Shown here: positions 1-64,000 of the stretch, piece by piece
How the letters are laid out: the number at the start of each line of letters is the position of its first letter
Position numbering within the stretch: the first letter of the stretch is position 1
Source: a phage
Length of the DNA stretch: 64,000 nt
NCBI GenBank assembly: GCA_025812035.1
Contig: GCA_025812035.1_4719.1
Reading direction: 5' to 3' (one strand)
Program-made: the position numbers and the translations under genes
Notes under the pieces: generated by a model
Told to the model about the DNA's origin: nothing
The model's database searches: none
The model's input: the letters and a program-made list of their open reading frames with translations, nothing else

Positions 1-1665
1 TGCCCAACCGGTTTGTTCCCAGCTACCAGACAGAACACGATCGATGATTTCGTGACGAGCGACAACACGCTGAGACATCGACATATCGGTACGGTCGAAG
101 CTGTCTTCCCATGCTTCTACGGTATCCGGGTTAGTGATGTTCATCATGTACAGATCGTCCATATCGCGAATATCGTGACGGTTACCATCCTGGTGGTTGT
201 AGTGACCCAGCGGGATACGGTTACCGGTAGCGTAGACCAGCGGTTGACCGTATTGATATTTCTTGCTGAAGCAGCCCAGGGTAGTATCATCGAAGGCACG
301 GAAGAGTGCTTTGTAACCTTCAGAGACTTCCCGAACATCAGCCTCAACATTACCCGTATAGATCTTCTCAGCCGCCGGGATCATACGCAACAGCCAGCTG
401 TATTCGCCTTCTTCCGGCACGTCGATAGAAATCAGCAGGGACGGATACAGTACCTGTTGCAGGAACTTGTAAATCTGCTCATTGGTTTGAGTAGACAGAT
501 CCAGCGGTGCGGTAACTTCCGGATCCAGCACCATCGCCAGAGCACCCGGGTTATGCGGACCGATACCACGAGCAGCGTTGCTGATTAAAGACTGCGCCCA
601 TGCCATGCCGCTGTTCAGCGTAGCAATGGTACCAATCAGACCCAATACAAAAGTATTCGGTGTGAATGCGTCCAGCTCCAGCGGGTAAGCGCTGGTCATC
701 ACGTAACGCGGCTGGTATTGTACAGTCGGCGGTACCGGATAACCGTTAACCAGAACAGGACCTTGGTTGAAGGTCGGGTTCTGCGGGCTGTAGGTCAGGT
801 CGATATAGCCGGTAGTTGCGACCAGACGCTGCTGGCTATCGTAATCGCTCATCGCTTGACGGATGCGGTTAGAGATAGTTACAGTGATGTCGGAACGCAC
901 TGGGTTACCAACGATATCGCTGTCCTGCATACCGCTGGTGTTATACTGAACGCTGCTGATCGGCTGATCGCTTGCCATCATGCCCAGGTTGAACTGCGGC
1001 AGGCCCAGTTTATCACCGAGACGGATTTCGATTGCGGTTTGGATTGCGTTATCTGCAGCAGACAGCAGGGTGGTTGCCAGGTGTGCAGATTCAGCGGTGA
1101 TTTCATTGGTCACCACAGCCAGACCAGCGATACGAACAGTACCATTAGCCTTGCCACCAATAGCCGCATACATTGCCGCCATGACTTCGTTGATGAACGT
1201 GCCGTTCAGGTTATCAACCCAGGTACGCGGTACCAGAATGTTACCATGCGGACCTTGTTCTTCACGACGCGGCAGCGGAGCCAAACCGGCAACCAGCGGA
1301 AGCACATAACCGAAGAAGTGGTTATGATCACCAACTTTCGCACCACTCATAACCACCAGGGTCGGATACGGTACACTGTACTGACCAGGATCGACAGTCA
1401 CCATGATGAAGTCGTCTTTAAAGCCTTTATCTTCCAGTTCTTTTTCCATCAGACGACGGAGGTTCAGTACTTGCTCAGAACCGGTGTTACGGCTAATACG
1501 ACGACTCAGTGTACGGTTGATCGTACGCATCGTATGAGTCACTTTAGGCTGGCCAGCAAAGTCTGCAGCGGTTTCCAGCGCTTCATCTGCACGTTGTGCG
1601 GTGCGGGTTTCAGCTGCACGAATTTCTACATTATCGTTACCGTTTTTACGTACGTCTAAGCCCAT
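1..1665 (-). CDS. Abundant protein, 3' end beyond window (555 codons visible); candidate chimallin-like nuclear shell protein, alternatively major capsid protein
   Basis: Open minus-strand frame from ATG at 1665 to window edge (checked at both ends and mid-gene); RBS AAGAGGAA; preferred-codon bias; early-promoter-like motif ~70 nt upstream. Missed by ORF track (no stop in window). Confidence 0.5.
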   Translation of the reverse strand, partial: MGLDVRKNGNDNVEIRAAETRTAQRADEALETAADFAGQPKVTHTMRTINRTLSRRISRNTGSEQVLNLRRLMEKELEDKGFKDDFIMVTVDPGQYSVPYPTLVVMSGAKVGDHNHFFGYVLPLVAGLAPLPRREEQGPHGNILVPRTWVDNLNGTFINEVMAAMYAAIGGKANGTVRIAGLAVVTNEITAESAHLATTLLSAADNAIQTAIEIRLGDKLGLPQFNLGMMASDQPISSVQYNTSGMQDSDIVGNPVRSDITVTISNRIRQAMSDYDSQQRLVATTGYIDLTYSPQNPTFNQGPVLVNGYPVPPTVQYQPRYVMTSAYPLELDAFTPNTFVLGLIGTIATLNSGMAWAQSLISNAARGIGPHNPGALAMVLDPEVTAPLDLSTQTNEQIYKFLQQVLYPSLLISIDVPEEGEYSWLLRMIPAAEKIYTGNVEADVREVSEGYKALFRAFDDTTLGCFSKKYQYGQPLVYATGNRIPLGHYNHQDGNRHDIRDMDDLYMMNITNPDTVEAWEDSFDRTDMSMSQRVVARHEIIDRVLSGSWEQTGWA

Positions 1666-1727
1666 TTGGGATTCCTCTTTTCTTAAACTTTATTAAATGA
1701 CGTCATTGAATCAGCTTCTACTCGCTC

Positions 1728-1809
1728 ATTCACCTAGGTAATATAACCCTGAAATTTTTTTCAATATTGGTGTAACCGTATTGAACGATATAAACCCCTA
1801 GGTGAATGC
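1728..1809. repeat. 12-bp perfect inverted repeat ATTCACCTAGGT ... ACCTAGGTGAAT flanking promoter motif A
   Basis: Arms at 1728-1739 and 1798-1809, 58-bp spacer. Confidence 0.4.
1735..1770 (-). promoter_or_regulatory. early-promoter-like motif, copy A
   Basis: Plus strand TAGGTAATATAACCCTGAAATTTTTTTCAATATTGG; minus-sense TATATTACCTA preceded by A-tract; ~70 nt upstream of the 1665 start. Confidence 0.4.
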
Positions 1810-1919
1810 TGCCGAGAAGCAACATTCTTTCTACATATAATCAGGATATGTCTGTAAACTTTTACTTCTCTTATTGAGAGTAACATCATATCCGCTTACT
1901 ACCTTCTTACGGAGTTCGT

Positions 1920-3014
1920 ATGTTTCGTGTTTTAAATAACCTCCCGCGAACATCATCGGGTGTGCAACCCATCCCTCAGAAAGACTATCTGATACGCGAA
2001 GTTCAAAGAAACCTACAAACAATCCAGAACCACTATCAGGGTTTTACCTTCGCGGTTCAGAGTGATCACATCCTTGCGTTGCTGCTCGCACAGCTCCCTA
2101 TGAGATACGACATCTCTGTACAAACTTACTACGACATGATTCTCGATCTTACACCAGAATTGGGTAATCGTGTTAAGTTGACAACATCGAGATACGCAGG
2201 TAAGTTATTCGACGGAGCTTTCTATCCGGGATTGCATGAAGCCATCATCGCAACCGGTGAAAGCCGTCTTATTTCACGGGATGTTCTTGACAACTGGCGT
2301 AATTGGTCACCGGTTAGAATCGTGACGCACCCGTACGCAAATCTTCGTTACATTCCTCTTCACCGAAAACAGGTTGAAGAAGGACGAGGTTTCGCGGTCA
2401 TCATGGTCGATGTACCTTTATTAGCATTACAGTATCGAATGTGGTCTTTGGTCATGGGCCATAACGTCGACGGTAAATGGGTGGTTAAAGAACCGGTTAC
2501 GAGCTTCCTTGCGAGTTTTCCATTGGTTAACGCATTATACTCACACAACGATGTTGTCATACGCAACCGTTGTTTGTGGGTACCTCCGGCTAAGAATCCA
2601 CTCAAGTCGCCGATTTACGTTAACGACCTGGATAACGTATTCAGTCAAGTCGTGCTGTCCGTACAACATCATTTATTACGAAGAAGACGAAGCTACACCG
2701 ACATGCTTAAACAGATACCGAGTTTATACGGGGATCAGTACCAAGCAACCCGAATGGGCTACACCGTCGATCTTCGACAAACCCGATGGGCAAGGGATCT
2801 AGGCTGTATGTCATTATGGCAGCAGCTCGTCACACTGCAAAACGTATCTGAAAGCGTCGGGTTCAGCAGTCAAATCGATAATGATCTGTACCGCGCCGCC
2901 GACCGGAGTCTGAAAGAAGGTAGCTGGGAATCCTCTCCGTTACCCGGCGATTTGCGGCGTGAAGTTATCGCACAGGTTGCCGACCTCTTAAAAATTCTTC
3001 CTGCTGGGACATAA
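1920..3014 (+). CDS. hypothetical protein
   Basis: 364-aa ORF, GGAG RBS before ATG 1920, followed by strong hairpin 3016-3070. Confidence 0.6.
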   Translation: MFRVLNNLPRTSSGVQPIPQKDYLIREVQRNLQTIQNHYQGFTFAVQSDHILALLLAQLPMRYDISVQTYYDMILDLTPELGNRVKLTTSRYAGKLFDGAFYPGLHEAIIATGESRLISRDVLDNWRNWSPVRIVTHPYANLRYIPLHRKQVEEGRGFAVIMVDVPLLALQYRMWSLVMGHNVDGKWVVKEPVTSFLASFPLVNALYSHNDVVIRNRCLWVPPAKNPLKSPIYVNDLDNVFSQVVLSVQHHLLRRRRSYTDMLKQIPSLYGDQYQATRMGYTVDLRQTRWARDLGCMSLWQQLVTLQNVSESVGFSSQIDNDLYRAADRSLKEGSWESSPLPGDLRREVIAQVADLLKILPAGT

Positions 3015-3015
3015 T

Positions 3016-3070
3016 CACCTCATCCCTTTCCTTGCATCCTCCCAACCCGTAAAGGGAAGGGAGGATGAGG
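3016..3070. terminator. bidirectional hairpin terminator (GTAA-capped family, copy 1)
   Basis: CATCCTCCC-AA-CCC-GTAAA-GGG-AA-GGGAGGATG between convergent genes. Confidence 0.5.
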
Positions 3071-3078
3071 GTATTATG

Positions 3079-5232
3079 TTACTCTGCGGCTTCTTGCTTC
3101 GGTAAATAACTTGCAGCGATATCTTGAGCTAACAATGTATTATTTTTATTCGAGATGAAAATACCGTAACTTTCCATCAACGCGTAATACGAACGAACAA
3201 GCGTAGAGATCAGTCGACGAATATCCATACCTTGAATAAAGATATCAGGAAGCCCGGAGGCTTCGATCACCGGTAATGGTATCGTTAAATTACTTATTGT
3301 TTTCTTATCGTTACGTACAATCCAATCGCGGAAACGTTGTTGTAACCCTTTATCCTCCCATGAATCAATCCAATCATTAAGAAGCGTTTTGTTCTTCGTC
3401 GCCAACGGCACACGAACCCCAACATAAGGAGGTTCGGAGCAATGGCCGTACGATTGAGCAAACACCTCTTCCCACATATCGTAAGACTGTTTCGTTACTG
3501 CAACATGTGGTTTCACTTTAACACGTGTTAAGAAATCGGGGTCACCTCGTTTCATTGACTCAACGATTTCGTTTTCTAACGAGATGATATCATCAAGAAC
3601 CAATCGAATACTGATCTTCTCGTTACGTAACAGCTTATCCATGATACCACACATCATCCGCTCAACACGTTGGACGATCATCTTCGGCGCTGATGCGTCG
3701 CGCATAACTGGGCCTTTCAATTCCAGCTTCGGTGGATTGATAGGAACCCCTTCACGCATGGTCATGTAACCGTAATAGTTTTTACCCATCGAGGTTAACG
3801 ACAGGATCAAGAACATATATTCGTTCTTCATTTCCATCACGTACATATGCTCTTTCGCCACACCGATATTACCAGAGCACATCGCCATCAGATGAACCGT
3901 GATCTGTGTAACCAGATAGATAAGCGTGTTGGCTAAGCGCGTCGAAACTGGATTGATCTCCATATTCCCAAATCGCCACTGAACCCACTCCTGACAGGTA
4001 AATACCGTTGAGTCGGTATCGGACAACACCCCCACTTCACGGATCGCTGATGGGAAAGCATAAACACCCGCCGGTTGGTTCTCGGTACGCCAGAACGCCA
4101 TAATCAAGTCAGCGTAACCTTGAATACGTTGCAACATTAATTTTGTCGTTGCTGCGGTAAGACGATAACCAAGTTCATTTCCTTTTTCTAGCGCGACGTA
4201 AATCGCTTCTCCATTCAAGAACTCCGTGCATTGTGCTGTAATCCATGCGACGGTGTTGTTATCCATGGAAGCAATAATGGCTTTAGCTTCTTCCATCGTT
4301 TCAACAGGTTCGGATGCCAGTTCACATAACGAGTCAAGAAAATGACGAACGAATTCAGGATTAAGCTCACGTAACGAGTACAGGTTATTGCTGTACATAT
4401 AGCAAGCGCGTTCCAACGGGGTTAAACCAGTGATTAGCTCCCGGATGACCAATTCTTTCTCTGGGTCGAAAGTGTACCGATGCAAGCATTTCGATACGTT
4501 AGCCCAAACCTCTTCCGGCGTAGGGTAATGCAGTTTGTATTTTACCATCACCTGCTCAATGGCGTTACGATCGCTATTGCGAACAATGCTTACGATGTTT
4601 TCAATTGCGATATCACAATCGTAATAATGGAAATTGCCTGCCAGGAAGCGTTCATTGTTCGCATTGGCCGAACCTGAAGCGCAGCGACATGTTGTTGTTA
4701 AACTCGGATGCGCAATCGGATTATAAAACGGATTAAACTTGGACGCCTGTGTTCCCGACAAACTGTTGTTATCTAACTTGGTGTTGGTTTGTCGTTTATC
4801 GTGTAGTTCAGCTTCGTCTTTACGTCCGTGTGCTTGTGCTATCGACATTTGTTTCTTTTGTTTCTTACGCAACTTACCGTTTTCAACCGCAAAGTCGCTT
4901 AGCACGCTGGAACGTGTCTCGCGTGGATAACAGTTAGCCCATACCGGCGTGATAATTAAATTATTTTCTTTAATATCGTTGAAATATTGACTGAACTTGA
5001 TGACTTCTTTTTCTCGATTTCCTTCGGTACGCTGTGTTAAAACAAGACAGTCGGGATCAACCATCCCGTATTTTCCGCCAGGACGTACCGTATCAAGAAC
5101 AAACTGCAGCGCTTCCTGCTGCGATATCCCACGCATGCGCATTAAGAACAGGGTATAATCCTGCACCGCTTCTTTGGTCATATCCAACGTACGACCGTAT
5201 CCGTTTTCATCGTAAAAGAACGGATTTTCCAT
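3079..5232 (-). CDS. putative RNA polymerase beta-prime-like C-terminal subunit
   Basis: 717 aa; SGSANANNERFLAG resembles beta-prime SGARGS..RQLAG motif; GLTPLE resembles bridge-helix region GLTPQE; GGAGGA RBS. Confidence 0.4.
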   Translation of the reverse strand: MENPFFYDENGYGRTLDMTKEAVQDYTLFLMRMRGISQQEALQFVLDTVRPGGKYGMVDPDCLVLTQRTEGNREKEVIKFSQYFNDIKENNLIITPVWANCYPRETRSSVLSDFAVENGKLRKKQKKQMSIAQAHGRKDEAELHDKRQTNTKLDNNSLSGTQASKFNPFYNPIAHPSLTTTCRCASGSANANNERFLAGNFHYYDCDIAIENIVSIVRNSDRNAIEQVMVKYKLHYPTPEEVWANVSKCLHRYTFDPEKELVIRELITGLTPLERACYMYSNNLYSLRELNPEFVRHFLDSLCELASEPVETMEEAKAIIASMDNNTVAWITAQCTEFLNGEAIYVALEKGNELGYRLTAATTKLMLQRIQGYADLIMAFWRTENQPAGVYAFPSAIREVGVLSDTDSTVFTCQEWVQWRFGNMEINPVSTRLANTLIYLVTQITVHLMAMCSGNIGVAKEHMYVMEMKNEYMFLILSLTSMGKNYYGYMTMREGVPINPPKLELKGPVMRDASAPKMIVQRVERMMCGIMDKLLRNEKISIRLVLDDIISLENEIVESMKRGDPDFLTRVKVKPHVAVTKQSYDMWEEVFAQSYGHCSEPPYVGVRVPLATKNKTLLNDWIDSWEDKGLQQRFRDWIVRNDKKTISNLTIPLPVIEASGLPDIFIQGMDIRRLISTLVRSYYALMESYGIFISNKNNTLLAQDIAASYLPKQEAAE

Positions 5233-5293
5233 AAATCCTCCAAAAGTTATTTAGACTGTCTACATCATCTCGTATATCTGTTAAAAAAGAAGG

Positions 5294-5334
5294 ACGGCAT
5301 AAAAAGAACCGATCCAGCCGAAGCCAGATCGGTT
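5294..5334 (-). terminator. hairpin plus U-tract with TATGCCGT module
   Basis: Stem AACCGATC/GATCGGTT; minus-sense followed by CTTTTTATGCCGT. Confidence 0.5.
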
Positions 5335-5530
5335 TAAATGGATAATAACTGACAGAAAGATATCGATGATGTTCGTGAAACAAGATCTTCTCTCGTGTAC
5401 ATTGATGCCAGATCAGAGGGAGGTTGTAGCACGAGAGGTGGTTCGCCAAAGAAGGAATAAACACGCGAACCTATCTTAGTTTCACTGATGGCACTAACCA
5501 CTCAAAATATATAGTACTGTATGTAAAAGT

Positions 5531-5944
5531 TTACTGATTAATCAAGTCGTTAGCAACGATCTTGGTGTAACCTGCTTGATTGAGAATTTGATTAATTTTC
5601 GTCACGTCGGTCGCATCCTCAATAATGATGCTGGGTTTATAGATCAACGTCTTAGTAACGATGATTGTACTCTCCTTAATCCAAGGAATCCCTAAAATTA
5701 CATACTCGCCATCCGCAGTGATGACCTCAACGTAGTTGTACTTCGTCGGATCGTTCGGTACACTAGATGGGAGTCGGGAATAAATCTGTTGATGTATAGC
5801 GTCTACATCGCGGCCGTTGCGTACAGCCGTACGATAGTTGTATACGGCACTAATTTCTACTCCGTTGAAGTTAACCCCAAGTTCTGAAGCGTACACGTCA
5901 AAACTCACAACAGAGCCAATCTTTTCTAAATCAGAAGCTGGCAT
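5531..5944 (-). CDS. hypothetical protein
   Basis: 137-aa ORF, weak RBS. Confidence 0.45.
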   Translation of the reverse strand: MPASDLEKIGSVVSFDVYASELGVNFNGVEISAVYNYRTAVRNGRDVDAIHQQIYSRLPSSVPNDPTKYNYVEVITADGEYVILGIPWIKESTIIVTKTLIYKPSIIIEDATDVTKINQILNQAGYTKIVANDLINQ

Positions 5945-5959
5945 AATAGCACCCTTTAT

Positions 5960-6355
5960 TTAAAAAATGTATTCATATCCGAAAGCCGTCGCTGACCAAA
6001 CTCGGATAGATGATAGTGTTCCGCCACGATAAAACGTTTTTGTGAACTCCATATCCTGGACAACACGATAATAGACACGTCCGATGATACGTACAATAAG
6101 GTATCGCGGTAACGATCGCTCCTCGCAGTACTCATCGATAAAGTCATCGTCGATATCCGATAAGACAACATCTGCGATTTCTTGCAGTAGGTTCCTCATC
6201 AGCATCTGCCTTCCTTCGGTACCCCATCCAGACAAACAGTAATCATCTTCTGCCTGACTATAGATGTCGTTAACCGCCTGTTCGAGCAGCTGCTCAAGAT
6301 AGTAGTCATCGCGTTTTATAACGTGGCGACGGCGCTCAATGGCGTATTTTTCCAT
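5960..6355 (-). CDS. hypothetical protein
   Basis: 131-aa ORF in minus-strand operon. Confidence 0.45.
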   Translation of the reverse strand: MEKYAIERRRHVIKRDDYYLEQLLEQAVNDIYSQAEDDYCLSGWGTEGRQMLMRNLLQEIADVVLSDIDDDFIDEYCEERSLPRYLIVRIIGRVYYRVVQDMEFTKTFYRGGTLSSIRVWSATAFGYEYIF

Positions 6356-6804
6356 CCTGTGTTTCTCTTGTTTGGCGTATGTATTAACGACGCCACAGTC
6401 TTATCTGGATCGTCCCACAACGCACGACGAAAACTGGATACTACCATAACGGTAGGATAGATTTGCACAACCTCCCACCCGTAACGATGCGCGTTAGTCG
6501 TACGTCCGACATTAAACAAACATAGCTGATTTAAGAAACAAAGCTGCATCTTCGTAAACAACATGGTATCTTCGCGTTTAACGTATCCGAGAATATAAGC
6601 ATTCTCGAACGCCTCACGCGACAAGACGGGACGATTAAGATACCGCAACGCTAACACCAGCAACGTCGTTATACGCAACGGATCTTCCGGGTCATTCATG
6701 CTGTTCAGCTCAGCTTGTAACCAGTCAGGAATAGTAACCGTCAGACGATAGGTATCTGTTCCGCGATCAACCACATTCAACGTTGAAAAAGGCAACATAT
6801 CCAT
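6316..6804 (-). CDS. hypothetical protein
   Basis: 162-aa ORF, GAAGGAA RBS before ATG 6804. Confidence 0.45.
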   Translation of the reverse strand: MDMLPFSTLNVVDRGTDTYRLTVTIPDWLQAELNSMNDPEDPLRITTLLVLALRYLNRPVLSREAFENAYILGYVKREDTMLFTKMQLCFLNQLCLFNVGRTTNAHRYGWEVVQIYPTVMVVSSFRRALWDDPDKTVASLIHTPNKRNTGWKNTPLSAVATL

Positions 6805-7342
6805 GAATTCCTTCTATCTCGAGGTTATTCTCGCCTGTCTTCGGTAATAACCCACTGGCTGTTAACATCTGTGTCATCGAGTAGTCAAAACACGGAAATA
6901 TAAGGTTAACGGTTTCCTGGATCGCATCAACATAACTATAAATGGCTTCATAGTACTCACCGTCATGATCCACGCTAACCAGGTTCTGGCACAGTTCTTC
7001 GCTTATCATTTCATATACCGGCGGATAAAACGAATGAAATGGTCGCTGCATACGTAACGACCAGTACTCGTACGTTGTATACTGAAGCACGTCATAAGCC
7101 GATACGTTAATGCGATCGAAGAAAGCGTACTTGTCCATGTGCTGGTACAGCATCGCCAGCACGGTTTCCAAGCACACTGATATCCGTACACCGTCATCTT
7201 TTCCGTTAAGGAAATTAGGTTTCTGCCGATAGCGTACAAATGCTGACGGCTTTGATTGTACTATTCCACCACCAACCATAACGTCATACTCGTATCTAAC
7301 GTAAAATTGAAATGCCACCAATCTTCTACACGTGGGATCCAC
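6767..7342 (-). CDS. hypothetical protein (start uncertain)
   Basis: 191-aa ORF; listed start is GTG without clear RBS; internal ATG at 7279. Confidence 0.4.
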   Translation of the reverse strand: MDPTCRRLVAFQFYVRYEYDVMVGGGIVQSKPSAFVRYRQKPNFLNGKDDGVRISVCLETVLAMLYQHMDKYAFFDRINVSAYDVLQYTTYEYWSLRMQRPFHSFYPPVYEMISEELCQNLVSVDHDGEYYEAIYSYVDAIQETVNLIFPCFDYSMTQMLTASGLLPKTGENNLEIEGIHGYVAFFNVECG

Positions 7343-7746
7343 GTACGAAGGATCTGGTTAACTTCGCTTCGCATTACCGATAAACGACAACGAAAGTCAA
7401 ACTTCTCTTCATGACCGTAGTCTTCATGCAAGAAAACTTCATCCAAAACGAACTCAAGTTGCATGTCGACATCGCGACCCGAGATATTTCGTTTATACAG
7501 ATACAGTTCAATCGTGTCGTAAAGCAGTGTATGAATATCATAATTTCCGTTCGGTGAGAAGTAAGGTAATCGCTCATCGAACATCGTAAACAGATATTCA
7601 CTGTAGTTTAATAACGGGATGATGTACCGACGTCCTGTCTGTGGTGTGCGAATATGTATCGAAACCTGACTTGGACGCGGAATAACCGACGGCTTAGAAT
7701 CGTCTCTCTGAAATTGCTCTAAAGATCGCAACAAAGGTGGCCGCAT
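7261..7746 (-). CDS. hypothetical protein
   Basis: 161-aa ORF, GGAGAG RBS. Confidence 0.45.
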   Translation of the reverse strand: MRPPLLRSLEQFQRDDSKPSVIPRPSQVSIHIRTPQTGRRYIIPLLNYSEYLFTMFDERLPYFSPNGNYDIHTLLYDTIELYLYKRNISGRDVDMQLEFVLDEVFLHEDYGHEEKFDFRCRLSVMRSEVNQILRTWIPRVEDWWHFNFTLDTSMTLWLVVE

Positions 7747-8323
7747 TGTAACTCTCCAACGCCCAATTATAAGGCCCTTCTAACATGTGTTCCCATACGT
7801 GAATAAACTCACTACCGAAGACAGGCTCCAGCGCCATGGTAAGATTCGTAAGTTCTGACGCAGCCACGTGGTAAGCATCGACATGCCTATCCATCGACGG
7901 ATCGTCTTCATTGAAAATACGTTCTGTGTCGCCAGCCCGTTCAATAAGTTCGATGATGAGATCTGTCCATGTCTCGTGACACGTCATCGTTTCCTGTTCT
8001 CGACTTAGTATGCCGATGTCTGCGTGAACGCTGGACTCGAACCGGTCTAAAAGGACCCGAAGAACGTGCACCTTGTCGATGTATTTCACCGTTATCCAAG
8101 AAAGCGGTTGCCATCGACCCAGCATCCATCCGGTACTCGGGAACCCCAAACTCATATAGTACGGGTTGCACGGGACCGAGGACGGAGCGACGTTGTTTAA
8201 ATCGTTCCTTAAGGGCAAGGCCCTGTTTAATGTAAACGGGTTCATTGGCGAGTTGTTCTGCTTTTCGTTTTGCGTGAGCCAATCGAAGTTCTTCCAATTG
8301 CCCAAGCCATTCGAATTGTTCAT
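7694..8323 (-). CDS. hypothetical protein; possibly the 3' part of a frameshifted gene with 7941-8918
   Basis: C-terminal ~150 aa look protein-like, but no convincing internal start/RBS. Confidence 0.35.
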   Translation of the reverse strand: MNNSNGLGNWKNFDWLTQNEKQNNSPMNPFTLNRALPLRNDLNNVAPSSVPCNPYYMSLGFPSTGWMLGRWQPLSWITVKYIDKVHVLRVLLDRFESSVHADIGILSREQETMTCHETWTDLIIELIERAGDTERIFNEDDPSMDRHVDAYHVAASELTNLTMALEPVFGSEFIHVWEHMLEGPYNWALESYNAATFVAIFRAISERRF

Positions 8324-8918
8324 CTGTTAGCTCCTGGGGACGTTCAACAACCACACCAGATGGGCAGACATTGATCGTAATGTTAATTGACGGCATTGCC
8401 ATCACACGAGGATTACTGTTGCGTACGTGGACAACATGTTCGGTTGCTGATTTACGATCGACGCAATACTCTGTTTCTTGGAACTCAAATGCTTTTAACG
8501 GTGTTGGTTTTGTTTGACGTTTTGGAACACGACCAAGATCAACAATATAGGCGTAATCACAAACACGTTCTATTCCGTAAATACGGTTATCCGACCAGTT
8601 CTTACCAAACAGCTTGTTGTGATGATAAGATAGATATTCGGTTACCATACCCTGAACAACATCGAAGTCTTCTCGAAATTCAGGCTGGTACCAAATCGGA
8701 CCGAGAATATCTGCGAACGATTCATGACGATATCGAGGATCGTGTCGGGTCCAGGTCATTCTCTGGTTAAGGTCGAAATCAACCAACAATTCTGTTAATT
8801 GCAGTTTTTCCTTCGGAGAAAGCTGGCGTTGATGATGCAAACTCAGGCAATCGATAAGCGGTAATGAAACCCACGATGCTAATGTGTACAAATCGATCCT
8901 GGCTAATCTCTTGGTCAT
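7941..8918 (-). CDS. hypothetical protein (C-terminal ~50 aa Arg-rich and implausible)
   Basis: AGGAAAAGAG RBS before ATG 8918; frame quality degrades near 8090. Confidence 0.45.
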   Translation of the reverse strand: MTKRLARIDLYTLASWVSLPLIDCLSLHHQRQLSPKEKLQLTELLVDFDLNQRMTWTRHDPRYRHESFADILGPIWYQPEFREDFDVVQGMVTEYLSYHHNKLFGKNWSDNRIYGIERVCDYAYIVDLGRVPKRQTKPTPLKAFEFQETEYCVDRKSATEHVVHVRNSNPRVMAMPSINITINVCPSGVVVERPQELTDEQFEWLGQLEELRLAHAKRKAEQLANEPVYIKQGLALKERFKQRRSVLGPVQPVLYEFGVPEYRMDAGSMATAFLDNGEIHRQGARSSGPFRPVRVQRSRRHRHTKSRTGNDDVSRDMDRSHHRTY

Positions 8919-9009
8919 ACTCTTTTCCTAAGTCCCCATTGTTTATACACACGATATCTGGGAATAGTTAAAATATACGGCGTATAGCGAAACAGGAGAG
9001 TTTCTGACG

Positions 9010-9330
9010 TCATTTTCTCCCTCTTCGAATACCACCGATACCTCTTCGATCCAAGACGTCCCATGCACGTTTTATTTCATCCTCCGTTGCTCTGGTATCT
9101 GGAGGGACAACCATAACACAATCGTGGAATGGCCAGTGCGTCGGTCTAGGGTCAGCAAATAGATTATCCCATTCAAGCGTCCATGATTGCTTTGAACGAT
9201 TATAGTAGATCGTAAGGTACGTATTAGTGTACGCTGGGTAACCACGCATAACTTCAACATCTTTACGATCCTGCCGTTCCTGATTCCAATCGTTAAATCG
9301 TTTTCTTATTTTATCCCATCGCTTTCCCAT
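9010..9330 (-). CDS. hypothetical protein
   Basis: Start trimmed to ATG 9330 with AGGAGA RBS; 106 aa. Confidence 0.45.
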   Translation of the reverse strand: MGKRWDKIRKRFNDWNQERQDRKDVEVMRGYPAYTNTYLTIYYNRSKQSWTLEWDNLFADPRPTHWPFHDCVMVVPPDTRATEDEIKRAWDVLDRRGIGGIRRGRK

Positions 9331-9342
9331 GCTTTCTCCTAC

Positions 9343-9374
9343 ACGGCATAAAAGCCTGCCCCGAAGGACAGGCT
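9343..9374 (-). terminator. hairpin plus U-tract with TATGCCGT module
   Basis: Stem AGCCTG/CAGGCT; minus-sense CTTTTATGCCGTGT directly precedes RBS of gene 9010-9330. Confidence 0.45.
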
Positions 9375-9383
9375 CGATAGAAC

Positions 9384-9584
9384 TTAACGACCATCCAATT
9401 TCAACGAAGGATGGTTGACGATATGTGCGTGTTTTGCTGGGTCGTATGGCAGATATGGAAAATAACCATGCCATTCACGACCTTGGCATTTCGTACACAC
9501 GAACTGACCACCGCTCCGTTGATTCTCGTAAGCGAGTTCAGTACTATCAACATGACCGCAACGTTCGCAGATAAACAGCGACAT
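9384..9584 (-). CDS. small zinc-ribbon protein
   Basis: 66 aa with two CxxC pairs (CERC, CTKC). Confidence 0.4.
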   Translation of the reverse strand: MSLFICERCGHVDSTELAYENQRSGGQFVCTKCQGREWHGYFPYLPYDPAKHAHIVNHPSLKLDGR

Positions 9585-9621
9585 AACGCATCCCCATTCA
9601 CTTGAACCTTTCGGTTCTGCA

Positions 9622-10602
9622 TTAGAATAGCAAGAAACCGCTGTTCTTCGCTTCCGCTACAGTTTCGTCACCAACTTTCGGTGCCTGTTGACGCGCGTTA
9701 CGATGTTCAATGTAACGTTTCGCTTCGTCAGCGATTTGTTTGATAATACCCCCTAAACGATCGGTACTTAAAACAAACGACGTCGCTTCACGGATTGGGC
9801 TGCTGTCAGGCACAAAACCGTCACAACTGTAAATAGCGTTAACACCCATGACTTTTGTCGCGTCTTTCGGATAAAGCGTACAGAAAGCAATGGGGCTATC
9901 GTTCTCTTTTGTCCAATCGTATCCCATGAACGTATTCAGTTCGGTGATCGTTGGTTCCAAACCGGTAACACGTGGATGGTTCAAGAAGTTTTCCAGGTCA
10001 GCGCTGTCAAGACGACGGTTCTCACCAGAAAACAGAACACAAAGCTGGCTAATAACAACCTGCACGTCCAGGTTGACATCCTGCTCCGATTTCCCATTTT
10101 CGCCATTCATGTGATAGCTGACGATCACCGGACGTTTCAACCCTTCTGCGGCTGCCATCAGTCCTTTAAAGGTGCGGTCTGCGTTGATCGTCTGACGCTC
10201 ATCATCGAACGAGGCAACGATGCAACATACCACACGTTCACCGCGTTCCAGCAGGTTAGCAACCAACGCAGGACCTGCAACAGAACCCGAACCACCGCTT
10301 AAACTAAAGACCACGATATTAAATTTACCTGGCGTATGTTTGTTGAGAATACCTGGGATTTGTGAACAGATCAGTTCAGCGTTCTCGTCACGCTTCTTAC
10401 CCGAACCGTCTAACTCGCGGCCTGCTGCATCTTTAAAGATGTAAATATGATCATCGTCCAGTGTGCTATCGCGTAGGTTAGCACGGCTGGTATCGACATA
10501 CGTCATGCTGTGTAATCCTTTCGCGACTTCGCCTTCAAACGCTGAGCCGATTTCGCCACCACAACCGCCGACAGCCCAAATATGTACTTGGTTCTCTTGC
10601 AT
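9622..10602 (-). CDS. phuZ: phage tubulin-like GTPase (PhuZ/TubZ family)
   Basis: 326 aa; N-terminal G-box VGGCGGEIG; tubulin/FtsZ signature SGGSGSVAGP; AGGAG RBS. Confidence 0.75.
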   Translation of the reverse strand: MQENQVHIWAVGGCGGEIGSAFEGEVAKGLHSMTYVDTSRANLRDSTLDDDHIYIFKDAAGRELDGSGKKRDENAELICSQIPGILNKHTPGKFNIVVFSLSGGSGSVAGPALVANLLERGERVVCCIVASFDDERQTINADRTFKGLMAAAEGLKRPVIVSYHMNGENGKSEQDVNLDVQVVISQLCVLFSGENRRLDSADLENFLNHPRVTGLEPTITELNTFMGYDWTKENDSPIAFCTLYPKDATKVMGVNAIYSCDGFVPDSSPIREATSFVLSTDRLGGIIKQIADEAKRYIEHRNARQQAPKVGDETVAEAKNSGFLLF

Positions 10603-10666
10603 GTGAACTCCTAACTTAGTATGTATTTAACGCACAATGAATCTTTCTTTACTAAAGGGGTGACCC

Positions 10667-11509
10667 ATGGGTGCTATTGACTACAGTGTAGATCGTATCT
10701 GTCGTACAATACCGGCAGATATCCTACAGTATTGCTATATCGATCGTTACGACTGGCGTAACCGATATCCACGTTCCGTCGAAGACATCATTACCGATTG
10801 GGTAATTCGTAAACGGGTTATCGGCGACATTGATATCTACGGGGGACTACAAACCGTTGTTCCCCTTGATGATGCAGGTGTTACTATCGAAGAAGTCACC
10901 ATTAACTGTTATGTTTTCCATATTCCATTGGAAGCCACACAGGGACGTTATATCACGTCCGCATTATCCATTATTTCAGGGAGTGTGAACAACTACGGTA
11001 TAAACTATAACGGTCAATGGGGCGCTTTCAACCAAACCCAGTTCCAACGACAGCTTTGCGGATGGAACCCTGCAAGCAACACATTACAGCAAGGGATGAA
11101 CGCATTCGGTCCCATGAACGTTCTTAGTACAGCGAACGTTGATATCATCGCTCCTAACACCATCATGGTGAACAACGTCACGCCTGTGCAGTTTCCACTG
11201 AGTCTACGTTGTTTCCTTGCCCACGATCCGGAACTCACCAACCTCAGCATGGAGGTTTGGAACGACTTCTACAAACTCTGTTTATATGCCACACAAAGTG
11301 ACATTTACAACAGAACCGTTATCCGTCTTGATAGAGGTGTTACCGCACAAGGACAAGAAGTCGGTGCATTCAAGGAATACATCGACCGCTTTGCTGACGC
11401 TGAAAACACGTATCAAGAATTCCTGAACGAAACGTGGGCAGGTGTTGCCGCATGGAACGATCCACAAACTAAACGTCGCGCTATTCGTTTGCAAACCGGT
11501 TACTTCTGA
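10667..11509 (+). CDS. hypothetical protein
   Basis: 280-aa ORF, AAAGGGGTGA RBS, followed by hairpin. Confidence 0.55.
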   Translation: MGAIDYSVDRICRTIPADILQYCYIDRYDWRNRYPRSVEDIITDWVIRKRVIGDIDIYGGLQTVVPLDDAGVTIEEVTINCYVFHIPLEATQGRYITSALSIISGSVNNYGINYNGQWGAFNQTQFQRQLCGWNPASNTLQQGMNAFGPMNVLSTANVDIIAPNTIMVNNVTPVQFPLSLRCFLAHDPELTNLSMEVWNDFYKLCLYATQSDIYNRTVIRLDRGVTAQGQEVGAFKEYIDRFADAENTYQEFLNETWAGVAAWNDPQTKRRAIRLQTGYF

Positions 11510-12036
11510 TTAGCTACCGCTTCCTCCCTCGGTGTTTTCGAGGGAGGTATTTGCCGTTTGAATACTTTCAGCATGTTCGCAAATTTAGCCGCGATGACAC
11601 AGGCCGAAGCCGATAGTTTATTGCTGAAGATAAGATCGTCCGGCAAACAATCGAAATGAATACCGTATTCGGTCTTTGTCTCTTCAACAATCAACGACAA
11701 CGCTGGTCTTGTCTTCTTAATGTCGGTGGTATACAAACGTAAGAACGTTTCACCGTCTTCGCTATCCGTTAAACGATAAGCGTTTCCAGAAAACTCAACG
11801 TGTGGTGTAACGATATATTGAACACGATCGTCGGCAGGATGGATATTTAACCAACGTGTCATATCGCTGCTACTCACATTTTGCATATTTACTACGGTAA
11901 AAGCAAATAGCGTATCGTTTTGTTTGGAATAATGCAACACATATGCCGCATCTTTCTTTCCGTGAATCCCTTCAATATACTCTATTAACGTATAGCCTGA
12001 TTTATATAGCTTTACTTGCGGTTTCTCGTTCATCAT
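11500..12036 (-). CDS. hypothetical protein
   Basis: Start trimmed to ATG 12036 (GGGAAGGG RBS; ATGA overlap with upstream stop); 3' end overlaps hairpin 11523-11547. Confidence 0.45.
   Translation of the reverse strand: MMNEKPQVKLYKSGYTLIEYIEGIHGKKDAAYVLHYSKQNDTLFAFTVVNMQNVSSSDMTRWLNIHPADDRVQYIVTPHVEFSGNAYRLTDSEDGETFLRLYTTDIKKTRPALSLIVEETKTEYGIHFDCLPDDLIFSNKLSASACVIAAKFANMLKVFKRQIPPSKTPREEAVANQK
11523..11547. terminator. hairpin CCTCCCTCG-GTGTTTT-CGAGGGAGG
   Basis: 9-bp stem 14 nt after stop of 10667-11509; overlaps 3' end of convergent ORF. Confidence 0.4.
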
Positions 12037-12332
12037 AACAACCCTTCCCGTTTCATCGCAGCACGCATACTTGCGTAAAGCGCATTCTTCATTGCACCTG
12101 GACGCAACGGATAACAAATCTCATATCGACGTCCTTGTTTCACAGCAATTTTCCTTCCATTCAAAAACAGCGTGCCATTATCCAGCAGCAACTCACCTTG
12201 TAGTACCATGAGTCCTGCTTTAACGTGACGTCCTTCTTCTTTAGTTAAGACCTTATAACCGTGTTTATCCAGTAACCACAATTCGTAGATACCGTGCGCA
12301 GCCTTCGGCATTACTTTCTTCTTCGTCGTCAT
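12033..12332 (-). CDS. hypothetical protein
   Basis: 99-aa ORF. Confidence 0.45.
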   Translation of the reverse strand: MTTKKKVMPKAAHGIYELWLLDKHGYKVLTKEEGRHVKAGLMVLQGELLLDNGTLFLNGRKIAVKQGRRYEICYPLRPGAMKNALYASMRAAMKREGLL

Positions 12333-12344
12333 GGAAGATCCTCC

Positions 12345-12719
12345 TTAAACCCCTTGTCGGACCATCACCAACCGGAGCATGTTGTATTCCAATGTAGCGC
12401 TTTCTAATTCGAATTCATATCGATACCAGAAATTCGGTTCTAATTGACCTACAACACATTTACGAACTTCGGTCTGCACCTTCCTTGACAATCCCTGTAA
12501 TAGTTGCGTTATCTCCGGCTTGAAGTAATACGCCAAACCTAACTGGTCAGAATAAAACAGGCCACAATCAAAGATGGCCTGTAAAATAACATATTCAACC
12601 ATCAGGTGTCGCGCGTCAGGTTCAGGAAACGGCGAACGTAAAGCGAGGTCTAACACATCGACGATTGGGCCGACATAAACGGCGGCACGGTACTCACGAA
12701 TAACACTGATGTTATCCAT
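12345..12719 (-). CDS. hypothetical protein
   Basis: 124-aa ORF. Confidence 0.45.
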   Translation of the reverse strand: MDNISVIREYRAAVYVGPIVDVLDLALRSPFPEPDARHLMVEYVILQAIFDCGLFYSDQLGLAYYFKPEITQLLQGLSRKVQTEVRKCVVGQLEPNFWYRYEFELESATLEYNMLRLVMVRQGV

Positions 12720-12732
12720 GGTAGCCTATTCG

Positions 12733-13557
12733 TTAACTGTCGCTTTCCGACGTATCGATGTAGTTGAAAATACGATCCCGTAAACACTCGTAACGAGGCA
12801 ACGCGCTAAGAATGATCATCTTCAGCTGCATCGCGATCGATGTACGTTCTTCGTCCGATGCGTCGTCTCCCCATTTACCCGGCATAACCTGAATGGGTTC
12901 GTTCGGATCATGCGGAAATATAAAACTTAACAACAGATAATCCGTGCGGAACTCCCACACTTCCCGACCGTCGTTATCGGTTTCTTTACGCAATGTGAAG
13001 AGTTGACGTTCGGTGGTTGGATCCAACATCAATGGTCGACCACGGACGATCTCCAGTTTACGCGGACTGACGAACGTTGTACGTTCCGGAAGGTACTTTT
13101 CAACATCGTCTGTATCCAGCAAGAACAAAATGATATCGTCGAAATACTTCGGTGCGTACGTGTGTATCGGTTCACCGTCGGTATACGAAGAGATCTCTTG
13201 AAGTATCGGCGTCTTATACGAGAAGTTCTGGCACGAACCACGAGTGATCGGTAAGGTGTTCCACTGATGCTCTGTAGACAATTCAACAGGCACCAACGGA
13301 TAGTCATCAATGAACACCACACACGTTGTGCTGACGGGTATTCTTCCATCGTTGCCTGGTTCAAAAACCAAACGTATCTTACCGGTAATTAACGCCATCT
13401 CATCCGGCATTAAATGGCTTGCTGAACGGGCGAGTCTGAAACCGCTCGCCTGTTTATAAGGTTCGGGTTTATATCCACGTACGATAAGAGAGATATCCGC
13501 AAGTTCAACGCTCACGAATGCGTTTTCGGTATCTTCATTGTTCGTCGTTAACGTCAT
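12733..13557 (-). CDS. hypothetical protein
   Basis: 274-aa ORF. Confidence 0.5.
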   Translation of the reverse strand: MTLTTNNEDTENAFVSVELADISLIVRGYKPEPYKQASGFRLARSASHLMPDEMALITGKIRLVFEPGNDGRIPVSTTCVVFIDDYPLVPVELSTEHQWNTLPITRGSCQNFSYKTPILQEISSYTDGEPIHTYAPKYFDDIILFLLDTDDVEKYLPERTTFVSPRKLEIVRGRPLMLDPTTERQLFTLRKETDNDGREVWEFRTDYLLLSFIFPHDPNEPIQVMPGKWGDDASDEERTSIAMQLKMIILSALPRYECLRDRIFNYIDTSESDS

Positions 13558-14572
13558 TGTTCATTTTCTCCGTTACAACAAATCGTTCAAGTTCACGTAA
13601 TAAACGCTCTTTTAACGCAGGATCAACTTCCGGAGCATGTTTATCACGATACCATTCTGTCCCGTTGTATTGCAGGCTAACATGCCATGTTCCTAACGGG
13701 CTTTCCTCTGCAGCAGCGATGAAATTCTTAACACCGGTTTTGGTAGGATACTCCATGATAGGAACAGCCTGCTTCAGATCCATTACAGTAAGATCCTGGA
13801 AGTTATAATCCAGGAGCGTTAACGCACGATTCTTGCGTAACAGTAACCCGCAATCCAAGATAGTGAAATCGATACCCCAGAAACGTAACTTGCCTCCAAC
13901 CCCAACAGGAGTATGGCCACGATAAACCGCAAGATAAATTTCACCTTTATCGGTTTCTTTGTTGTATCCGGCAATGAAAGCCGCTGTGATTAATGGTTGG
14001 TGTCCTTTTGCTAAGAAGACGGGGTGGTTTTGATACAACCAGTCACTACGAATCAGATCGGTAACCTGACCTAAACGTGCGGTTGGTACCATCGTTGATC
14101 CTAAAGTCTCATCAACAGGAATCTGATAATACTCGAACAGAACACCGTCGACTTCTTCGGTAGCGTAAGGGGTACGTGCGGGATCGTTAAGCAGCTTACG
14201 GAGTTTTGTGTCGATTTCATTAACGCGATTATCATGTTCTTTCTCACGGCTACCGATCACAAAAGCAACAAGATTGCGTACGCTAACAAAAACATCATCT
14301 TTTTCCGTGTCACTGAGATCAGCTTCATCAGGCATTGTTGTCCAATGTAGTGGTCCTTCAACAACCTTAAGCCATTTATCTTCGCGTTCAGGATAAACAA
14401 AAGGCTTATGCACAGGAACACTGGTGTGCTGAACACGTAATAACAGATTGCATAACGACGGTAATGTTTTCTCTAAAGGTGGGACAATACCTGATGTAAC
14501 GGAAATAACGTAGCGATTAAGAACAAGAGAAGCTGAATAGGTAATGTTATCTAATCCTGGTAATTGATCCAT
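13535..14572 (-). CDS. hypothetical protein
   Basis: 345-aa ORF, AAGGA RBS, preceded by 300-nt structured intergenic region. Confidence 0.55.
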   Translation of the reverse strand: MDQLPGLDNITYSASLVLNRYVISVTSGIVPPLEKTLPSLCNLLLRVQHTSVPVHKPFVYPEREDKWLKVVEGPLHWTTMPDEADLSDTEKDDVFVSVRNLVAFVIGSREKEHDNRVNEIDTKLRKLLNDPARTPYATEEVDGVLFEYYQIPVDETLGSTMVPTARLGQVTDLIRSDWLYQNHPVFLAKGHQPLITAAFIAGYNKETDKGEIYLAVYRGHTPVGVGGKLRFWGIDFTILDCGLLLRKNRALTLLDYNFQDLTVMDLKQAVPIMEYPTKTGVKNFIAAAEESPLGTWHVSLQYNGTEWYRDKHAPEVDPALKERLLRELERFVVTEKMNNDVNDEQ

Positions 14573-14827
14573 GATAGAAATCCTTAGTATGTTTGATATG
14601 TTGTTTAATTGACATATTAAGTTTAAAAGAGGTTATGTTTTACGTATGGTTAATAAAGTATTCTTATCTCTATTAAGTTACGTTCTATCTAAAGATAGTA
14701 AACTGATATAATGCTCCCCACCGCCCCATTCTCCCAAGTAATACTGGCCTACCGGCCCTCTCCTTTTTAAGGGAGAGAGTAAGCATTCAGTATTGCTCAA
14801 ATGAATAAGCAAAACAGTATAAACTTA

Positions 14828-14849
14828 CCGTCTTGAGATTTCAAGACGG
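14828..14849 (-). terminator. hairpin CCGTCTTGA-GATT-TCAAGACGG plus U-rich tract
   Basis: 9-bp perfect stem downstream of gene 14875-15228. Confidence 0.5.
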
Positions 14850-14874
14850 CGTAGTAACTATTTGTCTCTTTAGG

Positions 14875-15228
14875 CTAACAACCTATTTCTGCGTAAACCT
14901 TCAACGATTCGAATACATCTTCCTTCTTTATCATCGTCTTGTATAAACGTGATTGAGCAATGATCTTTATCCATTGTTGAGGATCGTGTAAGTTCACATT
15001 TTCAAAACAAGGTGAGGTATTAGCTCCATCGAGTCGGATATACCCTAAGAGCAATCCATCATGATGACCTCGACGGATTTCGATGTGTGGTTTGAAGAAG
15101 ATACGATTGTCTGGTGGATACCAGCTTACAGTGTAGTAATGGTTTCCTGAAACAACGGTTTCATGAACGGTTTTTGTTTCGCCGTCAATAGCCGCGTTTA
15201 CGCCGGGAATCATTAATTTTTGAAGCAT
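14875..15228 (-). CDS. hypothetical protein
   Basis: Start trimmed to ATG 15228 (GGAGG upstream); ATG 15213 also possible. Confidence 0.4.
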   Translation of the reverse strand: MLQKLMIPGVNAAIDGETKTVHETVVSGNHYYTVSWYPPDNRIFFKPHIEIRRGHHDGLLLGYIRLDGANTSPCFENVNLHDPQQWIKIIAQSRLYKTMIKKEDVFESLKVYAEIGC

Positions 15229-15812
15229 GGGACATAAACCTCCATCAACATCGCATAAAGCGCACCGAGCCCATGCAGGACTCGGTCGGGGGCGAAGGTT
15301 GGCGTGTAACACACTTGTTCGGTTGGTGCTTGTTGACGAAAATCTAACGGATCTCCATTGATAAGCATCTGTAGAAGATCAACATCATCTTGCAGCGTAT
15401 CTTCATCGATGTATGCATCAACACAAAGCAGTCGGTGTAGCTGCTCTGGTTTAATTGAAATACCCACAACCATGCAGTTGTTGTAGGTGGCGTTGTCCAG
15501 AAAGAAGTGAATGACGCCTGCTTGAGGATCGCCGCCGTAGTGTAGCCAACGCGTAAAGCCAGCTGACATCATCCACAACGGATTGTGTTGCAGTGCACTG
15601 ACGACGCGGGTCTCGAATTCCAAACCAAACTTCTGGAAGATCGCACCCATCTGGAAACGATCTTCATCGAGACGGTAACGGAATATACAGGCATCGGATC
15701 CTGTTGAGTTGTCGTACACCGAAAGAAACCCGCGATGGATTTCCACGGTAACATTGTTGTCGTCAAGCGTGGCACTTGCAGTGCCGTTAGAAAAGGTTGG
15801 AACAAAGCTCAT
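15213..15812 (-). CDS. hypothetical protein
   Basis: 199-aa ORF. Confidence 0.5.
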   Translation of the reverse strand: MSFVPTFSNGTASATLDDNNVTVEIHRGFLSVYDNSTGSDACIFRYRLDEDRFQMGAIFQKFGLEFETRVVSALQHNPLWMMSAGFTRWLHYGGDPQAGVIHFFLDNATYNNCMVVGISIKPEQLHRLLCVDAYIDEDTLQDDVDLLQMLINGDPLDFRQQAPTEQVCYTPTFAPDRVLHGLGALYAMLMEVYVPCFKN

Positions 15813-16333
15813 CTTGTAATCCTTAATTTACCTGAATGAATTATCGTTGATGGGTCCACGATGCGACCGTATTTCGCGCTACGTAATACACGATGCCCAA
15901 AGAAGTCAGCGGTTTCCAAAACAACCGTATAACAACCGAGTTGATGTTGGTGTCCCCAAAACCGTTCAATGGGAATCCAGCAGGGCGTCATGCCCTTGTG
16001 TCGCCAATCCGTAACGCAACCGAATTCAGCAAACTGTTCAGTAAACCACTCATCAATATCGGTATCCGTAAAGAGAAACACGTGGTCTTTAACCAGATAA
16101 GCAAACCCCGGATAAAAAAGCTGAGGGTCATCCGGGTCACGAAGATAAACACGAAGTTTATCTAGCGTACCCTCGATAACGATTGTATCGGGTAATCCTG
16201 GTGGTGTGAACCGAAGTTGGAAGTTATCCTCGTTTGCCGAGGCGTTAACCAAATACCCCAATTGAAGGGGTCGATGCAATTCGAAAAGGTTGAACGTTAA
16301 TGCATATTCGATATACTCTAATCCTATATTCAT
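15809..16333 (-). CDS. hypothetical protein
   Basis: Start trimmed to ATG 16333; variant early-promoter-like motif upstream. Confidence 0.5.
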   Translation of the reverse strand: MNIGLEYIEYALTFNLFELHRPLQLGYLVNASANEDNFQLRFTPPGLPDTIVIEGTLDKLRVYLRDPDDPQLFYPGFAYLVKDHVFLFTDTDIDEWFTEQFAEFGCVTDWRHKGMTPCWIPIERFWGHQHQLGCYTVVLETADFFGHRVLRSAKYGRIVDPSTIIHSGKLRITR

Positions 16334-16385
16334 GTCTGACCTATGTGGTATGGATGACAACGCTTTGCCTTCCGCGAGTGTAATC

Positions 16386-16416
16386 AGGAAGGTAATGTAG
16401 GTTTATTTTAATCTCC
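16386..16416 (-). promoter_or_regulatory. variant early-promoter-like motif, copy D
   Basis: AGGAAGGTAATGTAGGTTTATTTTAATCTCC in divergent intergenic region. Confidence 0.25.
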
Positions 16417-16471
16417 ATTTCGCGATGATATGACAGTCTTTATTACGTTTACCATCTGAGGGAGCATGCTC

Positions 16472-17710
16472 ATGTCTTCTATTTTACAGGTGTTTAATGC
16501 GCATGCGGAAGGCATTGACATCGACGAGTATTTTGTTAATCAGGTTATCCGTTACGCGACGCGCTTCCGTACGCAAGACCAAGAACACATGCGTTTTTTC
16601 GGTGGGGTTCTGTTAGGCGTGCAAAAAATCCGGTTCACAACAAAACATAACGATATGTGGTTTTCCGACGTCTTGATGATGGATGAAGAAAGCTTACGAC
16701 GCGATTTGAGTAAACTGCCCTTTTACAATACGCAGACCAACCGCGTTGCATCGAATGCGTTTAATCTAAGTTGCTGTTGGTTGCTCTATGCGATTTTCCA
16801 TAGCAAACGAATCAAAAAAGAAAAGGTTCGTGAAGCCGGGATGCTTGCAGCAATGCAAGTCCTTCATTATAAATTCATTTGTGGTTTGGTAGCACGACGT
16901 TACCCTTATAACGCCGATCCGGCTATTGCCATTAAGGCGTACGATGAGTTGACACTCAAATCGGGTATCAAACGCATGAATAGCTGGAACGAGTACATCG
17001 ATGAGCGCTGTAATGCCATCATCGCGCGTAATAGTACACATTTCAGTCGCTGGTCAACCCTGGAACCTGACAGTGTCGCCGAACGATTCGTGCGTGATGT
17101 GAATACCGGAATCCGTAAAGTTATCAACCGTATCACCGATACGTACTACGCGATGTATGAAGAAGGTAAGAAAATCGGCACGTCTTCTCAAACCGTAGAG
17201 TTGGACGATGGTCTCGCTGTCCGCGATATTAAACGTAACGAAACCACGTATCGTCAATACCTGTTCGAAATCGCTTATGATCGAACAAGTTTCGTTAAAC
17301 GCGAACTCATGGTTGTCATCCTCGACGTACATCATACCACCAATCTCCTATCCCTTGAGCGAGCATTAAGCTACATCAGTGCTAACGTAGAACGACCGAC
17401 GAAAGATGGAAAACAGGTCTCTCAGATGTTGCGGCTTGTAATGGAGCATGCTATCGAGTATATCATCTTGAATAAGGTCGATATGCGTGATCTTACGTTC
17501 TTATTCTACATGCGTAACGTGTATACGTCTAACCGTACCAGCAACCCGAAACTGTTAGAACTGCGTAAACTCGGCTCTGAAATCATTAAGAAAGCAACCA
17601 ATGCAAGAAACGACGCTGAAGCCGCAGCGACACGCACAGGCGTCTTTCTCTACATCCTGCTTCGTGTGTTTAGCCGTAACTACTATGTTCGTCGTGCGAT
17701 GTCGCGTTAA
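16472..17710 (+). CDS. hypothetical protein
   Basis: GAGGGAG RBS 7 nt before ATG 16472; hairpin terminators downstream. Confidence 0.55.
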   Translation: MSSILQVFNAHAEGIDIDEYFVNQVIRYATRFRTQDQEHMRFFGGVLLGVQKIRFTTKHNDMWFSDVLMMDEESLRRDLSKLPFYNTQTNRVASNAFNLSCCWLLYAIFHSKRIKKEKVREAGMLAAMQVLHYKFICGLVARRYPYNADPAIAIKAYDELTLKSGIKRMNSWNEYIDERCNAIIARNSTHFSRWSTLEPDSVAERFVRDVNTGIRKVINRITDTYYAMYEEGKKIGTSSQTVELDDGLAVRDIKRNETTYRQYLFEIAYDRTSFVKRELMVVILDVHHTTNLLSLERALSYISANVERPTKDGKQVSQMLRLVMEHAIEYIILNKVDMRDLTFLFYMRNVYTSNRTSNPKLLELRKLGSEIIKKATNARNDAEAAATRTGVFLYILLRVFSRNYYVRRAMSR

Positions 17711-17753
17711 CAAGGTAACGGTAAAACTTTACTGACCTTGGTTATTATTTGAA
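17711..17753 (+). terminator. hairpin CAAGGT-N18-ACCTTG plus U-rich tract
   Basis: Immediately after stop of 16472-17710. Confidence 0.35.
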
Positions 17754-17863
17754 GCATAGGGCTTCACCCAGGAGTACCATCCCTTTAAGTCGTTTGTCCT
17801 CTCCTGGTTAACTGTCGTTCTCTCACAGTGCTCGGCAGACCAAAAAATGCTCAGGCCTCATAG

Positions 17864-17892
17864 CCTCCTCTGGGAATGGAACCCAGAGGAGG
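17864..17892. terminator. bidirectional hairpin CCTCCTCTGGG-AATGGAA-CCCAGAGGAGG
   Basis: 11-bp perfect stem between convergent genes. Confidence 0.5.
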
Positions 17893-17904
17893 ACTATGTT
17901 TGCT

Positions 17905-18213
17905 TTAAAATTCAATGCGACCTTTTGTCGTAAATAATACGCCTCTTTGCCAACAGAAAAGATCCTCCGATTGAGCGCAAACACGAATACCCGCATCGAA
18001 TAGATGTTTTGTTCTGGCGCTTAAACAATCTGGATCTTCTACATACAACAGAAGACGTTGACATTTATTTTGAATGCGTTCAACAAGGATGTTCTTATCG
18101 CTTAAAATAAAATGCGCGTTATCTGTTAAGTTATCGTCAGTTTCCAGCTGTCTGACAAGTTTGATTAAAATACGCAATTGCTCAAGTGTGTCATGATCAA
18201 ATGAATCGCCCAT
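17905..18213 (-). CDS. hypothetical protein
   Basis: Start trimmed to ATG 18213 (GAGGT RBS); listed start is TTG. Confidence 0.4.
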   Translation of the reverse strand: MGDSFDHDTLEQLRILIKLVRQLETDDNLTDNAHFILSDKNILVERIQNKCQRLLLYVEDPDCLSARTKHLFDAGIRVCAQSEDLFCWQRGVLFTTKGRIEF

Positions 18214-18235
18214 GGCGTACCTCAACGTTCTACGT

Positions 18236-18257
18236 CGTTAGTATTATAATACTAACG
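18236..18257. repeat. 22-bp perfect palindrome CGTTAGTATTATAATACTAACG
   Basis: Contains TATAAT at centre; lies between hairpin 18265-18287 and start of gene 17905-18213. Confidence 0.35.
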
Positions 18258-18264
18258 TTATAAT

Positions 18265-18287
18265 CTCCCCGCCGGTATTAACGGGGA
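18265..18287 (-). terminator. hairpin CTCCCCG-N9-CGGGGAG
   Basis: Downstream of terL stop (18303). Confidence 0.4.
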
Positions 18288-18302
18288 GTCTGCAGACTAC
18301 TC

Positions 18303-20534
18303 TTAGAAAAAACCTCCCGGACGGTACTGACCCATCGTCATCCACGCATTACGAGAAATATTTCGTTCGTTCGAAGAGCGGCTTATCTGACGATAAGTAT
18401 TCGCACGTTCCTCCCTTGCTTTCGTGATCATCGCGTCAATAGAAACGGACGCTGAATCCTCTCCACGTATTTTTCCTTTATACGTAAGAAGCTCTGCCTC
18501 CAACCGATCCAAGATAAGACCGTTAGTTTCGGTTTTAAGCAACTCATAGATTTCAGCAACGCGCTGACGCAATTTCGTCTGCTGTTGGTTCAGATAAGCT
18601 TCGTACGGATCAATTTCACCCGTTACAGATGCCGGTAAACGACTCATGACTTTAAGCGGATCGATACCGTAGTGAATCTGTTTCTTAGCGCGCTTAATGA
18701 ACCACATCGCTAACATCCATGCGAAGGTCATGTCATCGTGCATGCCATCCTGGTGGTCGACACGCCCGTCTTTGATAACCAATCCAAGGATCTCAGAACA
18801 CAGCATCTTGTCACGTAACTGCCCGCGGGTTTCTACAATACCTTCCATCAAGATGTCGGAATACAACTCCATACGTTTGCGTGCATCCGTCGTGAAGCCT
18901 AAATGCCGTTTACGTTGAGCGTACCAACTTTCGTCACGCATACTCAATGGTAACTTCAGGTCTTCAAACATCGCTGGGTTATCGGCGTGTCGGTCCACAA
19001 TGGTGTTGTACACGCGTTTGAACACGTCGATACCTGCTTGTCTCAGGAACTCTTCAATCGCGTCTAGCAACATGATTGCACTGCTTTTACGTTCAGGAAT
19101 CAACGTAACGTTCTTATAGCGCATCATGAAGTTGGCCATCCAACGAGCAAAAGAAAGCAAGCTTAGTTTATTGAAACGTCCTGTAGCGACAACTTCTGCT
19201 GTTTCCACATCTACCATCACCAGACCGATGGCATCACGACCGATAGCGTCACTGGTGTCTAAACCCGCAACCACCTTATTGTTCTGCATGTACGTCTCGA
19301 TTTGACCTCGGGGTATATACCAGTTAATGCAGTAGCCTTCGGGTGAGATCTCAATATGGTCGATTTCACGTTGCCCTGCCATGATCATCTCAACCATCTC
19401 AGCGGTTAACGGGCTTTCTGCTGAACCGTTGGTCCAGATGTTCATGTAGTCGCGGTCTTTCTGAAGTTTATCACCTTCCGTTTCGTTCATGGTTTTTGCT
19501 AACCATTCATCACTGAATCCCAACTGAGCATGGTTCCATTGTGCCCCGATCCTGACAGTCGCTTTACTAAGCTCGCACGGTACGTTGTTCAATACCGTCT
19601 GATGCAGATGCTTTTCGTTACGACAGTCAAAGAAACTTTCAGAGAACGGCGCTGAACGCATGAAAACTTCATAGGCCCATTTACCTTCACGTTTATCCAA
19701 TTCACCCGCTGTTGTCGTATAGATGATACTTGTCAAGTCGCCGTTGCTTAACGCTTCATCACGCGCCGCACCCATCGCACCGATACCAGCAGGAACAATA
19801 ATTTCGATGTACTTTGTAAACGCGGTTTCGTCGCTATGGAATATCGGGGTTGTTAGACCACGACCGATGTTTGTTGCTTGTTTCTTATCCGAACGTGGGA
19901 TCTTCACCGATAACTTGTTCTTGAAACGTGTGTAGGTCACGTTCTCTTTGTTCGATGAGTCACGACTATCCAACGTCCAAAGATACGCAGGTAACAGGTC
20001 GCGTATACTGCGCACGTCTTCTACTGTTTTCGTACGAGCATCACCGTCTTTTGTTAGCTGAATAACCTCGGTGTTTCGACTACGAACATAGGTTAGATAA
20101 CAGAACAATCCCAACATGGTCATGGATTTACCGGTCTGACGTATCTGTATCTGATACCAGTTCGTTCGGGTAAATATTCCCCAGAGCATCGGAATGTTAC
20201 CGCGGTTAGCGCGGAAAGAAATTTTGTTATCACCCGCTTTAGCTGGAACGCGCATCACTTCACGGAAGAAGTACCACGGATTAAGATAGCATTCCGCACC
20301 GATCATCTGAATTTGTTCTGACGTCAAATTCGGTGCGTGGGGATCAACACCAATCAATCTTGGGTTTAATAGCGCCATGAAAAACGCGGAGTTTCGGACA
20401 CCGAATTCACGGCGATACAAGATCGCTAAATCACGCCAACTTGTGTTTGTGGTTTCCCAGTGTGGGACAGCCTGAGGAAAATAATCCCAATCTTCCTCAA
20501 ACAGGATGATTTTTTTCGGATCGACAATCGACAT
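18303..20534 (-). CDS. terL: terminase large subunit (putative)
   Basis: 743 aa; T4 gp17-like deviant Walker A RQTGKS; Walker B-like IFHSDE; C-terminal acidic HQDGMHDD nuclease-like motif; GGAGGAG RBS. Confidence 0.55.
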   Translation of the reverse strand: MSIVDPKKIILFEEDWDYFPQAVPHWETTNTSWRDLAILYRREFGVRNSAFFMALLNPRLIGVDPHAPNLTSEQIQMIGAECYLNPWYFFREVMRVPAKAGDNKISFRANRGNIPMLWGIFTRTNWYQIQIRQTGKSMTMLGLFCYLTYVRSRNTEVIQLTKDGDARTKTVEDVRSIRDLLPAYLWTLDSRDSSNKENVTYTRFKNKLSVKIPRSDKKQATNIGRGLTTPIFHSDETAFTKYIEIIVPAGIGAMGAARDEALSNGDLTSIIYTTTAGELDKREGKWAYEVFMRSAPFSESFFDCRNEKHLHQTVLNNVPCELSKATVRIGAQWNHAQLGFSDEWLAKTMNETEGDKLQKDRDYMNIWTNGSAESPLTAEMVEMIMAGQREIDHIEISPEGYCINWYIPRGQIETYMQNNKVVAGLDTSDAIGRDAIGLVMVDVETAEVVATGRFNKLSLLSFARWMANFMMRYKNVTLIPERKSSAIMLLDAIEEFLRQAGIDVFKRVYNTIVDRHADNPAMFEDLKLPLSMRDESWYAQRKRHLGFTTDARKRMELYSDILMEGIVETRGQLRDKMLCSEILGLVIKDGRVDHQDGMHDDMTFAWMLAMWFIKRAKKQIHYGIDPLKVMSRLPASVTGEIDPYEAYLNQQQTKLRQRVAEIYELLKTETNGLILDRLEAELLTYKGKIRGEDSASVSIDAMITKAREERANTYRQISRSSNERNISRNAWMTMGQYRPGGFF

Positions 20535-20546
20535 ATAAACTCCTCC

Positions 20547-20573
20547 GATGGAGGGTGCCGAGCACCCTCCATC
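20547..20573 (-). terminator. hairpin GATGGAGGGTGC-CGA-GCACCCTCCATC (attenuator-like)
   Basis: 12-bp stem between stop of 20585-22318 and RBS of terL; no clear U-tract. Confidence 0.3.
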
Positions 20574-20584
20574 GTTGTATTACT

Positions 20585-22318
20585 TTATGCGACTTTACTA
20601 ATAACGACTGCGGTGATGCCGAGATGTAGGTCGACGCCATTCTGTACTTTAATCCAGCGGATATACAGGTTAGCGTTATCCTGTCCCGTACCACCTGGGA
20701 CGTTATTGTTCTTATTCCATTGTGAGATTTCGAAACGTTTCTGCACGTTAGGACCAACCATGATTTCAAAGTGGGTCGGTTCTGGCGCTTTCGATTCCGT
20801 CTTCTCAAGATAGAGTGGGTGTGTCGCGTAGTAAAGCTGATTCAACCATTCGCCCAGATCTGAGTGTTTGTTTGTCAAATCAACATACGCGTTACCAGCA
20901 ACATCGTAAGTAAACAGCGCTTTCGTATTACGGCCATACACGTCTGTTGTCGTCGGTGTTGTTTGCGAACTGAACGTTACTGTCCAGTAATCACCGGATG
21001 TTGCCGAACCTGCTTGCAGTAGCGTCATTCGAATAGTCTGCGTATGACGTACGCGTTTGTAAATGGTAGGGTCGACTTCATCTAACCAGATATTGTACGC
21101 AAATTCTTGAACCTGTCCGTATTTCTTAGGACTAAACTCAGGACTATTCAATGCCAACTGTACTTTATCGGTTACGTTGTAATACCGTTCGCGGTCAACG
21201 TTATACAACCAGAATACCAGCTGGTACCCCACAGCATCAGATACCCATTGCGGATAACAGAACAGTTTAACACTGTAAGCACCCTTCGCCTCTTTAGAAA
21301 CGACGGTATAAGGTACGCTGATATGTTTCACTGCTCCTGGTAATGCGTAGGACGTGTCCTCATCGTCATCCAGGTAGTAGTGTAACGCCAGCGGATGTTT
21401 GCTGTTGATGACCTGAGACGTGAAGACGTTAAGGCCGTCCAACACAACCTTGTTACCCGTAACCGGCCAATGCTTAATGGAACCGTCACTGTAGGTGACT
21501 TCCGCTTGAAGGTCAACGGAATCCAGGTTGACGTTAATCGGTAGCTCAAGCAGTTTGGAATCACTGCTACTTAGCCACGTTGACTTCAGTCGTACCCCGT
21601 CTTCCAGAATGTATTTAATACCCTGGTCAGGTGTGCGTACATAGTCGGTGATACGAACGATCATGCGTTTCATGGACAGCGGTTGTGGTCCATCACCATA
21701 ACCTACCACCATCACCTGCTCGAAATCTTCGACAGGCTTAATGCAGTAACCTTCACGGGGTGCCCAGATGGCTTTATTCGTTCCGTCTTTGTAAGCGATA
21801 AGCTGACACGGAATGAAATCACTGATCTTATTCCCGCTGTTGTCATACATCGCACTGATGATTTCACCTTTGGCACTGATATCAGAACCACGGAACACCG
21901 CAATACGTCGAATATCTGATCCATGCAAATGGAAACGACGATCGATATTCATTGTAGCAGGGATCGTGTTCGTATTAATCAATACGCGCCATGTATCGTA
22001 CGACCACGTCGGATCAATACCCTCAAAGGTTGTCGTCCCATCGTCCTGACCATCGAACGGAGCAGAAAGTTGACCGATAAGTTTAAGGGTACTTAGTTTA
22101 GTGCGATCGTCTACGGCGATAACACGGTATACTGCGTTGGTATCCCAGTCTTCAACTTTATCGTCCACGTTGGGAACGTAAAGTTTCCAGTCTTCTTCAA
22201 CACCATTATAGATCTCTTTATACGCATAGGTGGTATAGCGTCTGTCGAGATCCTGAATAGCGAGTTTATCCGGATGCTGTTGTGCGTAAAGCACCGGATT
22301 GGTAATCTCTCTTCCCAT
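20585..22318 (-). CDS. hypothetical protein (possible virion protein)
   Basis: Start trimmed to ATG 22318 (AGGTGA RBS); in operon with terL. Confidence 0.5.
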   Translation of the reverse strand: MGREITNPVLYAQQHPDKLAIQDLDRRYTTYAYKEIYNGVEEDWKLYVPNVDDKVEDWDTNAVYRVIAVDDRTKLSTLKLIGQLSAPFDGQDDGTTTFEGIDPTWSYDTWRVLINTNTIPATMNIDRRFHLHGSDIRRIAVFRGSDISAKGEIISAMYDNSGNKISDFIPCQLIAYKDGTNKAIWAPREGYCIKPVEDFEQVMVVGYGDGPQPLSMKRMIVRITDYVRTPDQGIKYILEDGVRLKSTWLSSSDSKLLELPINVNLDSVDLQAEVTYSDGSIKHWPVTGNKVVLDGLNVFTSQVINSKHPLALHYYLDDDEDTSYALPGAVKHISVPYTVVSKEAKGAYSVKLFCYPQWVSDAVGYQLVFWLYNVDRERYYNVTDKVQLALNSPEFSPKKYGQVQEFAYNIWLDEVDPTIYKRVRHTQTIRMTLLQAGSATSGDYWTVTFSSQTTPTTTDVYGRNTKALFTYDVAGNAYVDLTNKHSDLGEWLNQLYYATHPLYLEKTESKAPEPTHFEIMVGPNVQKRFEISQWNKNNNVPGGTGQDNANLYIRWIKVQNGVDLHLGITAVVISKVA

Positions 22319-22320
22319 TA

Positions 22321-24915
22321 TCACTCACCTTTGATTGTGTAAAACTTCGTGAAGTCCACGCGATCTTTCAAGAACTCACGACTGACACGTTCTAAGAACC
22401 GCAGTTGTTTAACCGTAACTTCGAGCGGCGTCCAACTGTCATGTGGATGAATAGAAACCATCCGCCAATCGTAATTACGTAACGCGGGATCGTAGTCATA
22501 GAACCATTTATACGGCTCCATGAAATCCATCAGCTTAACGTCCTGCATATCAGGATCAGGGTCGATAACACCGTTGATAAGATCGTACGTTACCGCCATC
22601 AGCGTTGGACTGATAAGCTGATATTTGTTTTCAATCGTTACCGGCGTATCATACTTCACACGAGGGAAATACAAGGACATATAGTCTTCAACACGTTTAT
22701 CGGTTTCAAGACTCTTGTCGCGTAGATAATAGGTGTCCGTGTTCACGAGACCGCGGATAGGAGCAATAACACGGTAAATCGCATAAGGCACCCCATCGTT
22801 GACTTTGATGTCGGCAGGGTATTGCGTATCCTCTGCGGTAACCACTTCGCTACGATCGTAAATACGTCCACCAACCACAATACGAACAACATGATCGTCA
22901 CGAACATTGAACACGTCATCGTAAGAAAGCTGGCCATGCATCGTCCAACCGGTATCGTAAACAGGTTCGGTGGTTAAGTCTGTGCGTGGGAAACCCGTAC
23001 ATCTCACGGTAACCGTGTGCGTGTTCCCTTCACTGAAATAACGTTTCGCATTGATCACGATCGTTGGCCATTTTACGATATAATCGATATCGCGTACCAA
23101 GCTGTAGCTTTTGGTTGCTTTCCCGTCACCTAACCATACTTCGATTTGACCCGGTTCGAAAGGTAACGGATATTCAACATCGATGCCCGTAGTAACATCC
23201 AACCACACGGTGTGATTACGATGTTGTATCGTGGTCTTATACGCTAAGAAGTAGGTATCGAACAATACGAGACCGGTTTTCTTGCGCCCGTCTAACGCCC
23301 ATTTTATTACCCCGTTCTCTTCCGTTACCACAGAAGCATCGTCGGTAACATCCTTCCATGTGCTTGCAACAGGTTGTCCGTTACGAAGGTTTACGCTGTA
23401 GCAGCGGTAGCTCGCCCATTCGCGGATTGGAACGTCGGCAACACCCATCACGTAATCAAGCGTTCTTCCACCAACACCAGACCGACCCTCAACGTAGGAC
23501 GTTGTTTTATACTGCGGGTAAAAATGTCGACCTGCCGGATGTTGTGTGATACCCAATAATAGACCGTTATTATCGTACTCGAAGAACGTCGCGTTTGCAC
23601 GCAAGCCCCACGGTACTTCAGCGGCAGGCGTACCTATTTCGTCGGTAACACGTTGTGGACTATCTGCAACCAGTTTCGCCATCGCGTTATACCCGTAAGC
23701 GGAGGTCACCATGTCGATTGTGATGTTGCTTTCCTTATTACGCATGATACGCGTATAATCACTGGCTTCAAGCGTACGCGCAAAGAACTCGGGTATGTTA
23801 GCGTTCTGTTCCAGCATCGCGCCGATGATGACGTCGTCTGGAAGTTTATACAGTTCGTGGATACGATTATGTTCGAAGGTTAAACGCGTTTTCAAACCGC
23901 TATCGCGGACAACCACTTCCAGGGTTAAATCACGAAGCGATTCTGCACCATCAATTCGTTCAACGAAGTAGCTGACATAATCAACAGGAATCCCGTAATC
24001 ACGATGCGTGAGCATGCGGATACTATTTTCCTGGTTGGTATGGTAATAACGCCCTTTTCCATTAGGGCCTTTCACGTAGATGTCGACGTCATCACGATAC
24101 TGGATCTTAGTATCCGTTTCATCTTTCGGTGGATGAATAAGATACTTCACTTTTTTGTCCAGATCGCTGTTGTACGTTTTAAGATCTTCTACACGGAAGC
24201 TGTAACGATGAACAACCGTACCATCATAGACGACCTGAATACTATCGCCGATCTTAAAACTTGACGGTGGAATATCTTCAACCGCTTCACCATTGATGCT
24301 ACAGTGCGTCCAACCGATCCCGGTTTCCTGGATTTTTTTACGCCAAGCGTATAACTGACGCTGCCATTGTAGAACCTGCGTTGAACTGGTGACAATCCCA
24401 CCAAGGACATGCACCTCACGTCCCGTCGGTTTCGTAAATGCTGGGTACCCTTCCGCGAAGTCGGCATTGAGATAGGTGCGCCAGTAATAATCACCAACGC
24501 CGAGGTCGGCGATATTCGGTTGGTCCAACACACAGACCAACATCGTTTCATTTTCCAGATTACCCGTCCACGTTAATGTCAGCGGGAATTCTTTACCGTC
24601 CTCAGTGTAGATGTTGTAATACGATCCCTTCACTTCACAGAACTTGCTGAGTTCCCGCCACCACAACCGACCCGCCCCGACATTAAAATCCTCTCCCATG
24701 TGTCGTCCAATAACAAACACATGGAACGTATTCGTATCGTCAGGAAGATTGAATGTACGATGCCAAGCCGTAAAGTTTTTTACTGCGCCGGTCTTTCCGG
24801 TAATACGACGCATCTTAATACGATGCTGGTTGTCCATTAATGGACGGCAGTTCACGTTCAGCGCAGCATGATTTATCAAGTATTGCGCTGTAGGATTAGA
24901 AGCGTTCAACACCAC
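22321..24915 (-). CDS. large hypothetical protein (possible portal/structural)
   Basis: 864-aa ORF; GTG start with GGAGG RBS; upstream of terL operon. Confidence 0.5.
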   Translation of the reverse strand: MVLNASNPTAQYLINHAALNVNCRPLMDNQHRIKMRRITGKTGAVKNFTAWHRTFNLPDDTNTFHVFVIGRHMGEDFNVGAGRLWWRELSKFCEVKGSYYNIYTEDGKEFPLTLTWTGNLENETMLVCVLDQPNIADLGVGDYYWRTYLNADFAEGYPAFTKPTGREVHVLGGIVTSSTQVLQWQRQLYAWRKKIQETGIGWTHCSINGEAVEDIPPSSFKIGDSIQVVYDGTVVHRYSFRVEDLKTYNSDLDKKVKYLIHPPKDETDTKIQYRDDVDIYVKGPNGKGRYYHTNQENSIRMLTHRDYGIPVDYVSYFVERIDGAESLRDLTLEVVVRDSGLKTRLTFEHNRIHELYKLPDDVIIGAMLEQNANIPEFFARTLEASDYTRIMRNKESNITIDMVTSAYGYNAMAKLVADSPQRVTDEIGTPAAEVPWGLRANATFFEYDNNGLLLGITQHPAGRHFYPQYKTTSYVEGRSGVGGRTLDYVMGVADVPIREWASYRCYSVNLRNGQPVASTWKDVTDDASVVTEENGVIKWALDGRKKTGLVLFDTYFLAYKTTIQHRNHTVWLDVTTGIDVEYPLPFEPGQIEVWLGDGKATKSYSLVRDIDYIVKWPTIVINAKRYFSEGNTHTVTVRCTGFPRTDLTTEPVYDTGWTMHGQLSYDDVFNVRDDHVVRIVVGGRIYDRSEVVTAEDTQYPADIKVNDGVPYAIYRVIAPIRGLVNTDTYYLRDKSLETDKRVEDYMSLYFPRVKYDTPVTIENKYQLISPTLMAVTYDLINGVIDPDPDMQDVKLMDFMEPYKWFYDYDPALRNYDWRMVSIHPHDSWTPLEVTVKQLRFLERVSREFLKDRVDFTKFYTIKGE

Positions 24916-25843
24916 GGCATGCCTCCAGGAGGTATTTCATGTTGGCTTGGAAGTCATTAACGTCACGCGCCATACGACGCTGATCCGCCATGAGACGAGC
25001 CAACACGGTATCACGATAACCACGGTCGTGGTCGGCAGCAGAGCATAAAAGAATAAATGTTGGTGGGTGCTCTAAAGCAATCCCAGCAACTTCTTTACTG
25101 TACCCCCCAACCCAACTGTACGCGGTGATTTCAAACAACAGCGCTTGGGTTAACGTATTCAAACGGGGACTAATATTACTTTCTTTTAGCGCGGTTACAA
25201 AAGCCGCCATGTTAGGGATATAACCCAGGTTTTCGGTTACGATACCGATGCTTGCAAAATCGTAACGAAGCGTTGTCTGGATGGTGCGCACCATAGTTAG
25301 TCTTTCATTATTTGTAAGGCTATCTTTAAACAAGCAAAGATAATACCATGCTGTTATGATGGCAACATCACGACGTTGTTGAAGGTCCAGTCCTAGACGC
25401 TGTGTAATTTGTCCGCTAATCCAATCACAAAAGACACGCATCGGGATAGGGCCAAGACGTTCAAAAGGACGTGTGCCCAAGGATTCCCATCCTACCTGAA
25501 GATACGCACGTGATTGAAGAAAGTTATATTCACGTTCGTTAACAACGGTAGTACGCGATCCTGGGCGTGAGGTGTCTGTTGGAGTGCGTGCGTAAGCACG
25601 TTGGTCAACAACAACGCGCTGTCCATCCATCACCGTTTTAATGACCAACGGATGGCCAAAAGAAGGGATATCGTCCAGCGTATTTTTGTTGCCGATAACT
25701 TCGAGAACGGGGGTGTTTACAGCACTTTCTTCACCTGGTGCACTTAACAATCCGCCGACGTAAGCAATTTCGACAGCGGTTCGGATACGGTCAATGCCTT
25801 TCAGTTTTGTTCCAACAGTTGTGTCGTAAGGAGAGATGAACAT
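24896..25843 (-). CDS. hypothetical protein
   Basis: 315 aa, AAAGGAA RBS; TATGCCGT motif ~20 nt upstream. Confidence 0.5.
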   Translation of the reverse strand: MFISPYDTTVGTKLKGIDRIRTAVEIAYVGGLLSAPGEESAVNTPVLEVIGNKNTLDDIPSFGHPLVIKTVMDGQRVVVDQRAYARTPTDTSRPGSRTTVVNEREYNFLQSRAYLQVGWESLGTRPFERLGPIPMRVFCDWISGQITQRLGLDLQQRRDVAIITAWYYLCLFKDSLTNNERLTMVRTIQTTLRYDFASIGIVTENLGYIPNMAAFVTALKESNISPRLNTLTQALLFEITAYSWVGGYSKEVAGIALEHPPTFILLCSAADHDRGYRDTVLARLMADQRRMARDVNDFQANMKYLLEACRGVERF

Positions 25844-25859
25844 ATGTAATTCCTTTATT

Positions 25860-25867
25860 ACGGCATA
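25860..25867 (-). promoter_or_regulatory. TATGCCGT element without adjacent hairpin
   Basis: Minus-sense TATATGCCGTAATAAAGGAATTAC-ATG upstream of gene 24896-25843. Confidence 0.3.
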
Positions 25868-25925
25868 TAAGAAAACGGGTTAAGCACACAGATTTACGCA
25901 TAATTGTAATTTTTTACGTTATGCC

Positions 25926-25959
25926 TATGACATTGTGTCACGTGTGCAATTATGTCATA
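25926..25959 (+). promoter_or_regulatory. inverted repeat TATGACAT-N18-ATGTCATA centred on CACGTG
   Basis: 30-60 nt upstream of sheath-candidate start; candidate late promoter or operator. Confidence 0.3.
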
Positions 25960-25986
25960 CAATTTCCTTAAATTAAGGAGAGTTCC

Positions 25987-28059
25987 ATGAGGCTTAAGAA
26001 TAGCACGCCTCGCGCGATTTTTACGGGCTTTAAAGAGGGTCTTACCACGGATCCGGTTACAGCCCCAGAGATCACGCCCATTCACCTCCCGTATGTTTTC
26101 ATTCAGGGTGGTCGTGGTAAAGAGGACACCTTGCTGTTAACAGGGGACGCCCTGTCTACAGTCTACGGTGAAGATATGCTGAACTACCGCAGTAAGTACG
26201 CTTCTCCGGCAACATTGATTGCTCGTCAAGCTGCTTCTACGGGTAGCGCAATCTTCACAAAACGTTTGGTTGCACCGGATGCGACAGCTGCACGTATTCG
26301 TATCGGTGTTGAAATCGTTGCCGATAAACTGGTCGTTTACCAGCGTAACGTTGACGGGTCTTTCAAAAAGGACACCGCCGGTAACAAAATCCCCGACGGC
26401 GATAAAACCGTTGATGGGTTGAAACTGCGTTGGGTTGTTAACCACGACAAAGATGCCGAAACACCGAATGTTTTCGGTAAGGATGAAGTGGTTATTGGCC
26501 AACTGACGGCAACTGACGGTACCCAGAGTAACTACTATCCTATTCTGGATGGGTTAGTGAGCTGGCGCGGTGCTGACGGGGATAACATCGGCGTGCGTTT
26601 GGAAGCACCGACCGCGCTGAGCAGTAACCCTACCCGTACCGATATTATCGAACGCATCGGTGCTTTCCTGTACCGCATTCAGTTCGTGGAACGCAAGTCT
26701 TCACGTACTGCGCCGACAGTCATTCGTACAATCAGCGGTATGGAACAAGAAACCTTCGCACTGCAGGAAGGTGTTATCCAACCTGATGATGAAACCGATC
26801 TGTCCTTCGGTAAAGTGGTCGTTGACGCCTACGAGTATAATGAGACGGGTAACACCCCGATCTTTGCTCCGATGGATCAGATGCATCTTTATCAGAAGAA
26901 CATCGACGAAATCGTCAAGAAGCTGTACGAATCTGAAAGCAAAGTTAACAACGATCTGTTAACCGACGTTGAATTCGTCGAAGGACAGATGAACATCTTC
27001 ACCGGTGTTGATTACAACGGTATTCCGTATCAAACCATCGAAGTTCTCGATGCGGATCAGGGCGGCGCTATCTTCGATGGTACCAGCACCTTTTACGCAA
27101 TCGATGGTAGTGATGGCGACGTAAGCTGGGATACCTTCGATGCGTTAGCGAAGCAGCAGTTCGAATCGTTCGGCAACATGGGCGAAGATCTGGAAGACAT
27201 GGCTTTCTATCCGTTCTCCATCGTGTATGACATTGGTTACAAAGTCGACACGAAGAAAGCGATGGCGAATGTCTTGTCTCTGCGTCCTGACGTCATGATT
27301 ATTGCATCAACCCACACCTGGAAGGGCGTGGAGCTGAACGTCGACGAAGAAAGCTCCATGGGTGCAATGCTGCGTAACTACTACCGTCTGCATCCAGAAA
27401 GCGTGCTTTACAATACCCCAGCCTGTCGTGCTGCTGTGTTTATGCAATATGGCGAAAGCATCGAAGCGCCAAGCCTGGGTAAAGTTCCGCTGACGCTGGA
27501 AGTTGCTAATAAACTTGCAACGTACATGGGTGCTTCAGATGGTGTTATCCGCGGTACCCGCATCGATAACAACCCTGGTAACGTTGTCACAACGATGCGT
27601 AAAATCAACAAGACGTATCGTAACGCAACGGTCCGCGATCGTGATTGGGAAAACGGCTTGAACTATGTTCAGACCTATAACCGTAATTCCAACTTCTTCC
27701 CGGCTTGGGGCACGATTTACAATAACGACCGTTCGGTATGGCGTTCGTTGATCAACGTGATCATCGGTTGCGATCTGACTCGTGTCTGCTATCGTCTCTG
27801 GGCAGAAACCACCGGTACCACAGGAATGGACGAGTCGCTGTTCCTGAAACTGATGGGCGAACGCTTCCTGGAATACACCACGGGTCGTTACAACGACCAT
27901 GTGACTGTTAAGGGACGTTTCTACCTGGATAAAGAAGACGGTTATAATGGCTTCAGCTATCATGGTGATATCAGCCTGATCGGTGATCCGGGTATGACCG
28001 TGGGTACGTTTACCATCACCGGGCTGCGTCGTAACACCGAAGCAGCAGAAGCGGCGTAA
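25987..28059 (+). CDS. putative tail sheath protein (alternative: another major structural protein)
   Basis: 690 aa, preferred-codon bias, AAGGAGAG RBS; followed by tube-sized gene and strong terminator; phiKZ gp29-like size. Function by context only. Confidence 0.4.
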   Translation: MRLKNSTPRAIFTGFKEGLTTDPVTAPEITPIHLPYVFIQGGRGKEDTLLLTGDALSTVYGEDMLNYRSKYASPATLIARQAASTGSAIFTKRLVAPDATAARIRIGVEIVADKLVVYQRNVDGSFKKDTAGNKIPDGDKTVDGLKLRWVVNHDKDAETPNVFGKDEVVIGQLTATDGTQSNYYPILDGLVSWRGADGDNIGVRLEAPTALSSNPTRTDIIERIGAFLYRIQFVERKSSRTAPTVIRTISGMEQETFALQEGVIQPDDETDLSFGKVVVDAYEYNETGNTPIFAPMDQMHLYQKNIDEIVKKLYESESKVNNDLLTDVEFVEGQMNIFTGVDYNGIPYQTIEVLDADQGGAIFDGTSTFYAIDGSDGDVSWDTFDALAKQQFESFGNMGEDLEDMAFYPFSIVYDIGYKVDTKKAMANVLSLRPDVMIIASTHTWKGVELNVDEESSMGAMLRNYYRLHPESVLYNTPACRAAVFMQYGESIEAPSLGKVPLTLEVANKLATYMGASDGVIRGTRIDNNPGNVVTTMRKINKTYRNATVRDRDWENGLNYVQTYNRNSNFFPAWGTIYNNDRSVWRSLINVIIGCDLTRVCYRLWAETTGTTGMDESLFLKLMGERFLEYTTGRYNDHVTVKGRFYLDKEDGYNGFSYHGDISLIGDPGMTVGTFTITGLRRNTEAAEAA

Positions 28060-28074
28060 TGAGAGGAGTCCATA

Positions 28075-28965
28075 ATGCGTCCTGATAATACCCTACTCGG
28101 TGAACAGGGTGTTGGTGCTCTTAGCAACGCGGCTATGGTCGATATTCGTGCGGGTGCCCAAAACGGGTACATCAGCAATATCGGTACGTACGTTGCTAAC
28201 GCCAACTACATTCCGAACCAAATGTTCTGTCTCCTGCTGGAGGCACCACGTGGTTTCAACTATCTACCTAACCCGGATGTACAGATTGGTTATCTGAAGG
28301 CGTTGGTAGAAGAGGTTGCGCATTCGATTACCGGTCTGCAACGCGGATTGGAAGTTGAATTCGTTAGCGTCCCGGTTTCTGGTTCCGGTGAAATCCAGGA
28401 AGAAGTCTCTGACGTTAAACGTCCTCGCTCTAACCCGACTTTCGGGATCTATGAGAAAGAAGGTCGTTCCGTTAGCTACTTCCTGGAACAATGGATCACG
28501 TATCTGTTGATGGACCCGGATGCTAAATATCCGATGCTGTCGTCTATCGTATCCACCGGTGGTCCGACCGACCTGCTGGCGGATTATCGTAGCGCAACAA
28601 TGCTGTTCGTTGAACCAGACCGTCAACACAAGAAAGTGGTTAACGCCTGGTTGTGTACGAACATGATGCCTCACGGTACCGGCGACTGGACATCACGTCG
28701 TAACAAGAACGATGCACCAAACGTGGTAGAATTGAGCATTCAGTTCACTGCGCTAACACAGACCAACTACGGCGTGCGTGCTTTTGCGCAGCGTCTGTTG
28801 GACAAGATGAATCTGCTTAAAGTAAACCCGGATTTCCGTCCGGCTTATCTGAGCGACATCGATCCCGCTGTGGCAGCGCAGAAGGTTGGCTACACCTTCG
28901 ACTTTGATAACAGCGATACCTTCGAGGTACCGAACGCTTATCAAAACGTAACACCTCGCGTGTAA
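28075..28965 (+). CDS. putative tail tube protein
   Basis: 296 aa, GAGAGGAG RBS, immediately downstream of sheath candidate; function by context only. Confidence 0.35.
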   Translation: MRPDNTLLGEQGVGALSNAAMVDIRAGAQNGYISNIGTYVANANYIPNQMFCLLLEAPRGFNYLPNPDVQIGYLKALVEEVAHSITGLQRGLEVEFVSVPVSGSGEIQEEVSDVKRPRSNPTFGIYEKEGRSVSYFLEQWITYLLMDPDAKYPMLSSIVSTGGPTDLLADYRSATMLFVEPDRQHKKVVNAWLCTNMMPHGTGDWTSRRNKNDAPNVVELSIQFTALTQTNYGVRAFAQRLLDKMNLLKVNPDFRPAYLSDIDPAVAAQKVGYTFDFDNSDTFEVPNAYQNVTPRV

Positions 28966-28988
28966 CGTAAAAAAAAAAGCATAGTAAC

Positions 28989-29041
28989 TCCCTCCTTCCC
29001 TAGCCATCAAGGCCGGGGAAGGAGGGTTTATAGTTTATTTA
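28989..29041 (+). terminator. strong rho-independent terminator after tube-candidate gene
   Basis: Stem CCCTCCTTCCC/GGGAAGGAGGG, then TTTATAGTTTATTTA; preceded by A10 run 28969-28978. Confidence 0.6.
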
Positions 29042-29578
29042 CTGTTTGTTCTTAGCTTCACGGATGAAAATGACGTCGGGATATTCTTGGGATTCAATGA
29101 ATTCAGGATTACGATAACGACGAATATGACGCATCGTCGTACATGCAAGTTTATAAAGATGTTCCTCCTCACGTTGTGTTAGTAACATCAATTGTGTATC
29201 TGGAATCACGAACGGGAGTCTTTCATTCACGTATTCTTGAAGGTTGTCGAGATCATCGTGATGAATACCCTCTGAGAGCTTATATAACGCTTCCAGCAAT
29301 TCTAATCCACCGAATTGATAACTTCCTATTGTTGTCTTAAACAATGCGCCAGAACGCGTGGTGGATGCTCTATCGGCAACATCGTATTGTTCCAACATAT
29401 ATCCGTAGACCATGCTGCGTCTATCCAACGTTTCCGTAACGAGATTACGCCACCGTTCCAGTCTTTTGAGCGCCTTGTCGATAGAGTAAACGATCATGTC
29501 ATACTCATCCAACTCTTCCGCGATACCCAATAGCTCGGTGTTGTTAGGTTTTGCTGCGCCGATAAGAAAAACACTCAT
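29039..29578 (-). CDS. hypothetical protein
   Basis: 179 aa, AAGGAG RBS, TAATG overlap with upstream gene. Confidence 0.5.
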   Translation of the reverse strand: MSVFLIGAAKPNNTELLGIAEELDEYDMIVYSIDKALKRLERWRNLVTETLDRRSMVYGYMLEQYDVADRASTTRSGALFKTTIGSYQFGGLELLEALYKLSEGIHHDDLDNLQEYVNERLPFVIPDTQLMLLTQREEEHLYKLACTTMRHIRRYRNPEFIESQEYPDVIFIREAKNKQ

Positions 29579-29991
29579 TACTCAAACTCCTTATTCCAAA
29601 ACTCGATTAACGAATCGAGCTGTTCCTTACTGGTTATCTCACCTCCTCTAACAAAATGAAATCGTTCTTGAATCGCGATCTTTTCGAGGATATCGGTAAG
29701 CAAATGACGGTGACAGAAATTTCCTGCAGGACAATAACACCCTAACACCACAACCGGATGAGAGAATAAAGCCAGCCATTCCGGTGTGTGATCAACAAAG
29801 CTTTTACGCATAAGCGCGTAATAGCCTGTGGTATATTCATCCTCGGTTAACGTTTTTGATTTGATTCCTGTAACAAGTTCCCATGATGGTGCGAAGAGCG
29901 GGTTACCTGTTTTCACCGTCGTGTCCAGTAGGAACGCTCGTGTGCCTGAAAGCCAACGATGTTTGGCTAATTGAAGGGTGTATAAAAACAC
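29578..29991 (-). CDS. hypothetical protein
   Basis: 137 aa; GTG start, weak RBS. Confidence 0.4.
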   Translation of the reverse strand: MFLYTLQLAKHRWLSGTRAFLLDTTVKTGNPLFAPSWELVTGIKSKTLTEDEYTTGYYALMRKSFVDHTPEWLALFSHPVVVLGCYCPAGNFCHRHLLTDILEKIAIQERFHFVRGGEITSKEQLDSLIEFWNKEFE

Positions 29992-30095
29992 AGCGCTAAC
30001 CCCAAAGGATAAAAATAAAACCTTGACATAACCACCACCGCAACCCCGTTACAGGGCTACGGTGGGGTCATACAGAGAGACGTGTTAGGTTATAA

Positions 30096-30575
30096 TCAGT
30101 CTTTCAGCAGCTCAGCTGCATACGCACTGATATTGTCGCGGATATGCTTAACCTGAGTTGTTGGGAAAGATTTCTTATACGCGGTGGTCAGACGTCCGTA
30201 AACCTGTTTCTTCTCGTTAGAGCCGAAACCAACTTCAGCGCTACGTTGAATTGTTGCAGACACAACGTCTTTACCCAGCGGCAGTGTAACAGAAACAACG
30301 TCAACCTGCTTGTTATCCGCCATGAACTGCGCACCAACGCGACCAACTGCCAGGCCGTGAGCCAGACCGATATCAGTGGTCAGCTTCTGCGCTTTTTCCA
30401 GGATTTCTTTTTCTTCCGGTGTTACCAGAGTACCCAGGAAATCACTGCCTAACTTCTGGCTACCGGATTCGTCCAGTTTGATACCAGCTGCGATTTTATC
30501 AGAAAGCGCCTGAACTTCCGGACGTACGTTAGAAGTGGTTTCAGTTGCTACGGTGGTTTCTACAGCTTCAGACAT
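30096..30575 (-). CDS. acidic hypothetical protein (likely early, abundant)
   Basis: 159 aa, TGGAGT RBS, preferred-codon bias; early-promoter-like motif copy B ~120 nt upstream. Confidence 0.55.
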   Translation of the reverse strand: MSEAVETTVATETTSNVRPEVQALSDKIAAGIKLDESGSQKLGSDFLGTLVTPEEKEILEKAQKLTTDIGLAHGLAVGRVGAQFMADNKQVDVVSVTLPLGKDVVSATIQRSAEVGFGSNEKKQVYGRLTTAYKKSFPTTQVKHIRDNISAYAAELLKD

Positions 30576-30694
30576 GTTAATACTCCAATTAGTTTTTTCG
30601 ATCGATCAAAAGGATAAAATCAGAAGATTCTTTCTTCATAGGGAAAACACAAGTCGGTTAAGGTTTACTTCTCAAACTCCTTGCGTTCTATCAG

Positions 30695-30730
30695 TTAGGT
30701 AATATAGACCTCAACTTTTTTCCAATAATG
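30695..30730 (-). promoter_or_regulatory. early-promoter-like motif, copy B
   Basis: TTAGGTAATATAGACCTCAACTTTTTTCCAATAATGC; lies between two minus genes, which fixes the functional strand as minus. Confidence 0.4.
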
Positions 30731-31508
30731 CCGCAACGTTCCGCGCGAAGCGAATAACTTTGTAATTGCGGGTCTGTTTGACATCTTCTCCATCGCTGTC
30801 ATCTTCGGACGGATCATCCCACATGAAGTCTTGTTCGTCCGCTTTCTGTAAGTAGCGGTATAACTGCACCATGCTGCGTGCGGTTGGAGAGATAGCGCGA
30901 AGTTCGTCTAAATCTTCATCGGTAAGCAGAACGCACGGTGAACGCAGTGGTTCCATTGCCGTATTACACAGTAGACGAATAAGCAGATCGACACACGGAA
31001 TAACGGAACTTGGTGAGGCGATTTCTGGGTGTAGTGTATAACCCCAATACACGCTGTTAAAATAAGTCAATACCGCAGGTAATGAAGGATGCTCCATCAC
31101 ACGACCAATTTGCTGTCTTACAATAGATGCACGATCGTTCAGTACATCGAGAGTAATTTGTTGCGGTTCCATAACAGCGAGTGACATACCGTACGCATCG
31201 GCTACGCCAAGGATTTCATGAAGAGCCGAACGCTCTTCTTCTGCGGATGTTGTCCCGATCGCTTTACGTCCAGCAAGTTCGATTAGCATCGGTGAAACAG
31301 TTTCTTTAACCTCGTTTAAAGAAGCCTGGTAAGCATGTTTGTGAAGGTACAGTGTCCACGCTAATGCGCGCACAGCTGCATGAAGCAGATCGACATAAGA
31401 CTGTTCTTGATAGCATGGCCCGTACACGCTCACCGCAAGCTTGGTGGCTTTCTCGGAAGCTTGCATAATAGCATCAGGTGATTTAGGCATATCGCGTTCT
31501 TCTTGCAT
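30711..31508 (-). CDS. hypothetical protein
   Basis: 265 aa; terminator/TATGCCGT module upstream. Confidence 0.55.
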   Translation of the reverse strand: MQEERDMPKSPDAIMQASEKATKLAVSVYGPCYQEQSYVDLLHAAVRALAWTLYLHKHAYQASLNEVKETVSPMLIELAGRKAIGTTSAEEERSALHEILGVADAYGMSLAVMEPQQITLDVLNDRASIVRQQIGRVMEHPSLPAVLTYFNSVYWGYTLHPEIASPSSVIPCVDLLIRLLCNTAMEPLRSPCVLLTDEDLDELRAISPTARSMVQLYRYLQKADEQDFMWDDPSEDDSDGEDVKQTRNYKVIRFARNVAALLEKS

Positions 31509-31596
31509 CTTTTAAATTCCTACTTAACAATAAAGTTTATATACGGCGTATGTATCCGTAGAATAATGAGTTCCGGTAAGATCTTACATCAAAATG

Positions 31597-31638
31597 ACGG
31601 CATAAAAAGTACCTCCTTACCCACATGGGTAAGGAGGT
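31597..31638 (-). terminator. hairpin plus U-tract with TATGCCGT module
   Basis: 12-bp stem ACCTCCTTACCC/GGGTAAGGAGGT; minus-sense followed by CTTTTTATGCCGT. Confidence 0.55.
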
Positions 31639-31789
31639 TCGTCCATCACGACGGAAGGACGTTATGTGACGCGGTGTCCATAACGGCCCTGGTAGCAGGC
31701 ATTAAAAAGATAACAAAAGGATGTAAGTTGAGCTAAACCACCTAAATACGGTAACGATTACTTCCGTACACAATATAACGTAACATCTT

Positions 31790-32599
31790 TTACCACTGAT
31801 TAAAGCTGCCCGCTTTAACGATGTCACAACGCAGATGGTTACATAACTGATCCAGGAAGACAACCGGACTGTCACCGGACAACATGGCCAGTGCGTGCTG
31901 ACCACCAGAACGAACAACGAGATCATCAACCATTGGCGCAGTAATCGGGAGATCGTACGCGTCCATGATTGCTTTGGCTTCCTGTTCTACGTCTTTCTGA
32001 AACCCTTCCATCGTCGGAGAGTCATATTTGGTTGCAAACTCGATCCCAGGCAAGTTAACGTAATCGTAAGTCATCACGCGGGTCATAACGCGACGGCGCT
32101 CACGTTGCCAGATTTGGGGATCGGTTAACGCACGAACTGAAAAACACACGTTCACTAGCGGTGTTTCAAAATCCTTACGTAACGCATCACCGTACGGACC
32201 ACAAGGAATAACGTCCCCCATCACCATCACGACAGGACGACCACGACGATCACGTCCAGCTTCTTCCAACCAAATCTTAGAAAAGCAATGACTCACTTTG
32301 GTTTCTTCGATTCGTAATGCGCGCTGTAAAAAGCTGGTGGCATCCTGACCGATCTCTGGTTTAGGGTGACCGTATTCACCTTTCAGCGAACGATTGCGTG
32401 CGTTTGTTTGCAGTAAGCTGTTTTCCAGGAACAACGGTTTCGAACGCTCAAGTTCGTAATATTCTTCGGTATTGTTAAAACAGTTAAACCCACCGATAAC
32501 ACAGGTGTAGGCACCGTCAGCGTTAGGACGGATAATACCTTTTTTATTCACACCAAGATAACTGGTGCAAACAAGATTACTAATTGGTGGTTGCATCAT
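31790..32599 (-). CDS. hypothetical protein
   Basis: 269 aa; CCTTCTTGACGTA element ~48 nt upstream. Confidence 0.5.
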   Translation of the reverse strand: MMQPPISNLVCTSYLGVNKKGIIRPNADGAYTCVIGGFNCFNNTEEYYELERSKPLFLENSLLQTNARNRSLKGEYGHPKPEIGQDATSFLQRALRIEETKVSHCFSKIWLEEAGRDRRGRPVVMVMGDVIPCGPYGDALRKDFETPLVNVCFSVRALTDPQIWQRERRRVMTRVMTYDYVNLPGIEFATKYDSPTMEGFQKDVEQEAKAIMDAYDLPITAPMVDDLVVRSGGQHALAMLSGDSPVVFLDQLCNHLRCDIVKAGSFNQW

Positions 32600-32676
32600 A
32601 ACCCCTTTATAAGCAACTGAATGAAAAACGTTACCTTCCCGCTTTTACGTCAAGAAGGCGACACGTAAGCGTTATA

Positions 32677-33408
32677 TCACCATTCATACGATCCGGCGCA
32701 CTGATGTCCCAACAGCACCAATGCGTCGTCTTTGGCGGCCAGGTATTTTTCCAACGTTATCCGTGAAACAGACACATTGGAGAAATCCATCACACCTAAG
32801 CGATGATCGTAATGGTTAATTTGCATCCGGTAATAACCTTTCTTTACCACCAAAAACTCACCCTGACGCAACCATAACGGAACGTTGTCCACCTCCGCAT
32901 GGATATAAAACACCGGACATTCTGTCGTAACGGAGTTTTCCTTCCCATCACTATCCGTGATCTTCCCTTTGGGAACAGCCGCGATAAAACATTCTCCGAT
33001 ACGTTCGGTTTGATACCCGTTCGGATAGCATGGATCGTGAAATAGCCAATGCTCATCGCTGATATCAACATCGGATAACAGCGTACGATGTGGGCGTAAG
33101 GCGATGTCGAACGGAACACGATAGATAACGTATCCGCCTAACCAATGCGCTAAGTGGCCACCGGAATAGTACTGCTTGATTGCGGTACTGTAACCGTATA
33201 CACAACCCATCAAACTACTGGATACACAGATCCTTGGAAACGATCCATCCTCCATACGCAAGGTACGTTGAGGAATGCGCGGCATCATCGTTTTCAGTTC
33301 GGTATCGGTGCTAATATGCAATAAACCGAAAGGAAGCGTTTTACTCGGGACCCACGCGCAACGTTCCATAATCGCTCTTGGGACAATAGTCTCGATAGAC
33401 GATAACAT
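32677..33408 (-). CDS. hypothetical protein
   Basis: 243-aa ORF. Confidence 0.5.
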   Translation of the reverse strand: MLSSIETIVPRAIMERCAWVPSKTLPFGLLHISTDTELKTMMPRIPQRTLRMEDGSFPRICVSSSLMGCVYGYSTAIKQYYSGGHLAHWLGGYVIYRVPFDIALRPHRTLLSDVDISDEHWLFHDPCYPNGYQTERIGECFIAAVPKGKITDSDGKENSVTTECPVFYIHAEVDNVPLWLRQGEFLVVKKGYYRMQINHYDHRLGVMDFSNVSVSRITLEKYLAAKDDALVLLGHQCAGSYEW

Positions 33409-33409
33409 A

Positions 33410-34120
33410 TCACCCCCTCAGAATCGCTTCTGTTTCGCTGATCGTGTCCGCGGGATAAACCAAACTACTATCGATTGCATTGTTCACGTAACCACCCATC
33501 AGGTTGGTGATGGTGTTTGTGCCGCTATCGATAATGTTTCGTAATCCGATGTCGATGGCTTTTAACGTGCTGCGTTCTTCATCTGAAAGCAGACGCCACG
33601 CCCGACGGCGATCGTTGGGGTCACGCGTGGTGATAGAAGCCAGAACAGAATAGATACTGCTATCCGCATTCAATTTAACACCGGCCAATTTCGCCGATGT
33701 GTAGAGCAGCTGATATTTTTCTTTTTCAGTATACCACCATGGCACTTTACCGAGTGTATAGATCTCGTTATACATCAGCCATGGGAAAGAGTTTCGCATC
33801 ACGACATCGGTCGACACCAACACCGTGTCACCAGGAAGAAATACGAACTCGTAAAACGGCTGACCATCCATGGTAATTTCACGGATGTCAGACGGGTCGA
33901 TATGGAGCTGGGTCAATGCGTGGCTGACACCATACTGACCATCAGGAAGAATAATCGGGCAGCACGCACAAACCCGGTTCTCACTCCCAATGATAGATAA
34001 ACCCAATCCCTCGTAACGGACGGGCGTCAGAATCGAACACCCGCCACGAGTAACAACAGATTTATCTTCTTGTATGTCCCAGTCCGCAAGCACCGCAGCA
34101 CCGTTGCGGACAAGCGCCAT
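33410..34120 (-). CDS. hypothetical protein
   Basis: 236-aa ORF. Confidence 0.5.
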   Translation of the reverse strand: MALVRNGAAVLADWDIQEDKSVVTRGGCSILTPVRYEGLGLSIIGSENRVCACCPIILPDGQYGVSHALTQLHIDPSDIREITMDGQPFYEFVFLPGDTVLVSTDVVMRNSFPWLMYNEIYTLGKVPWWYTEKEKYQLLYTSAKLAGVKLNADSSIYSVLASITTRDPNDRRRAWRLLSDEERSTLKAIDIGLRNIIDSGTNTITNLMGGYVNNAIDSSLVYPADTISETEAILRG

Positions 34121-35644
34121 TTACACCTCGCTAATCTGGATAACGTAAAGCTGCTGGGCCACGTAATCGGTGGTCAGATGCATTGTTGCGATGGTTGCTG
34201 CTTCGAATACCGTAAGTTCAGGACGTTCACGCATAATCAAATCGATTTCATCGATGAGACGGTTAACACCTTGAGCGTCTTCATGATGCATCGTTTTCAC
34301 GTAGAGCGTACGGAAATACTGCTGGAAATTAGCTACGTCGGTATCGGTAAGGTTAGCAACTTCACCACGCACAATTTCCATGACCTTCTTACGGGCATCT
34401 TCGTCGAGGTCGACCGTAATCAGATCAGCGAACACACCCTGCAATGCCAGCGCGTATGCACGTAAGCGGTTTGCGGCCTGCTGACTGGCTTTCATGTTGA
34501 TGTAGTTACGGTAATGCTGCATGAAGCCTGCACCGTTAGCCAGCAGTTCATCTTTACTGATGAGTTCACGCTCTAACAGAACGGCTGCGGTTAATGCTTC
34601 CGGTGAACCACCTTCTTGCAGATAACCCATGTAAACATCCGCGTTAACGAAAATCGTCATCGTTGACGCATCTTCAGCACGTTGAATCTGAGAAGCTGAC
34701 GGCGCAGAAAGAATCAGCTCGCCACGCTCCATACGCAAGATACGATCACGACCGACGCGCGCCATCCCGTTGATCGCCGCAGCGCGAGCTTGTTGCATTT
34801 TAGCGCGGTAGTTTTCAAGCATCATGTCGTTGCCGTCCTGGATATCTTCCAGCAGGTTAACGGCCCACATATAGCAGAGGAATGCAGGAGTTGCCGCAGC
34901 GCGCGAACCATGGAATGCAACGTTATCGCTATCTGGGTACGTAATCAGATAAGCGGTGATGTTCGAAGAAGGGGCGGAACCACGGAAGAAAAGGTTGTAA
35001 ATGTCTTCCAGTGCCTGATCGCTCATCCCTTCCGTTGCTTGCTGTACAAAACGATCCAGGTTTTCATTACCGGTATACAGCAACGTACGCAGCTTGTCAC
35101 CAGTGATAAATGCAAGCTTTTCGGTTGGGGTGAAATCGTTATTAATCGAAATCAAGCCATTGAGATCATAATCGCTAACTAATGCCTGATATTCTTCGGA
35201 GTTATAAAACTCAGGATAGTAACTCAGGCTTACCGTCGGGATCAGTTTCGGTGCCAGGATGATCGAATCGATACGTTTTTCCAGTTCCGGGTACAGCGCA
35301 CGGCATTTCGGCAGGATGGTATTACGCGCCAACTCTTTGGCATACACCACTTTTTCCACCACGTCTTGAACTGCGGTCTGTAAAACTTCATCGTGGATAT
35401 AAACCTCGCGTTCGCTGGCAGGTGCTACAGCGCCATCTTCGGTTTCATCAAGTGTTTCAGCAACAACCATACGTTCAGCACTGAGCTGCACCAACGCATC
35501 AGCGTCTTCTGGTGGTTGGTTCCAATGCATGGTTTCACAAACTGCGGCTAACGGAGTGCCTGGAATCGCAGCAACGATTTGATTACGTTTGATAAACCCT
35601 TCAACAATAGGCTCAACGGCATAAACAGTTTTATTGGTGATCAT
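34121..35644 (-). CDS. hypothetical protein
   Basis: 507-aa ORF; TAATG coupling with upstream gene. Confidence 0.55.
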   Translation of the reverse strand: MITNKTVYAVEPIVEGFIKRNQIVAAIPGTPLAAVCETMHWNQPPEDADALVQLSAERMVVAETLDETEDGAVAPASEREVYIHDEVLQTAVQDVVEKVVYAKELARNTILPKCRALYPELEKRIDSIILAPKLIPTVSLSYYPEFYNSEEYQALVSDYDLNGLISINNDFTPTEKLAFITGDKLRTLLYTGNENLDRFVQQATEGMSDQALEDIYNLFFRGSAPSSNITAYLITYPDSDNVAFHGSRAAATPAFLCYMWAVNLLEDIQDGNDMMLENYRAKMQQARAAAINGMARVGRDRILRMERGELILSAPSASQIQRAEDASTMTIFVNADVYMGYLQEGGSPEALTAAVLLERELISKDELLANGAGFMQHYRNYINMKASQQAANRLRAYALALQGVFADLITVDLDEDARKKVMEIVRGEVANLTDTDVANFQQYFRTLYVKTMHHEDAQGVNRLIDEIDLIMRERPELTVFEAATIATMHLTTDYVAQQLYVIQISEV

Positions 35645-35877
35645 TACTGCGCTCCCTCCAACGCATTACTACCTACGGGTTCTTTGGTTTCCAAACGGCT
35701 GTTTAAACGCGCAGCAACCGCATCTTCCAGCCCCAACGGCATAACCTTTTTGTTCACGTCAGGATCGGCAGCATCATTACCAACGGTTTGACGTACGACC
35801 TCAGCAACCAACGTTACCGCGTTCGTCAGCGCAACAAAGCTCGCTGCTCGAGCCGTGTTAAGTTGTTCTTGGTTCAT
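35644..35877 (-). CDS. small hypothetical protein
   Basis: 77 aa, AAAGGAAAAG RBS; palindromic element upstream. Confidence 0.4.
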   Translation of the reverse strand: MNQEQLNTARAASFVALTNAVTLVAEVVRQTVGNDAADPDVNKKVMPLGLEDAVAARLNSRLETKEPVGSNALEGAQ

Positions 35878-35908
35878 TCACTTTTCCTTTTAATGTCAGA
35901 GCATCGCA

Positions 35909-35928
35909 TTCTTGACATACGTCAAGAA
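35909..35928 (-). promoter_or_regulatory. palindrome TTCTTGAC-ATAC-GTCAAGAA
   Basis: 8-bp perfect arms; shares 13-mer TACGTCAAGAAGG with 32646-32658; both ~40-48 nt upstream of minus-gene starts. Confidence 0.3.
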
Positions 35929-35952
35929 GGTACTGCGTTCAGCGAAATAAAC

Positions 35953-35977
35953 GAGCAGGGGCATGAAGCCCCCTGCT
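35953..35977 (-). terminator. hairpin immediately after RNAP beta-like gene stop
   Basis: Stem AGCAGGGG/CCCCTGCT, then U-rich GTTTATTTCGCT in minus sense. Confidence 0.5.
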
Positions 35978-35978
35978 C

Positions 35979-38900
35979 TTATTTAGCGTCGTTAAAATAA
36001 ATATCAACAGCTCGTTCCGTTGCGTAGAGGAGACCAAGGTTCACAGTCCCAACCACTTCCGGCGAAGCGATGATACGGTTAGCGATACTGGTGCCACTGA
36101 AGATAGCATCAAGGGTGTGCCCGTCTTCGGTTTTGTTCACACCATGACCCACGGAAGAGACAACGGATTTCGCTTGTGCTGCGAAGGTACCCTTATCACC
36201 CATCCCCGCACCAAGGTCGTAACGCATGAAAATACGGATGGCGATCTGGTTCTCGCCTAACGGATTACCGTCTATTCTCACGTTACTGTTGTTGATACGC
36301 CCCGTCGTTGCTTCATTGAGTTTCAGTTCCTTGACGCGTTTAGCTCGCGCTTTATCCGCATCGCCGACGAGCGCCGCCATGGTTTCACTCATATCCTCAA
36401 TCTGAGCGCGGTACAGCACATCGATCTGTACAACTTCACCATGAACGTCAGCACGTGGGTTATACTGACTCATACGACGTAATGCTTCAACAGCTTCCTG
36501 ACTCTCATCACTCAGATCGGTTGCGATCGGTTCTTCCAGTGTTGCAAGAATCGTTCGAGGTTCAACATGATCGCCGATTTTTACGAGACCACGAATGTTG
36601 AGATGGGCGTCAACAATGAGCGTACGGCTCTTAATCGATGGTGTTACGAGACGATCGGCAAGATTGTCGAAGATATACGAACTGTCCTCGTGCGTCTCTG
36701 GAATATCCAGAATACCGACAAGAGACAGGACGCCTGCGCGCCAAACAACCTGACCTGGGTTCCACCAATCGCGTTTAAAATAAAGACGATGGAAAACCAC
36801 CACGTCCTGATCCTTAACGCGATCCCCAACTTTATAATCGGTAATGAGGTCGTGAGGATAATACTTACCTGGTCCTTTCCCGATTATCGTACCGAGTTGG
36901 AAAACCTCTTCTCCTAACTCTGGATCGTCGTATTGTACCGTAAGCGCAGTTTTGGTGACCTTCTTAACAACACCATCGCCTTGGGCAGCTGCGGCGAAGA
37001 GTTTACCGACACGATGCGCGATAACAGTCTCGCCACCCGTACGCCATGGTTGTACATCGTAACCTTCAGCAGCAATCATGCGGTTGTGTTGGATCCCGAC
37101 GAAGACCAGACGTTTTCCATCGTCACGGTCTACAGCCGGAACAGCTAACGCCGATGTACTCATTACCGATGAGATGCCGTCTGTCTTTTCATCGAATGGT
37201 CGTGTTTCACCATATACAGACACGATATTAGCATTAGGTGCCAGATAGGCAGAAATACCTACATCCCCGCTATCCTTCGTACCTTCTGATACAATACCGA
37301 CATCTGACTTATCGTATTCACGATCGCGTGCGCGGCGAAGCGATGTCTTTGAGCGACCCCCGATACCGGTCATCGTTGCTTCTTCACCCTGCTTGATATC
37401 CAGCATCGGGTTGGTTTCATCGATCACGATGGACGCGCTGTCGTCGAGAATTTGGTTCCAGACACTCACTGGACTGATTGAGATTTTCTGTCGGTTTCCT
37501 TGACTGCTGTTCTCGTTTTGACGAATAGCACCAACCAGGTCCTTATACACCAGCTCAGCGAACTTATCGTACGTTTTAAAACGTTGGTAGTTCACATCGT
37601 TCGTGTTAGGTGCCCAATCATCCAGAAGCAGTTCAACAGCACGCAGCAACAACATGGCGAAATCGGTAGGTTCTCCCATGTTCTGTAATAGCGTACGGCT
37701 TACCGGATCGACGAAAAGACGCTCCATGAGTTCAAGTTCGCGTAAATGGCGAACCTTAAGTCCAGCACCATCGACAACGTTAAAATAGATATCTCGATTG
37801 TCAAAAGCACCGCGAGCGTAACCGATGTAGTTACGGTATTCGTTAAACCCACCCATCAACAACGTCGTCATGCGATCGTCTTTACTGAAGATCAAACTTT
37901 CGTCGTCGAAGCTCACCGCGAACTCGTCTGATGCTAAACCCATACGAGAGCCACGAGGAACAGTACGATAATTCGCTTTAAGATGTTCTAATAACGGGGT
38001 AAGCCCACCCAGATAACTTAGAACAACGCCAACCGGAATACGTACGCCCATGAATTCAAGATCGGCAGCTTCGATTGGCATCTTAGCCGCATTGATGCCG
38101 AAGAAATCAGGGAACGTCCCTACAGGTGTTGGTGTTTGTCCTGACTGACAGATATAGAGCTGGTTGCGTTCATCGATCGCTAAGAATTCGCCCGACGTAT
38201 TACGCGCGAACGTCAGGAGTCCTTCGGCTAACTGTTCGTTGAACCGATCTTCCCCAATGAACTCCGGTAACGTTTTTATATCGAGACGTATATCCCAATC
38301 AGCGAATTGGATTTGGGTATAATTGCGCGCAAGCACGGCGAAGTAATACGGGACTTTGACAGCCGGATCAAAGACGTTACCACGTTTTAACGTTGTTAAG
38401 GGCGAGGACTTATCGTAATACATCGCCGTAAGTTGACGTGTTAGCCAACGACCAGCGTTATTAACGACGCGCTCTGAACGTTTAACGAACACCTTACCGT
38501 AGGCGGTACTCAACGCAACTTCGGATGACGATACCTTTCTAATAGGTTTATCAACGCGCTGTTTACGCATCCGGTACTTGATACCGTTAACAACATAAAT
38601 GCCATCCTTACGAACCTTCGGCAACATCACCGGGAACGTGGTTGGGACACCGCCTACAGGAGCCAGTTTAATCGTGATGACTTGATAATCCCCCATCACG
38701 TCAACAACATCTTCAACTTTATATCCCGTAACAGGGTAACCTGCTTGCTGTACCGCAACAACGGCAGCTGCGATGTCCTTTTGCATTACATGTTCAACGT
38801 AATGTTTATCCCACACCGCGAGCGTTGATTTACATAAGCTCTTATCAACGATAACATCCGCTTCCGGCATAACCTTTGCGGGAGCTAGTTTCGCGGCTTT

Positions 38901-40325
38901 TGGTTTAACTTCAACATATTCAGCGAGCGTTAATCCAGAACCGTCAGGTGCTTCGATTTCGTGGATGGCGTCAGCATTACGCATCGCTGCTTTATATTGG
39001 ACGCCACTTAACTGACCTGCATCCGCCAGATCGCTCGCACGCACCAACACCGCATCCGATAACGACTGAATATACTCACCATGTGTTTTTGGTAACGTTG
39101 CTGCGTCAAAGACATCAACCTTTTCTTCGGCGGTATCGTCGGGGACGACTTCGAAGAGATCGTCGGTAATGTCCTGATCTTCATCAGGTTGGAAATCCGG
39201 TTGTACTTCTACCCCAGGTACTTCACGAACATCTTCAAACGTGCGCTCTACGATTGCGTTCCACGCATCAGCATCATCGTCTTCATCCGACCCACCGACC
39301 AACTCCGCTTCTAACTCATCGGGGTCAAGAACAGTGGCCAGATCCTCACCGTTAGGAAGCACGACATCGCGATCATCGTACTCCGCATCCGGGCTGTCCG
39401 CAAGAATATCTCGCTCTTGACGAAGAACCTGTTCCTCTTCTTGTTTCTGTTCTTCTTCATTCGCGCTCTGCGACCACAGACGTGTTACCGCCATCATCCA
39501 ACGACGCTGGAAGGTTTCAAGTGTCGTTTTATCGAGTTCTTCCCCTTCCTTTACGAGCCCGGTACGCCATTCCTCCAGCAGACCGAGATTCAGCGTAAAG
39601 AAGTACACACCGTCTGTAAATACAACGTTAAGCTTATCCAGCGTGGCTCTGTCTAACGAAGCCATCGTGCTGTTCTCACGATCGGTTCCCAACCAGCGGA
39701 AGAAGTCAAAGAACGACAGCTCCTCCGGTGTGGCGAAATTCATGAGGTTGTTACGGGTCGGTGCCTGTTGCGTGGTACGCATCAACGAAATCTTCGGCAA
39801 TGTTGACGGTATACGGAACAACAAAAAGTGTTGACGATCGCTTTGCTGGGCGATTTCGTTGGCTTTCGACCAAATTGTTTTACGTACGTTGAACCACTCA
39901 TCGTACCAACGGGTGAGCGTTGGACGATAGATGTACATGTGGTTAAGATGCGCGTAGTTAGCAACGATCTGCGCGTTGATGTTTTTCTCCACCGTGCTTA
40001 GATCGGTAACCAAACGAAAACGACGATGTGATGCACGATAATCCAATTTCGCTCGTGGAAGTTGGAATCGTTGATCGCGTCGAGGTGCGCCCTGTTTGGT
40101 TGCGAGATCATCAGCAAACGAAATCCATAGTTGAGCATTTTCTTTACTCAGCATGTATTCGTTTTCTGGAGGACCTATCAATGATGGATCCGTTGCGGTG
40201 TAATGATAGACAGCATAACGCGGCAGCTGCAATAGCTGCACTAAACGTAATCTCGGTGACAATAGCTCTTGGTATCGTCTGACGCCAAACTGTCGGTAGT
40301 AATCAAGGTATTTAAGTTTTGCCAT
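35979..40325 (-). CDS. multisubunit RNA polymerase beta-like subunit
   Basis: 1448 aa; GIGGRSKTSLRRARDRE...VGIVSEGTKDSGDVGIS resembles RpoB GPGGLTRERAGFEVRD...ETPEGPNIGL; GDKGTF...EDGHTLD resembles RpoB GDKMAGRHGNKG region. Confidence 0.6.
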   Translation of the reverse strand: MAKLKYLDYYRQFGVRRYQELLSPRLRLVQLLQLPRYAVYHYTATDPSLIGPPENEYMLSKENAQLWISFADDLATKQGAPRRDQRFQLPRAKLDYRASHRRFRLVTDLSTVEKNINAQIVANYAHLNHMYIYRPTLTRWYDEWFNVRKTIWSKANEIAQQSDRQHFLLFRIPSTLPKISLMRTTQQAPTRNNLMNFATPEELSFFDFFRWLGTDRENSTMASLDRATLDKLNVVFTDGVYFFTLNLGLLEEWRTGLVKEGEELDKTTLETFQRRWMMAVTRLWSQSANEEEQKQEEEQVLRQERDILADSPDAEYDDRDVVLPNGEDLATVLDPDELEAELVGGSDEDDDADAWNAIVERTFEDVREVPGVEVQPDFQPDEDQDITDDLFEVVPDDTAEEKVDVFDAATLPKTHGEYIQSLSDAVLVRASDLADAGQLSGVQYKAAMRNADAIHEIEAPDGSGLTLAEYVEVKPKAAKLAPAKVMPEADVIVDKSLCKSTLAVWDKHYVEHVMQKDIAAAVVAVQQAGYPVTGYKVEDVVDVMGDYQVITIKLAPVGGVPTTFPVMLPKVRKDGIYVVNGIKYRMRKQRVDKPIRKVSSSEVALSTAYGKVFVKRSERVVNNAGRWLTRQLTAMYYDKSSPLTTLKRGNVFDPAVKVPYYFAVLARNYTQIQFADWDIRLDIKTLPEFIGEDRFNEQLAEGLLTFARNTSGEFLAIDERNQLYICQSGQTPTPVGTFPDFFGINAAKMPIEAADLEFMGVRIPVGVVLSYLGGLTPLLEHLKANYRTVPRGSRMGLASDEFAVSFDDESLIFSKDDRMTTLLMGGFNEYRNYIGYARGAFDNRDIYFNVVDGAGLKVRHLRELELMERLFVDPVSRTLLQNMGEPTDFAMLLLRAVELLLDDWAPNTNDVNYQRFKTYDKFAELVYKDLVGAIRQNENSSQGNRQKISISPVSVWNQILDDSASIVIDETNPMLDIKQGEEATMTGIGGRSKTSLRRARDREYDKSDVGIVSEGTKDSGDVGISAYLAPNANIVSVYGETRPFDEKTDGISSVMSTSALAVPAVDRDDGKRLVFVGIQHNRMIAAEGYDVQPWRTGGETVIAHRVGKLFAAAAQGDGVVKKVTKTALTVQYDDPELGEEVFQLGTIIGKGPGKYYPHDLITDYKVGDRVKDQDVVVFHRLYFKRDWWNPGQVVWRAGVLSLVGILDIPETHEDSSYIFDNLADRLVTPSIKSRTLIVDAHLNIRGLVKIGDHVEPRTILATLEEPIATDLSDESQEAVEALRRMSQYNPRADVHGEVVQIDVLYRAQIEDMSETMAALVGDADKARAKRVKELKLNEATTGRINNSNVRIDGNPLGENQIAIRIFMRYDLGAGMGDKGTFAAQAKSVVSSVGHGVNKTEDGHTLDAIFSGTSIANRIIASPEVVGTVNLGLLYATERAVDIYFNDAK

Positions 40326-40328
40326 GGG

Positions 40329-41975
40329 TTAGGCTCCACGAGGTCCCGTTAAGTTGCGTAATAGGAACGCAACCGTATCGTAACCAATATCGATGTTGAA
40401 TTTATTTTTACCACTTACCCAGAAAGCACGTTTCTTGTGCGAGTTGGTAATTTCGTCAATGGCTTCCATGGAATAAAGAACGTTAACCGAGACCGTATCG
40501 CCATCAAAGTCCCCACCAAGTCCGGCGAGGTACGGGGCTGGAACAATAGTCGTTTCTACGAACGAAGCATTAGGTAACCAATCTGGGTATTCCCATGCGA
40601 TAAATCGCTCATCCGTTATTGGTTCCCAGTTACTATCCAGTTCGGTTTTCGGTTTTGCTGCAACGGTCGTACGCGCATAACAGGTTAACGGAATGACGGA
40701 TTGCATACCCGATACCGGATAACGTGTTACCATCGCTGCCAGGTTATTCCAGTATTTATATCCAGCAATATAGATAAGCTCAGTATACGTAATGGGGTGA
40801 ACATCCGCCCCGGGTTTGTTAAGCATCTCTGGGGGTAATTCACTCATACCACGGAATAACCGAAACGAATCATTATTCACATAGACCAGGCAGAGATAAC
40901 GTCCATTGACCATGATAGGTTCGTTACGCACACCTGGATCGCTTAAGGTGTTCAGTAAACGTTCTATCCCATCCCATGTTGTAAAGTCATCGATGGTGTC
41001 TGGATCAAGCGTGACGCGTTCACGTTCCATCGTTTCGGTATCAATAAGTTCAACTTCTGTAACATCACGGACAAATATTTCCTGCAAAATCCCCGTACGT
41101 AACGCATGTTGCGTTACTGGGAGAGCAGCTTTACTCATCTGGTATAACCCTAACTGAACTGCAGTACAGGAAGGCTGGTTAGGCGACCCTAGTACCTCCG
41201 TTGTGGGGTTAATTGCTGAAATAACGTTACGGGTTGAGTTCCAAACACGACGTGAGCCGAACTTACCTTGGAAGATCCCTTTCTTACCTTGGAACATATC
41301 CAACAACAAAGCGTAGATGTCGTTAAATGTTCTCTGTAAGCTCCAGCGCTGACCGTCGTAAACGGGATCCGAATAATCTTTTAATCCATCCGGGACGGTG
41401 TTAGAAATTGCCAGGAAACGACGATACAACTCTGTGATTTCTTGCTCGCTTTCATACCCGCCTTCTTTTACTTCTATTTCACGTAAACCCGCAGGTAAAA
41501 CCAGTAGATGACGAGTCATCGCTTTGAACATGTTCTCTTCGACAACCTTGATTCGTAGCTCTCGTTGAGCTGAACCCGTTGAAACGAACTTGATATCAGC
41601 GACGTGTTGTGCAAAGAACCCGTATCCTGTTTGTCCTGTTAGCGCATCGGACGCAACGAAGTCACGTTGTTCAGGATCCCAACGCGCGTACGCCTTCCCC
41701 GACATGATATCACCGTAGAGGTGTTTTAGTCGAATGAGACGATCGTAGATGACAGGGTGTAGGATTTCAACTTTGCATTCAATCACCGCAAATCGACGGT
41801 CTCGATCTTCGCTACCCGCACTACCAAAGATGGTGTATGAATAGAAACCGTCATCGTGGAAATTACCGGTGCTTGGATCACGAATGCTCATGCTCGTGAT
41901 CTTGGGGAGAAAACGTAACTGCTGTTTATCGAGGTGTAAAATGCTAATATTAAACGGCTCTCTGACTTTAGCCAT
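40329..41975 (-). CDS. multisubunit RNA polymerase beta-prime-like N-terminal subunit
   Basis: Start trimmed to ATG 41975 (AAAGAGGAG RBS); RRFAVIECKVEILHPVIY resembles beta-prime RMGHIELAAPVAHIWF; GKFGSRRV...NVISAIN resembles [27 protein letters not shown] catalytic motif near C-terminus. Confidence 0.65.
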   Translation of the reverse strand: MAKVREPFNISILHLDKQQLRFLPKITSMSIRDPSTGNFHDDGFYSYTIFGSAGSEDRDRRFAVIECKVEILHPVIYDRLIRLKHLYGDIMSGKAYARWDPEQRDFVASDALTGQTGYGFFAQHVADIKFVSTGSAQRELRIKVVEENMFKAMTRHLLVLPAGLREIEVKEGGYESEQEITELYRRFLAISNTVPDGLKDYSDPVYDGQRWSLQRTFNDIYALLLDMFQGKKGIFQGKFGSRRVWNSTRNVISAINPTTEVLGSPNQPSCTAVQLGLYQMSKAALPVTQHALRTGILQEIFVRDVTEVELIDTETMERERVTLDPDTIDDFTTWDGIERLLNTLSDPGVRNEPIMVNGRYLCLVYVNNDSFRLFRGMSELPPEMLNKPGADVHPITYTELIYIAGYKYWNNLAAMVTRYPVSGMQSVIPLTCYARTTVAAKPKTELDSNWEPITDERFIAWEYPDWLPNASFVETTIVPAPYLAGLGGDFDGDTVSVNVLYSMEAIDEITNSHKKRAFWVSGKNKFNIDIGYDTVAFLLRNLTGPRGA

Positions 41976-42217
41976 GGAGACACTCCTCTTTACCACCACC
42001 GGCGGCGGTATCATCTGAACACACGAGAGACGTAATGGGTGATGGCGTCACCCATCGCTTCCTTGCTTGAGGCGAGGAAGTTATTAGGTTACGTACCTGT
42101 TTGATAAAATCAAACAGGCGATGTGTGAAGTTACGCTTCAACATTATCAATGCCGAAGGTAAACTTCGTGCATCACGTTCCAACGTAACATGGGAACGTA
42201 TCGAACTGGAGGTATAC

Positions 42218-45200
42218 ATGGTAGATAAAACCCGTGTTGAGGGTGATGATAATTGGGACAACTGGGATGAAGACTTCTCCCTGGATCTCGATTTTAACGA
42301 GCCTAAAGACGATCGTAAACCAATAACACGCTTTGCGATAGGAGCGGTTAAAGGTGCTGCTGAGGATCTTACTTCCTACGAAAGAATGAAGGAGATCGCC
42401 AGAAACGCATTGCCTAAGGGCTATAGCGACGGTATGGATCTTATCGATTCCGCCGTCGGATCCACGAAGGAACTATACAATGAAGCCGTTCGTGATGTTC
42501 TTCCTAAGGTCCAAAGCTCAAAACGGTTAGCAGCACAACTAACCAAGAAATATCGTGCAAGCATGCCCGATTTCTCGAAGAAAATTATCGAGCGTTGGGA
42601 GCAAGAAGCCAAAGAAGAAGACGAACGTAAACAGGCTGAAGCAGAACTCAAGCAACGCATGGCGAACGCGGGAGATGATGAAATCGCCCGTAAGGTTGCC
42701 GAAGCGTTAGGCGAGTCAGCAAACCAAAGCGCGGATCAGTTTGCCGAACAGCAAGCAAAAGAAAGTATCCGTGACGATATTGCCGACAAACGGTACGCTG
42801 TAACCAACAAACAAATGAGTGCGATGCAAGAAGGCGTCGCCAAGATGGTTGGTTTCAACAACGAATTCGCTGCACGCTACATGCGTAAAAGCCTGGAACT
42901 GAAATATCGTTCCTTAGCGATTCAACGTGCAAGTTTTGATCAGCATAAAAAGTTAGCCGAAGTCTATATCGGTTTATTACAAAACATCCAGAAGAACACG
43001 GCTTTACCTGATGCAGCTAAAGCGAAAATGTCGGAAGAATTCCGTCGTAGTGCATACCAACGTTTCTTTGGTAATGCGTTAGATGCGATGAGTTCTTTCG
43101 AGAGCCGTTTCTTTGCCGATGTTAAGAAAAACCTTGCCACCAACGCATTAGGTGCTTTAAAAGGCGTCGTGTCTGGAGCAAACGATGCGTTATACGGTTT
43201 AAACGAAGCGCGTGACTCGATGTCCATGATGGATGGGATGGGGTCAGAAGGCGATATTAAGGAAATGCAAGGAAAGATGTTGGGTCAGTTTATTGGCTCA
43301 ACTGTTGCACCATGGATGGCTAATAAAGGCATGATGGCATTACGCGATTTAGCAAAACGTCATCCCAATGCTAAATTCGCAAGTGCGTTAAAAGCCGTGG
43401 ATCAAGGTGGTGAGGCCGCCGCCTACACAACGCGTAATATCGGTAAACTGCTCCAGGAAGATATTCGTAAAAACGAATTCAATCTTAACGATCCGTTTTA
43501 CAAGCAGTTGTTACGTGGTGCAGGGCGTTGGGCGTTCAACATGGACAGTGGACGTAACTTCCGTGTGATGAACGACACCGCTGAAACACTGGCGGAGCAA
43601 ACGTCATTCGATGGTTTGACTTACCGCAGCATCAATGAGGTTATTCCTGGTTTTCTTGCTCGCATTCTGAAAAGCAGTGAAGGCATCCGCACGGGAAACA
43701 GTGATCCCGACTACGAGGTCTATGACGGCATCAGCGGGCAATTCGTGGCTCAGCGCACGCGCGAACAAAGCGTCAACGACACACTGTTTAACAAACGTTC
43801 GTTTGGTTATTACGCGAGTCGTTTCAATGAGGTCATCTCGGTCATCGATCCCGATAAACAGTTATCGGAAAAAGCCAGGAAGGCATTGGCTAAACAGCTG
43901 GCACGAGACAGTGACGCAAACATCGCATTCGACCCAGCTCGTTTTACGGATGAAAGTAACTTCGATCGCAGTATCGACCGTGACGCTATTAAGGAACTTT
44001 CCACGTACTTCCGTGACCGTTACGGTATTCGCGATCATGTCGATGATAAGGGCGAACGTCAGCAAGTCATTGAAAACCGCGGGCAATATTACACGGAACG
44101 TAACCGAGCGGATCTTCGTTACGGTAATCTGAAATCCTTACAGCCGGATATCCAGCGTAACCTTAACCTACTGAAACGTACTGGCGACGTCCAATATCTG
44201 GAACGTATCGGTATCGTAACAAGAAATAGTGACGGTAGCTACTCGGTTAACCACGATCGGTATTTCTCTGAAATCGATCAATACATCGATCGACCAGAGT
44301 ACGCTGACCGCGGCGATGTCAGTACGCGATTAACCGATCAGGAAACAAGAGCGCTGGCGCTGGGTTATCGTGACGCAAAACCATCAACTGGCGACGTCCA
44401 AAATTCTGGTCTGCCGAACATCGATCGTAAGGCTGCTGGAACAGTAACCGTTGATGAAAACATCGGTTACGATAAATGGTGGAATGACGCAGGTGTTATC
44501 ACCACATCGCTTGAAGAACAGAATCGAGCATGGCAAGAGCTTTATCTCGAAGCGCTGTCTGAAGCATCCGAACAACGTGTTGAGATGCTTGCGTTACTGA
44601 AAGCCATTTCTGAGAAAGACTGGTCTAATAACGTTTCGCTGGATGGCGAAGACGTACCTGAAGGTACAGCACCCATTTCGTTTATCGATCGCGCTAAACA
44701 AAAACTCGGTACACACAACCTCTTTAAACGTGGTCGTAATCTCCTCTGGAAAGGAATTAAAAATACCGCACGGTTGGGTGTTAAAGGTGCGCGTTGGGGT
44801 GCAGAACGCACGTTGGGTAGTTTGGTAAATTCTGGCCGACGTATTATCAACTTCAACCGCTTCGTGTTCGGCGCATTATCCAAGGTTGATCAGGTTCCAT
44901 TCGACATTTACGTTAAAGGGGAATCCCAACCGCGTATATTGGCAGCCAAGCTTCGTCAGGGGTTATACTTCGACGAAGCTACGGGAAAAGCCGTAAAACG
45001 GATGAAGGATATCAAAGGCCCACTCGTTGATGCAGATGGAAACATCGTAATCAGCAACGAGGATATCGAGAAAGGGCTGGTCACTCGCGCCGGTCGTGCT
45101 TTTGAGAATTCGGGACTTAAAGCGTGGGCGCGTGAAGGCCTTAATGGGATAACAACGGTATTAAGTCTACCACGGATGTTAAAACGCGGTGCGGTTGAGA

Positions 45201-48200
45201 TCTATAAACAGCTTGACAAGACGCCCGACGTTTACGTCAAAGGAGAATCAACACCTCGCCTACTGTCCATGGTGTTAGCGGCGGGCGGGTATTTCCGTCG
45301 CTCTGATGGACAAGTCATCAAAAATCTTGAAGACATTGACGGTGACGTTGTTGATGCGCAAGGTAACGTTGTACTTACGCTTGCCGACATGCAGAAAGGG
45401 CTTGTCGATAAAAACGGTAAAGCGATTCGTCGCTTAAAAGAAAAGCTTATCAACTTCGGTGTGAAAGCTTTCACGTTACCGTTAACCCTGCTACGTAAAA
45501 CAAAGGACATCCTTAAAACCCTTCCCAGTAAAACGGTTAATGGTTTACGACGGATGGGATTAAACTTCCAATCACCTGATGCATTATTGGTAGGAACAAC
45601 GTCGGGTATGGTAGATCGCCTCGATGCTATTTACCAGCTTCTTGACCAGCGTATGCCGGGTGGTGACAGGGATTATCGCGATTGGAATGGTGACGGTGTT
45701 CGAGAAGGATCGTTGGAAGACCTGAAACGTAAACGTGAAGCCAAGGAAAACGGTAAGGATAACGCAGGCAAAGATTCTGGTAAAGGAGAAGAAAAGGAGA
45801 AGAAACGAGGATTACTCGGAAGCCTTTTCGATATGCTCGGCGATACCGCGTTAGGTAAACGACTCATGGCGAGTCCGCTTGGAAAAATCCTAGGTGGTCT
45901 TGGGGCGGTGTTAAGTGGTGGTGCATCACTAACCGGGTTGTTAGGTAAGGGACTTGTTAGAGGAACCGGTGCGCTGGTTAGAGGAGGACTCAGTGCGGCG
46001 GGATGGTTAGGACGTGGTGCGCTGATGGCTGGTGGGGCCGCACTTAATGCTGTTGGTGGTATGGCTGGACTAGGCGCGTTCCTCATCTCACCTGTTGGGC
46101 TTGCTATTGCTGGCGGTGCGTTGGCTGCTTATGCTGGATGGAAAATCTATCAGCATTTCGCTGAGAAGCCTGACCCAATGCAGAAGCTCCGTCTTATTGC
46201 ATACGGTGCAAAAGGGGACGATAAAGACTTCAATAAGAAGTTGCTTGCGACAGAAACATACCTCACCGATCACGTGGTCATGACCGGGGACACCATCGGA
46301 TTCGATCCAAAAGCCGATTCTGAAAAGATTCTCGAAATCTGGGAATTGTCTCTGGAAGATTCCGATCGAATGAACGAATGGAAACGTTGGTATCTGCATC
46401 GTTTTATTCCTGTTTTCGCTCGTGCGTACAAACTCTGGAAAGAGCATATGCCGGACGAGAAGAAATACATGGAAATGGACAAATATCCAAACGGTGAGAA
46501 CAAAGTGAAATGGTCGGAAGCATTCATCTGGCCTTCCGATAGTCCTGACGGTCCGTATTACGTTGAGGCGAATCCGTTGGGTTCTTCCGGCGCGACGCTT
46601 TATATTGCCGGTCAAGACGTCAAAACCTTGATGCTGAAACAACTCGAAGCCATCAAGAAAGAGTACCAGAATCAGATTAAACAATACTCTCATGATGAGG
46701 CTATTGCTGATTGGTCACGGATGTCTGACACACAGCGTAAATCCGTCGCACCTAATGCGTTGCGAGGCCAGAAAGCGTCATTACGTTTTAACGATAAACG
46801 TTACAACAGTGCTGGTGCTAAAGGACGACAGAAACTGGATGCAACCGCGGTTATCGAAAGCGTAGACCGTCGTGGTAGAAAATGGGTTGCCGGTGGGTAC
46901 ATCGATGAACTCACCAGTCTCCGTGTTCGTGCGTACGGTATTAAGGTTCCGTTGCTAAGCCAGATAAAAGTGCTGATGGAACTCGAAGACGCTGTAGAAC
47001 CGGGCGTTGTCGCTGAAGGTAAAGGCGTTAAATACGGCGGTGATCTTGTCGCTCTCTACAAGAAATTCGCGACGAAGTTCGGAAGAGACGTTAACGGTAA
47101 ACAGGATCAGGATATCTGGTTTGCTTGGATGAACAACCGTTTCCTGCCCGTCTTTTTAACCTATTACCAACAAGTTAGCGAAATGGGTGGTCAAGGTCTT
47201 CTGTCCGATGTGGTACAGAACCTGAAAGACAGCCAACGTTGGGAAATCGGTGAAGCGCTTGTCGCGACGCAATACCGCGATAAAAAGGGTGCGCTACAAC
47301 CCGTGTGGTCGTGGAATAGCTGCGGTTTCTCCGGTACCGAAGCCAACACCACCAGCAGTTCAACAAAGAGCCAGCTCGATCTGTTAAAAGAATACGCGGA
47401 TAAAGAGAAGGTTCGTGAGAAGAACGCGGAAGCATCGCAAGAGGATACCGATAAATTATCGAAGATCCAAGAGCTGATGATGAAGCAGGCTGGGTACGAG
47501 AAGAAAGACGGTGTCTGGCAGAAGAAATCTCGCATTACCGGCGGAATGAGTAATTCCGAAGCGAATTACAACCCCAATGGGAATAAAGTCGGTGCAAGCA
47601 GCTTTACCGCCTCGGCTACTTCCGGTGCGGGATTGGGATCAACCGGCGATCTTACTGGGTTGCCGAACATGGGCTTACAGAAACCTGCAACGGGACCAGG
47701 TCCTGAAGCTGGACGACGTACGCTTGTTAAATCCGCTGTGAAACACGGCATCACCGATCCAATGGAAATGGCCATGTTCCTTGCGAACATCGAACATGAA
47801 TCGGGGAACTACACTCACGTACGTGAGGGGAACTATAAGACGCCCGAGCGTCTTAAACAGGTCTTCCCTTACAAATTCCGTGACGTGCAGGATGCCGCAC
47901 AGACGATTAGCATGGGGCCAGAAGCGGTATTCGAACGTGTGTATGGTAATCGTAAAGATCTAGGGAACACACAGAAAGGGGACGGAGCGAAGTATTTAGG
48001 ACGTGGCTTCATTCAGGTTACCGGTAAAGCTAACTACGCTCGTCTGTCCAAGACCTTGAATAAGGATCTTGTCAGCGATCCGTCTTACCTGGAAACGCCG
48101 GAAGGTGCAGCGGAAGGTAGTGTTGCGTGGTGGCTCAACCGAGGTAACGTACTACGTGATCCCGCAAAACGGGGTGATGTACGCAAAGTTCGTTATCTGG

Positions 48201-48883
48201 TTAACGGCGGCTATAACGGATTACGTGATGTCGAACAACGTTCTGCCTATTGGATTCAGGCGGCTAAGAATGGCACCCTGAAGAAAATGATGGACGAGTT
48301 ATCGGGATCAACATCGGGCGATCAAACTGAAGGACCAACTACCGCCGAACAGGTGAAGAACGAAGCAGCGCAGGAGGCAAACGGAACACCTGCGACAAGC
48401 AACGATCCGCAAGCTCCAGCGCCTTCTACCACCCCTGAAGCTAAACCGGCTGCGGCTGCCGGGACGGCTCCAGCACCCGGAGAAACGTCACCGACACCTG
48501 GAAGTTTCGAAACAGCAAAAGCCGCAGCAGGACAACCGGCATCAACCCCAGCACCGAGCGATTTACCGTCAAACCCCGGCGCAAATCGAGGGATATCGGT
48601 TCCGAGCACACCTACACAGGTTGCGCAGTCAGCGTCACAAACATCGGCTGCAAGCGAGAACTTCTACGGTAGCGCAGGCGAAATTCTCCGACAACAGCTG
48701 ACCACACAGCAGAACATCGAGAAGAACACTGGTAGAACGAATGAACTTATTTCGGAACTGATCCAGGCCGTTAAGGGTTCTTCTATCGGTAAGGGTTCTG
48801 CAAGTCCTTCTCAACAACAGACGATGCCGCTACCTAATCGTCCGCAAGGAATCTCTCCGACACGGACAAGGTACGCACAGTAG
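42218..48883 (+). CDS. giant virion-associated protein with C-terminal GH19 peptidoglycan-hydrolase domain (phiKZ gp181-like)
   Basis: ~2221 aa from ATG 42218 (GGAGG RBS); GH19-like block FLANIEHESGNY...YLGRGFIQVTGKANY (~47720-48290); Gly-rich hydrophobic segment; tandem ~105-aa repeat; Pro/Ala/Thr-rich tail. Confidence 0.7.
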   Translation: MVDKTRVEGDDNWDNWDEDFSLDLDFNEPKDDRKPITRFAIGAVKGAAEDLTSYERMKEIARNALPKGYSDGMDLIDSAVGSTKELYNEAVRDVLPKVQSSKRLAAQLTKKYRASMPDFSKKIIERWEQEAKEEDERKQAEAELKQRMANAGDDEIARKVAEALGESANQSADQFAEQQAKESIRDDIADKRYAVTNKQMSAMQEGVAKMVGFNNEFAARYMRKSLELKYRSLAIQRASFDQHKKLAEVYIGLLQNIQKNTALPDAAKAKMSEEFRRSAYQRFFGNALDAMSSFESRFFADVKKNLATNALGALKGVVSGANDALYGLNEARDSMSMMDGMGSEGDIKEMQGKMLGQFIGSTVAPWMANKGMMALRDLAKRHPNAKFASALKAVDQGGEAAAYTTRNIGKLLQEDIRKNEFNLNDPFYKQLLRGAGRWAFNMDSGRNFRVMNDTAETLAEQTSFDGLTYRSINEVIPGFLARILKSSEGIRTGNSDPDYEVYDGISGQFVAQRTREQSVNDTLFNKRSFGYYASRFNEVISVIDPDKQLSEKARKALAKQLARDSDANIAFDPARFTDESNFDRSIDRDAIKELSTYFRDRYGIRDHVDDKGERQQVIENRGQYYTERNRADLRYGNLKSLQPDIQRNLNLLKRTGDVQYLERIGIVTRNSDGSYSVNHDRYFSEIDQYIDRPEYADRGDVSTRLTDQETRALALGYRDAKPSTGDVQNSGLPNIDRKAAGTVTVDENIGYDKWWNDAGVITTSLEEQNRAWQELYLEALSEASEQRVEMLALLKAISEKDWSNNVSLDGEDVPEGTAPISFIDRAKQKLGTHNLFKRGRNLLWKGIKNTARLGVKGARWGAERTLGSLVNSGRRIINFNRFVFGALSKVDQVPFDIYVKGESQPRILAAKLRQGLYFDEATGKAVKRMKDIKGPLVDADGNIVISNEDIEKGLVTRAGRAFENSGLKAWAREGLNGITTVLSLPRMLKRGAVEIYKQLDKTPDVYVKGESTPRLLSMVLAAGGYFRRSDGQVIKNLEDIDGDVVDAQGNVVLTLADMQKGLVDKNGKAIRRLKEKLINFGVKAFTLPLTLLRKTKDILKTLPSKTVNGLRRMGLNFQSPDALLVGTTSGMVDRLDAIYQLLDQRMPGGDRDYRDWNGDGVREGSLEDLKRKREAKENGKDNAGKDSGKGEEKEKKRGLLGSLFDMLGDTALGKRLMASPLGKILGGLGAVLSGGASLTGLLGKGLVRGTGALVRGGLSAAGWLGRGALMAGGAALNAVGGMAGLGAFLISPVGLAIAGGALAAYAGWKIYQHFAEKPDPMQKLRLIAYGAKGDDKDFNKKLLATETYLTDHVVMTGDTIGFDPKADSEKILEIWELSLEDSDRMNEWKRWYLHRFIPVFARAYKLWKEHMPDEKKYMEMDKYPNGENKVKWSEAFIWPSDSPDGPYYVEANPLGSSGATLYIAGQDVKTLMLKQLEAIKKEYQNQIKQYSHDEAIADWSRMSDTQRKSVAPNALRGQKASLRFNDKRYNSAGAKGRQKLDATAVIESVDRRGRKWVAGGYIDELTSLRVRAYGIKVPLLSQIKVLMELEDAVEPGVVAEGKGVKYGGDLVALYKKFATKFGRDVNGKQDQDIWFAWMNNRFLPVFLTYYQQVSEMGGQGLLSDVVQNLKDSQRWEIGEALVATQYRDKKGALQPVWSWNSCGFSGTEANTTSSSTKSQLDLLKEYADKEKVREKNAEASQEDTDKLSKIQELMMKQAGYEKKDGVWQKKSRITGGMSNSEANYNPNGNKVGASSFTASATSGAGLGSTGDLTGLPNMGLQKPATGPGPEAGRRTLVKSAVKHGITDPMEMAMFLANIEHESGNYTHVREGNYKTPERLKQVFPYKFRDVQDAAQTISMGPEAVFERVYGNRKDLGNTQKGDGAKYLGRGFIQVTGKANYARLSKTLNKDLVSDPSYLETPEGAAEGSVAWWLNRGNVLRDPAKRGDVRKVRYLVNGGYNGLRDVEQRSAYWIQAAKNGTLKKMMDELSGSTSGDQTEGPTTAEQVKNEAAQEANGTPATSNDPQAPAPSTTPEAKPAAAAGTAPAPGETSPTPGSFETAKAAAGQPASTPAPSDLPSNPGANRGISVPSTPTQVAQSASQTSAASENFYGSAGEILRQQLTTQQNIEKNTGRTNELISELIQAVKGSSIGKGSASPSQQQTMPLPNRPQGISPTRTRYAQ
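44897..45540 (+). repeat. tandem duplication of a ~105-109-aa module inside the giant virion protein gene
   Basis: PFDIYVKGESQPRILAAKL... vs PDVYVKGESTPRLLSMVLA..., matching periodic D/G/K positions; diverged at nucleotide level. Confidence 0.5.
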
Positions 48884-48894
48884 TCATTAGTTAA

Positions 48895-48913
48895 GGGCGG
48901 GAGATTCCCGCCC
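48895..48913 (+). terminator. hairpin GGGCGGGA-GATT-CCCGCCC (attenuator-like)
   Basis: Between giant gene stop and downstream gene RBS; followed by TCTTCTT. Confidence 0.35.
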
Positions 48914-48932
48914 TCTTCTTGAGGAATGTTAC

Positions 48933-51074
48933 ATGGGTATTCTTGTTCAAAACGCCCTAATCACCAAACAGGCGTTTTTATTACCAGGCGATAGCAGCAC
49001 GCTTAGTGCCGACATGATTAAAGCGAGACATACACCGTATTCCTACGATAACGTCGATGATACCACCTTAGGTGGGAACTGGGTGCTTAACCCACCACCG
49101 CAATATACAAAATTTGCTGATATCAAGGAACGACGGCGTGCGGTTATGCCGGGGTCAACGGGTATGGGTCGCGGCTACAGTGAAAGCATTAACAGCTTTA
49201 AAGAAGTCGTTACGTTACGATTCGGTAAACCTCGCTTTACAGGCGCAAGTATCTTCTTCACTGATTTCTACGATGCGGATGTTGCTGTAACGGTTAAAAC
49301 AGGCCGCGATCCTGGTATTCTTTATTACGCAGCCAAAGCGTATACGACCGTTCTTTCTTACCTCACACCCCTACCTTACTTGTATATGGTTGGACGTATC
49401 GGTCGATATTTCCTGGGTAAGCCTACCAGTCAATATTACTATCAAGTACCAACCATGCATGTGTATTGGGCGTCTTTCCAGACGCTGGTAAACCAAACAG
49501 CGATGAACATGGGCCTTATCGCTGGTGCAGGTAAAGATAAAGGTTACGTGGAAGAAGGAGGTACCGTACTCCACCAATATTCAATCGGTGGTCAGGATGT
49601 TAAAGAATTCCTCAATTACGCCTCTAAGACGTTACCGGGGATTTATAAGAAAGGCGGTGGGATCGATATCTACCAGATTGCGACACGACGTCAGCGTATA
49701 CAGAACGCGTGGGTACGTCGTATTCAATCCATGATGGAAAACGATTACTCGTCTTACGAGGAGTTCTGGAACGATCTTGATAAACGACTTGATAGCGGAG
49801 CATTTCCATCGGATGTTACCGGTCGTACGCTAACGCAGTATCTTGCCGACACACAGAAGTCTGCTGTTTACAGCGCGACAGCGGGTGATAATAAACAAAC
49901 GATGGACGACCTTTTATTCGGAAGAGCTTCATACACCAATAAAGATGCTGATGCCAACTTCAAAGTTTCAGCGGCTACCTCCGATGGTGGCACATCAGCG
50001 CAAAGCCAGGGTACCACAGCCAACGTAGGTAACTCAACATCAGGAACAACGCAAGCGTCGACAGCAGCGTCAACGGCTGGAGGTGCGAACGTACAGAGCA
50101 AAGGAATCGGGCAAACGAACGCCGCCGAAGAAGCTACGTTTCTTGATCTGATGGATGCTGAATTGGCTGACGGTGCTCAGTTTATCAGTTTTCGAGTCGA
50201 CTCTGTCACCAGCGTAACCGAAACGTTTTCAAACAGCGCTTCAGAAAGTTCGATCGCACAGACGATGAATAGCCGCGCGCAGGCGAACATCGAACGTCGT
50301 TTCACTCTTTCAGGTGGCAATACTGGATGGGCTGTACTGGACGAAGCAATCAAAGCCGGTTCCGATCTCGTTAACGGTGCTATTTCCGGGATGGGTCTGG
50401 ACGGTATTTTTGGTGCCTTCATGGGTTCCGGTTTTGCAGACATTCCGAAATTCTATTCTGGATCGTCGGTTAGTCTTCCACGTGCAGATCTGACGATGGA
50501 ATTACGTTCCTGGAGTGGGGATCGCTGGTCGATCTTTACAAACCTCATGGTACCTCTTTTAGCCATTCTTGCAGGTGGTTTACCTCAGGCTACCGGTAAA
50601 TCGTCCTACGGGATGCCATTCATGTGCGAATGTTATATTCCTGGTAAAGTCCAGATTAAAATGGGCCTTATCGACAATATCACCGTAACGCGCCATGTTG
50701 GTAACGTACCTTCAACACGTGAACGGTTACCATTAGGTATCGACGTCAGCTTCAGCGTTTATGACCTCTCGTCTATCGTCGCAATGCCGATCACGACGAC
50801 AGCCGCATCGATTGCAAAATTAGATCCTCGTGGCTTCTTAAGTGATCTTCTTGCTGACGATACGCCACTCAACAACTATCTTGCTGTGTTATCGGCATTG
50901 ACACTTACGGAACAAGTTTACATGATTCCTGATTTAAGTCGTCGCATGCATAAAACCATGGCCGATATCGATAGTTTCTGGAGTAAAGGTAATTTTGCTA
51001 GCTGGTTGTCTGACACCATGCCTGGCAGGATAGCATCAGGGCTGTTATGGAAACGTACAGAACGACCGTTCTGA
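48933..51074 (+). CDS. hypothetical protein (possible virion protein)
   Basis: 713 aa, GAGGAA RBS, co-oriented downstream of giant gene, followed by hairpin. Confidence 0.55.
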   Translation: MGILVQNALITKQAFLLPGDSSTLSADMIKARHTPYSYDNVDDTTLGGNWVLNPPPQYTKFADIKERRRAVMPGSTGMGRGYSESINSFKEVVTLRFGKPRFTGASIFFTDFYDADVAVTVKTGRDPGILYYAAKAYTTVLSYLTPLPYLYMVGRIGRYFLGKPTSQYYYQVPTMHVYWASFQTLVNQTAMNMGLIAGAGKDKGYVEEGGTVLHQYSIGGQDVKEFLNYASKTLPGIYKKGGGIDIYQIATRRQRIQNAWVRRIQSMMENDYSSYEEFWNDLDKRLDSGAFPSDVTGRTLTQYLADTQKSAVYSATAGDNKQTMDDLLFGRASYTNKDADANFKVSAATSDGGTSAQSQGTTANVGNSTSGTTQASTAASTAGGANVQSKGIGQTNAAEEATFLDLMDAELADGAQFISFRVDSVTSVTETFSNSASESSIAQTMNSRAQANIERRFTLSGGNTGWAVLDEAIKAGSDLVNGAISGMGLDGIFGAFMGSGFADIPKFYSGSSVSLPRADLTMELRSWSGDRWSIFTNLMVPLLAILAGGLPQATGKSSYGMPFMCECYIPGKVQIKMGLIDNITVTRHVGNVPSTRERLPLGIDVSFSVYDLSSIVAMPITTTAASIAKLDPRGFLSDLLADDTPLNNYLAVLSALTLTEQVYMIPDLSRRMHKTMADIDSFWSKGNFASWLSDTMPGRIASGLLWKRTERPF

Positions 51075-51089
51075 TATTCACCGCATAAA

Positions 51090-51122
51090 CCCCTCTCCCA
51101 ACCCGTAAGGGAAGGGAGAGGG
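51090..51122. terminator. bidirectional hairpin terminator (GTAA-capped family, copy 2)
   Basis: CCCTCTCCC-AA-CCC-GTAA-GGG-AA-GGGAGAGGG between convergent genes. Confidence 0.5.
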
Positions 51123-51128
51123 AATATG

Positions 51129-52196
51129 TTAACCTAACGTCACCGTCGGTAAATCAGGATAAAGTTTCTTCAATCCCGCCATCGTGGTGGTAGTTGTGTA
51201 ATTCTTACCCATCACAGCGAGAGATGCGTATTTCTTGCTGCGTGAGAAAAGGGAATAGAATCCACTGGATGTTTCCATCCACATCGTGAGGAGTTCTGCA
51301 TCTTTACCGTGATAGTTCGTTTTCCCCCATCCGGGTTTAAACGCGTCAGCAAAATCAATTAAACGCGATGCTTCAGTGTCGTATTCTTTAAGGGCAACAT
51401 ACGGCGGGATACGGTAGTTACGAAACAGCAACGTAATGAGTTCGGGAACAACGCTACGGGCACGTTCAGCAGTAATGAGTTCGGTGATAACAGCAGCCGT
51501 ACGGAAATCGCCGTTAAGACCAACACTGCTTAACGATTCCGCTAAAGTGGTTGCCATCGCTACTTTATCCTCCGCTGACCCAGAGTCGTACAAACTACGT
51601 ACATCGATATAATTGCCTGCTAATGCGGCTTGTCGAATCAGCGACGTGACAACCGTCCGGTTCGTCTTATAGTCGTTGTAGCTGAATTCGGTTCGCGTTT
51701 TCCCTTGATCGTCGAGATACCGGTCAACAATCGTAGACAGTTTATAATACTCATCGCCCGACATCAGACTGTCGAGAAGTTTAACGTTTCCATCTTTATC
51801 GATAAGCTTCCCTAGCGCACCATTGGATTGCTGGTTAATGGTACTGTATATCTGATCTTTTACTTGCGATAAGATGTTATCCGTCGACGATATATTCAGA
51901 CCTGTGACATCTTTGATCTTATTCATCAACGCGTTTTCATTCAGGGAGATTTTACCTCCGCTGATATCGATGAAAGCGTTAAGATCGCTTATGGAAATCA
52001 GGTTTCCTGTTAGTGCCGATAACGTACTATTGATACTGTTCGTAATACTGCTACGAAAACTGGTTAACGCATCCGCAGCTGAAACAGCGGTACCGCTAAC
52101 CGCTTTAAGGAGCGTATCACGCCCTGTCGAAAAATCGCTGGTGATGGTTTTGATCTTGGACGTATCTATACTCGGCAGTTTGTCGTAAAGACTCAT
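51129..52196 (-). CDS. Ser/Thr-rich hypothetical protein
   Basis: Start trimmed to ATG 52196 (AGGAGGA RBS); terminator/TATGCCGT module upstream. Confidence 0.5.
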   Translation of the reverse strand: MSLYDKLPSIDTSKIKTITSDFSTGRDTLLKAVSGTAVSAADALTSFRSSITNSINSTLSALTGNLISISDLNAFIDISGGKISLNENALMNKIKDVTGLNISSTDNILSQVKDQIYSTINQQSNGALGKLIDKDGNVKLLDSLMSGDEYYKLSTIVDRYLDDQGKTRTEFSYNDYKTNRTVVTSLIRQAALAGNYIDVRSLYDSGSAEDKVAMATTLAESLSSVGLNGDFRTAAVITELITAERARSVVPELITLLFRNYRIPPYVALKEYDTEASRLIDFADAFKPGWGKTNYHGKDAELLTMWMETSSGFYSLFSRSKKYASLAVMGKNYTTTTTMAGLKKLYPDLPTVTLG

Positions 52197-52226
52197 CACG
52201 TCCTCCTGAAAAAGAAAAAAAGAAAT

Positions 52227-52263
52227 ACGGCATAAAGCCTACCCACACAATGGTGGGTAGGCT
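52227..52263 (-). terminator. hairpin plus U-tract with TATGCCGT module
   Basis: Stem GCCTACCCAC/GTGGGTAGGC; minus-sense followed by CTTTATGCCGTATTTCTTTTTTTC. Confidence 0.55.
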
Positions 52264-52279
52264 AAGATCAACATCGATG

Positions 52280-52792
52280 TTAAACTTCTTCGTTTTCTGA
52301 ACCTAATGATTCAGCATCTGGATCGTCAACAGGAATTGTTGCATCAAAATACCGTTTCGTGTGCGTGGTTGTATATCCTACGCTATCTGTGATGGAAATC
52401 GTAAACGTGACTTCTCTCGCACGGATTAAGCGTAGTTTATTCATGAAGTTACGGAACGGCATCGATCCCCGATTCAACTCCTTAATGACGTTTCCTCGAA
52501 TACTGGAAATGTCTTTATTCGTCTTATCAGGATGTCGTTTCTTCACATCACGCATGTGTCGGGTAATATACGAATTGAGCTGATTTGCGCCGATCCCTCT
52601 CTCCGTATAAATCTGCAACAGGAACTCCGTAAGGAAATCCTGTCTACCCGTAGGCGTCCAGAAATTGTTACCGTGATTGTAGTTAGTCGCTCGTCCTCGA
52701 TTGCTTTGAGGACTTTCATCATCGTTTTCGTCGCGGCGCTTAAGCGGATTAATGCGTGCGCGAAAAGAGACTTCATTATATTTATCTATCAT
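52280..52792 (-). CDS. hypothetical protein
   Basis: Start trimmed to ATG 52792 (ATGA overlap with upstream stop). Confidence 0.45.
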   Translation of the reverse strand: MIDKYNEVSFRARINPLKRRDENDDESPQSNRGRATNYNHGNNFWTPTGRQDFLTEFLLQIYTERGIGANQLNSYITRHMRDVKKRHPDKTNKDISSIRGNVIKELNRGSMPFRNFMNKLRLIRAREVTFTISITDSVGYTTTHTKRYFDATIPVDDPDAESLGSENEEV

Positions 52793-53304
52793 AATACACC
52801 AGTGTACTGACTGAGTGCGAAGGTTAGGAGTTCGCAACAGTCTCTCGCTAGTTTCCTTGTTTTGCGTAATCCATAAGCCGCATCCAAATCGTCACGTTCC
52901 GCCAGCGCGTCTAACCACGTCGCAAGTATGCGTCCATACTCGATAACGTCACGCATGAGAACGTCGAACTGGATAACACGACCATCGGCATCAGCAAGCC
53001 AACGATTGAATGTGATTTGTGGTGCTAGTATTGCATATGTTCTCTCCTCTAATGCTATTACGTTTATGTTGCCTTCGTTATCGAACGCTTGATGCCAACG
53101 GCGAAGGTCAAGCATCAGCGACTCAGCGTCCATATACCACAACGGTAAATACGTTTTACGTGCAACGCGTATATCGTAGATGTTGTGAACCCAAGACGTT
53201 GTTTTGTAAAGCAACAAGAGTTCGTTTAACCGTTGCCTATCGTCTTGAAACGTCTTCCTTTTATACCGTTGGAATGCACGCCTCAAGAAAAAGCGATGTA
53301 ACAT
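52789..53304 (-). CDS. hypothetical protein (likely early)
   Basis: 171 aa, TAGGTGA RBS; early-promoter-like motif copy C ~90 nt upstream. Confidence 0.5.
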   Translation of the reverse strand: MLHRFFLRRAFQRYKRKTFQDDRQRLNELLLLYKTTSWVHNIYDIRVARKTYLPLWYMDAESLMLDLRRWHQAFDNEGNINVIALEERTYAILAPQITFNRWLADADGRVIQFDVLMRDVIEYGRILATWLDALAERDDLDAAYGLRKTRKLARDCCELLTFALSQYTGVL

Positions 53305-53392
53305 GGCATCACCTATGTATCATTCTTGCAGGCATCAATGAAACCATCACAAGAAGGTAACGTTTTACGTCGCCTTCATGACAGTCATCATG

Positions 53393-53425
53393 AAGGTAAT
53401 ATAGTCCTGTTATTTTTTTCAATCC
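53393..53425 (-). promoter_or_regulatory. early-promoter-like motif, copy C
   Basis: AAGGTAATATAGTCCTGTTATTTTTTTCAATCC; overlapped by 9-bp inverted repeat CCTTCATGA/TCATGAAGG (53373-53396). Confidence 0.4.
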
Positions 53426-53438
53426 GGAGAATGTAATA

Positions 53439-54068
53439 ATGAGCGAATACGGTGTTGTCCCTGTAGATGATGAACCGCAAGAGGCACCCGATAAATTCGA
53501 GGTCCGCCTTGACGAAACCCGCAATATCCGTCAACGATTTATTCAACGCCTTGAAATGCTGTTGGATAGCGAATTCAAGGAATTTGAGCATAATCCTGGC
53601 GCTGATAACAAAGCCATCGTCGACGTCGAAAACGTCGACCGTATAGGTAAGCTGCTATTGAAATCGTTGGGTGATAACGATAAAGTCGACCTAACGCTGA
53701 AACGTATCAGTGCTGACCAGGCCATGAACGACAGCGCATTGAAAACAGCACAAGCCCTAACCGAAACCATGCTGCGCCGCTTAGGTCAGTTGGATCAACA
53801 TCCTCTCGCAGCAGGGGCTGTTTATGAAGGCGAAGTCGTGAAGCCAGTCACGCCTGAGGAACGCGATCGTCGACTTGGTTTTGCGTCATTGGAAGAGTTC
53901 AATAGCAAAGAGTTCTCACCAGGCATTCTCATCCAGGGACGTGTTGAAGAAACCAGTGACGCTTTCTATGCTAGAATGGCTCAACTGACGGCGTCGGTTC
54001 GTGAGGAGGTATCTCAGAAGATGGCTGCAGATCATCAGTCTTCGGAGGCGTCACACGAGGAGGAATAA
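53439..54068 (+). CDS. acidic hypothetical protein
   Basis: 209 aa, GGAG RBS; acidic C-terminal tail. Confidence 0.5.
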   Translation: MSEYGVVPVDDEPQEAPDKFEVRLDETRNIRQRFIQRLEMLLDSEFKEFEHNPGADNKAIVDVENVDRIGKLLLKSLGDNDKVDLTLKRISADQAMNDSALKTAQALTETMLRRLGQLDQHPLAAGAVYEGEVVKPVTPEERDRRLGFASLEEFNSKEFSPGILIQGRVEETSDAFYARMAQLTASVREEVSQKMAADHQSSEASHEEE

Positions 54069-54759
54069 AATAACTGAACCATTTTATTCCAAAGAACCGC
54101 ATGAACATCACAGGCGCATTAGAAAGCTCGATTGCTTCGTAAAGTTTGTCATAAGCCAGATCAGAATCAGGGATGGTTTCGCTGATTCGTCTGGCTACAA
54201 CCAATACATTACAAATCGGGTTGTCTTCTAACAGCATCTGATTGGGGAGGTGCCACCGTTTGAAATCGTAAAAGAACATCGCGTTATACGTCTTACGGAT
54301 TTCTGATGGATGCAGTGTAGCCGGATGACGATAAATAATCTCAACGCTATCTTGCGCGCCGAGATATTGTTGGACGCCTTCTTTTAACGCAATAGCGGCA
54401 TCTCCCACAAATTCAAACGGATACGTGTTCACATGAACCGAGAAATCCGGTGCTGCAATCCCCGTCAAGCGGTCTTTCATGTAATCAGCGACCACGTAAC
54501 ATAATCGCCACATCAACTCCGTCGGAATGCATTTATCGAGAATGGTTTCGTCGATATTTGCCAACGCGTTCTTAAACTCTTCGTAAGTATAAGTAACTCC
54601 CGCCTGTTTCTCCGGCTCCAGGTTATAGGGTCGGTAATGCCATTTCTTCCCCCACTTCCCGATAGCCTTCGGATCCAACGTTGTTGCCACCGCCATTTCG
54701 ATATCGAGCAGCGCCTCGAGTTCCACATACACCGTCACTAACGCCGCACTTCCAGTCAT
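53971..54759 (-). CDS. hypothetical protein (3' end overlaps convergent gene by 98 nt; C-terminus doubtful)
   Basis: 262-aa ORF; ATGA-coupled to upstream gene. Confidence 0.4.
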   Translation of the reverse strand: MTGSAALVTVYVELEALLDIEMAVATTLDPKAIGKWGKKWHYRPYNLEPEKQAGVTYTYEEFKNALANIDETILDKCIPTELMWRLCYVVADYMKDRLTGIAAPDFSVHVNTYPFEFVGDAAIALKEGVQQYLGAQDSVEIIYRHPATLHPSEIRKTYNAMFFYDFKRWHLPNQMLLEDNPICNVLVVARRISETIPDSDLAYDKLYEAIELSNAPVMFMRFFGIKWFSYFIPPRVTPPKTDDLQPSSEIPPHEPTPSVEPF

Positions 54760-55463
54760 CGCTGCTCTCCAGATTCACCAGTTACCATCTGCATATCGGG
54801 AGACATTTTAATTTTCTTCTCGTACTCTTTTGTTTGTTTGAATACCAGCTCACCGATTTCTTCCAATTCTTCAACGGTGACCGTATGCAAATAGAGCAAC
54901 GGAATAATCCAGGTATTCGCATGAAGCATGTCCTGAATATCGTCAACGGTGGGTAACTCCGTAAAGAACTGTTCGTCTACCGCGAATAAATCCCGTGCGA
55001 TGCCATCCACCAGTTTATGATTGCTTTCATGAATCCATGCAAAACTTTCAGCAAGATGGTCAACCAACATTTTGATGTCATCGTCCGTTGAGAATACCGT
55101 ACGACGAACGTGCGTTGTGAGATCCATTGTGAAGCCCATTAACGAAGGGGTTTCCTCGGAACGGAGTTCACGCCAAAGACGGAGCATGTTTTCAGGGATA
55201 AACAAATCATGGATGAACGTTACACTGAATTTCGTAATCCAATCACGAATCGTCGCCCCTTTGGAATATTGTTGCGGTGGAGAATACAAATACACCCAGC
55301 GTTTTGTATACTCAATAACTTCCTTTCGCATCACGGCATCTAAAACAAGCACGTAACGATCGGAAGCAAGCTCTTCTAATAAAAGCTCGAATGCGGTATC
55401 ACTCTCTGGGGAGAACGATCGTTTTATTTCTGCGATACGCCGTGATAACTGACTACGTAACAT
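54756..55463 (-). CDS. hypothetical protein
   Basis: 235-aa ORF. Confidence 0.5.
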   Translation of the reverse strand: MLRSQLSRRIAEIKRSFSPESDTAFELLLEELASDRYVLVLDAVMRKEVIEYTKRWVYLYSPPQQYSKGATIRDWITKFSVTFIHDLFIPENMLRLWRELRSEETPSLMGFTMDLTTHVRRTVFSTDDDIKMLVDHLAESFAWIHESNHKLVDGIARDLFAVDEQFFTELPTVDDIQDMLHANTWIIPLLYLHTVTVEELEEIGELVFKQTKEYEKKIKMSPDMQMVTGESGEQR

Positions 55464-55465
55464 GA

Positions 55466-56140
55466 TTAGCCCTCATCGAGGTTGTTCTGGAGATGCATCG
55501 CGGTGAGAATAACGCCAACAGCGGAAACCGATTTTGCTTTACTGTCTTCAGGGAGCTGTTCCAAGCTTACAGTACCTGTTTCTAGCAACATGCGGTTCAT
55601 TGCGTTGAACTTCTTATCATCACCACCACGAGCCTGCATCAACTCTCGGTTCACGTTCGGCATCGAGCGTCCTAACGTCGCTTGCATCTCCGGTTGACTC
55701 CAAGTAGAACCTTTACTATCACCAGTCGGCTGATTGGTGAGCTGGTCCTTGGTGTTGTTGTTTTTCGGAATCGATATTTTAGCGCTCAACGTTTCGGCTT
55801 GCCGACGATTTGGAATCAGGTACAATCTGGTTGGACGATCACGAAGCACCAATTGTCCTGTTTTCTGATCGGTGAGATAAATGCGTTGGAAGAAAGGGAA
55901 ACCGTATTTCTTACCGACTTCCAACGCACGTTTTATCGTCACCTCGTTTTTGTTCATATTGGGTACCCAGATGGGTAGAATCTCTTTCTTATCCCGACAT
56001 AAACGCATATAAGCATCAAACGTCTCATCATCGATTTCAGCGAAACGTTTTTTGTAAATAGCGTATGTCGGGCTCGATTCTCCCACCAGGTCTTTGATGT
56101 ACCCGAGAATGAATTTTTCTGCTGCAGCGCGGTTGGACAT
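55466..56140 (-). CDS. hypothetical protein
   Basis: 224-aa ORF. Confidence 0.5.
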   Translation of the reverse strand: MSNRAAAEKFILGYIKDLVGESSPTYAIYKKRFAEIDDETFDAYMRLCRDKKEILPIWVPNMNKNEVTIKRALEVGKKYGFPFFQRIYLTDQKTGQLVLRDRPTRLYLIPNRRQAETLSAKISIPKNNNTKDQLTNQPTGDSKGSTWSQPEMQATLGRSMPNVNRELMQARGGDDKKFNAMNRMLLETGTVSLEQLPEDSKAKSVSAVGVILTAMHLQNNLDEG

Positions 56141-56149
56141 AAACGTCTC

Positions 56150-56491
56150 CTATTGTCGTGTCTGTTGCGGAAATACCCGAAACACCTGGACAATGATGTT
56201 CTTGTCCTCGCGGTTGGCGATGTCGATCATGTGTTTTGTTCCAGGACTTTTGAAATCCCAGAACGCAATTAAATGCGTAATGACATCGCCCATCCACTCA
56301 TTGCGTCTGAATCCAGCACCTTTACGATAAGGACCATCCCAATCGGCAGGAAACGTGGTATATTTAAACCCGTAATCCTTCGCATAGCGGCGCACATGCA
56401 AATCAGCACCCGAATGCGCACCGCCAGCAATGAGATGAACTTTGTCGTGGGGAAGGTTATGTAACATCTGGTTCATGCGCTTTTCGAACAA
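56150..56491 (-). CDS. putative SLOG-superfamily (DprA/YpsA-like) Rossmann-fold protein
   Basis: 113 aa; HLIAGGAHSGADLHVRRYA resembles the GxARGxDxxAH nucleotide-binding loop of DprA/SLOG proteins. Confidence 0.3.
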   Translation of the reverse strand: MFEKRMNQMLHNLPHDKVHLIAGGAHSGADLHVRRYAKDYGFKYTTFPADWDGPYRKGAGFRRNEWMGDVITHLIAFWDFKSPGTKHMIDIANREDKNIIVQVFRVFPQQTRQ

Positions 56492-56544
56492 GGGATAATC
56501 ATCCCAGTAGCGTGATCCCGATACCCCTACACGATAGGGTTCGC

Positions 56545-56865
56545 TTATCTTCCACCGCGCAATGACTTTACGTTGCGTGCAATAAAGGGTGCAACGTAGT
56601 CACGGAAATTATGGATCCATCCTTTAATGGGTTGGTTGTCTAGCAAGCACTCTCGCACCGAGAACGTACTTACTTCTAATACGCCGAACTGCAGTCGCCA
56701 ATAACGATTGATTTCGGCTTGGGCATGTTCTAAAGTCATGTACTCGGGAACACGAGCCAGTAGGTCATGTTTAAATTGCTCGGCAATCGCTGGTTGATGC
56801 GATGCAATTGTCTGTGTGATAACATCAACCAGCTCGTGCGCATGCTTAATAGCAGGTGCGGTCAT
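56545..56865 (-). CDS. hypothetical protein
   Basis: 106-aa ORF. Confidence 0.45.
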   Translation of the reverse strand: MTAPAIKHAHELVDVITQTIASHQPAIAEQFKHDLLARVPEYMTLEHAQAEINRYWRLQFGVLEVSTFSVRECLLDNQPIKGWIHNFRDYVAPFIARNVKSLRGGR

Positions 56866-56877
56866 TTATTCAGCCTT

Positions 56878-58368
56878 TTATTTTTTGCTTGGACGATTTA
56901 ATGCGGGTACCGGGTTCTTTGGTTGCTTTGTCTTTTCATCCATCCAGTACGGGAAGTACTCGCCGGTACGCATACGCAATAAGTCCATTGTGGACAGGAA
57001 CGGTAGCGGGTTAGGATCATCCAGATACGTCCAGTAACCTCGCGTGTTTAACAATACATCCCAATCGAAACCTTTTGCTTTAAGATCGTCGTACAGTTCC
57101 TGTGGGGTGCAATACAATTGTGGATTTTCGTAAACCTCTTGACGCCAGAGATTATGCATCTGACACAGCTCCGACGTAATTTCCAGCGCACGCTGTAAAT
57201 ATTCATCTTCTTCACAGAGAGAACGAATGGTCGTGCGTTGTAATGCAACATCAGGATAAATATCCAAATATACCGTCGAAGCACCATCAGCTGACTTACC
57301 ACCTGACGCATGCATGCCCCAACCGCGCATCCAATCTTTATCACGCAGGTAGTGGTATTCCGTTAACGACGGTTTAACCCCTTCGCTCTGACTAACCACA
57401 ATCGGGAACGGTAAGCCAGTAGGTCCGTTTTTAGCACGCATGTTGAAGACTTGAATCATCTGTAGGTCGGTATCGCCGATAAGGTTGTCACCAGGTCCGC
57501 GTGGATAAAGGACGCGTTTATCAGCGTTCTGAAGAATCGTCAGTTTATCGATTTTCCAGAGGTTGTTCGTATAAAACGTGAAACGTTCAGGGACGTTCTT
57601 AAACTTCTCATCACCCTTAAACCCTTTCAGTTTTCGTACCGGTTGCTGTCCTGGCATACCGCCAACGTTTACACCATCACCAAGGTGGGCAGTCATGGTG
57701 ATGTAGATACCCGCCGATGCTGTGAGTACTGGCATCTGTGATAGAATCTGGCTTTTCGCTGCCGCCGAACGCATCGCTTCAGCATTCAGTTTCGCACCAC
57801 CTGCGGTCTCTTTATCGAACAATGCATCAACGGCATCGATCGGTAATCCAGAGAAACTGTCGATGAGTACAACCGTAGGTAACCACCAGGTATAGTTCTC
57901 ACCATGTTTATTAATAAACGGAACGGCTTTGCGTTGCGATTTATCTTTGACCTTGTCGTCACGGAATTTCTTAATCGCGTCAAACCAAATGTTACCACTC
58001 ATTTGAACAGCGTCGGTGATAAACACGCGTTCTTCTTCGAACAGATCAACGCCAGCGATATTAGACATATTCATCGCAAGCGTTAAGATACGTGTCGTCG
58101 TTAATGACATTTCTGTGTCGTAAACGCTGCTATTACTGTTCGCGTAACGATCGATAACACGTAACAAGCGAAACATTATGAACGTGGTTTTGTTCATGTT
58201 GCCGCGAGCGCCTGCGCCCTCAACGAGCATCATGCCGCCATTACAAATGCTTTCGCCGTGTTTACCAACATAGTACCGACCACCAGATGTGGGAATATCC
58301 ATTAAGCAACCAATGTTGAGATTAAAACGCATCTCTTCACCGGGAGAAAGGTACTTATTAAGATTCAT
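56878..58368 (-). CDS. putative RecA/UvsX-like ATPase
   Basis: 496 aa; GAGARGNMNKTTF (deviant Walker A), VVLIDSFSGL (Walker B-like) and AEAMRSAAAKSQIL resembling RecA ARMMSQAMRKL; GAAGGAG RBS. Confidence 0.4.
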   Translation of the reverse strand: MNLNKYLSPGEEMRFNLNIGCLMDIPTSGGRYYVGKHGESICNGGMMLVEGAGARGNMNKTTFIMFRLLRVIDRYANSNSSVYDTEMSLTTTRILTLAMNMSNIAGVDLFEEERVFITDAVQMSGNIWFDAIKKFRDDKVKDKSQRKAVPFINKHGENYTWWLPTVVLIDSFSGLPIDAVDALFDKETAGGAKLNAEAMRSAAAKSQILSQMPVLTASAGIYITMTAHLGDGVNVGGMPGQQPVRKLKGFKGDEKFKNVPERFTFYTNNLWKIDKLTILQNADKRVLYPRGPGDNLIGDTDLQMIQVFNMRAKNGPTGLPFPIVVSQSEGVKPSLTEYHYLRDKDWMRGWGMHASGGKSADGASTVYLDIYPDVALQRTTIRSLCEEDEYLQRALEITSELCQMHNLWRQEVYENPQLYCTPQELYDDLKAKGFDWDVLLNTRGYWTYLDDPNPLPFLSTMDLLRMRTGEYFPYWMDEKTKQPKNPVPALNRPSKK

Positions 58369-58466
58369 TGGGTAAAAACTCCTTCGATTCTTCGACTAAT
58401 TCTTAGTGTTCAGAGAATAACTATTTTTAGTTAAGACTGACAACCGCTATTTCCACGAGGACAATC

Positions 58467-59309
58467 ATGCATAAATTTACCATTCCTGAAGACCCGATTA
58501 CACTGCAGACCCTTTGGGATTCACATCGTGCTTTATCAATGGAAGGCTTTGCACAAGACTTCGCTTCACTTACCGCAGTAACGAATCTTCGTAGTATGTT
58601 TACCAACGGCAAGAAGTTCGTTGCTGATTGGCTTAAGAAACGCGATGTAACGGTTTATCCTAAAGTCTTCAATGACCTCGATACTATCTTTAACGACAAC
58701 ACTTACAGCGACCTCATTGGCTATCGTGCTTTTATTCCGAATGGTTTAAATGTACCGATGTCAGATTATGTTGTTGCTTTAACCCAAAGTCTGGATAGTG
58801 TGATTGGTACCATCCTACCCGATTTGGATAAGTTGACCGTAACGTGCGCTAAAGCCGTCAATGACGTTAATTTCCGTCGTAGCAGTGGTATGGCTCAAAC
58901 ATTACCTAAAAACGACCCAGAGAACGTTCTAGAGACGCTGCGAGCGATGTTCAAACGTGGGACGGTAACACAGACCACTGTAGGCCGCGCATATAAGAAC
59001 GAAGACGATATCCGCCAGATCGAAAAAGATCTGGATGCTTCCCGTACCCGTGCGCTTGACGTTAATCCTAAAGACGTGAAGAAAGCAATCGAACGTTTCA
59101 TGGAGGTGGCTGACCGCTTAACCGAAATCCTGGTTCAAGATTACAATGAGGGTGCGGTGAGCAACGCAATGATTCGTGATATTAGCGACGCTATCTACCA
59201 AACAGCCAAGCAGGCTGAACTGTATGCGTTTCTCGTGAACGCTTTGGCTGAAGCGATCATCGCATATAACGACACATGGGACGCCGTTAAAAGGAACGCG
59301 AAAAAATAA
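58467..59309 (+). CDS. hypothetical protein
   Basis: 280 aa, GAGGA RBS, followed by hairpin. Confidence 0.55.
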   Translation: MHKFTIPEDPITLQTLWDSHRALSMEGFAQDFASLTAVTNLRSMFTNGKKFVADWLKKRDVTVYPKVFNDLDTIFNDNTYSDLIGYRAFIPNGLNVPMSDYVVALTQSLDSVIGTILPDLDKLTVTCAKAVNDVNFRRSSGMAQTLPKNDPENVLETLRAMFKRGTVTQTTVGRAYKNEDDIRQIEKDLDASRTRALDVNPKDVKKAIERFMEVADRLTEILVQDYNEGAVSNAMIRDISDAIYQTAKQAELYAFLVNALAEAIIAYNDTWDAVKRNAKK

Positions 59310-59317
59310 CATAATAA

Positions 59318-59354
59318 CCCACCCTACTACCCCGTTAAGGGCGGTAGGGTGGGA
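59318..59354. terminator. bidirectional hairpin CCCACCCTAC...GTAGGGTGGG
   Basis: 10-bp stem with GTTA-type loop region, between convergent genes. Confidence 0.5.
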
Positions 59355-59360
59355 TAAGGT

Positions 59361-59792
59361 TTATTTGCCGTATAGCTGTACCACTCGTTGTGTCGTAGGA
59401 ACGCAGACTCTTACCAGAAGCTTTTTAATCTCCTGACGAATCGTTGCTTTATCATCATAATAAAGCCATGGTGGAACGCGTTGCATTATGCGCTGCACGG
59501 CTTCATCGTAGTTCGTCGTCTCATTAAGTAACGTCTCACTATCCAGATCTTTCCATGCGGTAATACCAAGCCGCGCAGCAAACATCAGCGCTGAAACCGA
59601 CTCAGCTATCTCCAATCGCTCATTCATATCCGCAAGACCTTTTAGCATGATGTAATTATCGTCATGCTGATGTAGGGTCCCAAACAAACTTCCAAAGAGA
59701 AGTATACGTTTAGCTTTTGCGGTTAAGAGGAACGACAGGAGAGCGTGTTTCAACGGTTGTTTCTCACGTTCTACCTGTTCGACCATCACCAT
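59361..59792 (-). CDS. hypothetical protein
   Basis: 143-aa ORF. Confidence 0.45.
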   Translation of the reverse strand: MVMVEQVEREKQPLKHALLSFLLTAKAKRILLFGSLFGTLHQHDDNYIMLKGLADMNERLEIAESVSALMFAARLGITAWKDLDSETLLNETTNYDEAVQRIMQRVPPWLYYDDKATIRQEIKKLLVRVCVPTTQRVVQLYGK

Positions 59793-59795
59793 TGA

Positions 59796-61322
59796 TTACT
59801 CCAACACATAACGTGGGTTACTGTATATGTTAGCCCATATACCAACGTCGTCTCCCGATTCAATAATCACTGCGAAACGAAACGCAATATCAGATTCGCG
59901 ATAAGTTACCGCGTACGCTTTCGTTTCTGGTGATGCTAAATAGCTCAAGTTCAGACGTTGAGGTAGGTCTAACCCCAAGGACATGGTACAAGACGTAACG
60001 CCCTGCTTATCGGGGTTCAGTCTATAATTCACGTCCACCTTCAGACTTTTCGTAACCTGCGTAATCGCACTATGCACTTTGGTAACCGTCTTGCCTTTCT
60101 TATCCTTTTCTGTTTCGAAAAGAACATCGGTAATTTCGGTTACAACCAAACGCGGTGTGGATTCGCGGTTAGCGTCCAGCCATTCATCCAGTAACGTCTT
60201 TAAGAAGTTCAAGGAATCAATAGCGCGCCAAGCAAGGTTAGGCGGATTGCACGCTTCCATTAAAATGGCTGTGTTGGATCCACCTAGCGGAAGATGCACG
60301 CTCTTACCGAGGCCCGTAGGACGCATCGTAAGATCGCACTCACCCTCAAGAATATCGCGATGATGTTGTCGATGATGAAGGTTATCAATGTATGCAATAT
60401 ACACCGACTCCGTTGTCCCATGCTCTAATACCCGAGACGCATGCGTACGCATAATCTCAACAGCGTCATCCGGTTTGCTTAAATAGATAACACTGTACGC
60501 ACTATCACTAATCCTTTTCCCTAACTCAAGACGTCCCTTGTTGTCTTTATCGGTGTTACCACCGAAATAGATGTAGCGACCATCTTTCGCGCGCTCTTGC
60601 TGCTGGTTCGTGGTGAAATAGCAGCGTGAGAACGTAAAGAACGGACTTATTACCGGCTCAGGGTTCCAATACCCCTTGGTCGGAAGTTCGCGACGTATTT
60701 GGGTTCTTACAGCCCAGTCCTGGTTTTGTGACAGATATGTTCCACGCGTTGCCAACATATCCGCACGTTCGTTACCAACATTGCCCTCATGTCCAGGAAC
60801 GTAGCGCAGCGAAATATCGATAGCGTCGCGCTTCGCATCCCTTATTGCGCCATCGAGTTTCCGCCACCGTTCCGCATTCATTAACGGTTTATTGTCGGAT
60901 TTAACCCAGTTGTTCTCTCGCCAGTTAGCAAGATGGTTGGTTGCACCTACAACAACATATTGGCTGTCCGACAACAGCTGGATCCGTTTTGCCCCTTTTG
61001 CTTTTCCAAGTTCAATCGCACGTATCGCAGCATCCAACTCAGCCTGATTGTTTGTTACATTGAAACCCAAAGCCTCTAACTCATCCACGTATTCCTTGGG
61101 TTCGACCAGCACGGCGTCTTTAGGAAAGTCGAGTTTAGGGTCAACGTAACCGTATTGCGTTGGTTTGGGCTTTCCACTTTTTGAGGGTTCCAAGGTACCT
61201 TTTATTTCTTTCACCATATCGTAGGTGTAGCCATGTACGCCATAGCCACCGTACCCACTCGATGTTGGACGGGATCCCCCATCGCAGTAGAAAACGGCAC
61301 CCAGCTCAGTATTTCCTGCCAT
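59796..61322 (-). CDS. RNase H-like protein with ~300-aa C-terminal extension
   Basis: Start trimmed to ATG 61322 (GAGG RBS); RNase HI motifs in order: YCDGGS, NQAELDAAIRA, LSDSQYVV, NHLANWRENNW, VPGHEGNVGNERADMLA. Confidence 0.65.
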   Translation of the reverse strand: MAGNTELGAVFYCDGGSRPTSSGYGGYGVHGYTYDMVKEIKGTLEPSKSGKPKPTQYGYVDPKLDFPKDAVLVEPKEYVDELEALGFNVTNNQAELDAAIRAIELGKAKGAKRIQLLSDSQYVVVGATNHLANWRENNWVKSDNKPLMNAERWRKLDGAIRDAKRDAIDISLRYVPGHEGNVGNERADMLATRGTYLSQNQDWAVRTQIRRELPTKGYWNPEPVISPFFTFSRCYFTTNQQQERAKDGRYIYFGGNTDKDNKGRLELGKRISDSAYSVIYLSKPDDAVEIMRTHASRVLEHGTTESVYIAYIDNLHHRQHHRDILEGECDLTMRPTGLGKSVHLPLGGSNTAILMEACNPPNLAWRAIDSLNFLKTLLDEWLDANRESTPRLVVTEITDVLFETEKDKKGKTVTKVHSAITQVTKSLKVDVNYRLNPDKQGVTSCTMSLGLDLPQRLNLSYLASPETKAYAVTYRESDIAFRFAVIIESGDDVGIWANIYSNPRYVLE

Positions 61323-61372
61323 TGTAAACCTCATTAATCATTGTCCGTATGATAGCCCAAAGTTGTACGGTA

Positions 61373-61924
61373 TTACCGATTACCCTCCGTTGATGCTGAT
61401 TGATTACGATCGACTTTCATTGACCTTAATTTTCCACCGTTAGTTACGCATTGATTACGCTGTTCTACGGAGGTCAGACTATTACAAACATAATAGGTAT
61501 CGATAAAACGATCAACGCGTTCTTGAAACTTCCTCCCACCAACTTGCTCTTTTTCAAAAGTTCGTAACGCTCGATCGACCTCACCTTGGAGAATCCGGTT
61601 CTGCTCAATCATACTGTCGATTAAACGGCCTCGTACTTCGTTCGATGTGTAGAGTTGATGAATCAGTTCTCGGTTGGTGTCTCGCGCATAACGCAATGTT
61701 GTATTTTCCTGACGTAAACTATTCGCCTCAGCCATCAAGGTAATGATTTTTTCGCCAGCAAACAACGTCACGATACCCAGTACGATGAAAAAACCCGTAA
61801 TCAAGAATATCGAGGACTGTCGAGATCCATCTCGACGATAACGTGTGGGTGGTCGCTTACTTCGCCGAAACAACTCGCGAAGAAAAGGGAAAAGCCAGGG
61901 CAACGCCTTGAGTGTAGTAAACAT
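61373..61924 (-). CDS. membrane protein with N-terminal TM helix and helical ectodomain (i-spanin-like?)
   Basis: Start trimmed to ATG 61924 (AAGGACA RBS); hydrophobic IFLITGFFIVLGIVTLFAG after basic stretch; rest helical/charged. Confidence 0.4.
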   Translation of the reverse strand: MFTTLKALPWLFPFLRELFRRSKRPPTRYRRDGSRQSSIFLITGFFIVLGIVTLFAGEKIITLMAEANSLRQENTTLRYARDTNRELIHQLYTSNEVRGRLIDSMIEQNRILQGEVDRALRTFEKEQVGGRKFQERVDRFIDTYYVCNSLTSVEQRNQCVTNGGKLRSMKVDRNQSASTEGNR

Positions 61925-61978
61925 GCGTGTGTCCTTGATAGTATGAAATTTCCAATACAACTTAACCGAGGACGTCGA

Positions 61979-63319
61979 ATGATTAGTATTTTTGGTTTTT
62001 ATACGTACAAAGGGTACGCTAATAACCACCCAAAAACCACGGCGAAATTCGGTGAGTTCAGTCAGCACAGTGCTACGTTCAGTCGCGAGATCGGCATCTA
62101 TACCAACACGGCGTACGAACGTACGACCTTATTAGTGTTGAATGCAGAAAACGAAGCTGGTGAGGCACAAACGCTGAATGACGACACCGCAGGCCGCATT
62201 CTTCAGGTTGGTCAATGGTTACTGGAAAAAGCCTCAGCAGGCGAAATCCAAGATGACCGAGACCAAGTTATTGGCTACCTAAAAGACGACTTCACAACGT
62301 ATTTGGATTCTATCGACATCCCAACACCCACCACCGACGGGAAAGTCTATCTACCGGCGTGGATCAGTTTCAAGATAACAGCCACCGGCGATGTTGTCAA
62401 GATTTGGTTGTCTGATAGCGTATTCCAAAGTCAATATCCAAAATACGAATATGAAGTCGTTCCTCCTGTTCCTAAGGATCAGTTAGACACCTTCTTCGAA
62501 GATCTGGTAACATTAAAGAAACTGGTTGACAGTCGAAGTAGCGAGAAACTGACCGAAGAAATCAATGAGGTGCGCGACCAATTCCCAGACACACAATTGT
62601 GGACGAAAACCTATAAAGCGTACGATTACACCGACGATTCGAAATACATCGATACCGATTGGACGGTGATTATCTACGGTGCAGCAGGTAACAACATTGA
62701 TAATATCAAGGAGTTCCTGCAAAACTGGATTCTTAGCAACAGCACGCACGGACGTCCAGACTGGGAGATCGTTTTACCGGATCTTTTTATTCCGACAGAA
62801 CACATCTTCATCCCAATCTGGAACCGCCACAGTGCTCCAGAGATGACCAATCAGGCACGTATTTATAGTCCTATCTTCGATGATTCGTTGATGGATACCT
62901 ACCTGAAAAACTTTGCTGATGGTTACGGCGCAGTTGCTGAAGTCCGTAAATCGCTTCAAGCCGTGCCAACGTTATGGCGCTCGATCGGTTTCTTAAGTGT
63001 TGGTAACTTACGTAACCGCGACGGTAAACTTAAGTTCTACGACCGCTGGCCGCAATACGCGCTCATCAGCACAACCAGCATTGATATTAACCGTATCGAT
63101 GACGCGACACGTGAATTTATCACCTTCACTTACGAAATGCTGAAACTGGCTGAATCGCTCACCGAAGACGATCCGGTACCGTTGGGCTATAGTCGTGTCA
63201 CACGTGGCAACAACAGCTTCTTAGCAAAAAGCCACAACGATGTTCAGTATCTCTTCTTAACAAAAGAAGCGTTCCTGAAGAAAATGCCGGATGAAGCCGA
63301 CACGCCTGTTGGAGGTTGA
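61979..63319 (+). CDS. hypothetical protein
   Basis: Start trimmed to ATG 61979 (GAGGA RBS 6 nt upstream). Confidence 0.55.
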   Translation: MISIFGFYTYKGYANNHPKTTAKFGEFSQHSATFSREIGIYTNTAYERTTLLVLNAENEAGEAQTLNDDTAGRILQVGQWLLEKASAGEIQDDRDQVIGYLKDDFTTYLDSIDIPTPTTDGKVYLPAWISFKITATGDVVKIWLSDSVFQSQYPKYEYEVVPPVPKDQLDTFFEDLVTLKKLVDSRSSEKLTEEINEVRDQFPDTQLWTKTYKAYDYTDDSKYIDTDWTVIIYGAAGNNIDNIKEFLQNWILSNSTHGRPDWEIVLPDLFIPTEHIFIPIWNRHSAPEMTNQARIYSPIFDDSLMDTYLKNFADGYGAVAEVRKSLQAVPTLWRSIGFLSVGNLRNRDGKLKFYDRWPQYALISTTSIDINRIDDATREFITFTYEMLKLAESLTEDDPVPLGYSRVTRGNNSFLAKSHNDVQYLFLTKEAFLKKMPDEADTPVGG

Positions 63320-63321
63320 TT

Positions 63322-63948
63322 ATGGCTGTAACACGTATGACGCCAAGTCCCGGTGCTGTCGGGGTATTCACAGTATCAGCGCCGTTCTCTGTTGGTGCGT
63401 CAACGCTATATACCGTTACAGCGTTGCGAAGATTCAGTGAAGTCATCGGCAGTGGAATCGATCTATTTACGGAACTGTACGAACCGCTATCGATAGACAA
63501 ATCCACTTTCGAAGCACATCTTGAAGCGAATGCTTATCTCGTCACTTTGCAACCGGATTACGGCGCGCCTGTACTGGTACCTGACACGTATATCACGTCG
63601 TACCCAAAGAACGATTCCTTGCGGTATCGTCGCATTATTCTGGGTATCGATTTCGGACCTCTTCCTCCAGGTCTTGACCTTTCGTATTTAACAACGATAT
63701 TGAAAGGTAAAGCCAGTGATATTCTTGGTGTCGAACCTGAAGTTAAAATAATGGAAATCACTGTCGATGATACCGTTACTCAGGAACAGCACCAGATAAA
63801 CGAAGCTCGTCGTCAGGCTGCGATAAAAGAGCGAGATACCATTTACGCACGCTGTGAAACGCAAGAGAAGCAGATAACGGCTTTGCTTGCAACCCAAAAG
63901 CAACTTATCAAGTTGCTTCAAGACGCCGGTATCAATCCGACACCTTAA
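63322..63948 (+). CDS. hypothetical protein
   Basis: ATG 63322 with GGAGG RBS; followed by hairpin. Confidence 0.5.
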   Translation: MAVTRMTPSPGAVGVFTVSAPFSVGASTLYTVTALRRFSEVIGSGIDLFTELYEPLSIDKSTFEAHLEANAYLVTLQPDYGAPVLVPDTYITSYPKNDSLRYRRIILGIDFGPLPPGLDLSYLTTILKGKASDILGVEPEVKIMEITVDDTVTQEQHQINEARRQAAIKERDTIYARCETQEKQITALLATQKQLIKLLQDAGINPTP

Positions 63949-63954
63949 CATATT

Positions 63955-63986
63955 CCCTCCTCCTTCCCTTACGGGTTGGAGGAGGG
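63955..63986. terminator. hairpin terminator (GTAA-capped family, copy 3, opposite orientation)
   Basis: CCCTCCTCC-TT-CCC-TTAC-GGG-TT-GGAGGAGGG after gene 63322-63948. Confidence 0.45.
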
Positions 63987-64000
63987 TTATGCTGTCAAGC

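What the first reader, a model, noticed from the sequence alone, without database searches (positions are those of the whole stretch)
32646..35930. Shared 13-mer TACGTCAAGAAGG upstream of two minus-strand genes, one copy inside a perfect palindrome
Minus-sense CCTTCTTGACGTA sits 48 nt upstream of gene 31790-32599 and 40 nt upstream of gene 35644-35877; in the latter it is part of TTCTTGAC-ATAC-GTCAAGAA (35909-35928). It contains a -35-like TTGACG but no matching -10, so it is more likely a phage-specific promoter or operator.
Basis: seen in the sequence. Interest (0 to 1): 0.45.

Follow-up and report, generated by a model that had tools for sequence, protein, structure and literature searches.

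The report
Paired stem-loop inserts flanking phage head genes
The repeated 13-mer is real, but it is best read as the front half of two small hairpins, most likely in RNA, that one lineage of the E. coli jumbo phage Goslar inserted on either side of a four-gene virion-protein block; it is not a promoter box, and it is a modest, local regulatory curiosity.

Summary
CCTTCTTGACGTA (gene sense, minus strand) lies at 32646-32658 and 35918-35930, and the second copy sits in the palindrome at 35909-35928. The window is a Goslar-like nucleus-forming jumbo phage (95% identity).

A shared 13-mer alone is within chance, but three results make it real:
- The complete Goslar genome has only these two copies.
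- Against a relative with 88.7% nucleotide identity, the only indels over 8 nt in 12.8 kb are the two segments (41 and 46 nt) that carry the 13-mer. Outgroups with 71-74% protease identity also lack both segments, so they are probably derived insertions.
- At both sites the 13-mer is the 5' arm plus loop start of a hairpin. The first site pairs through U-G wobbles. It is stable only as gene-sense RNA, and most natural variants keep it.

The sites match no sigma-70 promoter, no phiKZ-type early (TATATTAC) or late (TATG) promoter, no phiKZ-type terminator and no Rfam family.

Best reading: two copies of an accessory RNA stem-loop bracketing the gp208-gp211 block, upstream of the prohead protease, acting after transcription (mRNA stabilisation or a protein-binding site). 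The function is inferred. A promoter or DNA operator is less likely but not excluded.

The parts
32646..32658 (-). 13-mer copy 1 (gene sense CCTTCTTGACGTA). It lies 19 nt after the stop of the gp211 homolog and 46 nt before the protease start codon.
   Evidence: Invariant in 8 Goslar-type genomes.
32633..32659 (-). Stem-loop 1 in gene-sense RNA: G-CCUUCUUG.C / GUAAAA / G.CGGGAAGG-U. Ten pairs, including 2-3 G-U wobbles.
   Evidence: Folds: (-10 to -13 kcal/mol in 5 of 6 variants, -5 in Goslar). Strand and DNA comparison. Pair counts.
32635..32680 (-). Segment of about 46 nt that carries copy 1. It is absent from relative L021 and from the outgroups. Boundaries are uncertain by a few nt.
35918..35930 (-). 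13-mer copy 2, 40 nt before the start codon of the gp208 homolog.
35909..35928 (-). Stem-loop 2, the perfect palindrome: UUCUUGAC / GUAU / GUCAAGAA. The loop is GUAC in three sister genomes.
   Evidence: -9.2 kcal/mol; z = -3.0 for the 36-nt piece
35891..35931 (-). 41-nt segment that carries copy 2 (ACCTTCTTGACGTATGTCAAGAATGCGATGCTCTGACATTA). It is absent from L021 and from the outgroups.
35953..35978 (.). Bidirectional intrinsic terminator after the 1448-aa virion RNA polymerase subunit gene. On the gene strand its tail GTTTATTTCG fits the phiKZ-type terminator tail TTATKYYGT. Stem-loop 2 starts 22 nt downstream of it.
   Evidence: Goslar annotation; motif from PMC10914365
32677..35877 (-). 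Four-gene block bracketed by the two stem-loops: homologs of Goslar gp208 (77 aa), gp209 (507 aa), gp210 (236 aa) and gp211 (243 aa).
   Evidence: ORFs. Annotation. PHROGs. gp208 and gp209 are virion proteins at more than 200 copies per virion and gp210 is a virion RNA polymerase subunit (bioRxiv 10.64898/2026.04.21.720040).
31790..32599 (-). Prohead (head maturation) protease, Peptidase_S80. It is the gene downstream of stem-loop 1.
   Evidence: Pfam PF20034, E = 9e-79; PHROG 3014

Best explanation
The 13-mer is the 5' arm and first loop bases of a small stem-loop present in two copies. Each copy sits on a 41-46-nt segment that the Goslar lineage proper inserted into a formerly compact operon (virion RNA polymerase subunit, gp208, gp209, gp210, gp211, protease).

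The element most likely works in the transcript, in gene sense. One copy is in the leader of gp208, just after a terminator. The other is 19 nt after the gp211 stop and 46 nt before the protease start. Together they bracket the gp208-gp211 message.

The most likely role is post-transcriptional. Either the hairpins shield the 5' and 3' ends of that segment from RNases, setting the output of abundant virion proteins apart from their neighbours, or they give a common RNA-binding factor a site on both messages.

Shown: the existence of the element, its copy number, its derived and dispensable status, its hairpin geometry, and the preference of the site 1 hairpin for the gene-sense strand and for RNA.

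Inferred: that it is transcribed as part of these mRNAs, and what it does there.
For: - Only two copies in the 237-kb Goslar genome, both intergenic and both in gene orientation.
- Both lie on the only indels over 8 nt in a 12.8-kb alignment with L021 at 88.7% identity.
- Outgroups with the same gene order have 3-nt and 23-24-nt junctions and no 13-mer. The segments are therefore probably gains.
- At both sites the 13-mer forms the 5' arm of a hairpin. Given the 13-mer, a random 3' flank does as well in 0.6-2% (site 2) or 0.1-0.8% (site 1) of trials.
- Site 1 pairs through U-G wobbles. It folds at -10 to -13 kcal/mol as gene-sense RNA, against -5 to -7 antisense and -1 to -5 as DNA.
- Natural variants keep the pairing: G-C to G-U, U-G to U-A, and A or G opposite U. 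A double change in L008/L009 re-registers the inner stem to ACG/CGU.
- 93.6% of cells are paired, against 44-52% when the structure is slid by 1-3 columns.
- The sites fit none of the genome's promoter or terminator classes.
Against: - No transcript data are available, so the transcription start sites are unknown.
- No pair shows a change on both sides, because the 5' arm never varies. The support from variation is one-sided only, and the shuffle control is uninformative.
- Goslar's own site 1 variant has a weakened hairpin (-5 kcal/mol).
- Site 2 is a perfect DNA palindrome and folds equally well on either strand.
- Sequence identity confined to one arm is not explained by a purely structural role. 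The excess conservation of the 13-mer over its flanks at site 1 is not significant: 0 of 13 against 8 of 39 polymorphic positions, P = 0.08.
- Hairpins of 8-10 pairs are weaker than the phage's terminators (-14 to -28 kcal/mol).
Confidence: 0.45

Rival explanations
1. Minor-class promoter for one of the phage's multisubunit RNA polymerases. The 13-mer would be the recognition element. It would have been inserted after a terminator to restart transcription of gp208-gp211, and again ahead of the protease.
For: - The conserved element is asymmetric and 13 nt long, in gene orientation, 40-46 nt before the start codons.
- Site 2 lies 22 nt after a strong terminator, where a restart would be useful.
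- Both copies were gained in one lineage.
- Middle and late promoters of phiKZ-like phages are poorly defined (PMC7598289).
- From my own knowledge, phage N4 gives a precedent for a few hairpin-shaped promoters.
Against: - Only two copies in 237 kb.
- No TATATTAC box. TATG occurs only at site 2, and there it is TACG in 3 of 8 genomes.
- L021 has the same terminator and the same essential genes without the element.
- The site 1 hairpin needs G-U pairs and is weak as DNA.
- The distance to the next conserved downstream feature varies among genomes.
Confidence: 0.12
2. DNA operator. A phage-encoded dimeric DNA-binding protein would bind the palindrome at site 2 and a half-site at site 1 to co-regulate the two units.
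For: - Perfect 8-4-8 palindrome at site 2. It is fully self-complementary (GTAC centre) in three genomes.
- The copies sit ahead of two neighbouring units of related function.
- Co-gain is consistent with a shared trans factor.
Against: - At site 1 the second half-site matches only through T-to-C differences (CCTTCCCGC against CCTTCTTGAC). Those would matter for DNA recognition but not for RNA pairing.
- The arm spacing differs between the two sites.
- Identity extends asymmetrically beyond the half-site (CC on one side, GTA on the other).
- TGACGT and TTGACG are not enriched in intergenic DNA.
Confidence: 0.12
3. Functionally neutral or selfish palindromic insertions. A short hairpin cassette was copied twice (local duplication, template switching or a miniature mobile element) and is merely tolerated in intergenic DNA.
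For: - The segments are dispensable: they are absent from L021 and from the outgroups.
- The two inserts are of similar size, 41 and 44-47 nt.
- Goslar intergenic DNA is rich in repeated hairpin families.
- The flanks of site 1 are highly polymorphic.
Against: - No further copies in the genome or in IMG/VR outside Goslar-type genomes.
- Outside the 13-mer the two inserts are not significantly similar.
- Variants at site 1 mostly preserve RNA pairing, which suggests constraint.
- Both copies are retained in all 8 Goslar-type genomes.
Confidence: 0.2
4. Weak transcription attenuators or pause hairpins for the phage polymerases, derived from the phiKZ-type terminator hairpin.
For: - The arms of site 1, CCUUCUU and GGGAAGG, resemble the pyrimidine and purine arms of the phiKZ-type terminator consensus CCYCCCC...GGGRRGG.
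- A run of 5-7 U follows site 1, 5-6 nt after the stem.
Against: - Neither site is called by the terminator scan.
- Neither has the TTATKYYGT tail that marks the terminators in this genome.
- Site 2 sits just downstream of a canonical terminator, where a second one would be redundant.
Confidence: 0.08

Closest known systems
Intercistronic and 5'-leader stabilising stem-loops (for example REP hairpins in E. coli operons, the ompA 5' hairpin). From my own knowledge.
   Same: - Short imperfect palindromes in untranslated parts of polycistronic messages.
- Dispensable and lineage-specific.
- Placed at the 5' and 3' borders of a segment whose products are needed in different amounts from its neighbours.
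   Different: - Only two copies.
- One arm is identical between copies while the other arm differs.
- No evidence for RNase protection here.
- The messages are made by phage polymerases inside a phage nucleus.
Lambda nutL/nutR boxB, and phage translational operators (MS2/R17 coat-protein hairpin, T4 RegA sites). From my own knowledge.
   Same: Two small sequence-related RNA hairpins in the leaders of two phage transcription units, which could serve as sites for one trans-acting protein.
   Different: - No N-like or coat-like partner has been identified.
- The loops differ (GUAU or GUAC against GUAAAA or UAAA).
- Site 2 lies after a terminator, not before one.
- The ribosome-binding sites are not sequestered.
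phiKZ-type terminator motif BCCYCCCCHWWDGGGRRGGBYTTATKYYGT (Putzeys et al. 2024, PMC10914365) and the late-promoter core T-3ATG+1 (Yakunina et al. 2015, PMC4666361)
   Same: - Hairpins with a pyrimidine-rich 5' arm and a purine-rich 3' arm in intergenic DNA of a chimallivirus.
- Site 2 carries TATG in five of eight genomes.
   Different: - No TTAT(G) tail after either hairpin.
- The stems are much weaker.
- The TATG is not conserved.
- Goslar holds 53 detections of the canonical hairpin+TATG unit (detections may overlap), and these two sites are not among them.
Sigma-70 -35 hexamer TTGACA
   Same: TTGACG matches 5 of 6 positions.
   Different: - No -10 at 16-18 nt.
- From my own knowledge, host polymerase is not used by this phage family and is excluded from the phage nucleus. 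phiKZ infection is rifampicin-resistant (PMC4666361).
Phage N4 virion-polymerase hairpin promoters. From my own knowledge.
   Same: A very small number of hairpin-forming sites with conserved stem and loop sequence in a phage that packages its own polymerase.
   Different: - N4 uses a single-subunit polymerase and DNA hairpins of 5-7 bp with 3-nt loops ahead of early genes.
- Here the genes are late and structural, and one hairpin needs G-U pairs.
- The phage's early promoters are the TATATTAC boxes.

Membership tests
Sigma-70 promoter | -35 hexamer close to TTGACA | tested here: met
   TTGACG at both sites
Sigma-70 promoter | -10 hexamer close to TATAAT, 16-18 nt downstream | tested here: not met
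   The consensus scan finds nothing at either site. The hexamers at a 17-nt spacing are CGTTTT and GCTCTG (read).
phiKZ-type early (virion polymerase) promoter | AT-rich box TATATTAC about 10 nt upstream of the start site | tested here: not met
   Such boxes exist elsewhere in the window (1738, 16392, 30699, 53396), but not at 32600-32690 or 35880-35950.
phiKZ-type late (non-virion polymerase) promoter | TATG with G at +1. All four bases are required in phiKZ (PMC4666361). | tested here: not met
   Site 1 has none next to the motif. At site 2 it is TATG in 5 genomes and TACG in 3.
phiKZ-type intrinsic terminator | GC-rich hairpin followed directly by TTATKYYGT | tested here: not met
   The tails are UGCGAUGC (site 2) and UAACGUUUUU (site 1). 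The canonical units are listed, and there is no terminator call at either site.
Dimeric-repressor DNA operator | Two-fold symmetric half-sites at fixed spacing at every site | tested here: inconclusive
   Site 2 is a perfect 8-4-8 palindrome. Site 1 is symmetric only if G-T pairs are allowed, and its spacing differs.
Conserved RNA stem-loop element | Pairing maintained across copies and variants | tested here: met
   93.6% of cells are paired, against 44-52% for slid structures. Four pairs change on one side and stay paired. Hairpins are predicted in all 8 variants.
Conserved RNA stem-loop element | Compensatory changes on both sides of a pair | tested here: not met
   No pair has a change on both sides, because the 5' arm is invariant. 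The only paired change is the re-registering double substitution in L008/L009.
Conserved RNA stem-loop element | Transcribed in the modelled sense | not testable with these tools
   No Goslar transcriptome was found in the library.
Rfam families | Match at the gathering score | tested here: not met
   No hit in the whole window at the gathering score. Only two chance-level hits elsewhere at E up to 10.
Miniature mobile palindromic element (REP- or MITE-like) | Many copies, similarity along the full length, target-site duplications | tested here: not met
   Two copies only. The flanks are not significantly similar. The TAACGC direct repeat at the edges of site 1 and the TA at the edges of site 2 are suggestive but ambiguous.

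The most novel reading that the evidence does not exclude
The two stem-loops are sequence-specific RNA operators, recognised through CCUUCUUGAC/GUA. They were recently acquired by Goslar-type phages. Through them a phage RNA-binding factor, or the mRNA-handling machinery of the phage nucleus, would co-regulate, route or stabilise the messages for abundant capsid-internal proteins and the prohead protease. This would be a lineage-specific post-transcriptional regulon in a nucleus-forming phage, spread as a 41-46-nt cassette.
Probability: 0.15. Interest if true: 0.6.

Novelty: new member of a known kind. Interest (0 to 1): 0.3.

Why it matters
Gene regulation in nucleus-forming jumbo phages is poorly understood beyond the early promoters. 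Any cis element that separates the expression of neighbouring late genes is a handle on how these phages set virion stoichiometry.

Nature has already supplied the control here. A close relative and the outgroups lack both elements while keeping the same genes. A comparison of mRNA ends, mRNA half-lives and protein yields between these phages would therefore test the function directly.

The scope is small, though: two copies in one narrow lineage, and the element is dispensable.

Tried and rejected
- **Sigma-70, sigma-32 and sigma-E readings.** There is no -10 partner (and reading).
- **General phage promoter.** The whole-genome search finds no other copy with up to 1 mismatch. Substrings such as CTTGACG or TTGACGTA give only scattered hits.
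- **A wider TGACGT family, including the AATGACGTCATT palindromes.** There is no intergenic enrichment.
- **The shared CATT 22 nt downstream.** Its spacing varies from 22 to 25 nt among genomes.
- **Homology of the two inserts beyond the 13-mer.** Not significant.
- **Membership of the hairpin+TATG class.** The tails are AATG and GATG, not TATG.
- **Stronger conservation of the 13-mer than of its flanks at site 1.** 0 of 13 against 8 of 39 polymorphic positions, P = 0.08, not significant.
- **IMG/VR scan for the element.** Only Goslar-type genomes carry it. About 40 other hits are coding sequence, because TAC GTC AAG AAG reads as Tyr-Val-Lys-Lys.
- **Distant relatives (about 40% protease identity).** Their intergenic DNA cannot be aligned. 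One (L013) has TTGACGTAA after a terminator upstream of its protease, and Goslar gp173 has TTGACGTAAAG after a terminator. Neither forms the hairpin, and I treat both as probable coincidence.
- **Rfam.** No match.
- **Search for a Goslar transcriptome in the literature.** None found.
Full report
**What the window is.** The region 31700-36100 is 95.0% identical to Escherichia phage vB_EcoM_Goslar (NC_048170), a nucleus-forming jumbo phage of the Chimalliviridae. All genes concerned are on the minus strand.
- A 1448-aa virion RNA polymerase subunit (Goslar gp207, window 35979-40325).
- A terminator.
- Homologs of gp208 (77 aa), gp209 (507 aa), gp210 (236 aa) and gp211 (243 aa).
- The prohead protease gp212 (Peptidase_S80, E = 9e-79).

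In Goslar, gp208 and gp209 are virion proteins present at more than 200 copies per virion, and gp210 is a virion polymerase subunit (bioRxiv 10.64898/2026.04.21.720040).

**The observation.** It is correct.
- The 13-mer is at 32646-32658 and 35918-35930.
- The palindrome is at 35909-35928.
- There are 46 and 40 nt between the motif and the start codons.
- There is no sigma-70-type -10.

**Chance.** On its own, a shared 13-mer means little.
- 19 of 100 shuffles of the window give at least three matches with up to 2 mismatches.
- Shuffled Goslar intergenic DNA (16.6 kb) yields on average 4.3 shared 13-mers.
- The CATT that both sites share 22 nt downstream in this window lies 24-25 nt away in some sister genomes, so it is incidental.

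I assembled the complete Goslar genome from five annotated pieces, with all 247 CDS verified. The 13-mer occurs exactly twice, at the two orthologous sites, and there is no copy with one mismatch. It is therefore not a general promoter motif.

The recognisable signals in this genome are different.
- Boxes such as TTTCACGGCTATATTACYT match the phiKZ early-promoter core TATATTAC.
- Strong hairpins are followed by TTATGCYGT (53 detections; TATG follows them 53 times, against 2-3 for any other NATG).
- That second unit is the phiKZ terminator motif BCCYCCCCHWWDGGGRRGGBYTTATKYYGT (PMC10914365). It contains the late-promoter core T-3ATG+1 (PMC4666361).

Neither 13-mer site belongs to either class. 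TGACGT-type words are not enriched in intergenic DNA.

**Comparative evidence.** Seven further Goslar-type genomes carry both copies with the 13-mer unchanged: L007-L009 from IMG/VR and L018-L020 and L022 from metagenomes. The centre of the site 2 palindrome is GTAT in five genomes and GTAC in three, so its TATG is not conserved.

A more distant relative lacks both copies. This is L021 (contig JACXXQ010000003.1), 88.7% identical over 12.8 kb. In a global alignment, the only indels longer than 8 nt are a 41-nt segment at site 2 and a 46-nt segment at site 1, each carrying the 13-mer.

I then found outgroups through a protein search: proteases 74% and 71% identical, on Logan contigs L086-L092.
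- The P0002 contigs (L086-L090) have the same gene order from the polymerase subunit to the protease.
- In them the polymerase gene and the 77-aa gene are 3 nt apart.
- The 243-aa gene and the protease are 23 nt apart (24 nt on the short contig L092).
- They have no 13-mer.

By parsimony, the two segments are insertions gained in the Goslar lineage proper, into what was a compact operon. L021 represents an intermediate stage that already has the terminator. The two copies are therefore linked by history or function, they are not chance, and the element is dispensable for expressing these essential genes.

**What the element looks like.** Folding shows that the 13-mer plays the same part at both sites: it is the 5' arm plus the first loop bases of a hairpin in gene-sense RNA.
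- Site 2: UUCUUGAC-GUAU-GUCAAGAA.
- Site 1: (R)CCUUCUUG.C-GUAAAA-G.CGGGAAGG(U).

Given the 13-mer, a random 16-nt 3' flank gives a hairpin as good as site 2 in 0.6-2% of trials. It gives one as good as most site 1 variants in 0.1-0.8% of trials.

Site 1 relies on U-G wobbles.
- As gene-sense RNA it folds at -10 to -13 kcal/mol (-5 in Goslar itself).
- As antisense RNA it folds at -5 to -7.
- As DNA it folds at -1 to -5.

The natural variants mostly keep the pairing.
- G-C becomes G-U.
- U-G becomes U-A.
- A or G lies opposite U.
- A double substitution in L008/L009 creates an inner ACG/CGU stem.

Across the eight distinct sequences, 93.6% of cells are paired, against 44-52% for slid structures. 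However, no pair changes on both sides, because the 5' arm never varies, and the shuffle control is uninformative. The evidence from variation is therefore supportive, not conclusive.

Outside the 13-mer the two inserts are not significantly similar. The excess conservation of the 13-mer over its flanks at site 1 is not significant (P = 0.08).

**Mechanism.** The geometry favours an RNA-level element.
- The site 1 hairpin is specific to one strand and depends on wobble pairs.
- Both copies are in gene orientation.
- Both are in untranslated stretches.

One copy sits 22 nt after a canonical terminator, in the gp208 leader. The other sits 19 nt after the gp211 stop. Together they bracket the gp208-gp211 segment.

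My preferred reading is a pair of end-protecting or factor-binding stem-loops. They would set the level of this segment, which encodes abundant virion proteins, apart from the polymerase subunit upstream and the protease downstream. This step is inference: no transcript ends are known.

A promoter remains possible, since a restart after the terminator would make sense. Against it are the two-copy count, the lack of any known core, the non-conserved TATG and the dispensability in L021. A DNA operator fits site 2 but not site 1. Neutral hairpin insertions cannot be excluded.

**Comparison with known systems.** The element works most like leader or intercistronic stabilising hairpins, or like small phage RNA operators such as boxB and translational operators.

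It fails the tests for a sigma-70 promoter, a phiKZ early promoter, a phiKZ late promoter and a phiKZ-type terminator. It has no Rfam match. An IMG/VR scan found it only in Goslar-type genomes; the other hits are coding sequence reading Tyr-Val-Lys-Lys.

**Verdict.** This is a real but small and lineage-restricted cis element. The promoter reading is not supported. The 'operator' idea survives only in an RNA form. Interest is modest.

Noticed in passing
window 5301, 9350, 15257, 17862/17895, 30030, 31604, 51087/51125, 52234, 63952/63988 (position of the T of TATG; strands): Strong GC-rich hairpins are followed within 0-6 nt by TATGCYGT, often on both sides of the same hairpin. Goslar has 53 detections of such units (possibly overlapping), and TATG follows them about 20 times more often than any other NATG. 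This is the phiKZ terminator motif of Putzeys et al. 2024 (PMC10914365). It contains the late-promoter core TATG, so terminator and restart signals may be fused.
   Followed up: partly
window 1738-1745, 16392-16399, 30699-30706, 53396-53403 (all minus strand): TA(T/C)ATTACC boxes match the phiKZ early-promoter core. They sit ahead of the nuclear shell protein gene, among others, and ahead of the gp214 homolog, an abundant virion protein. About eleven such boxes occur in Goslar.
   Followed up: partly
window 1696-1707: The perfect palindrome AATGACGTCATT lies between the early-type box and the nuclear shell protein gene. The same 12-mer recurs in Goslar in the divergent region between gp159 and gp160.
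   Followed up: no
window 35877-35906 (minus strand): The AUG in the 3' arm of stem-loop 2 opens an 11-codon ORF (MRCSDIKRKSE). Its stop overlaps the gp208 start as AUGA. It has no obvious ribosome-binding site, and it exists only where the 41-nt insert is present (read).
   Followed up: no
L086-L090, 3720-3790 and 6940-7030: Logan contigs of a phage with 74% protease identity keep the same gene order. They lack the terminator after the polymerase subunit gene (stop and start are 3 nt apart). The terminator and the two stem-loops were therefore added stepwise in the Goslar branch.
   Followed up: partly
L013 5905-5925; Goslar 157516-157530 (outside the window): TTGACGTAA directly follows a terminator hairpin upstream of the protease in a distant relative (41% identity). 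TTGACGTAAAG follows a terminator upstream of Goslar gp173. Neither forms the hairpin seen here, so this is possibly coincidence.
   Followed up: partly
window 40570-41010 (approximate, from Goslar 211817-212245): The Goslar record annotates a group I intron with an HNH-type gene inside the virion polymerase gene cluster. Rfam at the gathering score reports nothing anywhere in the window.
   Followed up: no

What the first reader, a model, noticed from the sequence alone, without database searches (positions are those of the whole stretch)
35979..41975. Split multisubunit RNA polymerase: beta-prime N-terminal fragment and beta-like subunit, translationally coupled
Gene 40329-41975 carries beta-prime N-terminal motifs and ends shortly after the catalytic DFDGD motif, so beta-prime is split here. 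The stop of that gene lies 3 nt from the ATG of a 1448-aa beta-like gene with RpoB-like fork and GDK-region motifs. The pair is divergent from the giant virion gene, as phiKZ virion-RNAP genes sit beside gp181.
Basis: partly seen in the sequence, partly recalled or inferred. Interest (0 to 1): 0.75.

Follow-up and report, generated by a model that had tools for sequence, protein, structure and literature searches.

The report
Known jumbo-phage virion RNA polymerase genes

Summary
There is a 548-aa gene (40329-41975, minus strand) with DFDGD at residues 489-493, 55 residues before its stop. After a 3-nt spacer comes a 1448-aa gene (35979-40325). The pair is divergent from a 2260-aa virion lysozyme gene.

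Family profiles hit RNAP beta' (AR9 phage beta', E=3e-16; E. coli beta' 211-356, E=4e-6) and RNAP beta (Thermus beta, E=1e-14; hhalign to E. coli beta 513-1109, 97%).

The window is a Goslar-like E. coli chimallivirus, 93-95% nt identical and collinear with Goslar. The two proteins are orthologues of Goslar gp205/gp207 (99.8% and 99.3% aa) and phiKZ gp180/gp178. These are virion RNAP (vRNAP) subunits, found by mass spectrometry in Goslar virions. The virion-versus-non-virion question is therefore already answered.

Two refinements:
- The 1448-aa protein is betaN only. It stops after the GDK region, and a 224-aa betaC lies at 55466-56140.
- Its first ~420-490 residues have no counterpart in bacterial beta. 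The first ~255 correspond to a propeptide removed in phage 201phi2-1.

Beta' is split in three. A 236-aa homologue of the subunit published as beta'C lies at 33410-34120.

The only new item is minor. This phage lacks the group I intron that Goslar carries inside the DFDGD codons.

Verdict: already known, low interest.

The parts
40329..41975 (-). vRNAP beta'N gene, 548 aa (orthologue of Goslar gp205, phiKZ gp180, SPN3US gp240). Covers the beta' zipper/lid/rudder/switch-2 region and the catalytic Mg loop. It has no N-terminal Cys4 zinc motif.
   Evidence: PHROG 2986, E=2e-179; 38% identity to phiKZ gp180, E=1e-104; 1 aa different from spliced Goslar gp205.
40497..40511 (-). Codons of DFDGD (residues 489-493), the catalytic metal-binding loop. 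The boundary 40509|40508 (between the D489 and F490 codons) is where Goslar, the metagenomic relative L019, phiKZ and LucasX carry a group I intron. The site is empty here.
40326..40328 (-). 3-nt spacer (CCC) between the beta'N stop TAA (40331-40329) and the betaN ATG (40325-40323). GGAG lies 8 nt upstream of the ATG, inside the end of beta'N.
   Evidence: Comparable 0-3 nt spacing or overlap in PA1C, RP31, N1M2, L020 and 201phi2-1; 18-20 nt in SPN3US and Huxley.
35979..40325 (-). vRNAP betaN gene, 1448 aa (orthologue of Goslar gp207, phiKZ gp178, SPN3US gp241).
   Evidence: PHROG 3148, E=0; 32% identity to phiKZ gp178 over the full length.
39561..40325 (-). betaN residues 1-~255: an N-terminal domain conserved among chimalliviruses, ending at the LNLGLLEEWR motif, with no counterpart in bacterial beta. 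It corresponds to the propeptide removed at TFE-275 in 201phi2-1.
   Evidence: Alignments; PMC5694885. No Pfam or PDB match.
39081..39473 (-). betaN residues ~285-415: a variable, strongly acidic linker (E/D-rich).
   Evidence: Length and sequence are not conserved between relatives.
35982..38858 (-). betaN residues ~490-1448: the beta-homologous core. Includes the NG..YRMR motif at 580-587, fork/Rif region 966-1000, DDxKR..Q 1068-1079, ED 1213-1214 and GDK...K 1376-1386. It ends at the equivalent of E. coli beta ~1110.
35953..35978 (-). Terminator-like hairpin (9-bp stem, 7 GC pairs, T-rich tail) directly after the betaN stop codon. The same position is annotated as a terminator in Goslar.
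55466..56140 (-). vRNAP betaC gene, 224 aa (100% identical to Goslar gp196; orthologue of SPN3US gp218). Supplies the part of beta missing from the 1448-aa protein.
   Evidence: PHROG 3233, E=1e-65; BLASTP to E. coli beta 1159-1219; hhalign to beta 1163-1310, E=1.2e-4, probability 56%.
33410..34120 (-). 236-aa virion protein, homologue of Goslar gp210, phiKZ gp176 and SPN3US gp244. SPN3US gp244 is reported in the literature as vRNAP beta'C.
   Evidence: 30% identity, E=2e-23 to SPN3US gp244; PMC5694885. My own hhalign against E. coli beta' and beta was negative.
41976..42124 (.). Divergent intergenic region between beta'N and the giant virion gene. Contains three short inverted repeats and an ~18-19-nt block (about 42001-42020) identical in the window, Goslar and the 60%-aa relative L020.
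42101..48883 (+). Giant virion protein with a C-terminal lysozyme domain (orthologue of phiKZ gp181, Goslar gp204), transcribed divergently. The start codon is uncertain: TTG 42101 by the mechanical ORF call, or possibly GTG 42125.

Best explanation
The two genes encode the beta'N (548 aa) and betaN (1448 aa) subunits of the virion-packaged multisubunit RNA polymerase (vRNAP) of a Goslar-like E. coli phage of the Chimalliviridae.

**Shown here**
- beta'N carries the lid/rudder/switch-2 region and the Mg-binding DFDGD loop.
- betaN carries the fork/Rif region, the ED pair and the two lysines of the GDK region. Together these make up the two halves of the double-psi beta-barrel active site.
- Neither protein is complete. 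A 224-aa betaC lies at 55466-56140 in this window. A 236-aa homologue of the published beta'C subunit lies at 33410-34120.

**From the literature on orthologues**
- The fifth piece, beta'M (Goslar gp78), lies outside the window.
- The five pieces assemble in the cytoplasm without alpha, omega or sigma homologues and enter the prohead only as a complete complex.
- They are present at roughly 5-30 copies per virion and are ejected with the DNA into the early-infection vesicle, where they transcribe early genes independently of the host polymerase.

**Inferred**
- The two genes are co-transcribed from the divergent intergenic region up to the hairpin at 35953-35978.
- The 3-nt stop-start spacing with an internal GGAG helps give matched amounts of the two subunits.
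- The N-terminal ~255-residue domain of betaN is an assembly or capsid-targeting module rather than part of the catalytic core.
For: - **Family membership:** PHROG hits; PDB profile hits to beta' and beta; hhalign to E. coli RpoB at 97.3% and to RpoC over the DFDGD region.
- **Orthology:** 99.8% and 99.3% aa identity to Goslar gp205/gp207; 38% and 32% to phiKZ gp180/gp178 over the full length; a single matching locus per phage genome in ~310 genomes, so the non-virion paralogue is not what is matched.
- **Synteny:** identical order of head protease, beta'C, gp177-like gene, betaN, beta'N, then divergent gp181-like gene in phiKZ, Goslar, SPN3US, PA1C, RP31, N1M2 and L020.
- **Virion location:** Goslar virion mass spectrometry lists gp78, gp196, gp205, gp207 and gp210 as the five vRNAP subunits. 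phiKZ gp180 co-precipitates gp178/gp80/gp149 and is packaged and injected (PMC10612078). SPN3US amber mutants lose all five subunits together (PMC5694885).
- **Selection:** 1 and 10 aa changes against 91 and about 195 nt changes relative to Goslar.
Against: - Nothing contradicts the assignment.
- Pfam models do not detect either protein, and a single-sequence PDB search of betaN finds nothing. Homology to cellular beta is visible only with family profiles and only for residues ~570-1420.
- AlphaFold models were unusable (pLDDT 39 and 35), so the fold was not checked independently.
- The beta'C assignment of the 236-aa protein could not be reproduced with my shallow profile.
- Virion presence, co-transcription and translational coupling were not and cannot be tested here for this particular phage.
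Confidence: 0.95

Rival explanations
1. The pair belongs to the non-virion polymerase (nvRNAP), which is made early and works inside the phage nucleus on middle and late genes, rather than to the injected enzyme.
For: Both enzymes are built from split beta/beta' pieces with a DFDGD-bearing beta'N, so motifs alone cannot separate them. beta'N gives a weak second hit to PHROG 2987, another family annotated as RNA polymerase beta subunit (E=1.4e-5).
Against: - The best families score E=2e-179 and E=0, against 1e-5 for the other family.
- The proteins are full-length orthologues of phiKZ gp180/gp178 and Goslar gp205/gp207, which are detected in virions.
- The genes sit in the head-gene cluster next to the prohead protease and the gp181-like gene.
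- Another Goslar gene annotated as RNA polymerase (similar to beta prime), gp247, which I take to be an nvRNAP piece, lies just outside the left end of the window.
Confidence: 0.03
2. The apparent split of beta' is an artefact. On this view the gene ends after DFDGD only because an intron or frameshift interrupts a longer gene whose remainder lies nearby.
For: Introns do interrupt this very gene in relatives: Goslar, L019, phiKZ, LucasX and VP4B. Database annotations of Goslar gp205 and phiKZ gp180 are truncated at the intron.
Against: - No Rfam group I intron is found anywhere in the window.
- The stop codon is followed after 3 nt by the betaN start.
- The same C-terminus (...LRNLTG...) and the same adjacency occur in intron-free relatives PA1C, RP31, N1M2, L020 and SPN3US.
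- Spliced Goslar gp205 is also exactly 548 aa.
- SPN3US gp240 is listed at 59.6 kDa in the virion mass-spectrometry table.
Confidence: 0.01
3. The large protein is a fusion in which only the C-terminal third is polymerase-related. On this view its main role is structural, as an inner-head or ejection protein, rather than catalytic.
For: About 420-490 N-terminal residues have no counterpart in bacterial beta and include a long acidic linker. Confident homology to cellular beta covers only 966-1420. PhiKZ annotates gp178 as a 'structural head protein'.
Against: - Weak but collinear matches extend the beta homology back to residue ~570: IPLMT.NG.F.ING motif, and a global hhalign with E=0.0018.
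- All active-site residues expected of beta (ED, K...K, DDxxR...Q) are invariant in the 10-sequence family alignment.
- In 201phi2-1 the N-terminal 275 residues are cut off as a propeptide. This argues that the extension is an assembly device added to a working beta, not the reverse.
Confidence: 0.04

Closest known systems
Escherichia phage vB_EcoM_Goslar gp205 and gp207 (vRNAP beta'N and betaN)
   Same: 99.8% and 99.3% amino-acid identity, with the same lengths (548 after splicing, and 1448). Same neighbours, same terminator hairpin and same 3-nt junction. The whole window is collinear with Goslar 171,234-237,291 at 93-95% nt identity.
   Different: Goslar's beta'N gene is interrupted between the D489 and F490 codons by a 2044-nt group I intron carrying an HNH endonuclease ORF (gp206); the window has no intron. 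Six consecutive synonymous differences flank the site.
Pseudomonas phage phiKZ gp180 and gp178 (vRNAP subunits, with gp149 and gp80)
   Same: Full-length orthologues (38% and 32% identity) with identical gene order beside gp181 and the gp175 protease. Experimentally shown to be packaged, injected and to co-precipitate (PMC10612078).
   Different: phiKZ has the intron plus HNH ORF gp179 at the same D|FDGD position. The host and the acidic-linker sequence differ.
Salmonella phage SPN3US vRNAP: gp240 (beta'N), gp241 (betaN), gp218 (betaC), gp42 (beta'M), gp244 (beta'C)
   Same: Same five-piece architecture and local synteny. Homologues of four of the five pieces are in this window. Genetics shows all five are needed for any of them to be packaged (PMC5694885).
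   Different: About 29-34% identity. An 18-nt gap rather than 3 nt between beta'N and betaN. The window has an extra 243-aa gene between beta'C and the protease.
Pseudomonas phage 201phi2-1 gp275 and gp273/274
   Same: Orthologues. The N-terminal domain of betaN aligns up to the LNLG.L.EWR motif.
   Different: In 201phi2-1 the first 275 residues of betaN are removed by the prohead protease (PMC5694885), and its betaN gene carries a mobile intron. Whether the window protein is processed is unknown.
phiKZ and AR9 non-virion RNAPs (solved structures, e.g. AR9 7S00/7S01)
   Same: Same kind of sigma/alpha/omega-less split beta/beta' enzyme. AR9 beta'N is the best PDB match of the beta'N profile (E=2.6e-16).
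   Different: A paralogous enzyme that is not packaged and has a different fifth subunit (gp68/gp226). The betaN profile does not reach its beta chains at E<=1.
Split beta' of cyanobacteria and chloroplasts (gamma/rpoC1 plus beta'/rpoC2)
   Same: A naturally split beta' whose N-terminal piece carries DFDGD. These chains are hit by the beta'N profile at about 1e-8 to 1e-6.
   Different: The cellular N-terminal pieces are longer (624-688 aa), so the split lies further downstream, and beta is not split. Here beta' ends ~55 residues after DFDGD and is cut into three pieces.

Membership tests
Multisubunit RNAP beta' (N-terminal part) | Catalytic (N)ADFDGD metal-binding loop | tested here: met
   GGDFDGD at residues 487-493. 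D489, D491, G492 and D493 are invariant in the family alignment. Aligned to E. coli 458-464 by hhalign.
Multisubunit RNAP beta' (N-terminal part) | Profile-level similarity over the lid/rudder/switch-2 region | tested here: met
   Family profile against PDB: AR9 beta'N E=2.6e-16, E. coli beta' 211-356 E=4e-6. Pfam models themselves do not fire.
Multisubunit RNAP beta' (N-terminal part) | Double-psi beta-barrel fold | tested here: inconclusive
   No structure model was attempted for this protein, and the AlphaFold runs on the partner protein failed. Only 3 usable homologues were available.
Multisubunit RNAP beta | Collinear conserved regions: fork/Rif region, DDxxR..Q, (N)FEDS, GDK...K | tested here: met
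   Profile against PDB: E=1.4e-14 to Thermus beta in four collinear segments. hhalign 97.3% to E. coli beta 513-1109. E1213, D1214, D1377, K1378 and K1386 are invariant.
Multisubunit RNAP beta | Complete beta including the C-terminal region (E. coli ~1110-1342) | tested here: not met
   The protein ends at the equivalent of E. coli ~1110. The missing part is a separate 224-aa gene. The protein is therefore betaN, not full beta.
phiKZ-like / Chimalliviridae virion RNAP (vRNAP) | Orthology to phiKZ gp180 and gp178 rather than to the nvRNAP paralogues | tested here: met
   E=1e-104 and E=0 over the full length. One locus per genome in tblastn. PHROG 2986 and 3148.
phiKZ-like / Chimalliviridae virion RNAP (vRNAP) | Location in the head-gene cluster, divergent from the gp181-like giant lysozyme gene | tested here: met
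phiKZ-like / Chimalliviridae virion RNAP (vRNAP) | Full five-piece set (beta'N, beta'M, beta'C, betaN, betaC) | tested here: met
   Homologues of four pieces were found in the window. The fifth (Goslar gp78) lies outside the 64-kb window and could not be checked.
phiKZ-like / Chimalliviridae virion RNAP (vRNAP) | Physical presence in virions and injection with the DNA | not testable with these tools
   Shown for the 99%-identical Goslar proteins by LC-MS/MS, and for phiKZ gp180 by western blot and fluorescence.
phiKZ-like non-virion RNAP (nvRNAP) | Best match to nvRNAP subunit families; early-gene location | tested here: not met
   Only a marginal hit to a second RNAP PHROG (2987, E=1.4e-5, against 2e-179 for 2986). 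The genes sit among virion genes.

The most novel reading that the evidence does not exclude
Goslar-like E. coli phages show three different states at the DFDGD codons of the vRNAP beta'N gene, which can be read as the stages of a homing cycle.
- Intron plus HNH endonuclease ORF: Goslar.
- ORF-less intron: metagenomic contig L019.
- Empty site: this window and L020.

The empty allele here has C instead of the U that a group I 5' splice site needs. It also has six consecutive synonymous changes across the homing site. It could therefore be a naturally endonuclease-resistant allele.

If so, Goslar and this phage would form a ready-made E. coli pair for testing intron-mediated interference between co-infecting jumbo phages, as reported for PhiPA3 against phiKZ.

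Separately, the N-terminal ~255-residue domain plus acidic linker of betaN could be the signal that takes the pre-assembled polymerase into the prohead.
Probability: 0.3. Interest if true: 0.4.

Novelty: already known. Interest (0 to 1): 0.13.

Why it matters
The finding adds little beyond confirmation. The split virion RNA polymerase of phiKZ-like phages has been known since 2008-2015. The Goslar orthologues of these two genes are annotated in RefSeq as RNA polymerase subunits and have been detected in virions.

There is some practical value:
- The intron-free gene gives the mature beta'N sequence directly. The RefSeq entries for Goslar gp205 and phiKZ gp180 stop at the intron and lack FDGD and the last 59 residues.
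- Homologues of four of the five vRNAP subunit genes are located in this window.
- The intron presence/absence difference between near-identical E. coli phages could be used to study homing and phage-phage competition.
- No structure of any vRNAP was found in the paper library searched or among the PDB sequence matches. The role of the betaN N-terminal extension and how a ~400-kDa enzyme passes through the tail remain open, but this window does not make those questions newly testable.

Tried and rejected
- **Pfam-A** on both proteins, and on betaC and the beta'C homologue, gave no significant family. Curated cellular models are too distant, so family profiles were needed.
- **Single-sequence PDB search of betaN** found nothing relevant.
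- **The search for homologous proteins** returned only 3 relatives, both with the single protein and with a 10-sequence alignment that contained GenBank phage proteins. That collection evidently lacks the published phage proteins, so I did not spend the third search.
These were unusable, so no fold search was made.
- **hhalign of the 236-aa family** (4 sequences) against E. coli beta' and beta showed no similarity. Its beta'C role rests on the literature and on orthology to SPN3US gp244.
- **betaC profile against PDB** gave no hit. Only the directed comparison with E. coli beta gave a moderate, collinear match.
- **Sigma-70 promoter scan** found fewer sites than in shuffles, as expected for a phage that uses its own polymerases.
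- **Search for further copies of the conserved intergenic block** found none beyond chance, so it is not a recurrent promoter consensus in this window.
- **The nvRNAP reading, an intron-artefact reading of the split, and a purely structural reading of the large protein** were considered and rejected (see rival explanations).

Full report
**1. The observation**

The mechanical ORF list gives a 1448-aa ORF at 35979-40325 (minus strand) and an ORF at 40329-42014 (minus strand). Within the second, the ATG at 41975 is preceded by AGAGGAG. By coordinate mapping it is the start annotated for the Goslar orthologue. An in-frame ATG at 42014 has no ribosome-binding site and is a less likely start.

DFDGD occupies residues 489-493, and the protein ends 55 residues later. 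On the minus strand the junction reads TAA-CCC-ATG, so the spacer is exactly 3 nt, with GGAG 8 nt upstream of the ATG.

The 2260-aa ORF at 42101-48883 (+) is divergent. It carries a C-terminal endolysin domain. All stated features are present.

**2. What the window is**

Megablast finds a single close relative, Escherichia phage vB_EcoM_Goslar, at 95.3% over the region. A local BLAST shows the whole 64-kb window collinear with Goslar 171,234-237,291 at 93-95% identity. There is only one large indel, about 2 kb, inside the beta'N gene.

The window therefore comes from a second Goslar-like E. coli phage of the nucleus-forming family Chimalliviridae. It also carries the genes for chimallin, PhuZ, terminase, tail sheath and the head protease.

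**3. Are the two proteins RNA polymerase pieces?**

Pfam does not recognise either protein. PHROGs does, with E=2e-179 and E=0 for families annotated as RNA polymerase beta subunit.

*The 548-aa protein*
- A single-sequence PDB search already reaches the beta'N subunit of the AR9 phage polymerase (E=4e-4).
- A five-sequence family profile raises this to 2.6e-16.
- The same profile hits chloroplast beta' and cyanobacterial gamma (rpoC1-type) chains (about 1e-8 to 1e-6) and E. coli beta' 211-356, the lid-rudder-switch 2 region (4e-6).
- hhalign puts DFDGD on E. coli NADFDGD.

*The 1448-aa protein*
- A single-sequence PDB search fails.
- A ten-sequence profile hits bacterial beta subunits at E=1.4e-14 in four collinear segments.
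- hhalign aligns residues 966-1422 to E. coli beta 513-1109 with 97.3% probability.
- Aligned features are the fork/Rif region; DDxKR..Q with DDANR..Q; HEDS with NFEDS; and GDKGTFAAQAKS with GDKMAGRHGNKG.
- E1213, D1214, K1378 and K1386 are invariant in the family.
- A looser alignment extends the collinearity back to the IPLMT.NGTFVING motif at residues 569-590.

**4. Virion or non-virion enzyme?**

The proteins are full-length orthologues of phiKZ gp180 (38%, E=1e-104) and gp178 (32%, E=0). The local gene order is the same in phiKZ, Goslar, SPN3US, PA1C, RP31, N1M2 and a metagenomic relative. That order is protease, 240-aa protein, 500-aa protein, small ORF, betaN, beta'N, then the divergent giant lysozyme protein.

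tblastn finds one locus per genome in about 310 jumbo-phage genomes, so the paralogous non-virion genes are not what is matched.

The literature settles the location:
- phiKZ vRNAP consists of gp178, gp149, gp180 and gp80 (PMC8287921).
- Tagged gp180 co-precipitates the others, is packaged at ~10 copies per virion and enters the cell with the DNA (PMC10612078).

The window proteins differ from Goslar gp205 and gp207 by 1 and 10 residues.

**5.

(a) *The large protein is betaN.* It stops at the equivalent of E. coli beta ~1110. The 224-aa gene at 55466-56140 is 100% identical to Goslar gp196 and matches PHROG 3233 at E=1e-65. It aligns collinearly to E. coli beta 1159-1219 by BLASTP and to 1163-1310 by hhalign (E=1.2e-4, probability 56%). 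This is moderate evidence. It agrees with SPN3US gp218, which is published as betaC.

(b) *Beta' is in three pieces.* SPN3US work names gp240 beta'N, gp42 beta'M and gp244 beta'C. The 236-aa gene at 33410-34120 is the syntenic homologue of gp244 (30% identity, E=2e-23). I could not reproduce its similarity to beta' with a four-sequence profile.

(c) *betaN has an N-terminal extension.* Roughly the first 420-490 residues have no counterpart in bacterial beta.
- Residues 1-~255 form a domain conserved across chimalliviruses.
- An acidic, variable linker follows at ~285-415.
- In 201phi2-1 the first 275 residues are removed by the prohead protease. That cut maps just after the end of the conserved domain.
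- In SPN3US the protein is not processed.
- The state in Goslar-like phages is unknown.

**6. How it most likely works**

*Shown by sequence.* The two proteins supply the two halves of the active centre.

*From orthologues.*
- The five pieces assemble before packaging. SPN3US amber mutants in one subunit lose all five from the particle.
- The pieces are ejected with the DNA into the early-infection vesicle.
- There they transcribe early genes, including those of the second polymerase.

*Inferred.*
- The pair is co-transcribed from the 150-bp divergent region and terminated at the strong hairpin at 35953-35978, directly after the betaN stop.
- The near-abutting stop and start help to match the amounts of the two subunits. 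The spacing is 0-3 nt or overlapping in five further relatives (PA1C, RP31, N1M2, L020 and 201phi2-1) and 18-20 nt in two (SPN3US and Huxley).
- Positions that give rifampicin resistance in E. coli are substituted in the hhalign alignment: H526 aligns with Q, R529 with E and S531 with T. This fits the known rifampicin-insensitive infection (my reading of the alignment).

**7. The one real difference from Goslar**

Goslar's beta'N gene is interrupted exactly between the D489 and F490 codons by a 2044-nt group I intron. The intron scores 67.7 bits on Rfam RF00028. It carries gp206, which has an HNH_3 domain. Splicing restores a 548-aa protein with one residue different from the window's.

| Source | State at the DFDGD codons |
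|---|---|
| Window | No intron |
| L020 (60%-aa relative, Logan contig) | No intron |
| Goslar | 2044-nt intron with HNH ORF at D\|FDGD |
| L019 (third Goslar-like phage, Logan contig) | 544-nt ORF-less intron at the same site (63.5 bits) |
| phiKZ | Intron at the same site (92 bits; adjacent HNH ORF gp179) |
| LucasX | Intron at the same site |
| VP4B | Intron 12 nt downstream |

All four alleles with an intron at D|FDGD use GAT for that Asp. A group I 5' splice site needs a U there. All five intron-free alleles checked use GAC.

Between the window and Goslar, six consecutive wobble positions (-6 to +9 around the site) differ, against 5.5% divergence gene-wide. Another 30-nt stretch of the gene is even more divergent, so this is suggestive only.

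Mobile introns in vRNAP genes, and their use in phage-phage competition, are already described for PhiPA3 and phiKZ (PMC12908238).

**8. What failed**

- The large protein collection returned only three relatives, even for queries that contained published phage proteins.
- The two AlphaFold runs on shallow alignments were useless.
- No fold comparison was therefore possible. The case rests on sequence profiles, orthology, synteny and the literature.

**9. Verdict**

The feature is already known: these are the beta'N and betaN genes of the chimallivirus virion RNA polymerase, in a close relative of phage Goslar. Interest is low. The only mildly new points are the intron-free allele at an intron hotspot and the precise mapping in this window of homologues of four of the five subunit genes.

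Noticed in passing
window 40497-40511 (site 40509|40508); L001 13531-15574; L019 1027-1570: Intron presence/absence polymorphism inside the DFDGD codons of beta'N. Goslar has a 2044-nt group I intron with an HNH ORF. A metagenomic Goslar-like contig (L019) has a 544-nt ORF-less intron at the same site. The window and L020 have none. Intron-bearing alleles use GAT and intron-free alleles use GAC for Asp489. Six consecutive synonymous differences flank the site between the window and Goslar.
   Followed up: yes
L001 15533-17041 (Goslar gp205); L002 9787-11259 (phiKZ gp180): Public annotations of the intron-bearing orthologues are truncated. Goslar gp205 is annotated as 502 aa ending in 13 intron-encoded residues, and phiKZ gp180 stops at the first Asp of DFDGD. 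In both, the second exon (FDGD plus 55 residues) is unannotated, so the catalytic motif is missing from the database proteins.
   Followed up: yes
window 55466-56140 (-) and 33410-34120 (-): Two further genes in the window encode vRNAP subunit homologues: a 224-aa betaC (identical to Goslar gp196) and a 236-aa homologue of SPN3US gp244 (published as beta'C). Only beta'M (Goslar gp78) lies outside the window.
   Followed up: partly
window 42001-42020: An ~18-19-nt block (minus strand GTTCAGATGATACCGCCG) is identical in the window, Goslar and the 60%-aa relative L020, although the rest of the intergenic region has diverged. It contains an ATG (42014) that stays in frame with beta'N in all three despite indels of 3 and 9 nt. 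It could be a promoter or start-site element, or a short 5' coding extension. It is not repeated elsewhere in the window.
   Followed up: partly
window 42035-42118: Three short inverted repeats lie in the divergent intergenic region: ATGGGTGA/TCACCCAT, CTTCCT/AGGAAG and CCTGTTTGA/TCAAACAGG. They are conserved in Goslar, with two changes in the third. Their function is unknown; terminators make little sense between divergent genes.
   Followed up: no
window 35953-35978: A strong, symmetric terminator-like hairpin (9-bp stem, 7 GC pairs) abuts the betaN stop codon. It is scored on both strands and is annotated as a terminator in Goslar.
   Followed up: partly
window 32677-33408 (-): A 243-aa gene of unknown function (PHROG 5043) sits between the beta'C homologue and the head protease. 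It has no counterpart at that position in phiKZ or SPN3US.
   Followed up: no
L005 3029-4369 (LucasX): In Xanthomonas phage LucasX a 446-aa ORF lies between beta'N exon 2 and betaN, breaking the usual adjacency. It gives only a weak, sub-threshold hit to phiKZ-like internal head proteins (PF12699, E=1e-3).
   Followed up: no
window 64000 / Goslar 237,291: The right end of the window falls 16 bp before the end of the linear Goslar record. The left end falls inside the chimallin gene. The window thus matches the right-hand ~66 kb of the Goslar genome as deposited.
   Followed up: no
protein collection: The large protein collection returned only three relatives of betaN, all from Logan assemblies, even when the query alignment contained published phage proteins. 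One cluster has 665 member sequences, so Goslar-like phages appear in many sequencing runs while the GenBank phage proteins themselves seem to be absent from that collection.
   Followed up: no

What the first reader, a model, noticed from the sequence alone, without database searches (positions are those of the whole stretch)
42218..48883. Giant ~2221-aa virion protein with GH19 muralytic domain, glycine-zipper-like segment and Pro/Ala/Thr-rich tail
Size and position match phiKZ gp181, but the enzymatic domain looks GH19 (chitinase-like) rather than a lytic transglycosylase, suggesting a domain swap. Two Glu ten residues apart (EHESGNYTHVREG) are spaced like GH19 catalytic residues. A Gly-rich hydrophobic stretch (~45820-46150) could insert into membrane during ejection.
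Basis: partly seen in the sequence, partly recalled or inferred. Interest (0 to 1): 0.75.

Follow-up and report, generated by a model that had tools for sequence, protein, structure and literature searches.

The report
Giant phage tail protein, swapped lysin

Summary
Window 42218-48883 (+) is one uninterrupted 2,221-aa ORF with a GGAGG ribosome-binding site. It is 93% (nt) / 97% (aa) identical to Escherichia phage Goslar gene Goslar_00232 (RefSeq HOV27_gp204), annotated 'putative chitinase, COG3179'.

It is colinear with phiKZ gp181 over about 1,650 residues and has the same neighbours. Where gp181 has an SLT domain, this protein has a GH19 endolysin-type domain (aa 1836-2031). All nine active-site residues of the solved muramidase PaGH19Lys are kept. 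The catalytic pair is E1861/E1870, nine residues apart, not ten.

The Gly/Ala/Leu-rich hydrophobic segment (aa 1197-1311) and the Pro/Ala/Thr-rich stretch (aa 2034-2145) are real. In a 2026 preprint the Goslar orthologue was found in purified virions at about 3-8 copies.

Across 105 family members the lysin is an internal, exchangeable cassette, mostly SLT, with GH19 in 10 and M23, CHAP or VanY in others. It lies between a conserved scaffold and a conserved C-terminal helix. The hydrophobic segment is also a family feature.

The best reading is a tape-measure-like, ejected tail-lumen protein. That role is inferred, not shown.

Novelty is low: a new member of a known kind.

The parts
42208..42212 (+). 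Ribosome-binding site GGAGG, 5 nt upstream of ATG 42218
   Evidence: Read directly from the sequence. Homologue N-termini align to this Met.
42218..48883 (+). Complete CDS, 2,221 aa plus stop. Orthologue of Goslar HOV27_gp204 / Goslar_00232 and homologue of phiKZ gp181.
42317..43702 (+). aa 34-495: region of long predicted alpha-helices (82% helix, including one helix of 143 residues). It holds the conserved motifs YMRKSLELKYR and KNTALPD.
   Evidence: AlphaFold2 model, at low confidence (pLDDT mostly 35-70). Conservation.
43715..44317 (+). aa 500-700: confidently predicted alpha/beta globular domain (pLDDT 80-90). Just upstream lies the most conserved motif of the family, SINEVIPGFLARILKSSEGIRTG (aa 471-493).
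   Evidence: No PDB fold match.
44882..45457 (+). Internal repeat A, two copies (aa 889-970 and 998-1080): small beta-rich modules with the pattern D.YVKGE..PR...G.Y....G..I....DI.G.V.D..GN.V.
   Evidence: Self-BLASTP gives 42% identity, E 4e-23. pLDDT 75-80. Also present in phiKZ gp181.
45806..46150 (+). aa 1197-1311: Gly/Ala/Leu-rich hydrophobic segment, the only transmembrane-grade hydrophobicity in the protein. Its core is GAFLISPVGLAIAGGALA.
   Evidence: Conserved across the family: 88 of 105 members have a Kyte-Doolittle (19-residue window) peak of at least 1.6, and members whose peak is at least 1.2 have it at a median relative position of 0.59. Most peak segments inspected carry an SPV.LG-like signature.
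46175..47497 (+). Internal repeat B, two copies (aa 1320-1490 and 1564-1760): alpha/beta domains with the conserved pattern R..(A/Q)YG ... W..W...RF.PV.
47510..47722 (+). aa 1765-1835: Gly/Ser/Thr-rich, predicted disordered linker upstream of the lysin cassette
   Evidence: pLDDT below 50. Composition.
47723..48310 (+). aa 1836-2031: GH19 endolysin-subfamily (muramidase-type) catalytic domain
47798..47827 (+). Catalytic pair: E1861 (codon 47798-47800) and E1870 (codon 47825-47827), preceded by H1860. Downstream active-site residues are Y1909, Q1933, T1935, V1995, N1996 and R2008.
   Evidence: These align with H50, E51, E60, Y103, Q127, T129, I187, N188 and R197 of PaGH19Lys, PDB 9EOI (residues listed in PMC12329726). 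They match GH19ED positions E49, E58 and T130 (PMC8547705). E1861, E1870, Y1909, Q1933, T1935 and N1996 are invariant in all 7 family cassettes aligned.
48317..48652 (+). aa 2034-2145: Pro/Ala/Thr-rich low-complexity linker
   Evidence: A tryptic peptide of the Goslar orthologue from this stretch was seen in virions.
48665..48772 (+). aa 2150-2185: conserved C-terminal amphipathic helix (EILRQQLTTQQNIEKN...LISELIQAV)
   Evidence: A QQL.(V/T)Q-type motif occurs in the last 110 aa of 62 of 105 family members, against 0.016 expected per window. The motif was defined after seeing the data.
48773..48880 (+). aa 2186-2221: C-terminal tail ending RPQGISPTRTRYAQ, a divergent form of the family's terminal P.PVSM.R-like motif
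48933..51074 (+). Downstream co-oriented gene (713 aa): homologue of phiKZ gp182 (baseplate 'spacer' ring) and Goslar gp203 (tail-tube initiator complex)
   Evidence: BLASTP 1e-58 to gp182. Structural roles from PMC13250141 and the Goslar preprint. Synteny is kept in distant members.
40329..42014 (-). Upstream divergent gene (561 aa): virion RNA polymerase beta-subunit fragment, homologue of phiKZ gp180 / Goslar gp205. Listed as context only.

Best explanation
The gene encodes the Goslar-lineage member of the phiKZ gp181 family. This is a low-copy, essential, virion-borne tail protein that most likely lies inside the tail tube as a tape-measure-like protein and is expelled first when the sheath contracts.

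Proposed sequence of events (inferred):
- During assembly, the conserved C-terminal helix and basic tail anchor the protein at the baseplate hub, spacer or tube-initiator.
- The long helical N-terminal half then extends up the lumen.
- On contraction the protein is expelled. The GH19 domain, tethered between two disordered linkers, hydrolyses the MurNAc-GlcNAc bond of peptidoglycan locally.
- The conserved Gly/Ala-rich hydrophobic hairpin then inserts into the inner membrane to help form the DNA conduit.

Shown here:
- homology and synteny with gp181;
- a GH19 endolysin-type domain with an intact active site in place of SLT;
- the lysin is an internal cassette that varies across the family;
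- the hydrophobic segment and the C-terminal module are conserved;
- the near-identical orthologue is in virions at a few copies (from the literature).

Inferred only: location in the lumen, length-measuring function, order of events, membrane insertion and enzymatic activity.
For: Identity:
- 93% nt / 97% aa identity to Goslar Goslar_00232 = HOV27_gp204, 'putative chitinase'.
- Colinear BLASTP to phiKZ gp181 at 4e-43 and 1e-36.
- The gene order virion RNA polymerase beta (-) | giant gene (+) | gp182-like gene (+) is the same in phiKZ and in two distant GH19-type members.

Enzyme:
- PDB GH19 endolysins match at 3e-23 to 1e-19.
- All nine PaGH19Lys active-site residues are kept.
- The cassette profile hits 4OK7 at 2e-42 and more than 30 GH19 chitinases.
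- PaGH19Lys is a proven muramidase (PMC12329726).

Virion:
- Goslar YP_009820915.1 gave 34 peptides at 24.5% coverage, with an estimated 3.4-8 copies per virion, and is labelled 'Tail protein'.
- Peptides come from aa 393-406 and from the C-terminal PAT stretch.

Tape-measure reading:
- The spike and hub of Goslar and phiKZ are built from other proteins, and gp181/gp204 is unmodelled in both cryo-EM studies.
- The gene lies next to the tube-initiator/spacer gene, as T4 gene 29 lies next to gene 48 (T4 gene order is from my own knowledge).
- The first 495 aa are predicted 82% helical with very long helices.
- A hydrophobic segment plus a lysin domain is the layout reported for tape measures such as T5 Pb2 (listed as a tail-tube muralytic protein in PMC5380687).
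- By my arithmetic, 3-6 copies would occupy about 15-31% of a lumen 68 A wide and 162 nm long (dimensions).
Against: - There is no direct evidence of location. Neither cryo-EM study reports lumen density assigned to this protein.
- No Pfam, NCBIfam or PHROG tape-measure family is hit. PHROG 3201 is labelled 'tail fiber protein'.
- The AF2 model has low confidence (mean pLDDT 55). It also contains several globular modules (aa 500-700, repeats A and B) that a simple helical ruler would not need.
- The distance from the N-terminus to the hydrophobic segment is longer in phiKZ (about 1,345 aa, 43 tube rings) than here (about 1,289 aa; Goslar has 46 rings). Length is therefore not simply proportional to tail length.
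- The window's own Pfam GH19 score is below the curated threshold.
- Enzymatic activity is untested.
Confidence: 0.7

Rival explanations
1. It is an internal head (ejection) protein, analogous to T7 gp16. On this view it is packaged in the capsid with the virion RNA polymerase and ejected through the tail, where it digests peptidoglycan and forms a trans-envelope channel.
For: - The gene lies head-to-head with virion RNA polymerase genes, whose phiKZ products are annotated 'structural head protein'.
- Chimalliviruses eject many virion proteins.
- Low copy number, a lysin domain and a hydrophobic segment fit either model.
- Internal head proteins of T7-like phages that carry lysin activity are listed in PMC5380687.
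Against: - It is co-oriented with, and immediately upstream of, a baseplate spacer/tube-initiator gene, and this pairing is conserved in distant relatives.
- The Goslar mass-spectrometry table labels it 'Tail protein', and phiKZ literature treats gp181 as tail-associated.
- No PF12699 (phiKZ internal-head-protein) domain is detected.
Confidence: 0.12
2. It is the needle-like cell-puncturing device of the baseplate, which is the original proposal for phiKZ gp181.
For: The review PMC5380687 lists gp181 as a 'needle-like cell-puncturing device, putative trimer', citing Briers 2008 and Fokine. A lysin on the spike would parallel T4 gp5.
Against: - High-resolution structures show the spike, spike tip and hub built from other proteins: Goslar gp13 and gp48, and phiKZ gp164, gp163.1 and gp101.
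- No beta-helix or OB-fold spike module was predicted or matched.
Confidence: 0.04
3. It is a tail fibre, as RefSeq and PHROG 3201 label it, with an enzymatic receptor-degrading (chitinase) tip.
For: The RefSeq product name is 'tail fiber protein', the PHROG 3201 label is the same, and Goslar's GenBank label is 'putative chitinase'.
Against: - No fibre-like fold, trimeric beta-helix or receptor-binding domain was found.
- It has an internal transmembrane-grade hydrophobic segment.
- The domain belongs to the endolysin branch of GH19, not the chitinase branch: PDB endolysins score 1e-19 to 3e-23, chitinases about 1e-3.
- In both cryo-EM structures, other proteins are assigned to the baseplate periphery and filaments.
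Confidence: 0.03

Closest known systems
Escherichia phage Goslar HOV27_gp204 / Goslar_00232 (YP_009820915.1, QBO64023.1), 'putative chitinase' / 'tail fiber protein'
   Same: It is the orthologue: 93% nt and 97% aa identity over the full length, with the same flanking genes and the same GH19 domain, hydrophobic segment and C-terminal tail. It was detected in purified virions at an estimated 3.4-8 copies.
   Different: The annotated Goslar start lies 93 nt further upstream and is probably over-extended. Goslar carries a 2,054-bp group I intron plus ORF179-like gene in the neighbouring RNA polymerase gene, which this window lacks.
Pseudomonas phage phiKZ gp181 (NP_803747.1), structural peptidoglycan hydrolase / proposed tape measure
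   Same: - Similar size (2,237 against 2,221 aa).
- Colinear homology from aa 35 to about 1650, including repeats A and B.
- Same locus, between the virion RNA polymerase beta gene and gp182.
- The lysin domain sits at the same relative position and is followed by a low-complexity linker and a C-terminal helix.
   Different: - The catalytic domain is SLT (PF01464, aa 1885-1978) instead of GH19. That is non-hydrolytic transglycosylation versus hydrolysis of the same MurNAc-GlcNAc bond.
- The hydrophobic segment is much weaker in phiKZ: its Kyte-Doolittle maximum is 1.25, and that peak lies inside the SLT domain.
- Identity is only 24-25%.
GH19 endolysins: Salmonella phage SPN1S endolysin (PDB 4OK7) and Pseudomonas PaGH19Lys (PDB 9EOI)
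   Same: The catalytic domain is homologous (1e-19 and 3e-23 for the single sequence; 2e-42 and 5e-37 for the cassette profile). The Glu/Glu pair 9 residues apart, the HES motif, GRG..Q.T..NY and NGG are all conserved.
   Different: Those enzymes are free endolysins of about 200 aa that act from inside the cell at lysis. Here the domain is embedded at aa 1836-2031 of a virion protein. Identity is 30-38%, and the domain lacks the SPN1S-type extra helical peptidoglycan-binding insert (the query is shorter across that region).
Tape measure proteins that carry lysin and membrane-insertion modules, such as T5 Pb2. Mycobacteriophage TM4 Tmp and T4 gp29 are cited from my own knowledge.
   Same: - Very long and largely helical.
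- Few copies per virion.
- A muralytic module and a hydrophobic segment in the C-terminal half.
- The gene is adjacent to tube-initiator/hub genes.
- Proposed to be expelled first and to open the envelope. Pb2 is listed as a tail-tube muralytic protein.
   Different: - No sequence or profile similarity to any tape-measure family was detected.
- It is far longer than needed for a tail of about 180 nm if fully helical.
- It contains several globular repeats.
- The length-ruler function has not been demonstrated.
Ralstonia phage RSL2 gp181-family protein (UniProt A0A0A8J8P3, 'GH19 catalytic domain-containing protein') and metagenomic members P0021, P0046, P0058 and P0064
   Same: Same scaffold family with a GH19 cassette in place of SLT. 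Same synteny where checked.
   Different: - The scaffolds are only 24-27% identical to the window protein.
- The cassettes are 37-41% identical.
- On the scaffold tree they sit next to SLT-bearing relatives.
- P0058 carries an additional VanY domain.

Membership tests
Glycoside hydrolase family 19, endolysin (ELYS) subfamily | Significant profile similarity to the GH19 catalytic domain | tested here: met
   - Pfam PF00182 is the only family hit, but at 23.2-23.8 bits against a cut-off of 25.5, so it is sub-threshold for this sequence.
- phmmer against solved GH19 endolysins gives 3e-23 to 1e-19.
- A profile of seven family cassettes hits 4OK7 at 2e-42 and more than 30 GH19 chitinases at 1e-16 to 6e-8, and nothing outside GH19-type proteins.
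- All 7 cassettes hit PF00182, with a best E-value of 8e-18.
Glycoside hydrolase family 19, endolysin (ELYS) subfamily | The two catalytic glutamates (GH19ED assigns E49 as proton donor and E58 as base in SPN1S numbering; E51/E60 in PaGH19Lys), 9 residues apart, within an H-E-S...E motif | tested here: met
   H1860-E1861-S1862 and E1870 align to H50-E51-S52 and E60 of 9EOI. Roles are taken from PMC8547705 and PMC12329726. Both glutamates are invariant in all 7 family cassettes.
Glycoside hydrolase family 19, endolysin (ELYS) subfamily | Water-coordinating Thr/Ser and substrate-binding residues (Y106, G123-R124-G125, Q128, T130, N134 in SPN1S numbering) | tested here: met
   Y1909 and G1928-R-G-F-I-Q1933-V-T1935-G-K-A-N-Y are present. 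The NGG motif and R2008 align to I187-N188 and R197 of 9EOI.
Glycoside hydrolase family 19, endolysin (ELYS) subfamily | All-alpha lysozyme-like two-lobe fold | not tested
The fold is inferred from full-domain sequence alignment to 9EOI and 4OK7.
Glycoside hydrolase family 19, endolysin (ELYS) subfamily | Hydrolysis of the MurNAc-GlcNAc bond of peptidoglycan (muramidase), with little or no chitinase activity | not testable with these tools
   This needs enzyme assays. The activity has been shown for the homologue PaGH19Lys.
phiKZ gp181 family (giant virion-associated lysin / putative tape measure of phiKZ-like jumbo phages) | Colinear homology of the roughly 1,700-aa scaffold | tested here: met
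   BLASTP to gp181 covers aa 35-683 and aa 887 to about 1650. PHROG 3201 scores 1e-293. 103 homologues were found.
phiKZ gp181 family (giant virion-associated lysin / putative tape measure of phiKZ-like jumbo phages) | Locus between the divergent virion RNA polymerase beta gene and the gp182-type baseplate spacer gene | tested here: met
phiKZ gp181 family (giant virion-associated lysin / putative tape measure of phiKZ-like jumbo phages) | Presence in the mature virion | tested here: met
   This rests on the 97%-identical Goslar orthologue, not on this phage itself: 34 peptides at 24.5% coverage in purified virions (bioRxiv 10.64898/2026.04.21.720040, Table S4).
phiKZ gp181 family (giant virion-associated lysin / putative tape measure of phiKZ-like jumbo phages) | SLT (lytic transglycosylase) catalytic domain, as in the type member | tested here: not met
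   There is no PF01464 hit in the window protein, whereas gp181 has one. This feature is variable across the family: 63 of 105 members have SLT, 10 have GH19, and others have M23, CHAP, VanY or PF21277. It therefore does not define membership.
Phage tail tape measure protein (functional class) | Occupies the tail-tube lumen and sets tail length | not testable with these tools
   The protein is unmodelled in both the Goslar and phiKZ cryo-EM studies. The assignment is proposed in PMC12676376.
Phage tail tape measure protein (functional class) | Long, predominantly alpha-helical polypeptide | tested here: inconclusive
   aa 34-495 are 82% helix with a 143-residue helix, but confidence is low. 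The rest mixes helices with globular modules.
Phage tail tape measure protein (functional class) | Similarity to a curated tape-measure family | tested here: not met
   No tape-measure family appears in the Pfam, NCBIfam or PHROG hits. BFVD 'tape measure' entries appear only at E above 3.
Phage tail tape measure protein (functional class) | Few copies per virion; gene adjacent to tube-initiator/hub genes | tested here: met
   Estimated at 3.4-8 copies. In the same table, the tube-initiator protein modelled at 6 copies was estimated at 2.3-5.4. The downstream gene is the tube-initiator/spacer.

The most novel reading that the evidence does not exclude
The gp181 family may be a modular 'envelope-breaching' scaffold with two features.

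- Its lysin is a recombination-exchangeable internal cassette, bounded by disordered linkers and conserved flanks. GH19 cassettes from giant proteins cluster together against free endolysins, yet they sit on unrelated scaffolds.
- Its conserved SPV.LG hydrophobic hairpin, expelled first from the tail, inserts into the inner membrane. There it might seed or remain in the lipid early-infection (EPI) vesicle that encloses the injected chimallivirus genome.
Probability: 0.1. Interest if true: 0.7.

Novelty: new member of a known kind. Interest (0 to 1): 0.3.

Why it matters
For this window the result is mainly a correct annotation. The gene is a virion tail protein with a GH19 muramidase module. 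It is not a chitinase, as in Goslar's GenBank label, and not a tail fibre, as in the RefSeq and PHROG labels.

The family-level picture is more useful.
- The largest and essential gene of phiKZ-like jumbo phages is built as a conserved scaffold with a plug-in peptidoglycan-cleaving cassette (SLT, GH19, M23, CHAP, VanY and others).
- It also carries a conserved membrane-grade hairpin and a conserved C-terminal anchor.
- This gives concrete, mutable targets for testing how these phages cross the envelope and start the vesicle-enclosed infection: E1861/E1870, the hairpin and the C-terminal helix.
- The GH19 module is also a ready-made, virion-derived lysin candidate active on an E. coli host.

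Tried and rejected
- NCBIfam gave no hit for the protein or the isolated domain.
- Pfam found nothing for the N-terminal 1,161 aa, the middle 666 aa or the C-terminal 197 aa beyond noise such as Talin_R4 and MOLO1.
- Foldseek of the N-terminal model against PDB gave nothing below E 0.2.
- jackhmmer with the last 78 aa did not reach beyond the Goslar clade. The conservation of the C-terminal module therefore rests on a motif I defined after seeing the sequences.
- Two large alignments failed in the tool, so smaller ones were used.
- Searching the Goslar supplementary peptide list for GH19-domain peptides found none. The stored file is truncated, so this says nothing either way.
- The promoter and terminator scans showed no enrichment over shuffles.
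- Three readings were rejected (see rival explanations): spike or needle, because the structures assign other proteins; tail fibre, because there is no fibre fold and there is an internal hydrophobic segment; chitinase, because the domain belongs to the endolysin branch of GH19.
- I did not pursue the idea that tail length scales simply with scaffold length. The one comparison available, phiKZ against Goslar, goes the wrong way.

Full report
**1. The observation**

Window 42218-48883 (+) is an uninterrupted reading frame. The longest ORF runs from TTG 42101 (2,260 aa), and ATG 42218 gives 2,221 aa. A GGAGG lies at 42208-42212, five bases before the ATG. In a 23-sequence alignment the N-termini of homologues align to this Met. 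The start annotated in the closest published genome is 93 nt further upstream and looks over-extended. Base-composition skews change sign at about 42 kb, as expected for the switch from minus-strand to plus-strand genes.

**2. Where the window comes from**

Megablast finds Escherichia phage vB_EcoM_Goslar at 93.2% identity over the whole gene, and tblastn gives 97% amino-acid identity. The Goslar gene is Goslar_00232 (GenBank, 'putative chitinase ... conserved domain COG3179') and HOV27_gp204 (RefSeq, 'tail fiber protein'). The GH19-like nature of this protein has therefore been in a public annotation since Goslar was deposited.

**3. Relation to phiKZ gp181**

- phiKZ has the same gene order: gp178 (-), gp179 (-), gp180 (-), gp181 (+, 2,237 aa), gp182 (+).
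- BLASTP of the window protein against gp181 gives two colinear blocks, aa 35-683 (E 4e-43) and aa 887 to about 1650 (E 1e-36), at 24-25% identity.
- The downstream 713-aa ORF (48933-51074) matches gp182 at 1e-58.
- gp181 carries Pfam SLT at aa 1885-1978. The window protein has no SLT hit.

**4. The enzymatic domain**

Pfam's only hit is Glyco_hydro_19, and it is below the gathering score: 18.4 bits for the whole protein and 23.2-23.8 bits for the isolated domain, against a cut-off of 25.5. NCBIfam has nothing. Stronger evidence comes from elsewhere.
- PHROG 181 'endolysin' scores 9e-53.
- phmmer against PDB chains gives PaGH19Lys 9EOI at 3e-23, 7R6S at 4e-22, the PWe1 and PWe2 endolysins, the SPN1S endolysin 4OK7 at 1e-19, and true GH19 chitinases at about 1e-3.
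- A profile built from seven cassettes of the gp181 family hits 4OK7 at 2e-42 and more than 30 GH19 chitinases at 1e-16 to 6e-8.
- All seven cassettes hit PF00182, with a best E-value of 8e-18.

In the alignment to 9EOI, H1860, E1861, E1870, Y1909, Q1933, T1935, V1995, N1996 and R2008 correspond to H50, E51, E60, Y103, Q127, T129, I187, N188 and R197. The PaGH19Lys structure paper lists these as the active site, with E51 and E60 as the catalytic pair (PMC12329726). They also match the GH19 Engineering Database positions E49, E58 and T130 (PMC8547705). E1861 and E1870 are invariant in all family cassettes, whereas E1859, the first Glu of 'EHES', is not. The catalytic glutamates are therefore nine residues apart. 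PaGH19Lys is an experimentally proven muramidase with no chitinase activity. 'Muramidase' is thus the appropriate prediction and 'chitinase' a misnomer.

**5. The rest of the protein**

- Hydrophobic segment: aa 1197-1311 is 23% Gly, 15% Ala and 16% Leu. It is the only place where Kyte-Doolittle hydropathy (19-residue window) exceeds 1.2, with peaks at 1.6 and 1.91 against a maximum of 0.86 elsewhere.
- PAT-rich stretch: aa 2034-2145 is 50-55% Pro+Ala+Thr against 18% overall.
- N-terminal half: AlphaFold2 with a 23-sequence alignment predicts aa 34-495 as 82% helix, including a 143-residue helix, at low confidence. It predicts a confident alpha/beta domain at aa 500-700 and two small beta-rich repeats. 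The repeats (aa 889-970 and 998-1080) are 42% identical to each other (E 4e-23).
- Middle region: it folds as two copies of an alpha/beta domain (aa 1320-1490 and 1564-1760, pLDDT about 85; self-BLAST E 1e-5).

**6. The family**

A search with the first 1,750 aa returned 103 proteins of 1.3-3.0 kaa.
- Their precomputed Pfam domains are mostly SLT. They also include GH19 (4 proteins), Peptidase_M23, VanY, CHAP, PF18013, PF21277, Peptidase_S74 and DUF5675.
- Re-scanning with seeds found SLT in 63 and GH19 in 10 of 105 sequences, counting the window protein and gp181.
- On a rough neighbour-joining tree of the N-terminal 650 aa, GH19 bearers fall in five places: the Goslar clade, P0064, P0058, P0021 and P0046. 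At least three of these (P0064, P0021, P0046) sit directly beside SLT-bearing sisters.
- On a tree of GH19 domains, the giant-protein cassettes form one group apart from 53 free endolysins of about 200-300 aa that were picked as the nearest relatives of the window's cassette. Taken together, this suggests cassette exchange between scaffolds rather than repeated capture. The trees are crude and this remains an inference.
- After the lysin, members of both SLT and GH19 types show a low-complexity linker, an amphipathic helix with a QQL.(V/T)Q-type motif, and a short terminal P.PVSM.R-like motif. The helix motif is in the last 110 aa of 62 of 105 members, against 0.016 expected. The terminal motif, in the form I searched for, is in 63 of 105. 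I defined both motifs after looking at the sequences. The lysin is therefore an internal cassette, not a C-terminal add-on.
- The hydrophobic segment is also a family trait. 88 of 105 members reach a Kyte-Doolittle peak of at least 1.6; among members whose peak is at least 1.2 the median relative position is 0.59, and most peak segments inspected carry an 'SPV.LG' signature.
- The locus (RNA polymerase beta on the minus strand, the giant gene, then the gp182-like gene) is kept in two distant GH19-type members from metagenomic or bacterial assemblies.

**7. What the literature adds**

- A 2026 preprint on the Goslar virion (bioRxiv 10.64898/2026.04.21.720040) does not model or discuss this protein. 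Its Table S4 lists YP_009820915.1 with 34 peptides, 24.5% coverage and an estimated 3.4 / 5.1 / 8.0 copies per virion, tagged 'Tail protein'.
- Peptides from aa 393-406 and from the PAT-rich stretch are present in that table, so both ends survive in the virion.
- The same work assigns the spike to gp13, the spike cap to gp48 and the tube initiator to gp62 plus gp203, the neighbour of our gene. It counts 46 tube layers of 39.2 A, or about 180 nm.
- The phiKZ structural atlas (PMC13250141) likewise omits gp181. It assigns the spike, tip and hub to gp164, gp163.1 and gp101, calls gp182 the 'spacer' ring, and gives a lumen of about 68 A and 43 rings of 37.7 A.
[quoted passage not shown] 2012 (PMC12676376).
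- Older reviews describe gp181 as a needle-like puncturing device with proven muralytic activity (PMC5380687).

**8. Mechanism**

The best-supported model is a tape-measure-like protein in the tail lumen. It would be anchored at the hub or initiator by its conserved C-terminal module and expelled on contraction. Its tethered GH19 domain would then cut the glycan strands locally, and the hydrophobic hairpin would enter the inner membrane. Support comes from the following.
- The copy number is low.
- The protein is absent from symmetric maps.
- It is excluded from the spike.
- The gene is linked to the initiator gene.
- The N-terminal half is predicted to be helical.
- The hairpin-plus-lysin layout resembles that of tape measures such as T5 Pb2.
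- By my arithmetic, 3-6 copies (about 3.0e5 A^3 each) would fill about 15-31% of a 68 A x 162 nm lumen, so the protein would fit.

Against the model:
- There are no location data.
- No tape-measure family is hit.
- The protein contains several globular inserts.
- The length comparison between phiKZ and Goslar goes the wrong way.

The main rival is an internal head ejection protein in the manner of T7 gp16, at about 12%. The needle and tail-fibre readings are largely excluded.

**9. Novelty**

The window protein is a near-identical orthologue of an annotated gene, and GH19 variants of the family are already labelled in public databases. I found no paper in the searchable library that describes the cassette architecture, the conserved hairpin or the C-terminal module. 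That family-level description has modest interest. The verdict is a new member of a known kind, with interest of about 0.3.

Noticed in passing
window 40499-40510 (within the minus-strand ORF 40329-42014), compared with Goslar MK327938 211745-213798: Goslar has a 2,054-bp insertion here: an annotated group I intron (ncRNA 211817-212245) plus the ORF179-like gene Goslar_00230. The window lacks this insertion. As a result the window's virion RNA polymerase beta-fragment gene is one continuous 561-aa ORF, an intron-less allele, whereas Goslar annotates 502 aa.
   Followed up: partly
window 42125 versus 42218: Goslar's annotated start for the orthologue corresponds to GTG 42125, which adds 31 aa. 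The strong GGAGG at 42208-42212 and the aligned N-termini of more than 20 homologues favour ATG 42218. The published start is probably over-extended.
   Followed up: yes
window 42096-42118: A perfect 9-bp inverted repeat, CCTGTTTGA-TAAAA-TCAAACAGG, lies in the 203-nt divergent intergenic region between the RNA polymerase gene and the giant gene. No T-run follows it. It could be a regulatory or bidirectional stop element.
   Followed up: no
window 48933-51074 (+): The 713-aa downstream ORF has no Pfam hit. [quoted passage not shown] It has a Ser/Thr/Ala/Gly-rich insert at about aa 340-400 that is absent from gp182.
   Followed up: partly
protein P0104: NCBI holds a 161-aa 'glycoside hydrolase family 19 protein, partial [Escherichia coli]' on a 484-nt contig. 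It is 98% identical to the window's GH19 domain. This is most likely a Goslar-like phage fragment filed under E. coli.
   Followed up: no
locus L005 (GCA_001544975.2, Caballeronia arationis assembly, 143.7-kb contig) and P0051, P0052, P0060 (Paraburkholderia assemblies, contigs of 283-493 kb): Full gp181-family genes with jumbo-phage synteny sit in bacterial genome assemblies. One is named 'cell pole-organizing protein PopZ'. This suggests phiKZ-like phage genomes carried along, or mis-binned, in Burkholderiaceae isolates.
   Followed up: no
window 44882-45457 and 46175-47497: There are two different internal duplications, repeat A x2 and repeat B x2. Their copy number varies among family members, with 1-4 matches to the repeat-A region. 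Neither has a recognisable fold match in PDB.
   Followed up: partly
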